From assembly GCF_001194135.2 (NCBI RefSeq), contig NC_068985.1:94467096-94519539 (forward strand): DNA of 52,444 nucleotides, written 5' to 3'. Both the position numbers and the translations under genes were made by a program. Origin of the DNA: Octopus bimaculoides (taxonomy: Eukaryota). Positions 1-52,444 of this stretch are shown piece after piece. The notes under the pieces are model-generated. The model saw nothing but the letters and a program-made list of their open reading frames with translations. It was not told the origin of the DNA and made no database searches. Numbering within the stretch: the stretch's first letter is position 1; every line of letters begins with the position of its first letter.

Positions 1-195
<195 letters not shown>

Positions 196-1317
196 TCAGT
201 TGTTTGCTTTTGATCTGAATGTTTGTTGCAATAACGTTTCAAGACACACCTAACGTTCAAGGGTGAGTGAAAGTTAAGAAATGTTACAGTATGACTGAAA
301 CCTGGGGGGCGGGCAAAGTGGCAGAGACAGTAGGGAACTATCTGCAGGTAATACAACACAGGCAATATTGATATAAAATACTTGATAGTTTCATTTATGA
401 ATGTTGTACTACACATTTCCATTAAAGATTTATTTTAATTGAAGTGTGAAAAATATAATATACTTCCATATTCAATATATAGTAAGTATAACAGCATGGT
501 TCTTGAACTAATAGCAATTTATATTGTAAGTAAGTATAAATACTTTATTAGATGTCTTTCGATTATAGTTCTTCTTATGCATAATGAAATTTATATATAT
601 GAATGTATATTTTAATTTATTGAAATATTGCCACATGCTAAGCGTTATACCACATGCGTAGACATATTTAATTCATAAGCATGCTACATTTCGAAGGTGG
701 TGAGTTGATAGAGTCGTTAACAAGTGAGACAAAATTCTTTAGCTATTTTTGTCATCTCCTGACGTGGCTAACTTGTCTATATCCGTTCAGGGTCTATTAT
801 AGATATTTACAGTCAACTACTGTGTTCAATGTAAACATGTTGTCCATTATCATCATACTTGGGAGCATTGAGGCTTCCGACGAATAGGCGTCCAATTTAA
901 GGGCAATGTTCTCATAAGGATCACGTGTGTACGCCATGGAAACAGGCGTAAGGAAAAATACATATACATAAAGAGACATAAAGAAAAATATATATACACT
1001 GTATTTCTAGTAGCGTTACTATTATGAGCTCTTCAGCCTGTGAAGAGAATATCTTTTGCATGTGATATTGTTATTCCTTCATTGTATAACTTACTGTGCT
1101 TTTTAACCCTGGTAATCTACAAGTTGATTGAAACCTGGTGCGTCATCAACAAAAATGGTGCAATTAATCAGTTTAGTCGTTGTATGCAACAGAAATTTAC
1201 TAATTATCCACAGTGTCTGCATGTATGTGGACATAAATTATCTTTATAAATACATATAAACATAATGTAGGAGTGTATGTTTCCTTCTGTGGTTTATGTG
1301 TTGTTTCAATTATTGGG

Positions 1318-1425
1318 CTCTATCGCTCTCTTTGGCCGAACCACTATATAGTGGGAAGTTAAGCGGCGCATCACCTTTTGTCAAACTGTGGTGATGGTGA
1401 AAAAACGAGAGCCAGAAACACACCT
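1318..1425 (-). mobile_element. Degenerate 3' half of SINE family A
   Basis: The sequence tttggccgaaccactatatagtggg...gtcaaactgtggtg...aaacacac aligns loosely with the family A tail (ttttgccgaaccgctaagttacgggg...gtcaagcgatg...aaacacac). Confidence 0.4.
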
Positions 1426-1458
1426 TGCATAAATATACGGAAACATATAAATATACAA

Positions 1459-1524
<66 letters not shown>
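1459..1524. repeat. (GATA)n microsatellite
   Basis: Directly visible array. Confidence 0.97.
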
Positions 1525-1526
<2 letters not shown>

Positions 1527-1745
1527 AATTAATCAAAGGACATAATAAGTATATCTACTTGATAGAAATAACAGTCAAAACTCTTATTTAAATCGCCAAA
1601 ATACACTGATAATAATTACAGAAATCATCCGACCGAAGGCAAACGGGCTAAGACAATCTCCCAGCGTACATTTAAGTATTTGAACTCACATGGACCGGTT
1701 TCTGGACTGGCATAATAGCCTCACCTTGCTCAGCATGCGTTACCA
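1522..1745 (-). mobile_element. Penelope-like terminal-repeat fragment with a hammerhead-like motif
   Basis: The minus strand carries a GAAACCGGTC palindromic stem III/cleavage motif with a paired stem I and ends in a (TATC)n tract. Its 3' portion is repeated in inverted orientation at 2047-2131. Confidence 0.4.
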
Positions 1746-2465
1746 CGATGGAAATCCCCAAGCCGTGACGTTTAAGTCTGCGCTGTAGGTGATTCGTTTT
1801 GCGCCGTATCATGGCAGCCAACAGTGTGAAAATAATTTTCAATACGGAGCAAATAATTCAGGAGAATAATAATTCACGAGAAAATATTTGCGAAGATATC
1901 ATTGACACTGTTGGTATCTAGTGTAACAATTGGAAAATGATAATAACAGAATCAATGTCATGGGAGATTACAGGCCCAAAATAACATTAAAAGACTGAAA
2001 CATTCAAATTGATTTCTGTAGTTGTTAACAGTGTAGTTATTCTGAATGTATTTTGGCGTTTTAAATAACAGTTTTGACTGTTACTTCCAGCAGGTAGACA
2101 TACTTAGTATATCATTTGAGTAATTTTAATCCTTCAGCTATTTAATGCTATCTGCCTATTCATCTTCCTCTCCGCCCTCTCTCTGTGCCTATATATATAT
2201 ATATNNNNNNNNNNTTCCAGTATCGATATGCATACAATACTAAAAAAGTTAAATTAAATTCAGGAAAAATAAATTGTTGTAGAAACGATTATTTATTGTC
2301 ATTTACAATTATTTTATGTTCTCTCTCATTCCTGTGTGTTCGCAAATGTTCAAACTGCCTTCCTTCTGGTGTATGTACGGGTGTATGTATCCATATATCG
2401 TTTTTAGGTATAGTTACACCTATCTGTCTATCTATTTATCTATCAATAACAAGTGGGTTTCAGAC

Positions 2466-2520
2466 GCTAGCTAAATGTTAGGCAAATGCTAGCTAAATGC
2501 TAGCTAAATGTTAGGCAAAA
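2466..2520. repeat. 11-bp minisatellite, 5 units in A-B-A-A-B order
   Basis: A=gctagctaaat and B=gttaggcaaat (last B ends ...aaaa), read directly. Confidence 0.9.
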
Positions 2521-3477
2521 TGTGTGTGAAATCTGACAATATGACAATAGAATAACAGATATGTTGTAGTTGAATTCGTGATGAGAATAAAATACTCTGT
2601 TCAATGAATTTGAAAAGATAAGTTTGCTCCAGTGAATTTTGTAAATATCTTCACCTACCGAAAAAAAGTATACATAATAGAATTTTTAAAAAAATTAGAA
2701 TATGCAGCATTGATTATCAGAAAGAAACTTTACGCTGCTAAACAGAAGCAATGATCAGAATCTCAAAAATAAATGGTACATCTTGTCTTTTAAGAATGCA
2801 TTCACTAATGTTAGAACCACAATACTGTATTATTTAATGCCAGCAGTGATATATACGATTGACTCAAATCTGACTATGCATGCAGATGTCGAATAAATTA
2901 AAACAAACGGTCAAAGTTTTATAGATACGATGGATTTCCAATTTCATGTAACACTAACGCTTCTGTTTGCAAAATCATATTATTAACTTAATAAAACTAT
3001 TTACTCATGAGAAAGCATATTACATCCAATGACATATCAACTATTAACTATATTCGACGCTAAAATTACAGATGATCAACATTAATAAATGTGCCTTTCC
3101 GCTTCGATACAATAATAAAATTTATTAGCAATAATAGCAGGAAATTATCTCATATGAGAAAATATTGAATAGAGGAATTGGTTATTCCAATAACGCGTTC
3201 GAAAAATTGAGTTATAATAATTGAAACATGGATATACTGTCTTATCAAATGAAAACCACCGACTTTATCATCAACTGATCACATCTAGATTTCCCTCCAA
3301 AATTCGACATCAAATATACTTCAAAACGCTTAAAGTAACACCAAAAAAAAAAAAAGAAGAATTAAGCCAATTCGATGTGAAAAACATAGCAGGGTGGTAA
3401 AAAGAAAAATTCGAACGCCATATTGAACAATTACGTGTTTTTATGTAGAAGGCAGGATATCAGCCTGCTTATCAGGT

Positions 3478-3858
3478 GGTTGGCACTCCGTCGGTTACGA
3501 CGACGAGGGTTCAAGTTGATCCGATTAACGGAACAGCCTGATCGTGAAATTAACGTGCAAGTGGCTGAGCACTCCACAGACACGAGTACCCTTAACGTTG
3601 TTCTCGGGCAGATTCAGCGTGACACAGAGTGTGACAAGGCTGGCCCTTTTGAAATACAGGTACAGCAGAAATAGGAAGAGTGAGAGAAAGTTGTGGGGAA
3701 AGAGCTCAGCAGGGTTCGCCACCATCGCCTGCCGGAGCCTCGTGGAACTTTAGGTGTTTTCGCTCAATAAACACTCACAACGCCCGGTCTGGGAATCGAA
3801 ACCGCGATCCTACGACCGCGAGTCCGCTGCCCTATCCACTGGGCCATTGCGCATCCAC
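3478..3858 (-). mobile_element. tRNA-derived SINE, family C, apparently full length
   Basis: The minus-strand head gtggatgcgcaatggcccagtggatagggcagcggactcgcggtcgtaggatcgcggtttcgattcccagaccggg has Pol III A-box (tggcccagtgg) and B-box (ggtttcgattcc) motifs. It is followed by a GC-rich body in AT-rich context. Confidence 0.8.
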
Positions 3859-4280
3859 GCTTATCAGAAAACATTCAACAATGCAAAAAATATGTTTTGT
3901 AAATTATCTTATTACATGCATTTTAATTCTTACTTGTTTATCAGAAGGAACGCTGGTCGTCGAATATTAATAGCCTTTAAAGAAATATAAAAAAAAAGAA
4001 TAAGGAAATCTTAATTATCATTCAATGACACTTAAATAAAGGACATATTGCGCAAATTTATATTATCATTTGTCATTAATCACATATAGATCGCATAATA
4101 TGAATAATGCAAACATTTCCAGAGATAAGCAGAAGTTTAACAGCGAAGCGTAATAATCATATAAGTCGATTTTATTCCAAACCTTGCATGATGCCAAAAT
4201 GGAGTCACGAAACGAATGTAATTCAAAAGAGAGAAATACTTTTGCGATCACATGCAAGAAAAGATTACTCACACATGGAT

Positions 4281-4282
<2 letters not shown>

Positions 4283-4332
<50 letters not shown>
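4283..4332. repeat. (AC)n microsatellite
   Basis: Directly visible. Confidence 0.97.
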
Positions 4333-4336
<4 letters not shown>

Positions 4337-4447
4337 ACAAACATACATACAGGCAAATATACACAGATACACTTTACTTGAGCAGACATACATATGCTTA
4401 CGCAAACATAGGTATGCATTTGATGAAAGATAGAAGACTACCGACGA

Positions 4448-4481
<34 letters not shown>

Positions 4482-4575
4482 ATNNNNNNNNNNNNNNNNN
4501 NNNNNNNNNNNNNNNNNNNNNNNNNNNNNNNNNNNNNNNNNNNNNNNNNNNNNNNNNNNNNNNNNNNNNNNNNNN

Positions 4576-4608
<33 letters not shown>

Positions 4609-5864
4609 TATATACATATATGAACCAATGTTTATATCGTTACCTCATAGTTTCGATGGATTGGTAACTAACCGGTATCTTCATTGTATTTTATTATATC
4701 TTAATTAGATTTATAACAATCCTCTTATTTTATTATGATACCACTATATGAAACACAACATATTAATGTGAATCTTGATGATCTCTTATGTTGTTTAAAA
4801 GTTTTACGAAACTAATGTCCTCATAATGCTTCCGATTGGGAACTAATTACATTATTTTGTTTATATAATAATATCTATACCGATTCTTGTGTACAAAGTC
4901 AGCAGATAGACAATTTATGTGTATATGATGCAGCTAAGTCAATAATAGACCAGCATAATTTATACTTAACGTGCATTTGTTTGAGTTTATCTACATATGT
5001 AGCCAATGAAGTAGGGTTGCTCATAATATTCGCTTTAATTGAATGTATATCTGCTAAAAGTCGTTGTTTAATGTTAATAGAGCTTTCTATATATACCTTG
5101 CAGGGTGAGTTAGCAGTTTTTGTTACAATGCACTTATATGTAAGGTTGAACCATCTACATTTGCCTTCTAAAGGACATGATTTTTTTTTAATTTTTACAT
5201 GTGCAATATTTAGTTGTATATTTCTGTTCCGTGGTATTAGATTTAATGGTATTAGTATTATTTCTTATGGCGTATGGTGTTATATTTGAATTTGTTGTGG
5301 ATCATAGATAAAGTATCTCTCATATGAATCTAACATTGATTTCAAAGTGTCAACCTAGTAATTAATAAAATTTGCAGTATTAATCTTAACAGGAATAATC
5401 AACAAAATTTGTCAAGGGGCAATGATAATTAATTGAATTGATATCGATCTCTGTAGATGATGTTAAAAAATACTTCTAACTGCTGTGAATTAGTAACGAG
5501 ACAAAAATTACTAAGTAACCTCTTATTAACAATGTCACAACATAATCCGTTCTGGAGCTGTGTATATTTTAGAAACATTTAGAAGAACGCTAAAATTCTC
5601 TTATGATGTAAAGCGCATTAAAAGAAATCAACCAAATATTAATGTAATTGAGCTGGATAGAATGTCACATATACGGTTTCATTTGATTCAGAAACTTATC
5701 TATACGATTTTGTTTTTTAATCTATTTCTAAATATAGTAGGTTAATTCAGGTCTACATTTATACAATGCGGCATCATTTACTTAAAATGGTTTTGATTAA
5801 GAAATAAGTCGTTTATCTTTTTTGCATTTTAATTATAGATATCCATTATGATCCTCAAGATATA

Positions 5865-5916
5865 GGCGTCGTGTTGGCAGAATCGTTGCTACGTCGGAGA
5901 AAAGTCTTAGCAACAT
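5865..5916 (+). mobile_element. Head fragment of SINE family B
   Basis: ggcgtcgtgttggcagaatcgttgctacgtcggagaaaagtcttagc matches the reverse complement of the head of the 34925-35111 copy (ggcggcgaggtagtagaagcgttagcacaccgggcgaaatacttaac). Confidence 0.5.
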
Positions 5917-6089
5917 TCCAGTTCTTAGCATTCTGATTTCAAATACTGCCGATCACGACGTTTCTTCTCGCGAGAGATAAAACAGGTTTTTCACTGTAGT
6001 TTATGTAATACACATAACTTATTCATTCGTATGCATGAGCAGATATACACACACACACACACAAAACATATATAGAGAGAGGTACCCGA

Positions 6090-6390
6090 ATAAACAGCGT
6101 CTCTCTGGAACCCGTGGTCCGATTTACGCGAAACTTGTCTTATTCTATTTGTCCCACTTACGCTCACAGTTTTACCCATTATGCACTAGTTTGGCTCTAT
6201 TAAATTACAGACAGCCACGCTCGCATGCAAACACGCAAAAATATACAGAAAGACATCCAGGTGTTCAAAATAAATGGCAATAAGTCAAGGTTCCACTGCT
6301 TAAAAGTGTTGAAAGGAACCCCTCAAAACCGCATGTCTCGAGAATCGTGGTCTGATTTACACGAAATTTGTTTTATTCTGTTTGTATTCA
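6090..6390 (+). repeat. Two direct copies of a ~55-bp motif about 235 bp apart, Helitron/HINE-like internal repeat
   Basis: cgtctctctggaacccgtggtccgatttacgcgaaacttgtcttattctattt at about 6098-6150 versus tgtctcgagaatcgtggtctgatttacacgaaatttgttttattctgttt at about 6334-6383. The ccgatt...gaaact motif is shared with the elements at 28530 and 46490. Confidence 0.45.
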
Positions 6391-6440
6391 CATTACAAGG
6401 GTACCTTACTTTCATAGTATTTTCCCATTATGCGCCGGTT

Positions 6441-6650
6441 AAGTCTTATGCGGCCTTGTTGGAGCACTGTCTTTAGTCGAAGAAATCGCCCCCCAGGACT
6501 TATTCTTTTTAAGCCTAGTACTTATTATATCGTTCTGTTTTGCCGAACCGCTAAGTTACGAGGACATAAACACACGAGCATCGGTTGTCAAGCGATGGTG
6601 GGGGGGGGAACACACACAGACATGCAAATACTCATACATATATACACAGG

Positions 6651-6710
<60 letters not shown>

Positions 6711-6872
6711 CGACGGGTTTCTTTCAGTTTCCGTCTACCAAATCTACTCACAAGGCTTTGGCTGGCCCGAGGCTATAGTAGAAGACACTTGTCCAAGGTG
6801 CCACGGAGTGGGACTTAACCCGGAACCCTGTGAATGGTAAGCAAGCTACTTACCATACAGCCACTCCTGCAC
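6441..6872 (-). mobile_element. tRNA-derived SINE family A (Octopus-type, CORE-like ccttgggcaagtgtcttc box, internal TA/TG microsatellite)
   Basis: Colinear with 7 other copies in the window; the tRNA-like head is ggagtggctgtatggtaagtagcttgc...gggttaagtcccact on the minus strand. Confidence 0.9.
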
Positions 6873-8120
6873 ATACACAATTTGAAAATAGAATTGTATA
6901 TGAAGACATGCACATATCATAACGAAGGTACTAGTTAGGTCTCGAAGAAATCCCAAATGCACTATATTTCCAAAGTCACATACGTGACTGTAAAGAGAGT
7001 TTTACAACTTTTAACACTTAAGACATAACACGTAAGACAATTTTTATCGCTGTGTAGGTGTATCAACACCTAAACATCTCTAGGTTAGTTATTATTCGAT
7101 CGTTAAATTTATCTGTAACTTATTTATTTGAGCACATCGTCACTAAATCCTTTAACGCATTATTGTTTTCCATATAAACGTACAATAAATTTCGATTAAA
7201 CATAGGAAATGTTTGTAATTCAAGTATAATAACTTTTGAGTATTAACAAGTGAGCGAGAATTATGTTACTGCTGTAAAATTCAAAGTAATATCTCTATCT
7301 TACAGAATAAGAGGATTAGACCAAATACAATCTAATATATGCTTAGAAGCTGATAACAAAATCGGAGCAGAAAACAAATGAACTTTATTGAAGCCAAGGA
7401 AACATTATTACTGACGACGCGATAGTTTAATATTTAAACATAACTGAATCAAGAACAAAATGTGTGTTAAGAGGCTGATGTTGGAGTTAATTTTAAAGAA
7501 AGAATTAGAAAGGAAATCGTGAAAATGCTAAATCTATGTTCAAAATAGAGCTACAGAGTAGCTTGATGAAATAACGATGAAAGAAGCTTTTAATTCCTGG
7601 CTAATACTTGAGGAAATAAATACAAAGTGATAGAAAATGATAACGACAAAAAAGCACTAAGAAGAAGTAAGAAATATTTAGTCAGCAACTATCGGGTTTT
7701 CACTACAGCACAGTATTGAACCTTTCTGAACATTAATTGTAAAAGAAAAATTAGAATAGGAGTGAAAATATGTAAATCCCCATGCGTTTTGTGTCGAGGC
7801 TGATAAAACAGTCTTCAATAGTGAAGACTACGACAACAAACATGTTTTCACTTGTGTCGTTCATTTGCTCGGAGTTATGTCTGGAATTATGGACGTACTA
7901 CAGGGAAGATATTACAAACATCTACGGGAAAATGACAAATTATCATATTATATTTATAGAAACTCACACAGAAGGGTAGATCAAAGTTAACAGCCGAAGT
8001 ATATTTCTGAAAGCTCACCAGCAAATCAAATACTTTTTAAACGATGTATCAAGATGAATATTAATATTCGCATCACATATGTAGTATGTATATCGTTAAA
8101 TCTATGTACACTGTATAATC

Positions 8121-8180
8121 ATATATGCATACACACTTCCAAAATATATGCATACACACTTCCAAAATATATGCATACAC
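8121..8180. repeat. 23-bp tandem repeat, about 2.6 copies
   Basis: atatatgcatacacacttccaaa repeated at 8121 and 8144, with a partial copy at 8167. Confidence 0.9.
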
Positions 8181-8230
8181 GCACATACACAGGCACACAC
8201 ATGCGCGCACACAGACATACATGTGTTTAT

Positions 8231-8428
8231 ATATGGGAGAATATACGAAAAAACAACAACAGACGAGGACAGGTGGTGTAAATAACAAAAGGATGCATTA
8301 GTATGACGTTCGGGAATACGGAAAGTCTTTGATGTTTCGAGCTACGCTCTTCAACAGAAAGAATACGGAGACAAAGAGAAAAACACGGAGAAAAAAATTG
8401 AATAGTGTCCAGTCAACGGTCAATCATG
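8231..8428 (-). mobile_element. Penelope-like non-autonomous repeat with a minimal hammerhead-like motif (family shared with 51160-51342)
   Basis: The reverse complement aligns along its length with 51160-51342; it contains TCTTT-CTGTTGAA-GAGC gta GCTC-GAAACATC-AAAGA. Confidence 0.6.
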
Positions 8429-8441
8429 TGTTTATATACAT

Positions 8442-8853
8442 AGGTTCAGGAGTGTCTGTGTGGTAAGTAGCTTGCTTGCCAACCACTCAATCCTGGGTTC
8501 AGTCCCACTGGGTGGCATCTTGCGGAAGTCTCTTCTACTAGAGTTTCGGACCGACCAAAGCGTTGTTAGTGGATTTGGTAGACGGAAACTGAAAGAAGCC
8601 CGTCGTATACATGTATATGTATATATGTGTGTGTTTGTGTGTCTGTGTTTGTCACCCCACCAGCACCATCGCTTGGCAACCGATGGTGGTGTGTTTACGT
8701 CCCCGTAAATTAGCGGTTCAGCAAAACAGAACGATAGAAGGTGGAATAGGCTTACAAAGAATAAGCCCTGGGCTCGATTTGCTCGACTAAAGGCAGTGCT
8801 CCAGCAAAGCAGCAGTCAAATGACTGAAACGAGTAAAAGAGTAAAAGAGAAAG
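8442..8853 (+). mobile_element. SINE family A, full length
   Basis: Head ggttcaggagtgtctgtgtggtaagtagcttgc...gggttcagtcccact, internal microsatellite and (gtaaaaga)n tail. Confidence 0.92.
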
Positions 8854-9840
8854 TATANNNNNNNNNNNNNNNNNNNNNNNNNNNNNNNNNNNNNNNNNNN
8901 NNNNNNNNNNNNNNNNNNNNNNNNNNNNNNNNNNNNNNNNNNNNNNNNNNNNNNNNNNNNNNNNNNNNNNNNNNNNNNNNNNNNNNNNNNNNNNNNNNNN
9001 NNNNNNNNNNNNNNNNNNNNNNNNNNNNNNNNNNNNNNNNNNNNNNNNNNNNNNNNNNNNNNNNNNNNNNNNNNNNNNNNNNNNNNNNNNNNNNNNNNNN
9101 NNNNNNNNNNNNNNNNNNNNNNNNNNNNNNNNNNNNNNNNNNNNNNNNNNNNNNNNNNNNNNNNNNNNNNNNNNNNNNNNNNNNNNNNNNNNNNNNNNNN
9201 NNNNNNATATATATATATATATAAAAACATACACATGCACACACATGCAGATACATTTGGGCGTCTGTATGTGTATGTGTATATGTGTGTTTGTGCGTGT
9301 GCGTACGTGTGTGCGTGTGTGTGCATGTGTAATCACCTTTTTTTTCATACAGATAAATGTCCAAGATATAGTTTTGGTCGTCAATTGAAATCGTATAAAT
9401 ATTGCTTTAAGTAATTTAATTTTTTTTTTGTTAGCATAAGAAAGTAAGAATATTTTTATGGAATTATATATCACTTAATTTCTGACACGATACGTATTTT
9501 GATTGTTTATTCAATTTTTGCTTTGATTACAAAAAACAAGCGTATACGCGTATCTATTTGCAAATGTATTAAAATTATTTTTAGGACTTAATTACAGGTG
9601 TAGTATTACACTATTTGGATATAAGAAAACTTATATGTACTAAATAAAATCTTAGTTGTTCAAACAGAAAATATTACATTACATATATGTCTGCGTGTAT
9701 TAATTTTTACACGTGTAGCAATCCTGTACCAACATGCACATATCTAAAGCAAACCTTGTTCCAACGATTATATGTAATTAAAAATCGAAACACAGTTCTG
9801 TCTAAGGCCACACTACGTTTATATTAGGTATAAATATATA

Positions 9841-10220
9841 CTCTTTACTCTTTTACTGTTTTACTTGTTTCAGTCATTTGACTGCGGCCAGCAAATCGAT
9901 CCCAGGGACTTATTCTTTGTAAGACTAGTACTTATTCTGTAGGTCTTTTTGGCCGAACCGCTAAATTTCGAGGTCGTAAACACGCCACCATCGGTTGTCA
10001 AGCGATGATGGGGTGGGGGAGACAAACATAGACACACAAACACAAATATATATATACATATACATTTCATTCAGTTTACGTCTACCAAATCCATTCACAA
10101 GGCTTTGGTCGGCCCGAGGCTATAGTAGAAGACTCGTGCCCAAGTTACCACGCACTGGGACTGAACTCAGAACGATGTAGTTGGTAAGCAAGCTGCTTGC
10201 CACACAGCCACTCCTGCGCC
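9841..10220 (-). mobile_element. SINE family A, full length with a ~24-bp internal deletion
   Basis: Colinear with other copies; it lacks tgctggagcaccgcctttagtcga at about 9891. Confidence 0.9.
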
Positions 10221-11197
10221 TGTATGTATGTATATATATATATATATNNNNNNNNNNNNNNNNNNNNNNNNNNNNNNNNNNNNNNNNNNNNNNNNNNNNN
10301 NNNNNNNNNNNNNNNNNNNNNNNNNNNNNNNNNNNNNNNNNNNNNNNNNNNNNNNNNNNNNNNNNNNNNNNNNNNNNNNNNNNNNNNNNNNNNNNNNNNN
10401 NNNNNNNNNNNNNNNNNNNNNNNNNNNNNNNNNNNNNNNNNNNNNNNNNNNNNNNNNNNNNNNNNNNNNNNNNNNNNNNNNNNNNNNNNNNNNNNNNNNN
10501 NNNNNNNNNNNNNNNNNNNNNNNNNNNNNNNNNNNNNNNNNNNNNNNNNNNNNNNNNNNNNNNNNNNNNNNNNNNNNNNNNNNNNNNNNNNNNNNNNNNN
10601 NNNNNNNNNNNNNNNNNNNNNNNNNNNNNNNNNNNNNNNNNNNNNNNNNNNNNNNNNNNNNNNNNNNNNNNNNNNNNNNNNNNNNNNNNNNNNNNNNNNN
10701 NNNNNNNNNNNNNNNNNNNNNNNNNNNNNNNNNNNNNNNNNNNNNNNNNNNNNNNNNNNNNNNNNNNNNNNNNNNNNNNNNNNNNNNNNNNNNNNNNNNN
10801 NNNNNNNNNNNNNNNNNNNNNNNNNNNNNNNNNNNNNNNNNNNNNNNNNNNNNNNNNNNNNNNNNNNNNNNNNNNNNNNNNNNNNNNNNNNNNNNNNNNN
10901 NNNNNNNNNNNNNNNNNNNNNNNNNNNNNNNNNNNNNNNNNNNNNNNNNNNNNNNNNNNNNNNNNNNNNNNNNNNNNNNNNNNNNNNNNNNNNCGAACAC
11001 CCGAACGCTCACACACACACACACACACATACTTATTAAGCTACTTGTCATATAGTAACTGTCGTTGATTTAAATTATTTAATCATTTGTCCTCTGCGAA
11101 AGTTAATAACAAGTGTCTGTAATACACCAAGATAGACTTTAACGAATCGTTGCAAATTATCAATCCCCCTCAATCAATTATTCCCAATGACAGTATG

Positions 11198-11302
11198 GTA
11201 AATGCATACACAAATGAAAGAGGTATGTACATTTACTAATCCACAATGAAAGTGTAGTAAATGCATACACAAATGAGAGTTATGTAAATTTACTAATCCA
11301 CA
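11198..11302. repeat. ~59-bp imperfect tandem duplication
   Basis: gtaaatgcatacacaaatga...atttactaatccaca at 11198 and 11257. Confidence 0.85.
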
Positions 11303-12861
11303 TAGGAATTAGCGTCTTAACTTTGGTGGCTTACTTCGTCATATCCGGCAAATACATATACTTTTAGACATCACTTAATGTATTGAATTTAGGAGTGGAA
11401 AGAATTATATTAGTGATCAACAAGTTGTGTAAGGTAACATACTACAGTGTGTTTATAGCAGACGTAACACAGACTCGCCACTTATTTAGTTGAGTGCATA
11501 CACACCGCGATATTTGTCATCGATTATCGAATGAGTGCCCGTCTTTTCATTGGTTTGTTATTAGACATAGATCAAATCTGTATTTTATTCGATAATTTTC
11601 TATTTATAATTCAGAGAGCTACTTTTATCTACTACTTAACTGTTCTAAAGGACCCGATGATCTATAGAATTTGGAATGATGCTTAGCTACATAGACATAT
11701 TTTATGGTTTAATGGATGGAATATCATTACAATTAAAGAAACTATATATATATATATATATACATATGCATATATATATANNNNNNNNNNNNNNNNNNNN
11801 NNNNNNNNNNNNNNNNNNNNNNNNNNNNNNNNNNNNNNNNNNNNNNNNNNNNNNNNNNNNNNNNNNNNNNNNNNNNNNNNNNNNNNNNNNNNNNNNNNNN
11901 NNNNNNNNNNNNNNNNNNNNNNNNNNNNNNNNNNNNNNNNNNNNNNNNNNNNNNNNNNNNNNNNNNNNNNNNNNNNNNNNNNNNNNNNNNNNNNNNNNNN
12001 NNNNNNNNNNNNNNNNNNNNNNNNNNNNNNNNNNNNNNNNNNNNNNNNNNNNNNNNNNNNNNNNNNNNNNNNNNNNNNNNNNNNNNNNNNNNNNNNNNNN
12101 NNNNNNNNNNNNNNNNNNNNNNNNNNNNNNNNNNNNNNNNNNNNNNNNNNNNNNNNNNNNNNNNNNNNNNNNNNNNNNNNNNNNNNNNNNNNNNNNNNNN
12201 NNNNNNNNNNNNNNNNNNNNNNNNNNNNNNNNNNNNNNNNNNNNNNNNNNNNNNNNNNNNNNNNNNNNNNNNNNNNNNNNNNNNNNNNNNNNNNNNNNNN
12301 NNNNNNNNNNNNNNNNNNNNNNNNNNNNNNNNNNNNNNNNNNNNNNNNNNNNNNNNNNNNNNNNNNNNNNNNNNNNNNNNNNNNNNNNNNNNNNNNNNNN
12401 NNNNNNNNNNNNNNNNNNNNNNNNNNNNNNNNNNNNNNNNNNNNNNNNNNNNNNNNNNNNNNNNNNNNNNNNNNNNNNNNNNNNNNNNNNNNNNNNNNNN
12501 NNNNNNNNNNNNNNNNNNNNNNNNNNNNNNNNNNNNNNNNNNNNNNNNNNNNNNNNNNNNNNNNNNNNNNNNNNNNNNNNNNNNNNNNNNNNNNNNNNNN
12601 NNNNNNNNNNNNNNNNNNNNNNNNNNNNNNNNNNNNNNNNNNNNNNNNNNNNNNNNNNNNNNNNNNNNNNNNNNNNNNNNNNNNNNNNNNNNNNNNNNNN
12701 NNNNNNNNNNNNNNNNNNNNTATATATATATGTATATGTATATATATATATATGTATGTATGTATGTGTGTGTGTATTAGAAAGTAGATGCAGGAGAAGC
12801 TATATCGTAAAAATCACAGAGAAGATAAGTCCATAACATAAGCAATATTGTATTAATAAAT

Positions 12862-13585
12862 AAATAGCAAACCTAATGAATACCTCAGATATATTTAAAT
12901 ATTCATTCTAACCAGCATAAGCCATTACGTAACAATATTGTAAACAGTATATCTATTTGAATCTGAGATCTTTCCTATAATGAAGAAATATTCAATAATC
13001 ACGGACACTATTATAATTAAGTTTTAACTGCAAATGGATTTAAGTAACATATTAAATATATAAGATATACAAAACTTAAGAATTATGAAACACAAATGGA
13101 ATTAAGCCAGACTACACATAATATTAAATTTAAAAATACAACTAATTTTATCACTAGCAATAATATTTAAGCAATAGAAATAATACTAACAACTATAATA
13201 CCAGTAATGAAATATACAATAGTCTTAAAACACCAAATAATACTCAATATAACACTAGTTAAGGAGGTAGCATTACGAGAATACATAGCAATACTATAAT
13301 ATTAAAAGGATTTCAGCAAAATTCCAGTAATTATACATCCCAAAATATGCAAAACAATGGATATGACAGGACTTTGATAATCTAATAACACAATTTAATA
13401 ACAATAGTGATATACAAGCAGTAAAATTACCTAATTCTATTACAAATGATTCCAACACACACCATAACATATAATACCACACACCATAACAATCCTAATA
13501 CCATTAAATACCATTAAACCAAGGAACAGAAATATTCGACTAAATATTGCCCATGTAAAAATAAAAGTCTTGTCCTTTAGAAGTC
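12862..13585 (+). mobile_element. Degenerate Penelope-like element: RT thumb region to the Cys-rich linker preceding GIY-YIG
   Basis: Conceptual translation with stops and shifts gives SKPNEYLRYI-NIHSNQHKPLRNNIVNSIS...DLSYNEEIFNNHGHYYN*VLTANGFK (PLE-type KP.....YI...SNH motif), then KYCPCKNKSL-CPLE (CxCxxKxxCPL linker). Confidence 0.7.
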
Positions 13586-14229
13586 AATACACAACCTTAT
13601 TTACGTTTACATAAAATATAATAATGATATCCTCTAGTTTTATCGCTTTAAATATAAGAGCAACAATTAATCACTTTTATTTTATTACATTTATGGATTA
13701 CATGCTGAAGAAGAAATGAATTATGGGAATGCTATCTACACACATCAATTACGAATTCTTACCATAGGTTTTACAATGAATTTATTTTATTTTATTTTAT
13801 TTTTTCAAACTTTTTCGCTCAAATTCTTTTATACAACGCCATTCTCATCAGAGTTTAAATAGGATTTCCATCATTCGTTTTACTACACTGAAATTCATCC
13901 TTTTCTGTGACGGGTGGATATATTTCCCAATTATGGTCATCAACTTTAGATTTCATTTTGAGAGGTAGTATATTCATGAAACGATCATAAGAAGTTTAAA
14001 AGTTTTGATGATCATAGCAGTACTTTATCAATTTATCCATTAATACAATATTGCTTATATTGTATTATCTCTACTGTGATTTTTAAGATAAAACTTTTCC
14101 GACGTTTCCTGTCTAATATATAATCGCTTTAATTGAATCTCTAAATCCATATTAAGATTTTAGACATTTCTCATACCAAGAATACTATTCTGAAATCCAG
14201 TACACCTTATTCTCAAAGGATATATTTGT

Positions 14230-14480
14230 TTAAATATATATCCAAAAACATGGAACAAGAACACAACAGTTCACAATAAAACATCCGACAGATAGTTGAT
14301 ACAAAGATAGACAGGAAAAACAACCAAAAGACGGTCACGAAAAAACAAGGACGTGTCATTCATGGCCTTCTCTCCTCAGACAAGTTTCCAGATTATCCTT
14401 AGAGTTTCGGCCGGTTACATATATGCTCGAAATGACGAGTAGATATACGCTCGAAATGACGGGTAGATAGACAGGTGACA
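14230..14480 (-). repeat. Dispersed repeat fragment (related copy at about 25600-25670 in opposite orientation), with a 24-bp tandem duplication at 14422-14469
   Basis: Shared atggaacaagaa..caacag...acaa.aaa.cat segment; duplicated unit tatgctcgaaatgacgagtagata / tacgctcgaaatgacgggtagata. Confidence 0.45.
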
Positions 14481-14621
14481 ACTGATTAAGGGTCCTTTTT
14501 GTGATAACTACGTATTTCACCTGTTTTTGTACTGTAATTACTGACCACATTTTGTATCTATCGTGTGTACGTTAATTGCACCGTTGGTGACGTCCTGTAC
14601 CCATATATGCATGTGCATACA

Positions 14622-14671
<50 letters not shown>

Positions 14672-15398
14672 NNNNNNNNNNNNNNNNNNNNNNNNNNNNN
14701 NNNNNNNNNNNNNNNNNNNNNNNNNNNNNNNNNNNNNNNNNNNNNNNNNNNNNNNNNNNNNNNNNNNNNNNNNNNNNNNNNNNNNNNNNNNNNNNNNNNN
14801 NNNNNNNNNNNNNNNNNNNNNNNNNNNNNNNNNNNNNNNNNNNNNNNNNNNNNNNNNNNNNNNNNNNNNNNNNNNNNNNNNNNNNNNNNNNNNNNNNNNN
14901 NNNNNNNNNNNNNNNNNNNNNNNNNNNNNNNNNNNNNNNNNNNNNNNNNNNNNNNNNNNNNNNNNNNNNNNNNNNNNNNNNNNNNNNNNNNNNNNNNNNN
15001 NNNNNNNNNNNNNNNNNNNNNNNNNNNNNNNNNNNNNNNNNNNNNNNNNNNNNNNNNNNNNNNNNNNNNNNNNNNNNNNNNNNNNNNNNNNNNNNNNNNN
15101 NNNNNNNNNNNNNNNNNNNNNNNNNNNNNNNNNNNNNNNNNNNNNNNNNNNNNNNNNNNNNNNNNNNNNNNNNNNNNNNNNNNNNNNNNNNNNNNNNNNN
15201 NNNNNNNNNNNNNNNNNNNNNNNNNNNNNNNNNNNNNNNNNNNNNNNNNNNNNNNNNNNNNNNNNNNNNNNNNNNNNNNNNNNNNNNNNNNNNNNNNNNN
15301 NNNNNNNNNNNNNNNNNNNNNNNNNNNCGGGACTATTTCTGATGCACACTGAATTGAATTCATTAGGGCGAGGGATTTTATATATATATATATATATA

Positions 15399-16731
15399 CG
15401 AGGGTGAGTCAAAATGTAATGCCTTTTTCTTAATTTCATACGACGTTTTTGATAAAAAATAACTGAAAATTTTCCTAGTTACAAATGATTATATCATTTA
15501 AGTTCTGAAATATTTTGTTTCTAACTTTTCAGGTTCTTAGACTGGTAAGGAAAATTCAAAATTGCTGCCCCTAAGAGTTACGCCTAAAACAAAGAGCAGT
15601 GATTGAATTTCTTGTTGCTGAGGGGGAAACCCCTGTGAACATTCAGCGACGATTACAAAATGTTTTTGAGGAAAATACTTTACATTATAGTAATGCACGC
15701 AGGTGGGTCCGTTCTCTGAAATATTAAAAGGTTGGAACTGTGGGTGTAGCCGATAAACCCCGTTGTGGCCGTCTGTCCGCTTCTGTGAATCATGCCAATA
15801 AAGCAAAAGCAGATGCTCTGATCAGAGTAGACAGGCGCATAACTCTTGATGAGTTGGCAGAAAACCTTGAAGTGAGCCATAGAAGTGCTTACAACATAGT
15901 CGAATCACTTTGCTTTTCAAAATTGTGTGCCCGTTGGGTACCGAGAAGGCTGACTACCGATCGCAAGACTCATAGGGTCAATGCCTGCACTGAACTTCTC
16001 GAACAAAGTCAAAGTGACAACACCTTTCGAAGGCTCGTAACAGTTGATGAAACATAGGTTCATCATTATGAACCGGAATCAAAGAGGCAGTCAATGGAAT
16101 GGTGCCACTCTACGTCAACACCACCGAAAAAGTTCAAGATGCAAGAGTCAGCTGGAAAAATCATGGTGACTATCTTCTGGGATGCTGAAGGTGTCATTCT
16201 GGTCGATTTCGTGCCAAAAGGAAAAACAATAAACATTGAGGCCTATATTGAGACCCTGACAAGTCTCAGAGTAAGAATCCAACGAGTAAGACTCAAGTTG
16301 CTAATCGACAATATCCTCCTTCTGCATGACAATGCTCGACCACACACAAGCATCAGGACAAGGGAGACAATTGCCTTATTCGGGTGGACACCTTTACCGC
16401 ATGCTCCATACTCACCAGATTTAGCGCCTTGAGACTATCATCTCTACGGCCCAATGAAAAAGTGTTTGAGAGGCAAACATTATTCCAGTGACGAGGAAGT
16501 GAAATCTTTATTGAAGAAGTGGCTCAAAGAACAGTCAACAGAATTTTACGGGGCAGGGACACATGCTCTCATCAAAGGGGGAACATTGCTATTGAGAGAA
16601 ACGGTGACTATTTTGAGAAGTATGGATGTGATACACAGACGACCAGCTTCATTTCGATGTATGATACACGTTCCTGTGTTGGTAATTATACTTGTCCTAA
16701 ACGAAATGGCATTATTTTTGACTCACCCTCT
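15399..16731 (+). mobile_element. Mariner (Tc1/mariner, DD34D) DNA transposon, near full length (1333 bp), irritans-like
   Basis: Left TIR cgagggtgagtcaaaatgtaatgcc (15399-15423) and right TIR ggcattatttttgactcaccctct (16708-16731), flanked by TA on both sides; internal transposase remnants. Confidence 0.95.
15587..16622 (+). pseudogene. Mariner transposase pseudogene
   Basis: One frame from KQRAVIEFLV through WVPRRLT, VTVDET, HDNARPH, YSPDLAP*DYHL, with 34 residues between the 2nd and 3rd catalytic D. In-frame stops at 15725, 16055 and 16430; a frameshift near 16577 restores ...IERNGDYFEK. Confidence 0.93.
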
Positions 16732-17994
16732 TATATATGGATATTTGATATATACATATATAACTTCCAGTAGTTTGCCGTCGTAACAAATCACGAAATA
16801 GACTTCACATATTGTTTTCAGTGCGCAGAGAAATGGCTAAAATTTACCCTGTTTGTAATTATACCATATATTACATGTAGACGAAAACGGACTTGAAACC
16901 TCGACATTCTTTCATTTGTTAAAAATTAACGATTTGAATATTATTCAAAGTTAAAATATTAGGAAAACAAACTCTATTGCCATTAGAATAAAAATTATCA
17001 GAGGAGATTTCTTATATCCAATCCATTTGTGTCTTGTCTGTTTTGATTGACACATTCCCTTAGCAAATATTTCAAATTAATTTGGACAAGCTCTGGGCTA
17101 TTCTAAAATACTTACATTATGTAGAAGTGAGCGTTTAAACATCACGAATTTTCAAAATGTTGTTTACAAATTTAGCACTTGTGACACGGTACTTATTGGA
17201 TTTACAAATCTCCCAAAAGCAATAAGAGATTTAGAAAATAGACGCTCAAGTGTAAAAGATGAAAACTGAATTCACATGAGAAAACTACATTACACTTTAG
17301 ATATTTACGTAAGAAACAATATTTTCATCATAATATATTGGAAGCAAATCGGTGTGAACAGCATAGATAACTATTTGATAAAATTGTTTTCAAGAAATTA
17401 GATAGCAATGTCTGTTTCCTCACCCAACTGAAATGCTATTGGCATTTATTTAAAGCATAATTTTATGAAGAGGGTTACTTTCTTAAACAGACATCCTGTA
17501 AATTATGAATAAATGTTTTACGTATTTCCCCATGTCAGTTCGCTCTATTTGTACCAGACAAACAAAACTCCCTTTACTCATGTCTGCGAAGAATCTGATG
17601 CACTTTTTCCTTTTTGTATACACCGTGATTTACAGCAAGACATATTCCAGTATGAATGGCATAACGAATATAATCAAAATGCCTTCCATTATAGGGATAA
17701 ACATCAAATGCTAGTATGAGGCTTATTAACGTCTTGTAATAAGAAGGTACTGAGTCACTATTTAGACATTTTGGACTGTAACAAATGTTGGTACCAGAGG
17801 CGAAAATCCTTGAATTGACGGAATGGTTTTGGTCTCTTACATCGATGTTAGCATTTAAACCCGAGTCATTATCTCGACGCTCCAAGCATTCCCCAAATCT
17901 ACCACCCTAATATCACCAACATTAATGACTAGCAGCATTAAGCATAATGATATAACTATATATCAACGTCTTCTGTAATATTCGTTTCAAATAT

Positions 17995-18170
17995 TGGTAC
18001 AAGAATTTTCTTGGGAGTAGGAGTCAATTATATTGACCCCTGTAATCAACTGGTGTGGTATGTATTTTATGAACTCTGAAATGCTGAAATGCAAGGTTGG
18101 CCTCGGCGGAATTAGAACTAAGGATGTAAAGACAGACGGTGTGCTAACTGTTTGACCAGCACGCCACCTT
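17995..18170 (-). mobile_element. SINE family B, degenerate
   Basis: aaggttggcctcggcggaattagaactaaggatgtaaagacagacg...gtgctaac matches the 34925-35111 copy. Confidence 0.7.
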
Positions 18171-18806
18171 AACTCTTCCGTAATATAACCCGCAGTTATG
18201 ATCGCATTGTTTGTGTAATTTTAGAGGAAACTACAGTAAAAATACGGAAAATGCTGCCTATACTATATGAATGCCCTTGATTGCATCATTCCGACAGCTG
18301 TTATAAGTAACATTCACTTGTTCCCTTATATCGATCAGTAAAATCGCGAGATGAATGAACAAAGTTTTACAGAACATCATATCACAAAAAAAAAAATTGT
18401 TTATAATACTTGTACAGATACAAATAGCAATAAAACTGATTCTGTCGATACGTTTATAAATGGTGAGTATACACTGTAAGTTATATACGTAGTATTTAAA
18501 ACAAAAAAAAGAACGAATATATTTTCGAATTATTCTAAATTGAATAAATCAGTCAAGATTATTTCAATGCTATGAAATCCTATAATTCAGCTGGTTTCAT
18601 GAACGCTTATTTAATATTTTCGTCTATACACAAAATCCTGTAAATCGACCGAACGGATATTTGTGATAAGAAAAATGTACATAATATTTATATCGATTAA
18701 TAATTCAGTAAATCGGTAACTAATACAGCTTAAACAAAATATCATTTTTCTGATACGTATTACAAAATTTAGGAAGATAAAAATATTATCAGGTGTTTTC
18801 CAATGT

Positions 18807-19223
18807 AACACACACATCATCCAAGAGGGTGAAAGAATAATCGACGGCACGCAACCTACCATCGTTATTTTCTTACAGAATGTAAACAAACCAGTCAACC
18901 GAAATCCAGCGACGTACACCCAGGCAGAGTAATGCTGCCGGACAAGATTGTCTTTGATCTCTGTTGTGCATGCGCAGTACGTTTTAACGTTCTAACTCAC
19001 TTCCGCTGTTTACACAAAGTGTTTTTACGGAAACTCAGCATAGAATCAAGTATATCTAATGTATATTATATTAGGCTTCGCTTTTGTGCATCATTAACAA
19101 GATTCTTGATGTGTACGTCGCTGGATTTCGGTTGACTGGTTTGTTTACATTCTGTAAGAAAATAACGATGGTAGGTTGCGTGCCGTCGATTATTCTTTCA
19201 CCCTCTTGGATGATGTGTGTGTT
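18807..19223. repeat. Perfect inverted repeat, 113-bp arms with a 191-bp spacer
   Basis: 18807-18919 is the exact reverse complement of 19111-19223 (checked by eye). Confidence 0.95.
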
Positions 19224-20639
19224 TTGCTAATAATAGTATTGGTGATGGCAATAATGCGACCCTGATGAGATGGAGTATCCAGAAATTTGTAATATGTTGT
19301 AATTTGTTACAATATTTTACGAGACATCTTATGATGTGGTTTATTTTTCCGGGATACCCTATTGAAATGTGCATAGGTTTGGCTTATTGTGGTTGTTTCT
19401 GTTATTATAATTGTTGCTGCAATAAAGTATCTTCAATGCATTGATTTTGAGCTCTATCCTTTAAGAGACATGTATACATATATNNNNNNNNNNNNNNNNN
19501 NNNNNNNNNNNNNNNNNNNNNNNNNNNNNNNNNNNNNNNNNNNNNNNNNNNNNNNNNNNNNNNNNNNNNNNNNNNNNNNNNNNNNNNNNNNNNNNNNNNN
19601 NNNNNNNNNNNNNNNNNNNNNNNNNNNNNNNNNNNNNNNNNNNNNNNNNNNNNNNNNNNNNNNNNNNNNNNNNNNNNNNNNNNNNNNNNNNNNNNNNNNN
19701 NNNNNNNNNNNNNNNNNNNNNNNNNNNNNNNNNNNNNNNNNNNNNNNNNNNNNNNNNNNNNNNNNNNNNNNNNNNNNNNNNNNNNNNNNNNNNNNNNNNN
19801 NNNNNNNNNNNNNNNNNNNNNNNNNNNNNNNNNNNNNNNNNNNNNNNNNNNNNNNNNNNNNNNNNNNNNNNNNNNNNNNNNNNNNNNNNNNNNNNNNNNN
19901 NNNNNNNNNNNNNNNNNNNNNNNNNNNNNNNNNNNNNNNNNNNNNNNNNNNNNNNNNNNNNNNNNNNNNNNNNNNNNNNNNNNNNNNNNNNNNNNNNNNN
20001 NNNNNNNNNNNNNNNNNNNNNNNNNNNNNNNNNNNNNNNNNNNNNNNNNNNNNNNNNNNNNNNNNNNNNNNNNNNNNNNNNNNNNNNNNNNNNNNNNNNN
20101 NNNNNNNNNNNNNNNNNNNNNNNNNNNNNNNNNNNNNNNNNNNNNNNNNNNNNNNNNNNNNNNNNNNNNNNNNNNNNNNNNNNNNNNNNNNNNNNNNNNN
20201 NNNNNNNNNNNNNNNNNNNNNNNNNNNNNNNNNNNNNNNNNNNNNNNNNNNNNNNNNNNNNNNNNNNNNNNNNNNNNNNNNNNNNNNNNNNNNNNNNNNN
20301 NNNNNNNNNNNNNNNNNNNNNNNNNNNNNNNNNNNNNNNNNNNNNNNNNNNNNNNNNNNNNNNNNNNNNNNNNNNNNNNNNNNNNNNNNNNNNNNNNNNN
20401 NNNNNNNNNNNNNNNNNNNNNNNNNNNNNNNNNNNNATATATATATATATATATATATATATATGGTAAATGAGTATATGCATATACACGTACAGGTATG
20501 TGCATACCGACATCCACCTGTATGTATAGGTGCATATCTGGGTACAGGGCATTGCAAACAAAACGTAGACAAGAAAACACGCACGCCACATATATATAAG
20601 GCCTACTTGCTTAAAAATGTAAAAGATAAAAGACAAACA

Positions 20640-20752
20640 AACGTAGCTGTTTGGTGACAAGCTTGCTACCCAACAACATGTTTCTGCGTTCAGTCCCACT
20701 GCCCGGCAACTTGGGTAAATGTCTTCGACTATATCTTCGGCTCGACCAAACG
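20640..20752 (+). mobile_element. SINE family A, 5' fragment
   Basis: gtagctgtttggtgacaagcttgctacccaacaacatgtttctgcgttcagtcccactgcccggcaacttgggtaaatgtcttcgactata matches the head. Confidence 0.75.
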
Positions 20753-22616
20753 ACTGTTTTAAAATCCATAGATCATTTGAGCAGCTATTATTGTCTATCT
20801 ACATGAAATTTGAGCATTCATTATTGTCTATTTCTGTAAAATTTATGAAACATTGGAACTTGTATGAACATTTAATTTTTTGAAACATTACGTTCCGAAT
20901 TTTCTCTTGTACTTTCAATGTCCACTACGCTCTTTTGACTTGCCACTGATAAACAAAAGATTTGCGGAAATCGATGTCGTATTTTGTTAACTTCGTTATA
21001 AAATTCAAAACATCAATTGGTGTTATAACTCAGGTGTATTTTCTCCTATGTATATATGTATATATATATATATATATATAGGTGTGTGTGTGCATTTATT
21101 GTTAGTCTTTAGAATACTCTGTATTAAAACTCTTACATACAGAGCAATTTCTTTTCATTCGTATTTATAAGAAATCCATAACGACGCAAGCAACGGATCG
21201 GCTGTCTTACTCCGTATATTTGTAGTTCGATAAATGTTTATCAACCTTACTCTCTGCCTGATGTAGTCTTTCTCGAAATATTCAATATTATAAGCAAAGA
21301 AGTGTTGTCATTTATAAACATAAACAAGTCACCCATATTTCAGATTCATAACTTTCTTCAATTAGTTTCTACAATTATTTTTTTCATTCTTACAATCCCT
21401 AGCGAGACAAATGCCACCGAAAAGTATTAAAACTTTCGAAATCAACATTAAGTTGTAAATAGGTAAGAACACTTCAATCAAAGAAGAATCGCTAAAATAT
21501 CCACAAAGAAAGAAAATCAGACACAGATGAAATGCATGACGACAATAATATTTCGGGAGTTTTGTGTCAAGAATTCTTTCGCTTTACATTCTAACCTGTT
21601 TCCAAAGGAAATTAATCTGCATGCGCCGCCTAATTTTATGTTAGGTTTATCGTTGTAATTCGTGCGTCGCCAATCTGATTTCACTGGCTTTGCTATCAGG
21701 AATTAACTCCGGAGGAATTGGTTACAGGAAATATATATTTAATGAGAAATCTTTGTCGATGTTACGCCAAACCATCAATGTTATGATTAGCTCACTTCCA
21801 GGTGCAATCTACTTATCTCAAATTCTCTTTAGAAGGAAACAATCGAAACGTGTTTTCTTTCTTAAACAGGCAACAACTGGCCTATGATAAGAAGCACATA
21901 AATCTTTAGTCATTTCTTTTCCATTCTTATCATTGGATCTAATTCCCGTGTCAGATATATATTGAGCGCGCTGACTGCAGAAACGTGTATTATTATAAGA
22001 ATTTGCTTTATCTGGTAAGTGTAAGCAGATTCGTCTACTGATAATGAGGTAGAGTCTACGAAAAGGACGTCTACGGAAAGGAAGTTATTTTATTAATCTA
22101 ATCAAGTTGAATCATAAGCGCACAATATTTTTATGAAGGATTCGGTAAAATATATGCTCTCGAAGTCATAAAAGTTGAAAGAGAAATCTAAAGAAAATTT
22201 TTGATAAAGAATATAATAAAACCTTATTAAATTATGAAACAACGCTGTTCGCTTCTCAAATCAGAACATAAGCAAAGCACACAAATAATGCAATCACAGT
22301 GTTTGAAACCAAAGGAATCAAAATGGAATAAATTCTATAGCAATTAACTAGCTCTAATGGAATCAATAACAACGGTAAATGTGATACACACAATCAGGTG
22401 TAAAGTGAAAGAAGAAAAAGAGACAATGGAAACACGACATTCACCTTTTAAAAAGAGGAGAATAAACCTAATATCAAAGTGTTACACATATACAGGCATA
22501 AAATGGAAAAAGATAAAAAATATTTATTGTACGTATCTTATACAAGTACATAAGCGCATGATATTAGGCAAAACTCATGCATATATATATATATATATGT
22601 ATGTATGTATGTGTGT

Positions 22617-22655
<39 letters not shown>

Positions 22656-22935
22656 CATATATAGATAAATAGATAGATTGATAGATGCAAATATACATAC
22701 CTGAATATATTGGTGAATATGTATGTACAAGTACAAAAATACAATAAATTATAATAAATATATACGTCTAAATATATACAAACATATGTACATAATACAT
22801 GTAAATGCACACACATATACACGCACATGCATGTAAGCATAATATACATATATACCTGTATTCTTATTACATAACAATTACACACTCAGATATAATAATA
22901 GTAATAATGATAATAATAATAATAATAATAATAAT

Positions 22936-23123
22936 TTACTTACAAGTATATATAACATACAGAAAATTGCACTACTGGGCACTGCGCACATCCTACGCAA
23001 AATACTGTCCATGCAGTAACCATAAGAGCATCACAGCAAACCACAGCACGTACCCAAGGCACACAGAGCTCCGCTCGGTAGTGAAGTGAAAGCACGCTAT
23101 AAAAATAAAACTACTGTAAATTA

Positions 23124-23124
<1 letters not shown>
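22936..23124 (+). mobile_element. R4/Dong-like 3'-terminal stub inserted in a (TAA)n array
   Basis: Encodes LLTSIYNIQKIALLGTAHILRKILSMQ* (stop 23017-23019), the typical C-terminus of RLE-clade R4/Dong ORFs, followed by about 105 bp of 3' UTR; (AAT)n lies on both sides (about 22905-22935 and 23125-23186). Confidence 0.85.
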
Positions 23125-23186
<62 letters not shown>

Positions 23187-24617
23187 GCTTCGCGCTGAAT
23201 ATCAAGTGAGAGCTCCGCATTTAATAGCAACATAGATGTTCTACACCGGACTCTCAACTCAAAAAGAAAGCTAATCTAATAACATCGGTGGAATGGGATA
23301 AAAGAACATGTGGAAGATTTAAAGGAAGCGGTCTTTTAATGGAAATAATCACAAAAACGATGTTTTAGTGCCATACAAAGCACGGTTCCTCCTATGCAAG
23401 ATGTTTCAGTGAAACATATGCGAAACACACACGTGAAATCGACACCGGTGAGTTTACAACATATAAAATACAGATGGAACAACGCAGTAAGTACATAAAT
23501 TGAGTGCTTACGCATACACTGGAATGTCTACACAATTATATATATATATGTATATATNNNNNNNNNNNNNNNNNNNNNNNNNNNNNNNNNNNNNNNNNNN
23601 NNNNNNNNNNNNNNNNNNNNNNNNNNNNNNNNNNNNNNNNNNNNNNNNNNNNNNNNNNNNNNNNNNNNNNNNNNNNNNNNNNNNNNNNNNNNNNNNNNNN
23701 NNNNNNNNNNNNNNNNNNNNNNNNNNNNNNNNNNNNNNNNNNNNNNCCATAGGACTACACATGCATCCCAACGTTTATGTAATCGAAATGCGCTCTCTCT
23801 TCAAACTCCACCGGACGTTGAGGGACGGGAGGCGGTGGTGAGAAGTGATTGATCCACGTTTATTGACGTTAAGCTTCAGTCTCGTAACTCCCGATGATAG
23901 TTGTACAACGTCTGATGATATCAGTCCCGCCCAGCTACAGCAACATTCACAAAAAGTGAATGAAATAGATGTATCGTTTTTTGTCAGATACTATCAATAA
24001 AACTTACAAACACACACATATTGAGACACCCACACAATGAGACACACACAACGAGACATACACACACAATCATACATACACAATGAGAAACACACACTTT
24101 CACGCACAATGAGACGCACACGTGTGTTTAGTTACATGAAAGTGAATGTATTGCATTTTTTATGTAAACTAATGCATTGTTGTTTAATTTTGTATATTGT
24201 TATCCTTACTGTTATATATTCCTTATTTAATTTCTATAGAGTTGATACATTCATATTTTCTATGTAACATTCAATGGTTTTTACATTAAATTTAATCCTA
24301 ACATGATGTTCTGTAAAGTTATTTTACTTCCTGAGCTAATTGAAATTTTAGTATCTCCGTTTCTTCTGTAGAACGTTGCCAAAAGGTTTAGACCGTGCCC
24401 GGATTTGATTCTTGTATTCGTAAATATAACAAACAAATTATTAATCGGTGTGGCATGCTGAAAGTGTCTCCCTATGTATTGTTCTTACTTCCTACTGTAG
24501 GTCTCTCCCGTGTAAATATGTTGCTATTAGAGAAACATAATTCCGGAATCAAAATTTATTTTAGAAAACTTATAATATGCAGTTAAATCGTTTACATTGC
24601 TTTTATCGTTCCCATTA

Positions 24618-24660
<43 letters not shown>

Positions 24661-25790
24661 TCTGTGTGTGAGTGTGTGCTTGTGTTTGTGTGTATAGATA
24701 GATATATAGATAGATAGATAGATAGATATTTATGCATGTATGTGTGTAACCTAAGCGTATATTCCTTATTGAAATATAATACGGAAATGCTTTCGAATGC
24801 AATATGAACGCCAAATAATGGTTGCACTTTAACAAATGTGTATTACAGTCCATTAAAATTCTATATAACAAAAGCGATCACTACGATGAAGCAATCACAT
24901 TCATGAGAGCATGAAGAAATTTTATCTGAAAATACACACTATTAACTCCAGTACTTTGTGCTTAAATCTCCATTCAACAGACAAGAATTACTGTCAAATT
25001 TACACCAGTTTCTCGTGTTTCCTTTCTTCTTAGTCGTACACTGTCATATACAGGTTGAATACAAATTATAATGTTAAGATTATCTATTTAACAATGGTAC
25101 ATTTATCTCGAAGTTCATTCCGCTAAGAGATCAAATGAATGGGGAACTATTCATTTCTATCAATTACAAACAATATATCGCCATATATCCGGTGTTCGAC
25201 GTGATAGGAGAAATGTAGAGAAAAGGTAAAGAACTGTAAAAAAAAAAACGTCCATGCGTTACTTCCTAAATACAATTTCATTTGGAAGATGATTATAATA
25301 GCAATAATGAAGACGCTGTGTTAAATGTCGACAGGAATTGATGAACATATCGATATAATGCTTGTGAATAGATGCATCATAAAAACAGAATTAGAGCTAG
25401 GTATAGTGTTTTGGATTTAGTGACAAGTATTAATACATGATAGCATTATTTTATGTAAACTCATAATTATATTGATTTTTGAGATATATGCAGGTTAAGT
25501 AAACAGAGATGACTTTCACGGTAAATCAGTTAGACAGTGTCTCGATGGTTGCTACAAATTGCGTGATTTGGAGCAGAATTTCCTGTGAAAATATAGGATA
25601 AAAGTACATATATGATTTGTTGTCGTCTGTTGCATTCTTGTTCCATTTTTGGGAATTATATATATATATAACCTCGTGGGCAGCGGTGCAATTTTCCTCT
25701 TCCTCCGTTTTTCCATTCTCCGAACTTTCTGTCTTTCCGGTCCTCACTTTGTTATTTTTTTTGTTATTGTTTTTTTGTGTTTTTTGAACT

Positions 25791-25805
<15 letters not shown>

Positions 25806-25854
<49 letters not shown>

Positions 25855-25859
25855 GATAG

Positions 25860-25935
<76 letters not shown>
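25806..25935. repeat. Compound (AG)n/(GATA)n microsatellite
   Basis: Directly visible. Confidence 0.95.
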
Positions 25936-26124
25936 TTCATTTATGAACTATTAAAGTACAAAGTAGAGCTCGTTCACCTTTAGAATTACCAAATAGCCAG
26001 TAGTATTAAGTATATTCCAAGTCTAAACGTACTCAGGTGTAAGGAAAATGTGTCACAGTCGCTGTTAGAAAAGAAGGAAGATGAAAGAGAACGATTTACC
26101 GCTTGAAATATTATCACTAATGTA

Positions 26125-26212
26125 CAGCAATCTATCGACTATCGCGGGTGTTACGTTCCACCACCCCACCCCCGTGATAGATGAAAACCCGCGAAGTAGA
26201 AACGGTACTGTA

Positions 26213-26215
<3 letters not shown>
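26125..26215 (+). mobile_element. 5' end of a pogo/Tigger-like non-autonomous DNA transposon
   Basis: TA|cagcaatctatcgactatcgcgggtgttacgttcc resembles CAGT(A)-starting Tigger-type termini; the right TIR was not found. Confidence 0.45.
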
Positions 26216-26249
<34 letters not shown>

Positions 26250-26299
26250 GTGGCTGACCCCTAAGGGTGGATGTTACGAGGTGTTAACAGTAACTGCAC

Positions 26300-26349
<50 letters not shown>

Positions 26350-26354
<5 letters not shown>

Positions 26355-26797
26355 AGTATGTATGAAAGTGATTGGGAAGGAGATGTTCTGGATCGAAGCA
26401 AGTGCAGAGCTGTTGTCAGGACGAGCTGTGATGTCTGGGAGGAAAAGATGTTTCAGCAACTTCAGCTTAAGCGGGCCTGTCGAAAGGGAAAAATTGTAAA
26501 CAATGGAGAGTGTAGGATGTGTATTGTGTGTGATCGCGTTCTTCTGTCAAAAGCAGGATATGTGAATCACATGAAAACACATGAGGGTAGAAATTCCAGA
26601 CACGCTAAATACCAACCGCCTTCTGCGACCTGTGGCATGTGTCACAAGGTTTGTAAAACAATATCCGGACTTAAGAGACATATGCTGGTTCACAGAGGCG
26701 TTTCCTTAGAATCAGATACCAGCGAGCAAGGATCAAGAGGCTTGAACATTTGTCATCTGTGCTGTAGACCTTGTCGCTCAGCAGCTGGACTTCAAAG
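26350..26797 (+). mobile_element. RTE-clade LINE 3' fragment with three C2H2 zinc fingers (truncated by an N-gap)
   Basis: Open frame: SDWEGDVLDRSKCRAVVRTSCDVWEEK...LKRACRKG (RTE C-terminal W..A.DR..WR...KR.RK-type motif), then CIVC-x12-H-x3-H, CGMC-x12-H-x3-H and CHLC...AAGLQ. There are no TGEKP linkers. Confidence 0.75.
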
Positions 26798-28448
26798 NNN
26801 NNNNNNNNNNNNNNNNNNNNNNNNNNNNNNNNNNNNNNNNNNNNNNNNNNNNNNNNNNNNNNNNNNNNNNNNNNNNNNNNNNNNNNNNNNNNNNNNNNNN
26901 NNNNNNNNNNNNNNNNNNNNNNNNNNNNNNNNNNNNNNNNNNNNNNNNNNNNNNNNNNNNNNNNNNNNNNNNNNNNNNNNNNNNNNNNTATATATATATA
27001 TATATATATATATGAGGTCGGCCAGAGCGCTGACCTTATCATATATTCTGCCAATTCATTTGAAATTTCGGTCATTTGGAATTGCAGTATTTCCCGATCC
27101 CCATGTACTTCGCAATCGAGGCTTTGTGTCATAGTATTTTCAACAGGTGGAGAGAAATATGTCCTTTTATATGCCCACACAAAATTCATTCACTTTTAGA
27201 GGTACGGTCTGGTCGTTATTCCAGAGAGCATGTCAGTTACATTGTCATGGCTACGAATTATTTGTTATCTATACTGTTAAAGTAGTTGCTTTTCTGCTCA
27301 TGATCGGACAGGAATACCCACTCACTTTCCTACATTCCAGTTACGATAGATGACATATTTCTTCCTACAGTTTATTGTTACCTCATTTTTACCTAGGCAT
27401 TTGTCCGTCATTCACAGAATTTTAATCTTACTAATCCATGTACTGCAGCATGACATTCAAAATCTTGGAAACCTCTGGAATACAGATCACATGTCGAGTA
27501 AATACTTTCTCAGGGAAGTCATATGGTATTTCTAATGTTATCTTTCTGTAACTCCAATTTTGCCTGGGTTTTGCTACACAAGCAAAAGTGACAATCATAG
27601 CAAACACTATACTGTTTTATTCTTATCGATTGGTGTAGAAGAATCATTGGTGTTGTTTATGCATCGTGCTCTGATCATGTTCGATCGATTTTAAAGACGT
27701 TTTTTGTTGCTGACGCAACACATGTTTTATTTGAAAGCGTTCAGTTAAAAGTACGTTTGTGAACATCTAGTTTTGACTTGAAACATATCACTTTCCTATG
27801 TGTGTATAAGTGTAAGTATAAGGAAGCGTACGAATGCTATTTTTTTCTTGTGTGTTGTCGCTTGTGCTGTTGTCACACGTTTTGTTTACAATGTTGCAGT
27901 TTATTTTCTCAGATGCATTTTTTTTCTTCGTTCCCTGCAATTAGAATGTCAAAATGATTAGCTTCATTCATTTTTTTCTCTTCGGTTTGATAATGTTTGT
28001 TTTTATATTTTTTAGAAGCTGTCTTACAACGCTCATTGTTAATTCTCTCGGTTTAGATGGAGTGAGGGCGGGGTGGGGGTGGGGAGCGTTTTACTGTAAA
28101 TTGAAGGTTATACTGGNNNNNNNNNNNNNNNNNNNNNNNNNNNNNNNNNNNNNNNNNNNNNNNNNNNNNNNNNNNNNNNNNNNNNNNNNNNNNNNNNNNN
28201 NNNNNNNNNNNNNNNNNNNNNNNNNNNNNNNNNNNNNNNNNNNNNNNNNNNNNNNNNNNNNNNNNNNNNNNNNNNNNNNNNNNNNNNNNNNNNNNNNNNN
28301 NNNNNNNNNNNNNNNNNNNNNNNNNNNNNNNNNNNNNNNNNNNNNNNNNNNNNNNNNNNNNNNNNNNNNNNNNNNNNNNNNNNNNNNNNNNNNNNNNNNN
28401 NNNNNNNNNNNNNNNNNNNNNNNNNNNNNNNNNNNNNNNNNNNNNNNN

Positions 28449-28530
<82 letters not shown>
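28449..28530. repeat. (ATT)n microsatellite
   Basis: Directly visible. Confidence 0.97.
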
Positions 28531-28533
<3 letters not shown>

Positions 28534-28918
28534 CCGCCTTACCGAAGACGCAGGTATTGTTTCCAGTCGTGTTTGTTTGATTGTTTGTCCGTAGACAAGG
28601 TATCTCAAGAACCGATGGATGCTTTCGGATTAACCTTTCAGGGATGTATGGCCTCGTGACTGGCACGAAATGATCAGATTTGGGGATTGATCCGGTAACG
28701 GACAAGGATTCTGGATTATTTTCCCTGTTTTTACTTAATCTTTAAGAGCGGTCGGGTTCATTTTTAGCATTCTCGTTTCTAAGAACGGTCGGATTCATTC
28801 TTAATATACAGGTTCGTTTATTTCAGATATTCTCATTTTAAAAATCATCTTTGACTAATCACTGAGAAGACGTTGGTGCTTCCTGGGCGGAGGTTGGCGC
28901 TCTCTGAGTGCTATTTTT
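28527..28918 (+). mobile_element. Helentron-associated non-autonomous element (HINE/DINE-1-like)
   Basis: Sub-terminal IRs accaccgcc (28530-38) and ggcggaggt (28886-94), a GTTT-type short repeat after the left end, a 3' stem-loop gcgctc-tct-gagtgc (28897-28911) and a T-rich end. Confidence 0.75.
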
Positions 28919-29039
28919 GGTATGTTTACATTTTTTCCAATTTTATTCTTTTTCTTTTTCACTCTTGACAGCGATTTTGATACTAACCGATAGCCTGATG
29001 ACGACCTCCTGGAGCTTGATCACACACATACACCCAGAC

Positions 29040-29308
29040 ACAGAATCATCAAAACGAGGAAGTTATAAATACATGGGTATCATTGAAAGCGATGAGATGA
29101 ATGAACACAAGATGAAAGAAATATACAGGAAAGAGTATTTGAGGAGCACTCGGCTCATGCACCAATCAAAGCTAAATGGCCTCTATAAGATTAGAGCAAT
29201 TTAAACGTGGGCGGATGCTTTGACGAGATATGGGGCAGGAGTAATATATTGAAAGACGAATTACAAGATATAGACCGGAGAACACGTAAATTAATGGCAA
29301 AGAACAAA
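29040..29308 (+). mobile_element. R4/Dong-like RT C-terminal fragment
   Basis: GSYKYMGIIESDEMNEHKMKEIYRKEYLRSTRLMHQSKLNGLYKIRAI*TWADALTRYGAGVI...DELQDIDRRTRKLM, the conserved YKYLG / S.LN..N...AIN.W / D.DR.TRK.M pattern. Confidence 0.85.
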
Positions 29309-29400
29309 GAATAAGTCTTGTGACGGATTTGCTCGACTAAAGGGTGTGCCCCAGCATGGCCTCAGTCAAATGACTGAAGCAATTAAAAGAATAAAAGAAT
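29306..29400 (+). mobile_element. SINE family A, 3' tail only
   Basis: aaagaataagtcttgtgacggatttgctcgactaaagg...cagtcaaatgactgaagcaattaaaagaataaaag. Confidence 0.85.
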
Positions 29401-30391
29401 ATATGTATGTAATTATATATGCACATATGCACATATATATATATATGGNNNNNNNNNNNNNNNNNNNNNNNNNNNNNNNNNNNNNNNNNNNNNNNNNNNN
29501 NNNNNNNNNNNNNNNNNNNNNNNNNNNNNNNNNNNNNNNNNNNNNNNNNNNNNNNNNNNNNNNNNNNNNNNNNNNNNNNNNNNNNNNNNNNNNNNNNNNN
29601 NNNNNNNNNNNNNNNNNNNNNNNNNNNNNNNNNNNNNNNNNNNNNNNNNNNNNNNNNNNNNNNNNNNNNNNNNNNNNNNNNNNNNNNNNNNNNNNNNNNN
29701 NNNNNNNNNNNNNNNNNNNNNNNNNNNNNNNNNNNNNNNNNNNNNNNNNNNNNNNNNNNNNNNNNNNNNNNNNNNNNNNNNNNNNNNNNNNNNNNNNNNN
29801 NNNNNNNNNNNNNNNNNNNNNNNNNNNNNNNNNNNNNNNNNNNNNNNNNNNNNNNNNNNNNNNNNNNNNNNNNNNNNNNNNNNNNNNNNNNNNNNNNNNN
29901 NNNNNNNNNNNNNNNNNNNNNNNNNNNNNNNNNNNNNNNNNNNNNNNNNNNNNNNNNNNNNNNNNNNNNNNNNNNNNNNNNNNNNNNNNNNNNNNNNNNN
30001 NNNNNNNNNNNNNNNNNNNNNNNNNNNNNNNNNNNNNNNNNNNNNNNNNNNNNNNNNNNNNNNNNNNNNNNNNNNNNNNNNNNNNNNNNNNNNNNNNNNN
30101 NNNNNNNNNNNNNNNNNNNNNNNNNNNNNNNNNNNNNNNNNNNNNNNNNNNNNNNNNNNNNNNNNNNNNNNNNNNNNNNNNNNNNNNNNNNNNNNNNNNN
30201 NNNNNNNNNNNNNNNNNNNNNNNNNNNNNNNNNNNNNNNNNNNNNNNNNNNNNNNNNNNNNNNNNNNNNNNNNNNNNNNNNNNNNNNNNNNNNNNNNNNN
30301 NNNNNNNNNNNNNNNNNNNNNNNNNNNNNNNNNNNNNNNNNNNNNNNNNNNNNNNNNNNNNNNNNNNNNNNNNNNNNNNNNNNNNNNNNNN

Positions 30392-30433
<42 letters not shown>

Positions 30434-30889
30434 CAAGCTTATACACAAGGACACATACATGTGTGTGTGCGTGTGTGTGTGCGTATGTATCTGTTTGCAA
30501 GCATAAAATCAGGTGATATGAGAAGTGATTCTATGATTGTTTGTTTATTAATTGCTCTACACGGAAATATTCACTACTTGTATATACTGGATTTCCGGTT
30601 GCATCCGCGAATAAAAATGTGTCGTACTTTAACTACTATAAGAACTGATAGCTGATTCCTTGCGTGAAAGCTTGCCTAGTATTCTGCTTGTGTCTAGGAA
30701 ACCAGTTTTTTTTCTATTTTATTTGCGCGTGTGTGTATGCGTGCGTGTGTATGAATATGTATCTGTGTGTGTGGGTACGCATGCGTGTCTGGGTGTATGC
30801 GTGTGATATCTGTGTATTAAAGAGAAAGTATATATTTCAGTATTAAGCATTCACATTTCTCCTTTTTCTAAACAATCATGACATGCATC

Positions 30890-31205
30890 TCCATATCCTA
30901 CAGTTCTAATTCTTCTGACTTTTTCTTGTAAGCTTTCGCAATAAAGTGTCATTTACTTTCTGACGTATGTCACTTTTATTTAGAGATACTACCTTCTCAT
31001 TCGCTTAGTACCATCTCTTTAATCTACTGCTATTAGCACCTTTTATATTTTTCCTCCTTGCGCCCAACATCTGATCCTTTATTCCTATATTTCTTTATGT
31101 CTTTCATTGAAAGCTCTGCAATTTCCCCTGTTGCCTTTCTCTTTTTTCTTATACCATTATTCTCTTCTTTCGCATTTTTCATTCCACTCACTACAACATC
31201 CTTAT
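30890..31205 (-). mobile_element. Possible degenerate LINE ORF1-like fragment
   Basis: The minus frame KDVVVSGMKNAKEE...DIKKYRNKGSDVGRKEEKYKR resembles the II.SG.KE / RIG+K....RP pattern of CR1/Jockey-type ORF1; the resemblance is weak. Confidence 0.3.
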
Positions 31206-31327
<122 letters not shown>

Positions 31328-31836
31328 ACTTGCTATATTCACAATTCTTACTTCCATTCAACTGCTTTTTTTCCCATTCCGTTCGTGGTCTGATATCTCT
31401 ATCTCACTCACTCTCTATATCACGTACAATTAAAAACTTCTATATTTACCAGTATTTCCTGTTCATTTATATAAATGCCTGATATATTGATATCTTCTCT
31501 AGCTTAAATTAAGCCTTCAATATCCACATTGCTCTATAGGACTAGATATGTTCAGCAAACTCAACGACTTCACTTTAACACTACCAGGACTGCAGTTCAC
31601 TTAGGACGAATCGGGTAAGGTGTGTTTGTGTTAAGGATAATATTTTCAGACTGTAAATTGTCATTCGAAAATGCAAGGAGGACGACAGTCTCATTATGAA
31701 TAAAATGCTGCTAGACAAGCAGTGAAAATCATTTATGTGAAAATCAGGGTGACTGGAAGCAGAATTATACAGAACGGATTCCCCTAGAAACCGTTAAACA
31801 GTTCGATGAGGTAACAACGGAGTAGACAAAAATATA

Positions 31837-32308
31837 ACACGTGTTGTGTTTCAGGTGCCATTATAAGATATATTTTCATCCACCCTTAGATACCTGTAAT
31901 ATTCCTTATGATATACAGGGAAAAGAGTTATATCGTTGATGCAGATGTTACCATCATTAAACTACATTACTGGATCAAATATTGACCATTGACCCCCCAC
32001 CCCTCCCCTACTACGACTATGGTAAATAGCAGGCACAGCTGCAAAGATTATTGTTGTAGTAGTAGTAGTAGTAGAGATGAAAAAGAGCATTGACCTAGTT
32101 ACAACATTATCAAAGTATGTACGGTTGGAGTTTGGTCAGGATAAATGTTATATGGTTGTGAAAAGGGGGAACAACTATAAACCATTAATGATGGTAACAT
32201 CTGCATCAATGATATAACTCTTTTCCCTGTATATAATAAGGAATATTACAGGTATCTAAGGGTGGATGAAAATATATCTTATAATGACACCTGAAACACA
32301 ACACGTGT
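31837..32308. repeat. Inverted repeat, 124-bp arms (about 3 mismatches), 224-bp spacer
   Basis: 31837-31960 is the reverse complement of 32185-32308. Confidence 0.92.
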
Positions 32309-32392
32309 CACTAAAGAATTTTACAGCCAAATAAAAGAAATTTGAACGTCAGAACTCTTTGCATTCAATAAAGCAGTGACCCACAACGTGTT
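32075..32392 (+). mobile_element. R4/Dong-like RT fragment
   Basis: EMKKSIDLVTTLSKYVRLEFGQDKC...ICINDITLFPVYNKEYYRYLRVDENISYN...RVTKEFYSQIKEI*TSELFAFNKAVTHNV (RT domains 6-7: F...KC and Y+YLG-type motifs); preceded by (TAG)n. Confidence 0.8.
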
Positions 32393-32471
32393 CTACTATA
32401 GCCACGGGCTGACCAAAGCCTTGTCAGTGGATTTGGTAGAGGGAAATTGAAAGAAGCCCGTCGTATGTATG

Positions 32472-32522
<51 letters not shown>

Positions 32523-32850
32523 NNNNNNNNNNNNNNNNNNNNNNNNNNNNNNNNNNNNNNNNNNNNNNNNNNNNNNNNNNNNNNNNNNNNNNNNNNNNNN
32601 NNNNNNGAGAGAGAGAGAGAGAGAGTGTGTGTTTGTGTGTCTGTGTTTGTCCCCCAACATCGGTTGGCAACCGAGGCTGGTGTGTTTACGTCCCCGTAAC
32701 TTAGCGGTTCAGCAAAAGAACCGATAGAATAAGTACTAGGCTTACAAAGAATAAGTCCTGGGGTCGATTTGCTCGACTAAAGGCGATGCTCCAGCATGGC
32801 CGCAGTCAAATGACTGAAACAAGTAAAAGAGTAAAAAAGTAAGAGTAAAG
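32388..32850 (+). mobile_element. SINE family A, 5'-truncated
   Basis: Starts at ttctactatagcc, with internal microsatellite/gap and a full tail. Confidence 0.9.
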
Positions 32851-34072
32851 AACTGAAAGAGTAGCCTTTATTCTATTACACTTTATCCATGAAATTTCAT
32901 TATGAGGATTTATATTAATGATGTACATATTCATTTTTAAAACATTCCTAATGCTGATGGATGTAGTAGGCTTGGCCATTGATCTGGAAGAAACGTTTCG
33001 TATATGAAAACAAAGTCAGATTTAGTAGGAATTATAGAAAAGTATGATTCTAAACTTTATGTTTCTAATATTATTCGTCACCATATTGTGACGTCTGCAA
33101 ATTAAGAGGTTATCTCTAAATGATCGGAGTAAACAACTGTTCGTCTCCAATCGGCAGATAAAGCATCGACATATCTCTTGAAAAATAATCTTTTTATTAG
33201 ACGACCTCAACTGAGAATTACATTTTAATACTATCTGTAATACACACACGCGCGCGCGCGCACATACACACACGCACACACAAATACGTATATCTCTATA
33301 TGAATATGCGAGTCTATATGAATGCAAGTGCGTGTTTTTCTTCTTAAGTTTAGAAAATGTTTCCAGTGAGACGTTTCTAAATCCATTTTAAGATCAATAT
33401 AATGTCTAATGGCATCTTATTGTTAGGTGTACATTATGCCTGTTGTGCTGAATATTTACAAGTTGCCCTTCACTCAACTCGAGCTTAAATCAAAACAATA
33501 GTGATGGGTAGCTTTATGTGAATGGCAGACAAAAATTTTATCTTGAGGCTTATGAAATCGAATTTATAACTGTTATGAATCGGTAGAAAACCGGCTGGCA
33601 GTAAGAAAACAAACTCGTACTAAGTGCCTTCTAAGAATTATTTATTAGTCTATATCTTCTTGGTGAACCTGATTTTATATGTGAAGTACTTACATTTTGA
33701 AGAATTTTATCAAATGTAGAATCCAAATAAATATTTATATTCTAGGTATACGTTAATGTGAAACAAAGGAGTTCTGGTTCTGCTTATCTTCATTCGGAAT
33801 ATAAAACAATACAGCCAATGTATCAATAAAGGTAAAAAAACAAAACCAAAAATATGGCTTTTTGGGTAATATTATTCTCGCTGGATTGCGTGTTCGTTTC
33901 TCTTTTTTGCCATCTGTGATTTTATTTTTGGTCTTCAATATAAATGAAGATATTTCCTCCGTATGGCTGATTTTCTCCCTGCAAAACGGACAGTTAACTT
34001 GCGGAACAGTCACTTTTTACTTTTTCTTGCTCCTCTCTGTCTTTATATATGTATGTGTCATTAGATGGATAG

Positions 34073-34136
<64 letters not shown>

Positions 34137-34924
34137 GGAACTTAATGAGACTCACTTTTTTATAGGATTGTATATTCATATATGCATTATCACAATACGC
34201 ATGCACTGAACCAATGTCATATTCATAAACTCCTACCGTGTGTAGCATTATTTTGAGCAAGGCAATTAAACTAGCAAGTATAGGAATGTATATTCCTATA
34301 CTTGCTAACGCAAGTAGAAATACAATAGATGATGAGAAATTATATGAAACATCAGGTGATGTAGCTGAAATAATCTCCACCGAATTTCTAAATAATTTAA
34401 AGAATATGTAAGTTAGCTACATGACACTTCCAGATAAAATTTAACGTATTGTGAGATGTAGAAAAATATGTCTAAATCAATTATTTCAAAACCTCGTAAG
34501 TATTTTAAATAATTAATAGCTTCGTAATCAAATATGTGTCATATTTGTGAAAATTGATTAAAGGAAAATGAAGTTTTGTTTTGGAAGTTAACATAATGCT
34601 GGAGTCAGTTAAAAGGAATCTAGATTAATTTGAACAGGTTCGAAAGCATTTAAAATTCAATTCTTTCCATGTTCCATTAAGGTATTCATAAAGGTGACAC
34701 CTTAATTTAATGAAAATGTATTTATTTACTCTTCGAATAAATAATGCAATAGTACACGGAATATATGTCATTATACGCTGTGCCTTTATATTCTATGAGA
34801 AATGTTCCAAAGACTTTTCAAAACCATTGAAATTCTAACGCCAAAGCGCTGGTATGTAAAGACGTACGTAAGTACATAGATACGGCCATGTTATCTATAT
34901 TATACTTCTTGAAATACTCTTGAC

Positions 34925-35111
34925 ACAAAGCCCAACATTTTGGAGGAGAGAGCCAGTCGATTAGATCAACCTCTGTATGCAACTGGTACTTCATATATCG
35001 ACCCGAAAGACAAAGTCGACCTCGGCGTAATTTGAACTCAGAACGTAAAGACAGAACAAATACCGTTAAGTATTTCGCCCGGTGTGCTAACGCTTCTACT
35101 ACCTCGCCGCC
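34925..35111 (-). mobile_element. tRNA-derived SINE family B
   Basis: Minus strand head ggcggcgaggtagtagaagcgttagcacaccgggcgaaatac...gttctgagttcaaattacgccgaggtcgactttg (B-box gagttcaaat). Confidence 0.85.
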
Positions 35112-35386
35112 CCGAAATGAAGAATATTAATAACGTACATCGCCCAATGGGTTTTTACGATGACATGTCGTCTACAAAACTTCGCTGATTACGGTACTCG
35201 ATTGGGGAATAAGCTAAAATGTTATAGATAGTCAATCCAACGAGGGTGTGTCCTGTATTTCTACAACAGAAAATTTTCAAAATGTCTATATCTTGTAGCA
35301 TTCCACTTATCTCACATTGTGTTGCTCGATCCAGCTCTTCAATGAAATAAGGATATGTTTTTTTTTGTTTTTGTTTTTACTTATAA

Positions 35387-35547
35387 GAGCGTAGGAAGGC
35401 TGTGTGCTAAGTAGCTTGCTACCAGCCGCATGGCTCCGGGTTCATTCCCACTGCGTGGAACCTTGAGCAAGTGTCTTCTACTAGAGCCTCGGGCCGACCA
35501 AAGCCTTGTCAGTGGATTTGGTAGACAGAAACTGAAAAAAGCCCGTC

Positions 35548-35579
<32 letters not shown>

Positions 35580-35938
35580 NNNNNNNNNNNNNNNNNNNNN
35601 NNNNNNNNNNNNNNNNNNNNNNNNNNNNNNNNNNNNNNNNNNNNNNNNNNNNNNNNNNNNNNNNNNNNNNNNNNNNNNNNNNNNNNNNNNNNNNNNNNNN
35701 NNNNNNNNNNNNNNNNNNNNNNNNNNNNNNNNNTGTGTGTGTCCCCCCATCATCGCTTGACAACCGATGCTGGTGTGTTTACGTCCCCGTAACTTAGCGG
35801 TTCGGAAAAAGGAACCGATAGAATAGGTAGTAGGCTTACAAAGAATAAGTCCTGGGGTCGATTTGCTCGACTAAAGGCGGTGCTCCAGCATGGCCACAGT
35901 CAATTGACTGAAACAAGTAAAAGAGTAAAAGAGTAAGA
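35387..35938 (+). mobile_element. SINE family A, full length (internal gap)
   Basis: Head, CORE-like box and tail are colinear with other copies. Confidence 0.92.
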
Positions 35939-37231
35939 GCAGACAGTTTTTCAGACTTTTAATGCTTGGGCTAGGCTCTCTCTAAAATACTCAACTTAAT
36001 CCTGCTGTTCTTCTAACTTGTAATCTTTACCCTATTCCTTTTGTATACTTGCTTTAAAAACAACTTCCGGCTCTTTTGGAAGGCAATTTTTCATAGACCA
36101 ATGTATATATTTTTTTTTTCGTGTCCTTATATGACGGAATGAAGTGACCCTCAGCTTCGTAGGCAGCCGAATTAAACAAGCATGATTTGGCGGTAGGTGA
36201 ATGTAGTTGAACAATAAAATGTTTCTGAAATTGAAATGTAGTACTCCTGTCTTAACTTTTATATCGATACTTGCTGCTAAACTTAAAATCCTCGTTTTAT
36301 TTTATGCTTGCAATGCTATAATAATATAGAATACTGCTATAGGAGTTCACATAAAATGTGGTAATAGCAGCCAACAATGTTTCCTACTGGCATTTTAAAT
36401 TTGAGAAAAAAGTTAATTATCAACGAAGCTAAAAAGAAAGTACTGTTGCTTTAATAGATACAATTTATTACAAATATATTCTGCTGAGTATAGAAGAAAA
36501 TATACGTTGGAGAAACCAAAATTTTGTAACCTGTGAAAATTATGAAATTACAATTTTTCACATTCACACCGATAAAATCTACCCTGAAAGGAATTGGCTT
36601 GTCTTGCGTCATGAGAAGCTTATATAGTTCTTGAGTAAGTCTGGTCCTCATGAATTATAAATTATGTAGTGTATTGTAGATAGTGTGCAATATTCAGAAA
36701 CAGGCGTTTCAGATCATGATTGCATTATGACATTTATTTCATAGAAAAATTGAGAATTTTCACTCAAGACATTAATTATTCAAAAAAAAAAAAAAATACA
36801 ACTATACGATATGCTCCTTAGAGCGACGATTTACAATACACAAGAATTTATTCATGAAATAAATGAAGGGTGAATGACCAATTATGTTAACATATCCTCG
36901 CCTCTCCAACGGATTTGAAATAAAGACCCATTTTAGTACACCCGTTGACATTATTTGTAATCATTAATAGGTTAATAGTTTCGTGAATGCATATAGCGTA
37001 ATACTTTCCTCTCTTCCCCAACAGTATGGGTATCTTGTAGAAATCGTTAAGCGAATGCTGTGCTTCGAGTTGACCATAGTGTGTATACTTTTTTTTTTTA
37101 AATGAAGCATTGAGAAATTCATTGAAAGTACACATGTACACCCACATATGATGTAGACCCTTGGTTTTCGAACAACTCTGATTACGAATAAATCGTAGTG
37201 CATCTTCTGTCTTTCTCACATTCATTTAATA

Positions 37232-37305
37232 CAGTAGCACGCCGGTTTATGAACGTCTCTGATCAGGAATAAATGGTGCTTTATATATAAACCGAGGTAC
37301 TACCG
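37232..37305. mobile_element. 74-bp pogo/Tigger-type micro-MITE
   Basis: Left CAGTAGCACGCCGGTTTAT versus reverse complement of the right end CGGTAGTACCTCGGTTTAT (15/19); TA on both sides (37230-31, 37306-07). Confidence 0.6.
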
Positions 37306-40300
37306 TACATGTTTCTATAGTTTTCATGTGTATATGTTTATATGTATGCATGCACACACACACATACACGTACACACGCACGCACGCACGCGTGCATATA
37401 TATGTGTGTGTTTGCTTATTTGTGAATGTGTATGTCTGTTTGTGTGTGTTTACAGATTTAGTGAGGAAAAATCACAGCAGAAATCACCACAAAATTTCAT
37501 CAAATTATATCTCATGTAATTTGATTGTTATACGCATATTTCATTTTCTCTCTCCATTATTATTAACAGAATACAGCATATATGAGACCTATTTTCCGGA
37601 TCAATATAATTGTCAGAATCTTGCGGTTCAGAAGCATAAAAATCAGTAAATTAACAAATACTTCATTTTTGTTATAAACGTAAGTTGTCTGTAGAAATGC
37701 TTCTCAAAATATTTCTTATATTACAACTGAAAGCCTAATAGGTAATTACGTATTGTCATCAATGATGACCATCATTTGCGTTATTTTCATTAATGACTTA
37801 ACGTCCATCATATTATCAGTATAAATGTAATTGAAATATTTTTTCATCGTGCTTTACAGTACAATATCTTTAATACGTATTATACAGTTCTGTTACATCT
37901 ACTGATCCAAGATCATTTAATTTAGAAGTAATGTAATATATTATAAATTTCTTTAGTTGCTGCAGACCTATGCTTCTTATCAGCTCTGTTTTCTGCTGTG
38001 CAGTTTAATATAATCTATTCAAATCAGCTATTTGTTCCCTAACTTTTTAATCCTCAACAATTACAAATTGTATTAATTGCACTTCAAGTTGTAAATTCAC
38101 TAATATCTTAATTCACAAATAAATATGGCTTACTCCACATTGAATATTATTAAAGACACTAATAATTAAACCATCAGTTGAATACAAACGTTAAACTATT
38201 ACGGGGTTAATACCTATAATAACTCTATTTTGTTTCTTATCACGAATTAACACAATATGTATTTAAATGTGTGAAGAACCAAAATATTTTGTGCCTCTGT
38301 ACAATGTACTAAAATTAATTCTGATCCTGTAGAATAGGTTTTCTCAAGGGAGTTTGCAATACCGTACTGGGAGAGGTAAGCAAATATATAGGGCGGGAAA
38401 CATAAGAAGCATGAGCATTTTACTCCCATATCATGTACTAAAGTCGTACATTTTGTTTGTCCATATCTGCAATCTATCGAAACAGCATATGGTCAATGGC
38501 ATTCCAACTCTGACCACTCTGTCTTAGCCCATAAAATGCTGGGATTTGTACTTATATAGCATGAACTGATGAGCATATTTTATGAAAATGAGACTACCAT
38601 GCACTCATAAAAAAGCACAAAAAAGTTAAAATATCTTCTTAGTATATAATGGTGACAAGTTTTACATCAACTGAAAATTCATTAGTTGAACTATCTCTTG
38701 ACAGACATTTCAACAAACGCCCATGAATTAAATGCATCTATCTGGGCCACGATCGTGCCTGCCGGCCTGTACCCGATGTCCTCCATCGTGTCCCGTCGCG
38801 CTTTCTGTATCAATTTTATATATATAGGGCCAAGAAAACGATTATCGTACCATACCGTACCATGTGGCGGTGTTCACCAGCAGAATCAAAATTTTCTAAG
38901 GCATTACAAGAGAAAAAGGAGAAATCAAACTACAACAGAAAAGGTCTCGACAAAACCAAAGACGCCCTCCACCGACATTACAATGCAGTCAATATTGTCG
39001 ACTCTTCTGTGTAAAAATTAGTCCACAGAATAAACAAAAGGAATCGTTCAGCAAAGAAGGAACTATATTCTCAGATACGAGATAAAACCAACGACGATTA
39101 CGTTGTAATTTGAGGTATAATTCGCTATTGTTTCTTGCACGTCAAGGGATCACACAGATTCTTTGTCATTATGTTGTTTTACATGTCAAATGTTAATCAT
39201 GTCCGTTGTAGTGTCAGACGATTTAAAGTTGGTGAATGAGAAAAATCATTGGGAGGCGACATATAGAGAGGCGCCTTTTATCATAACGGAAACTTATGTT
39301 ATAAATGAAAAGCTGTAGCATTCAATGTTATAAAAGGATATCTGAATTGTATGGAATTACGTAGTCACTCTACAAATTGTTGTCACGCTAAACATTAATG
39401 TAATAAGTTACTTTATATGACTTATGGTAATTTTCACTATTTTCATTTCTATTTTTAAGAAATAAAAATGTGCTGCGGAATTCAACTTTTATATAAATCC
39501 TTAAAATATCTAAGAAAATAACATCGTAAAGGTAATGCCTGGCAGGCTGGCTTTATCTTTTCAATAATGCGAATGTAAAAGCAAATTTACTGCTCTTAAG
39601 ATTTTTGGCTCAAATGCCGACGAAGGGTTTTGTGAGAATGAAAATAAAACTTAGTTTAGTATAAATGGAATTATAGCATCTCGGTTCAGAGCAAAAGTAA
39701 TCAGCTGGAAATAAATGACAAATGGAAGTGCATCTCCTTAAAAAGTTTTTTTAATTTTGTATTATCTCTATTCATATACAATGCGGTGTTTTCTATTTTT
39801 CCTGCTTAACCCGCGTTTCTTTCTTCTTCGATATTCTTTTTATGTCCACGTGTTTCTGTCTATTGATTTGTCGTCTCCATCACGTTCAAGTTAAGTCTCA
39901 ATATACTTTCTTAATGCCGGAGTAAATTTGAATGTATTGTGTTTATATAACCATATGCAAACCTGCTATTTCTTCAACCGTATCATTTTACTTGGACGTA
40001 TGCGAGAAAATGAGATTCGCGGAACATATTTTTGTATTTTTGTGTATAAAAATTAACGATTTCACTGATATCGTGATATCGAAACTGAAATTCGGTAGGT
40101 CTACACATATAAAAAAATGCAGTGGGGTCATTGGTAACTCAGATTAGTGGGGGGACGAAAAAAGTCTTTGTCGTGGAGCAGAAGTGGAATATATCCCAGC
40201 TTAGTCAAGGTTATGCTTTGTGGTCAAGAAGTCCAAGCGCTGTTCGGGCAGCAACAAAATGACAAAACTAAAATGAGACAATAAATTCAGCATATCAGAC

Positions 40301-41829
40301 TCAGAGTAGCTGAATACGGCCAAATAGCCTGTTGTAGTCTCACGGGATTGCATGTGAAGTAACAGAAGCGATACATGAATCTTAACAGTGACATAACCGT
40401 GGCAAATGTAATTTTATAGAGGGTCACGTCACTAATGCATGAATACGAAATAATTTTCTAGTTTTTGAAAATGTACTCTTTGAATTTCCTACAAAAAAAA
40501 ATGTTATGCATATGTGAAATGTATTGAAAAAGCGATGTGTGGACGTATGAAAGTATGAAACCCTTTTAAGCTGCTTGGAGACTGTATTTGCATCTTCTTT
40601 TTATAGATAAATTATTGTAGTGCAATTTGGTTTCTATTGAGTTACTCGATAGTTTTTATATATTATAGGAAAATAGTAAATGTCATTATGAATTATGAAT
40701 TTATATATCCAATATTTTATTACATTACGAATAATTCTACAAATCTCAATTAAAGATTTATATGCAGCATTAAAATTGAATAGACAGGGGTACATATGAA
40801 AGACTTGATTTACCTTTCCGAAATAAACATAATTTAGATTTTACAATAAGTATTGTCTGCTGCATACGTGTTTTTAAATGAAAATTGGAACGGAGGTTAT
40901 TACTAACAGTGTTATTGAAATAATTTCGTGAGTTGTTATCTTTTTCAGTAAAAAAAGTGTGGGCGAATTTATATATTGTAGCATGTATAATGTAGAACAA
41001 CAAACACGAAGAAAATATTGCAGATTTACTATCAAGCCGCAGGAAGTAAATGCAACATAACAATTCATACACTCCCTAACATATGTATTTAGATATAAAT
41101 AAACTCATACACACATTCAAATACGCACGCAAGGAAACGTGAACACACAGAAGCTTATGGCGTATTAAATTAGCTTGGATTTCGATGTACTAAGTACATT
41201 TATGTGTGTGTTGCGTGTGTACGTATGTTGTTGTGTATGGATTACACGTGTATTTTTTATGTGCACTGACATTCTCTTTCACCCACATATATAAATATAC
41301 ATATGGCATAATTACAGGTGAAGGCAAAATATAGAGTTTTCGATTCGCATAGAAATATACATTATATAGTAGAGAATATAATCTTGTTGAGATAAAATTA
41401 TCCCTCATTCACCGATGAAGTTATAAAAGTATTTAAAAAATACAGCAAAATACAAGTACACTCAATAGATAGATTTATTCGCTCCAGGACCAAAATACAG
41501 AAGTGAATATTTTAATGCTTGAAAAACCTGAAACAAGCAAATGATTTTAGTATAATACTATCACATATATTTTATATCAATTACTTATAATAACATGTGT
41601 ACTTTACACGGCATCTCTGTAATATTGTCAATATTCCTAGTACAAGAAAATTGAGTAAACAACGAAAGTAATGCAACAAACATATCTACATACACAGTTG
41701 AACATTTATATGAATGTGGATGGATATATAGAATGTTTTCTCTAGACTCTGGGCAGTTCGCGTCTATCGAAATCTACTCACAACTGGTAGGACCAAACAA
41801 GTTTATAGAAAGTGATGGGTGGTGATATC

Positions 41830-42640
41830 TAAAGCGGGTTTCATGTCAATTGGGACATTCATATAGATGATAGGGCAGGATTTTTGTTTGAAATCCTTCA
41901 GTATAATGTCTAGCATATTTGCTTCTATCTTTCTGTGAGTTTGCACTGTAAAATTCCTAAGGAATTAGTTGTGATCGTTTTCAAGTACTGGAGGTGGTTT
42001 AGGTTCCAACCAGTGTTTATTATGTGGCAGGTCTAGATCCTTGCAGATGACCCAGTGAATATACTGTGCCGCTCTCTCATGCCTGTTGAGATACTCTGTA
42101 GGCACATGAATGCTGCACATTGAGACAATATACTCAATGGTTTCTGCTTGTATTTACCATACACGAAATGTTGGGCTACTGCGGTCCTTCCAGATGTTGG
42201 CCTGGTAGTTTCTTGTTGGTAGTCATAGATATTGAGCTGCTATGATAAACCCCCTCTGTCTTTGAATGTAAGGCAGTTGACGCCCGTCATTGGTGGATAA
42301 GAGTTACGTCACTATCGGCATTATTAACTCACTTTGGATAATTACTATTGAAAGGTTTTTCTTGCAATTAATCAGCGAGACTATCTAGGGTTACATATTT
42401 AATACGGGTTTTCATACGTTTTGTTTTTTTCTCTGCTTGTTTCCAGTACATCTAAGTCTGGCATTTACTATATTTAGAATTCACTTAAATATTTCCTTGC
42501 ATGTTTTTTTTTTTTACTGAGTATCTGGTTGTGTTCATGATTTAAAACATGTTTTAGCATCCAGTCATCACAATTTTTCAGAAAAATGTTTAGGCGAATT
42601 GTGCCGATCTTCATTGTAAATTCAAGTAAAGTCATTCGAC
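41830..42640 (-). mobile_element. R4/Dong-like non-LTR retrotransposon relic (zinc-knuckle and restriction-like endonuclease region)
   Basis: Minus-strand translation: DDWMLKHV...SKTEGFIIAAQ..LPTRNYQANI...ETIEYIVSMC...EYLNRHERAAQYIHWVICKDLDLP..W.E.KPPPVLEND...FTVQTHRKIEANMLDIILKDFKQK (TEG+I.AAQ, RH+, RPD-like motifs, decayed). Confidence 0.88.
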
Positions 42641-42847
42641 ATCTGCTTTACGGCACTGCATTCAATTCATTCTGAACAATTTTCGAAATTTTCTATCAAG
42701 CTTACAGACTTACAACCTGTATGGCTAAAATATTAATCGTTTTAATTTTCTTGCGTTTAGCTATGTATTCAGTATTGCCCTCATTCTGTGATAACATACT
42801 TTTATGACCTTTTCCTGCGGCATTAAGTATTTGATTTTATCATCCAC

Positions 42848-42995
42848 TACGTTTTGAGATCAAATTCCGTCGCCGTCGACTTCCCTTTCATCCTTTTGTG
42901 GTCGATTAAAGAAGTACCAGTTACGCACTGGAGTCGATGTAATCGACTTAATTCCTTCCCCCAAATTGAAGTCCTTGTGTTTCTTGTAAAGAGGA
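42848..42995 (+). mobile_element. SINE family B, 5'-truncated
   Basis: gagatcaaattccgtcgccgtcgacttccctttcatccttttgtggtcgattaaagaagtaccagttacgcactggagtcgatgtaatcgac. Confidence 0.8.
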
Positions 42996-45811
42996 TTATC
43001 ATGATTTAAATATCCCTTTTTTCTAAACAATTGTATATATGAGATCAAATTTCTTGAAGTAATACCAAATTGCAGATTGCTATATGGGTTTCAGAGCCGG
43101 TTATTGGGAAGAAGCTTAGAATGTGCTCCACTGAGTTTCTGCAAAATTTTAGTTGACAGTTTACTCAAAGCGCAAATAATATTGTTCAGCTGGGAAACTA
43201 TGAGAAATTTAGAAACCAAAGTCTTTTGTAATCGAAAATACAAAAATTTAGCAAGAATCCATCTATCGAAATTAGGGTGTTGTTGAATTTAATTGAATTC
43301 AACTCACTGCTAATGGATTGCAAAATTCTATTCTATTCTGAACGGACGTTTTATTTATTTATTTTATCATTCCGAATAATCTAAATCAACAACACGTTTT
43401 TTCAATATCTAGCAAAGGTTAGGAACATTGAGAAATTTATGAATATATAAGTTTTATTTTGAAAGGTAATCGGCTAATCAGCCTTAAACGTGTGTTCGTA
43501 TGTATGTTACAGATATCTCTGGTCTATCAAAATTCCATCTGCGCTCAATATGAGTGTCATATATTTATTTATTAGCAGGGTTATGTCAGAAACATAAACC
43601 AATAATTTGGAGTATGGCGCTCCAAGTTTTCATTTAATAATGTTACAATATACGAGAATATATGATGCATACGATCATTAACGCACCACTAAGAAATTCA
43701 AATCATACCGAAATATTCAGTTGCTGGCAGATTAGTGGAATTCTGCACGCTATTTATCTATTGTGGCGTATTACATGTACTAGTTTGATTTTCAAGCAAG
43801 CTAATGAAAAAAAAAAAAAAGGCGCTGTGGTATTGTCAACGCAAAATGATGTTTTAAATGCAAACGTCGTTGTCATATTCTATTGAAGAGAAGACACTTG
43901 TTTTCATGCATTGCATCCACTTAGCTCTTCCCACCAAAGGCATTAAATGACTTTTCAAACTTTCTAATGGTAATGCACTTTCCGAGCCCATCATGGTGAC
44001 ATATCTGAAAGAACAAATACGATTATACTGCCCGTTTTACAGCTGGCTAATTGACAATTTATTTATTCCTTTTCGAAATACTGTACCGTTGTCATTTTCC
44101 CCAATTATATCGTTATATACACTCAACTCATAATCGGAGATATAATACCACACACTCATTCTCTGACTCTTAACCCCCATGCACAGATATAATGGAAACT
44201 ATGATACCGGCTCAATTGTAACAATTGTTCCTTATCTATTAGAGTATTCTAAGATATCTTTTTAATCGTACTTTCTTCTATACTATGACCAATATTCACT
44301 CCCACTTTTCATTAATATACCTCTATACTATATAGTAATATATAAGAAGCACGTTTCTTTTCTGGTGGGATATAATGCGTTAGTTTATCATGATTTACAA
44401 TATTACATCAAATAGGTAATGTTTCAGATACATTTACCTACGTTAGGTATTCTTTTATTATTTCATTACTTTATAGATTTGTACCTTGTATTTCCATTTA
44501 TTTAGGTTAATTACCGTAACTTAATATGATACAACATTCATGGTTACCTATATTTACTATCCATCTTTAATTTCTTTCCTTCTAAACGTTTATTTACGTA
44601 ATTGGTCGAATATGAAAATTTACTCTTTTCACAAATCCATTGGATTCTCTCCCTTTCTCCTTCCATTTACAAAAAAAAAATTATTACCATTATTATTAAT
44701 TTTAAGAATTTTCTGCGGTTCTTTATGTCTTCCTTTAATTTAAACTCTTAGTATAGCGTTCATAGCCTCTCTCCCAAAACAGCTCCCTGTAAACTAGCGT
44801 TCTTGTTTCTAACGGTCATTTAACTTAGCTATACAGTGTTATTCCTCTTACGTAATCTTTGCATTCTGCACAAGTCTTGCATTTGTAAAATGGTTCTCTG
44901 AAGATAAAATTATATGTATAAACCAGCATCGCTTATTCCTTTCAAGTAGAGTGCATATACTTTTTGAAACATGTGTAGGAATTAGAGGAACTTTAAGGTA
45001 TGGGTGAGCATGAGGAGGATTCTTCAACCCTCTCATTTAAAAAGCTTTTAGTAGAAAAAATAATGAAATAGCATTCTGTTGTACAAAGATTACAGTATTC
45101 ATCTAGTGGATATAAATTTCCATCTAATTTTAAAGTTAATATTCTTATATTTTAATCGCCAGATAACTTTATTCACGTTGAGGAGCATTTGGTAGAATTT
45201 CGGAAAGAAAGCTCAAGGTTAGACACTTGAGCTTTAATAAGCCTTTTGCAAGAACCAGTATAGGAGTAGTGTTTACCGGCAGGTTCCACAGTGTTTTGCT
45301 ATACTACTAAACTACTACAATAGTAAACCTTACTAATATTTCCACAGGGGATTTCATGTCGCGATGAGTGATCTCCCCGTGATTGTTAACTTCACGTTTA
45401 GCGTAAAATGATATGTATCTAAATATATTTCGAGTTACTGATTATCCATATCAGAAACCACCGCTGGAGTGTAATTCACCGTACTTATTTTTACTTTTGT
45501 TGAATTGTATATTTATTTTCTTGCGTATTATAAAAGATTACATTAGATTTCAGTGGTTTGATGAAAGGCAAAATTAGCGATAAGACATATTTGTTAGTTC
45601 TATTATTCCGGCTTCCTTATCAGGCTTAAATAGCTGAAGAAAGAAAGCGTTAGCTGTAAGTAATACAGACAACTTGAACTCGTGTCAAAGGTGCATATAA
45701 TGTAAAATTATAGATAGATATAATTCATTTATGTATAATATATTCATATACATACACACAGACACAGGCACACGCGCACACAGATACACAAACAGACACA
45801 CGTACTCATAC

Positions 45812-45848
<37 letters not shown>

Positions 45849-46050
45849 TTCTGTAACCAGTTCAAATGTGCGCGACACATATTCGCATCCGTAAAAAGTT
45901 TATTACGTGCATTTTGTCATATAGAATCAGTCTCACTCTAGACAAAGTGGTTTATAAATTTCAGTCAGATCGAGTGGCCTCTATTCAAATCGATGGAGCT
46001 ATGTAGCTTGAAGTAAGTCTCTTCTAATCAGCATCAGACACAGGGATACA

Positions 46051-46109
<59 letters not shown>

Positions 46110-46111
<2 letters not shown>

Positions 46112-46478
46112 GTCATTTGACTGTGGCCATGCCGGAGCACCGCCTGTAGTTGAACAAATCGACCCCAGGACTTATCCTTTGTAAGCCTAGTATTTATTTT
46201 ATCGGTAACTTTTGCCGAACTACGAGTGTACGGGGACGTAAACACACCGACATCAGTTGTCAAGCTACGGTGAAGAGGGGACAAATACAGACAGACTAAC
46301 ATATATATATATGCACGACAGGCTTCTTTCACTTTCCCTCAAACAAATCTACTCACAAGACTATGCTTGGCCCGAAACTACAGTATGCGACAGTCTCCCA
46401 AGGTGCCATGCTGGGAACTGAACGCGAAACCATTTGGTGGGAAGCAAGCTTTTTTGCCACACAGCAAACGCCTGCGCC
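46110..46478 (-). mobile_element. SINE family A, near full length
   Basis: Colinear with other copies. Confidence 0.88.
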
Positions 46479-46489
46479 TATATGTACAG

Positions 46490-47305
46490 CTATATACATA
46501 AAGGGCAATTTCTGTCTGTTTGTGGTTGTGTGTGAGGCGTCGAGAATTTACTATCCGAGACTATCCAACCGATCTTGATGAAACTTGACACGTGTGGAGA
46601 GCTTATGTCCACGCAGTCATCTACGGACGTGAGGATTTCAAAGAAATCAATAACTTTTAATCAGCAACGATTTTTCAAAAATCAAAAGGCTATTTCAACG
46701 TAAATTTTCATACATTATTTACATTTTGACGGATTTTGTCCTAATCTTGTTTGTTGTCAACATAGAACTAAATTTTCATGCGAATTTTATTTTCTGCCAT
46801 AACGTTTAAAGTTTTGAATTTATTTTCTTGAATATGGGCTAAGGATGTGTTGAGACGAATAGATTTTTACCTAGGCCTCCCAAGCAAAGCGTAAGATGAT
46901 TAACTGATTAACGAAATTTGGCCTAAATTTTTGTCGGCTTAAAATATTCTTCAATATTTCAGAATTCTCAGGTTGCTGTAACATATATTTTCTTAACACC
47001 TGTACTCAAAATTATCGATTCTAACCGTTGCAGCATTATGTGCTAAAACATGTAACATGTATTTTCTTAGCACCTACACTTAAAATTATCCATTGTAAGT
47101 GTGGCAATGTTGTGTACTAAAACATGTAACATGTATTTTCTACACTTACATTTCTCGCTTCTAGCCGATGCAATCGATATTTGATTCTCACGATCAGTGG
47201 AGCTATACTCATAAAACACAGTCATAAAGTTAAGTGTATGAGCACTTAATATTTTCTCTGGGGTTGCAAGAAAATTTTCCCCCAAATGACGAAAGTCATC
47301 GCTAC
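46490..47305 (+). mobile_element. Helitron-type non-autonomous element (boundaries approximate)
   Basis: 5' ctatatacataaaggg...ctgtctgtttgt...ccgatcttgatgaaacttgacac; internal 74-bp tandem repeat; putative 3' hairpin ATGAC-gaaa-GTCAT (47286-47299). No clean CTRR terminus is seen. Confidence 0.45.
46977..47141. repeat. 74-bp tandem repeat, about 2.2 copies
   Basis: Units start at 46977, 47051 and 47125 (tgtaacat.tattttct...). Confidence 0.88.
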
Positions 47306-47329
47306 AATACAATCCACGCTGCAATACCA

Positions 47330-47790
47330 TATTAACAACGGAATCTGAGATAGTTCTGATACGCTACACCAGGAAGATTACATTGGTGGAATAGCTGAAC
47401 TACTGGGAAAGACTGAAATAATTACGACTCTAGTCCATAGAGCGAAGACGGGAGAGACATGCAGTGATATACGTGCGGAATATCCTGGGGAAGGTGCCAC
47501 CAAACTCTGGTAAGGAGACATATACCAACCCCCGATCTGGACGTTACTGCACTGTTCCAAAGATCCAAGCTACCCCGTCTAAAGTGAGGTCTATGTACTG
47601 TAATTGATTGGGATTTGAGAGCCTACAGCTATTTAACACGCTGGCAATACACCCACGAGATCTTCACGGAGTACGGATAGATGGTTTCAAGAAAAAACTT
47701 GACCTACTGCTATCCCTGATAACCCTATAACAAGGCAGGTAACTCACACGGGGGCAGTATTATCAAACACCCTCCTTCACAAAAAGAAAA
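47330..47790 (+). mobile_element. CR1-group (CR1/L2/Crack-like) LINE 3' fragment, degenerate
   Basis: IRYTRKITLVE*LNYWERLK*LRL*SIERRRERHAVIYVRNILGKVP...FKKKLD, the Y.ERL..L.L.SLE.RR motif of CR1-group RT C-termini. Confidence 0.8.
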
Positions 47791-48036
47791 AGCACATGAG
47801 ATTGGCCAATGAAAAGATGACTACACTGGCGGTGATCCAGCATGGCCACATTATCGAGACGGAAAAAATAAAAATCAAGGTGTTAACTTCAACTGGACTG
47901 CATCTGGACATCAACTCAGAGCGTATAGAGGCAGAACAATTGCCGTGAAGCAGCACTTTAACGAGTTTGCAACGCCTTCGACGACATCCATCCAGAAAAA
48001 CATATGCATACATAATATATATACATATATACCCTG

Positions 48037-48400
<364 letters not shown>

Positions 48401-50074
48401 AACTATATGTATCATTTATGTAGGCGTACGTATCGTAGCCCAGCTATAAACGTTTCATATTTCCGCAATAATCTCGATCATGAATATTAAATACCGAAAA
48501 ATGTGACACCTTCACCTGAAAAGAAGATGAACATAGACTTCCTTAAATCATATTCTAAAAACACATCCTGAAGCATGTTTTTTTTTGTGCGACTCTGTAT
48601 TTGCTGATGTTTGTATGAAAAATATTGATAAAGAAGACATTATCACACCGTTGCAATCTACCTCTTATTTAATATGGAGTGTCAAGTAACGACAAAAAAT
48701 TGTATTCTCTTTCCCAGTATTGATCAAAGCGTAATGTTTAAATCTTTACCAATTACTTGCCTCGTCTCATGTTACTAAACTTCAACCTATTCATATTTGT
48801 CTATACACACCTTTGATATTATATTTGCACGAAAACATATAAAGCGACAAATATAGTATCTTGCATTGTGTCAGGATATAGGAATACACCTTAAGTAAAT
48901 CTTTTAGCATCCATCCCATGTTGTGTGTTCAGACGACCGAGTTGATACCCCTTATTAAAGAGTATACAGCGTACAACCTTCTCTTCTGTAAATATTGTTT
49001 CGAATAACTATAAACATTACATAGGAATGATTAATCACTATTTTCTATTATGTATTTTTGCTCAGGTGCATTTAATATGGAATCTGCAACTACATCCGAT
49101 CTTCCTGCTGATTGTTTTCTAAGAGGAAACGTAAAGCGGTATTTGGCTGTGGGTGGATAAATAAATTATAGTGTACAGCTCAATTTATTGCAGTTATCAT
49201 TTTCCGAAATATGCACCAATTAATTTCCTTTGTAATGTTTAATAAACACAATTCATTCCTTTCACGCAGGCGTCAGGTGTTTTAGGTCTTTCTCAAGTTG
49301 AAGAAAATCTTTCAGGTATAACAACCTGCGAGAACGTTATAACTGAATAGCATTGTGCTGTTATATGTCAAATTTGGCATAAAATGCTATACAGTACGAT
49401 CAGATATATGAGGATTTACCGCAAAATAATCTTTCGTTTTAGGATTTTACTGATGACTGAATGAGAAACACAATATAACAGGAATCGACTGCGTTGCTTC
49501 GGGTAGTTTTTACCTCGAGTATCTGGTTATTTAATTTCAAAAGTGTAAAGTTAATATAAACCATGGTCCTTATCTCTCACGCAACATTTGTTCACTTTGT
49601 ATCAATGGACCTCCTCTTACGTACAATTTCAATGTTTCGTAGAAATTAATAATCAAATTATTTTTGGTAATGAGTTGATGATATCATAAATTTTAAGAAT
49701 GCTTAAGTATTTAGGATAATTACAGTCTCATAAGGGAATGTCCGCAGGAAAATAGATATTCAACTAAACTTACAAACAAAAATATCCTTAGAAATATCCG
49801 ACTCATTAATTCATTAATTGAGTATGCTTAACGAGATCTGCATAAATCCAGCAGAGAAAAGTCAAAGCATCAGCAGCTCCATAACAAATATCAGGGACTA
49901 AGAATATCAGACTAATAGAAGACATGATTATATGGTTAGTTAGAAATCCTTGTCCTCTGAATGAAAACGCCATGGATAAAGGTTGATGCTGAAGCAAAAT
50001 AAAATGCCAAGAAAAGCAACAACAAGGGTTTTAGACAAAGACATTTAGATGTGTATGTGTGTACGCCCACTCGT

Positions 50075-50262
50075 ACGATTCAGTATGATATACAATGTGA
50101 CAAAGTTGGCATTTTGAAAGACAGGCACTATGCATTTTTGCCAGTTGTGTGGACTAGAGGCACGAGAAATAAAATATCTTAAAAACACAAAGCACTACCG
50201 AGAAGCTAACGCATAGCCTTTCGGGTGTGAGCATAATACCCTAACCACTAAGCCAGGTGCCT
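50075..50262 (-). mobile_element. Degenerate tRNA-derived SINE (family C-like)
   Basis: Minus head aggcacctggcttagtggttagggtattatgctcacacccgaaagg has an A-box-like tggcttagtgg; the body is decayed. Confidence 0.45.
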
Positions 50263-50723
50263 TAGTATATGTGTTTTTGTATTATCACACTCGATAAATT
50301 CTATTCACTTTCTGGCTGCAGAAAACTTATAGGTATCTATACATTATTGGCACTATAGAATTGCGGCAAGTTTAATGCAATATTTAAATTCATTATTTGT
50401 AATATTTTTGCATTAACTTACATCATGATCTCATGAAAAATGTGAGAAATATACATGCATGTTGCAAGACTGCAATATACATGTATATTGCGACTTCATT
50501 ATACATGATAGAAATAAGAGAATTAAATATGTCATGCATACACACACACATTCACACACACACACATACATCTCAGATATATGTGCATACATTTGAGTAT
50601 ATANNNNNNNNNNNNNNNNNNNNNNNNNNNNNNNNNNNNNNNNNNNNNNNNNNNNNNNNNNNNNNNNNNNNNNNNNNNNNNNNNNNNNNNNNNNNNNNNN
50701 NNNNNATATATATATATATATAT

Positions 50724-51108
50724 AATAGAGGTATTAATATTTCTAAGTCTTTCTAAAGGAGACTACGGCAGCGGTACTGGAAATTAATAGTTATCGCCAA
50801 GCCAACATGGCAGTCCAAAAAATAGGACGAATGCTGCCGTTGATTAGCTCCAACAGGCCATAGCCTCTAGCTACCTATGTGACACACGAACCTGTGTCCT
50901 TTATAAGCTTCGAACAGGGGAGGTCAGCCGCTTCACCTTGCTGATCTGGCATCTACAGACTAGTTTCGGGGTATTGCCCCTTATCAATGTAGAGCAGCCG
51001 AACCCACCAGGCGTCGCTAGTGACCGTCTGTACGAAGGATTATTTATCTAATTTCAGTGGAATACATCCACTGGTTTTCAGCAATAGAGGAATTAATATT
51101 TCTAAGTC
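50724..51108 (-). mobile_element. 359-bp terminally redundant hammerhead-bearing element (retrozyme-like or Penelope pLTR-like)
   Basis: 26-bp direct repeats aatagagg(t/a)attaatatttctaagtc at 50724-50749 and 51083-51108; internal hammerhead fold; (TA)n on both sides; no ORF. Confidence 0.65.
50952..50993 (-). ncRNA. Type I hammerhead ribozyme motif, U3-A8 core variant
   Basis: Minus strand: UCUACA [UUGAUAA] GGGG-caaua-CCCC [GAAA] C-ua-G [UC] UGUAGA. Stem I has 6 bp, stem II has 4 bp, and stem III is minimal and palindromic (ACUAGU); GUC cleavage is predicted between 50958 and 50957. Confidence 0.8.
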
Positions 51109-51113
51109 ACGCA

Positions 51114-51159
<46 letters not shown>

Positions 51160-51162
<3 letters not shown>

Positions 51163-51342
51163 GCCATGATAGATCGCTGACCACTACATTCATATTTTTT
51201 TATTTCTGTGTTCCTTTCTGTTGAAGAGCGTGGGCTTGAAACGTTAAAAACTTTCTCTATTCCCCAGTGTTATACAAATACATCCATTTGTTGTTTACAC
51301 CACCTGTCTTCGTCTGTTGTTTTTTTCGTAAATTCTCCCATA
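51160..51342 (+). mobile_element. Penelope-like non-autonomous repeat (same family as 8231-8428)
   Basis: Aligns with the reverse complement of 8231-8428; contains ctttctgttgaagagcgtgggcttgaaacgtt. Confidence 0.6.
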
Positions 51343-51918
51343 TATATATATATATATATACGTACATACATGCATCAACGACAGCTTAAATATCAAGTCA
51401 CCATCACTGTGTTTTGTAAGTTCCCGGCAATTTTCTATATATAATATTACCAGTCACATTTTCTATGGTTCTATAAATTCCTTTATATATTTAATATACG
51501 TCTGTAGCCTATTTGCGCATAACATCATTCTCCATATTCAAGACTCTATATATTTTAGCTTAATAAACGTTTTTTTTTCCTGTCTTTATTCGTTTGTATG
51601 CTGGACGATAGTTTCCCTCTTGGTTATTAAATTTTAGATGCATCTAACTATCCTGGTACAATAAATTCATAATTCTGATGTGGCAAAGAAGGCGCAATAC
51701 TTGCTGGTGAGTATAAATATGTAAAATGAATAGAGAAAATCTCTGGATTATTTTATTGAAAGGTAGAACAATAGTCATGTCAACTGGAAATGAGTTCTCA
51801 AGCCCCGCGGATAGTATTCAAATTCTCCTATCCCAAACAGCTTTTCAGCTCAATATATACATGGTATCATTTGTAGATTATGTGTACTTTGAGAACTAAT
51901 TGCAAAAGTGTATAACCC

Positions 51919-51919
<1 letters not shown>

Positions 51920-51972
<53 letters not shown>

Positions 51973-51988
51973 GTCCATCTATCTATCC

Positions 51989-52024
<36 letters not shown>

Positions 52025-52066
52025 GTCAGTCTATCTATCTATTTATTTATCTATCTATCTATCTAT
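51920..52066. repeat. (CTAT)n microsatellite
   Basis: Directly visible. Confidence 0.97.
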
Positions 52067-52067
52067 T

Positions 52068-52444
52068 TTTGGCGACCTCTTGGCATCAGTCTACTGCAAC
52101 TGGCAACACAACGGGAGAATTCCCGGTTTCGTGAGCCGAGGTGCAGTGACATTGCTGAAGAAAGACCCAAACAAGGGAAATTTTATAGATAATTTCAGGC
52201 CCATCACTCTGCTTAACGCAGATTTGAAAATTTTGGCCAAAGTAATAGCCGAGAGGTTGGCGCTTGTCATCGATAAACTGGTCGACAGGGCGCAAACATG
52301 CGTCGTGTCGGGCAGAAGTATCCATGACAACCTCCACCTCATGCACTACATCATGGACAGGGTAGTTAAGGATCCTGGCATGGGTGGGGCGCTGATCAAT
52401 TTAGATCAATCTAAAGCCTTCGATAGGGTCGACCATCGATACCT
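52068..52444 (+). mobile_element. L1/Tx1-clade LINE reverse transcriptase fragment, 5'-truncated, open to the window end
   Basis: Uninterrupted frame not in the ORF track (no stop before the edge): [64 protein letters not shown]...QTCVVSGRSIHDNLHL...ALINLDQSKAFDRVDHRY (RT domains 0-3: NFRPI.LLN.D.KILAK, GR.I.DN, LD.SKAFDRV). Confidence 0.92.

Follow-up and report, generated by a model that had tools for sequence, protein, structure and literature searches.

A probable solo monomer of a retrozyme-like element, carrying a type I hammerhead motif, in a (TA)n tract of Octopus bimaculoides

The closest described systems to the locus considered here are the metazoan non-LTR retrozymes, of which mussel Mg353, coral Amil224 and axolotl Ax330 and Ax353 are named members (Cervera & de la Pena 2020, PMC7229834). 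Single-monomer derivatives of such families have also been documented, in a study that covers vertebrates, three insects and one coral (Li, Clavereau & Pollet 2026, bioRxiv 10.64898/2026.07.22.740005); in Xenopus such monomers are evenly dispersed along the chromosomes and are read as non-transposing offspring of active tandem retrozymes (bioRxiv 10.64898/2026.07.22.740005). A second group of hammerheads resides in the pseudo-LTRs (pLTRs) of Penelope-like elements, where the minimal motif combines a 6-8-bp helix II with a 4-5-bp helix I and leaves one nucleotide unpaired between A9 and 10.1 (PMC4209133). The insertion traits of Penelope-like elements include partial tandems in which a 5'-truncated copy comes first, together with the targeting of microsatellites (PMC8557442, PMC8969392). 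A third system is the hammerhead of newt and salamander satellite 2 (Epstein & Gall 1987; Forster et al. 1988), taken here as it is summarized in PMC4209133 and PMC7229834. For animal retrozymes the reinsertion step from a circular or multimeric template is still regarded as hypothetical (PMC7229834; bioRxiv 10.64898/2026.07.22.740005).

The locus lies at positions 50724-51108 of the window, the whole stretch of 52,444 nucleotides that was analysed. An earlier note, made from the letters alone, had described a non-coding, GC-richer block between (TA)n tracts, bounded by 26-bp direct repeats with a period of 359 bp and one mismatch, and each of these elements was found as stated. The two 26-nt repeats (50724-50749 and 51083-51108) are identical at 25/26 positions with a spacing of 359. 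GC content is 44-53% over 50750-51050 versus about 30-35% in the flanks and 46% over the 359-nt unit, and the 26-mer shares the AT-rich composition of the genome around it. The parts of the locus are as follows.

50604-50705, no strand: assembly gap of 102 N, with TA repeats at both borders (left ...GAGTATATA, right ATATAT...)
50706-50723, no strand: left (TA)9 microsatellite, directly after the N gap, read as one half of the presumed target tract
50724-50749, minus strand: left copy of the direct repeat, AATAGAGGTATTAATATTTCTAAGTC on the plus strand; in the minus-strand sense, the last 26 nt at the 3' end of the full unit
50750-51082, minus strand: non-coding body of the unit, present once, 333 bp and 48% GC; one copy of the repeat completes it to the 359-nt monomer
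51083-51108, minus strand: right copy of the direct repeat, with a single mismatch (A for T at the 9th base)
51109-51116, no strand: 8-nt spacer ACGCATTC between the right repeat and (TA)22
51117-51160, no strand: right (TA)22 microsatellite, read from the sequence

In the sense orientation the layout reads as the last 26 nt of the unit followed by the full unit, about 1.07 units in all, inside a (TA)n tract. The right repeat may thus be interpreted as an upstream copy that was 5'-truncated to its last 26 nt, which would make it a minimal pseudo-LTR or terminal redundancy (PMC8557442, PMC8969392). The spacer ACGCATTC does not continue the unit, since the repeat-adjacent sequence inside the unit reads TTTCTAAAG; it is either a filler ("tail") or a remnant of the target. 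A third copy of the 26-mer is absent from the 52-kb window with up to 3 mismatches allowed, and 100 shuffles gave an expectation of 0 matches. The 102-N gap is most likely an unassembled part of the same (TA)n tract. The insertion traits of Penelope-like elements are thus both seen at this locus, where a truncated copy precedes the full one and the flanks consist of (TA)9 plus the gap on one side and (TA)22 on the other. Both flanks are (TA)n, which makes up only 1.65% of assembled bases. As an argument the (TA)n target is nevertheless worth only about p = 0.02-0.13, because such tracts are very common (31 in 52 kb) and most of the gaps in the window are probably (TA)n as well.

The minus strand of the unit contains a type I hammerhead, in which the slash marks the predicted cleavage site and the segments are assigned as listed.

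50993-50952, minus strand: type I hammerhead, UCUACA-UUGAUAA-GGGG-CAAUA-CCCC-GAA-ACUAGU-C/UGUAGA
50993-50988 and 50957-50952, minus strand: helix I, 6/6 Watson-Crick pairs
50987-50981, minus strand: core UUGAUAA, with U3 at 50987 and A8 at 50982
50980-50977 (GGGG), 50976-50972 (loop CAAUA) and 50971-50968 (CCCC), minus strand: helix II, 4/4 G-C pairs
50967-50965, minus strand: core GAA
50964-50959, minus strand: helix III, the palindrome ACUAGU
50958, minus strand: C17, with cleavage predicted at 50958/50957

The catalytic core of the hammerhead consists of C3, U4, G5, A6, N7, G8 and A9, of G12, A13 and A14, of the A15.1-U16.1 pair and of H17. All conserved core positions are present in this motif except C3 and G8, which are jointly replaced by U3 and A8 such that the Watson-Crick 3-8 pair is kept. 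The three helices are arranged around the core in the type I topology, in which helix I is open and helices II and III are capped. The earlier note had placed a complete minus-strand hammerhead with the cleavage site at 50958/50957, and the motif was found exactly there; the word complete must be qualified by the U3-A8 pair and by a helix III that amounts to 1 bp. The same U3-A8 covariation is known from about 1,300 Schistosoma Penelope-type motifs, among them motifs of the Schistosoma Cercyon element (PMC4209133). It was probably inherited here from a functional master, because two independent decay changes at exactly those sites are unlikely.

How would such a ribozyme cleave? As a hairpin, helix III has a single base pair (A15.1-U16.1) closed by a CUAG tetraloop, and as a dimer it has 6 bp. 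Helix III is palindromic, and therefore the ribozyme should need a partner copy for good cleavage. Structure prediction agrees with this expectation such that the catalytic fold of the monomer (-4.7 kcal/mol) loses to an inactive alternative (-10.3), and the dimer cofolds at a minimum free energy (MFE) of -26.2 kcal/mol with a 6-bp intermolecular ACUAGU helix III. A single pair with a palindromic tetraloop is the newt and axolotl kind of helix III, which cleaves mainly as a dimer, and the dimer dependence predicted here resembles the behavior shown by newt and axolotl hammerheads (PMC7229834).

The hammerhead is not a chance occurrence. The descriptor scan returned a single match in 52 kb of both strands, with a mean of 0.003 matches for the relaxed descriptor and 0/300 for the strict one in dinucleotide shuffles of the window, and 1/20000 shuffles of the unit itself contained a hammerhead match. 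The covariance model R2, built solely from four published, experimentally cleaving retrozyme hammerheads (coral, mussel and two axolotl; Suppl. Table 2, PMC7229834), gave a full-length match of 31 bits (E~1e-6) on the window, where the next best match scored 11.2 bits; the model enlarged by two amphibian relatives raised this to 39 bits (E~3e-10). Rfam 15 reported no hammerhead at the gathering score over the whole window or at E<=10 over 431 nt. Its models likewise miss, at E<=1, the hammerheads of two control loci with the canonical CUGAUGA core, L001 and L002, and for this reason the Rfam result is not counted as evidence against the motif. Genome annotations based on Rfam would accordingly undercount hammerhead elements, given that this motif and two canonical retrozyme hammerheads are missed.

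The architecture of the motif matches the canonical metazoan type, with a helix I of 6 bp, a helix II of 4 bp and no bulge after A9; a short helix III capped by a palindromic loop is also part of this type (PMC4209133). Together with the score against verified retrozyme ribozymes, these features support the assignment of the sequence as a genuine canonical type I hammerhead of the verified non-LTR retrozyme kind, whose cleavage is predicted. Shared with the metazoan retrozymes are the 6-bp helix I, the 4-bp helix II, the GAAAC segment, the short palindromic helix III and the GUC triplet. Loop 2 (CAAUA), which would take part in a loop 1-loop 2 tertiary contact, resembles the loops CACUA, CAAAAA and CGAUA of the compared ribozymes. 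The core differs from theirs in having U3-A8 in place of C3-G8. Compared with the minimal pLTR hammerhead, the motif is unlike in its 4-bp helix II, its lack of a bulged nucleotide and its 6-bp helix I with an extension; it shares with Penelope pLTR hammerheads the type I topology, a palindromic 15.2-16.2 region and the U3-A8 covariation (Cervera & de la Pena 2014, PMC4209133). As far as satellite 2 is described in the summaries cited above, its units fall, like the present one, at about 330-360 nt, and its helix III is likewise too weak to act singly, such that cleavage proceeds through a double hammerhead, a mechanism that is predicted here; no satellite array is present at this locus, and host and unit sequence are unrelated.

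The unit as a whole also resembles a retrozyme. Its 359 nt compare with 224-353 nt in the named metazoan retrozymes (353 nt in mussel Mg353), and like them it is non-coding, has about 46% GC and is predicted to form a stable branched or rod-like circle. More generally, it falls within the retrozyme class of non-coding units of about 150-450 bp that lack LTR, PBS and PPT, and its GC content agrees with a ceiling of about 45-50%. The longest stop-free stretch in the unit is 67 aa and has no match in Pfam. Stop-free stretches of at least 25 aa from its six frames, ten in number and joined into a pseudo-protein as the search query, found no relative among 5.8e9 proteins at E<=1.

Both hairpins that had been pointed out outside the ribozyme are present in the sequence and in the MFE folds, and helix I is prolonged by a longer pairing.

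50881-50898, no strand: hairpin gacaca/tgtgtc, 6-bp stem and 6-nt loop
51055-51073, no strand: hairpin cagtgga/tccactg, 7-bp stem and 5-nt loop
50922-51025, minus strand: long imperfect helix extending helix I, in which the 5' arm (51025-50988) is predicted to pair with the 3' arm (50957-50922)

In the predicted circular fold, the 6-bp helix I is followed by an asymmetric internal loop and then by further pairing, and a rod-like stem carries the ribozyme at its tip (circular MFE -108.1 kcal/mol, z -2.65). The z values range from -2.5 to -3.0, as compared with -1.0 to -3.2 for published retrozymes. This places the unit in the tail of 30 background segments, yet 1-2/30 of these are equally stable, and the paired fraction is the same as in the background. 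Predicted fold stability is thus consistent with the retrozyme class and discriminates weakly.

Relatives of the unit were sought at several scales. BLASTN (word size 7) found no other copy in the 52-kb window, the unit is absent from roughly 70 kb of other retrieved loci, and no relative appeared in six-frame peptide, metagenome, prokaryote genome or viral contig scans. Against the published coral, mussel and axolotl retrozymes there is no similarity outside the ribozyme. When the helix II and helix III pattern was run against the metagenome collection, two contigs matched and nothing else; both are related to the axolotl retrozyme Ax330 outside the ribozyme as well and do not belong to the family of this unit. 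The nearest helix II/III sequence matches in that collection are amphibian-type copies, a further point of resemblance to the newt satellite 2 hammerhead as the cited summaries portray it. Since one copy was seen in the window and the searched collections, that the element is repetitive is something we infer.

What, then, is this locus? Our best reading, which we consider probable, is that 50724-51108 is a solo retrotransposed monomer (359 nt plus a 26-nt redundancy) of a non-autonomous, Penelope-dependent element of the non-LTR retrozyme kind, in which the minus strand represents the RNA of the element and carries the canonical metazoan hammerhead. Tandem master copies elsewhere in the genome would be transcribed, and paired hammerheads could then form a double hammerhead via the palindromic helix III (ACUAGU), by which monomers would be cut out. 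These may be circularized by a host RtcB-type ligase. The reverse transcriptase (RT) and GIY-YIG endonuclease of an autonomous Penelope-like element would nick a (TA)n tract, and copying of the template slightly past one unit would leave a 26-nt partial copy followed by a full copy between the split halves of the microsatellite. In its assembled form the locus itself would allow at most one poor cut and no circle release, because it has one ribozyme whose helix III is weak alone, and on our best reading this copy is a dead-end offspring.

The earlier note had called the unit retrozyme-like, a description that holds for the ribozyme type, size, non-coding character, GC content and fold and fails for the arrangement. 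Metazoan retrozymes occur as head-to-tail arrays, from dimers to multimers, such that two ribozymes flank a unit, whereas the assembled locus comprises one unit, 26 additional nt and just one ribozyme. We therefore class it as a solo monomer, with a retrozyme as its probable origin, and do not count it among the active retrozymes. In this it resembles the Xenopus monomer derivatives, which are also single hammerhead-bearing units; here the unit is known from one copy without a parent family in view. The note had also taken a monomer with a short redundancy as the signature of an integrated circular RNA. The layout is indeed seen, and a circular template is one of three routes that would lead to it, the others being copying from a linear multimer or with a template jump, and duplication of a 26-bp target site; the 26-mer could be such a duplication instead of a redundancy.

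The alternative that survives best, although we regard it as unlikely, is that no separate retrozyme family is involved and that the locus stems from an autonomous Penelope-like element, as a 5'-truncated insertion or as a solo pseudo-LTR fragment, only the non-coding 3' part with the hammerhead having been copied and the 26-mer having arisen as a partial tandem or target-site duplication. The insertion signature at the locus fits this, given that Penelope-like elements show heavy 5' truncation, partial tandems, microsatellite targets including (TA)n, and type I hammerheads in their pLTRs (PMC8557442, PMC4209133, PMC8969392); the truncated copy that precedes the full one, the (TA)n insertion site and the short extra end sequence are all shared with them (Craig et al. 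2021, PMC8557442). The first description of a U3-A8 core came from a Penelope-like family (PMC4209133), and in Xenopus retrozymes and pLTRs are intermingled phylogenetically (bioRxiv 10.64898/2026.07.22.740005). Against this reading stands the ribozyme, whose architecture is canonical and not of the minimal metazoan pLTR type (PMC4209133), and which scores well against a model of retrozyme ribozymes alone. Its place in the middle of the unit, where it caps a long self-complementary stem, is that of retrozyme circles. Unlike a Penelope pLTR, the unit has no RT or GIY-YIG ORF on either side within the window, where the left flank is broken by the 102-N gap, and a test of 20 stop-free segments from the window found no Penelope-type RT or GIY-YIG. 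The sole nearby RT (52100-52442, plus strand) is a LINE-type RVT_1 domain that runs off the window, on the strand opposite to the ribozyme.

The true locus might also hold near-identical 359-bp monomers in tandem, an array that a short-read assembler collapsed to a single unit and its overlap and that would potentially be circle-producing, a reading we consider improbable. The scaffold is a gap-rich draft, with 14 N gaps in 52 kb of which 13 are bordered by microsatellites, and 359 bp is probably longer than the reads if the assembly was a short-read one, as the gaps suggest. One pass through a repeat cycle would give exactly a unit plus a partial unit between unique flanks, and a tandem arrangement is normal for retrozymes (PMC7229834). 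However, the two 26-mers differ at one base, so their overlap is no exact k-mer artefact. The adjacent TA-bordered gap of 102 N is too small for a monomer if its size estimate is right; gap sizes in the scaffold appear to be estimated, since they range from 10 to 953.

A SINE-like or LINE-mobilized element with a chance hammerhead (cf. Schistosoma Sm-alpha), a long 26-bp target-site duplication and incidental TA tracts, or else an old hammerhead exapted for host-transcript processing, is very improbable: the 26-bp direct repeat around a 333-bp insert is formally like a target-site duplication and there are LINE remnants, an RT 1 kb off and a dispersed repeat beside the right TA tract, but 26 bp is long for a LINE-type duplication, no tRNA-like head (ARAGORN) and no convincing A/B boxes or A-rich tail were seen, no gene or exon evidence lies nearby on either strand, and the ribozyme type and partial-tandem layout point to Penelope-type biology. 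Tests for a SINE were negative, with no tRNA-like sequence from ARAGORN, no tRNA, 5S or 7SL from Rfam and no A-rich tail.

The novelty implied by the suggestion of a cephalopod retrozyme family was overstated, as a mollusc and "many other invertebrate genomes" already have retrozymes on record (PMC7229834), and for the giant squid genome 235 Hammerhead_1 matches have been reported (PMC6962438). We nevertheless put forward, tentatively and as a doubtful possibility, that behind this locus lies an undescribed retrozyme family of this genome, characterized by a canonical hammerhead with U3-A8, by solo insertions in (TA)n and by redundancies at varying permutation points. If so, the junctions of its copies across the genome would be a footprint of target-primed reverse transcription from a circular or multimeric template by a Penelope-type endonuclease. 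Such a family would extend animal retrozymes to another lineage and would provide a natural U3-A8 pair in a canonical retrozyme-type hammerhead, the published examples being in Penelope-type minimal motifs. Solo monomers with a short redundancy in a recognizable target would bear both on the choice between circular and multimeric templates and on whether retrozymes select their targets in a Penelope-like way. Taken alone, the single locus is an ordinary transposon remnant without evident effect on a gene.

Other repeats share this neighborhood. LINE remnants are abundant in the window, with the RT 1 kb away, and a dispersed repeat of another kind adjoins the right-hand TA tract. The best relatives of the LINE RT of the window are 50-66% identical, and a mariner pseudogene in the window has its best relative on a Tara Oceans contig, at 76% amino acid and 83% nucleotide identity.

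A type I hammerhead ribozyme occupies 50993-50952 on the minus strand, reading in successive parts UCUACA, UUGAUAA, GGGG, CAAUA, CCCC, GAA, ACUAGU, C and, beyond the cleavage site, UGUAGA. Helix I (6 bp) and helix II (4 bp of G-C, with a 5-nt loop) are perfectly paired and are accompanied by a GAA box, an A15.1-U16.1 pair and a GUC cleavage triplet. Both the motif and the predicted cut between 50958 and 50957, as proposed in the earlier note, are confirmed. The core departs from consensus at two bases, U3 for C3 and A8 for G8, and since positions 3 and 8 are paired in the active fold this is a compensatory double change. Such a core is already known and not new to this ribozyme: U3-A8 covariation is on record from ~1,300 Schistosoma motifs, found via the Cercyon Penelope-like element (PMC4209133). 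Judged by its sequence, this is a true hammerhead of the retrozyme type.

A purpose-written descriptor that accepted either core pair and required ≥4 bp in helix I and ≥3 bp in helix II returned the ribozyme as its sole match on both strands of the window, against 0.003 matches per window in dinucleotide-preserving shuffles and 1 in 20,000 shuffles of the unit. Covariance models were built from the ribozymes of experimentally studied retrozymes, namely coral Amil224, mussel Mg353 and axolotl Ax353 and Ax330, whose sequences PMC7229834 lists in its Supplementary Table 2. The four-ribozyme model matched the ribozyme full-length at 31 bits (E ~1e-6 by rough calibration), with the next best match at 11 bits. 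A scan of the metagenome collection with the helix II and III pattern retrieved two contigs only, L001 (8-49, minus strand) and L002 (2305-2346, plus strand) of ENA assembly ERZ1739169, both bearing canonical type I hammerheads; prokaryote and viral collections gave no match. Addition of these two control loci raises the ribozyme score to 39 bits, although this model is not independent because the loci were retrieved by a pattern taken from the window motif. Their flanks match Ax330 beyond the ribozyme at 73-88% identity, which places them in an amphibian retrozyme family and indicates amphibian-type retrozyme DNA in the sample. Rfam 15 reports no hammerhead, and relaxing the cutoff to E≤10 over 431 nt does not change this, but at E≤1 it also misses both controls, in which the CUGAUGA core is perfect and the architecture alike; its negative is therefore uninformative. 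A CUGAUGA...GAAA string at 19256-19300 (plus strand), with several non-standard pairs, scored 10-11 bits with both hammerhead models and was judged a chance match (E ~0.6-1.2).

In animals a distinction is drawn (PMC4209133) between 'canonical' type I motifs, with 6 bp in helix I, 4 bp in helix II and 1-2 bp plus a small palindromic loop in helix III, and the 'minimal' motifs of Penelope pseudo-LTRs, in which helix II has 7-8 bp, helix I has 4-5 bp and an additional nucleotide follows A9. The window hammerhead belongs to the canonical kind, which in corals lies in retrozyme tandem repeats, the minimal types lying in autonomous elements (PMC7229834). Its 15.1-16.1 segment, ACUAGU, is palindromic, as are those of five of the six comparison ribozymes in a table of parts. 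Because a 2-nt hairpin loop is impossible, helix III of the monomer comprises one base pair capped by a CUAG tetraloop, as in the newt and axolotl hammerheads, whose monomers cleave poorly and dimers well (PMC7229834). The predicted folds agree with that situation: in ViennaRNA the 42-nt monomer is less stable in its catalytic fold (-4.7 kcal/mol) than in an alternative burying G5-U7 (-10.3), and joining two copies through a 6-bp intermolecular ACUAGU helix brings the energy to -26.2.

The element is arranged on the plus strand as follows.
50604-50705, N gap
(TA)9
50724-50749, first copy of the 26-mer direct repeat
333 bp of unique sequence
51083-51108, second copy of the 26-mer
ACGCATTC
(TA)22

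Sequence, composition and protein searches bear out the description of 26-mer repeats flanking a GC-richer non-coding block between (TA)n tracts. The two 26-mers differ by one mismatch, and a third copy is absent from the window at ≤3 mismatches, with none expected by chance. The block is 44-53% GC in surroundings of ~30-35%, and its longest reading frame is ≤67 codons. It contains no Pfam domain, and its stop-free stretches of at least 25 aa in six frames have no relatives among 5.8 billion proteins. The two small hairpins also described lie where proposed and recur in predicted folds. Folded as a circle, the minus-strand monomer has -108.1 kcal/mol (z -2.65 over 200 shuffles, -2.54 on repeat) and the plus strand -103.7 (z -3.0). 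In the predicted circle helix I extends into a long imperfect stem, 51025-50988 with 50957-50922, so that the ribozyme would cap a rod-like arm. Published retrozymes treated in the same way give z of -1.0 to -3.2, and of 30 background window segments, whose mean is -0.5, one reaches -2.6 or lower; the predicted fold is consistent with a retrozyme and insufficient alone to identify one.

The ribozyme orientation makes the minus strand the sense strand, which gives the layout 5'-(TA)n-GAAUGCGU-[last 26 nt of unit]-[full 359-nt unit]-(TA)n-3'. Penelope-like insertions likewise place a 5'-truncated copy directly before a full copy, favor microsatellites and can carry short extra 'tails' at one end; a (TA)n bias is noted for Naiads, with a zinc-finger-like motif that they share with Neptune and Nematis proposed as mediator (PMC8557442, PMC8969392). 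Tracts of at least six TA units make up 1.65% of assembled bases, yet most gaps are probably (TA)n too, and for this reason the (TA)n insertion is suggestive, not compelling, as a Penelope-like target sign. The window is a gap-rich, AT-rich draft scaffold (34% GC), probably built from short reads, with abundant microsatellites and transposon remnants. Thirteen of its 14 N gaps are bordered by microsatellites, mostly (TA)n (for example 4484-4575, 10248-10993, 29449-30391 and 50604-50705). Long (TA)n tracts were evidently not crossed by the assembler, and repeat copy numbers in the scaffold are therefore lower bounds.

The redundancy shows that the copied template exceeded one unit. The circular template proposed earlier fits, as would a multimeric linear transcript or a template jump. 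The 26-mer may instead be a target-site duplication, being as AT-rich as the surrounding genome; however, with (TA)n on both flanks an uninterrupted tract is the simplest state before insertion, in which case the repeat would belong to the insert, as a terminal redundancy or mini-pLTR. The locus may also be a collapsed array, as the gap-rich, probably short-read scaffold would allow, but the 26-mers differ by one mismatch and the neighboring gap is small and TA-bordered. A cDNA of the linear self-cleaved monomer is ruled out, since the copy ends lie ~125-235 nt from the cleavage site.

The retrozyme reading is thus supported in part: the ribozyme type, the retrozyme dimensions and properties of the unit and the Penelope-like signature of its junctions hold, whereas the locus as assembled is a solo monomer, unable to release a circle. 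No second copy lies in the window, nor in ~70 kb of DNA fetched via relatives of its mariner and LINE remnants. Monomer derivatives of retrozymes are documented (bioRxiv 10.64898/2026.07.22.740005), PMC7229834 describes animal retrozymes from a mollusc and across many invertebrate phyla, and hammerhead matches are reported for a cephalopod genome (PMC6962438). The main value of the locus would lie in a genome-wide survey of such junctions. Separately, a degenerate type I hammerhead lies at 4716-4764 (minus strand) of ctg13043l (ENA ERZ22157276), a long contig of eukaryotic origin in which hAT, mariner and LINE genes are found as well. This hammerhead scores 30.7 bits with covariance model R1 and shares 78% identity with the Amil224 ribozyme region across 50 nt.

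Other features of the window are listed below.
8234-8375, minus strand, and 51199-51340, plus strand: dispersed repeat, two copies, 83% identical (144 nt aligned)
15397-16790, plus strand: mariner-family transposase pseudogene in three frames (Transposase_1, E 5e-20)
26271-26797, plus strand: ORF with C2H2 zinc fingers (zf-C2H2_4, E 4e-6)
52100-52442, continuing past the window end, plus strand: LINE-type reverse transcriptase fragment (Pfam RVT_1, E 2e-11)

Both dispersed-repeat copies terminate at a TA-rich tract, and that at 51199-51340 lies immediately right of the (TA)22 flanking the ribozyme element, so several insertions have gathered at one TA-rich spot. The reverse transcriptase fragment, preceded by (CTAT)n at 51919-52070, is of LINE rather than Penelope type and lies on the strand opposite the ribozyme; its nearest relatives (50-66% aa) include GCA_024449705.1 (66% aa, 73% nt) and two Logan runs (64% aa, 75% nt). 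The mariner pseudogene has its closest DNA relative in a Tara Oceans marine metagenome contig of 1.7 kb (83% over 1344 nt), the sole pointer to the type of host. An N gap cuts the zinc-finger ORF, which follows a (GA)n-encoded ERERER run and is probably a piece of a transposon protein.
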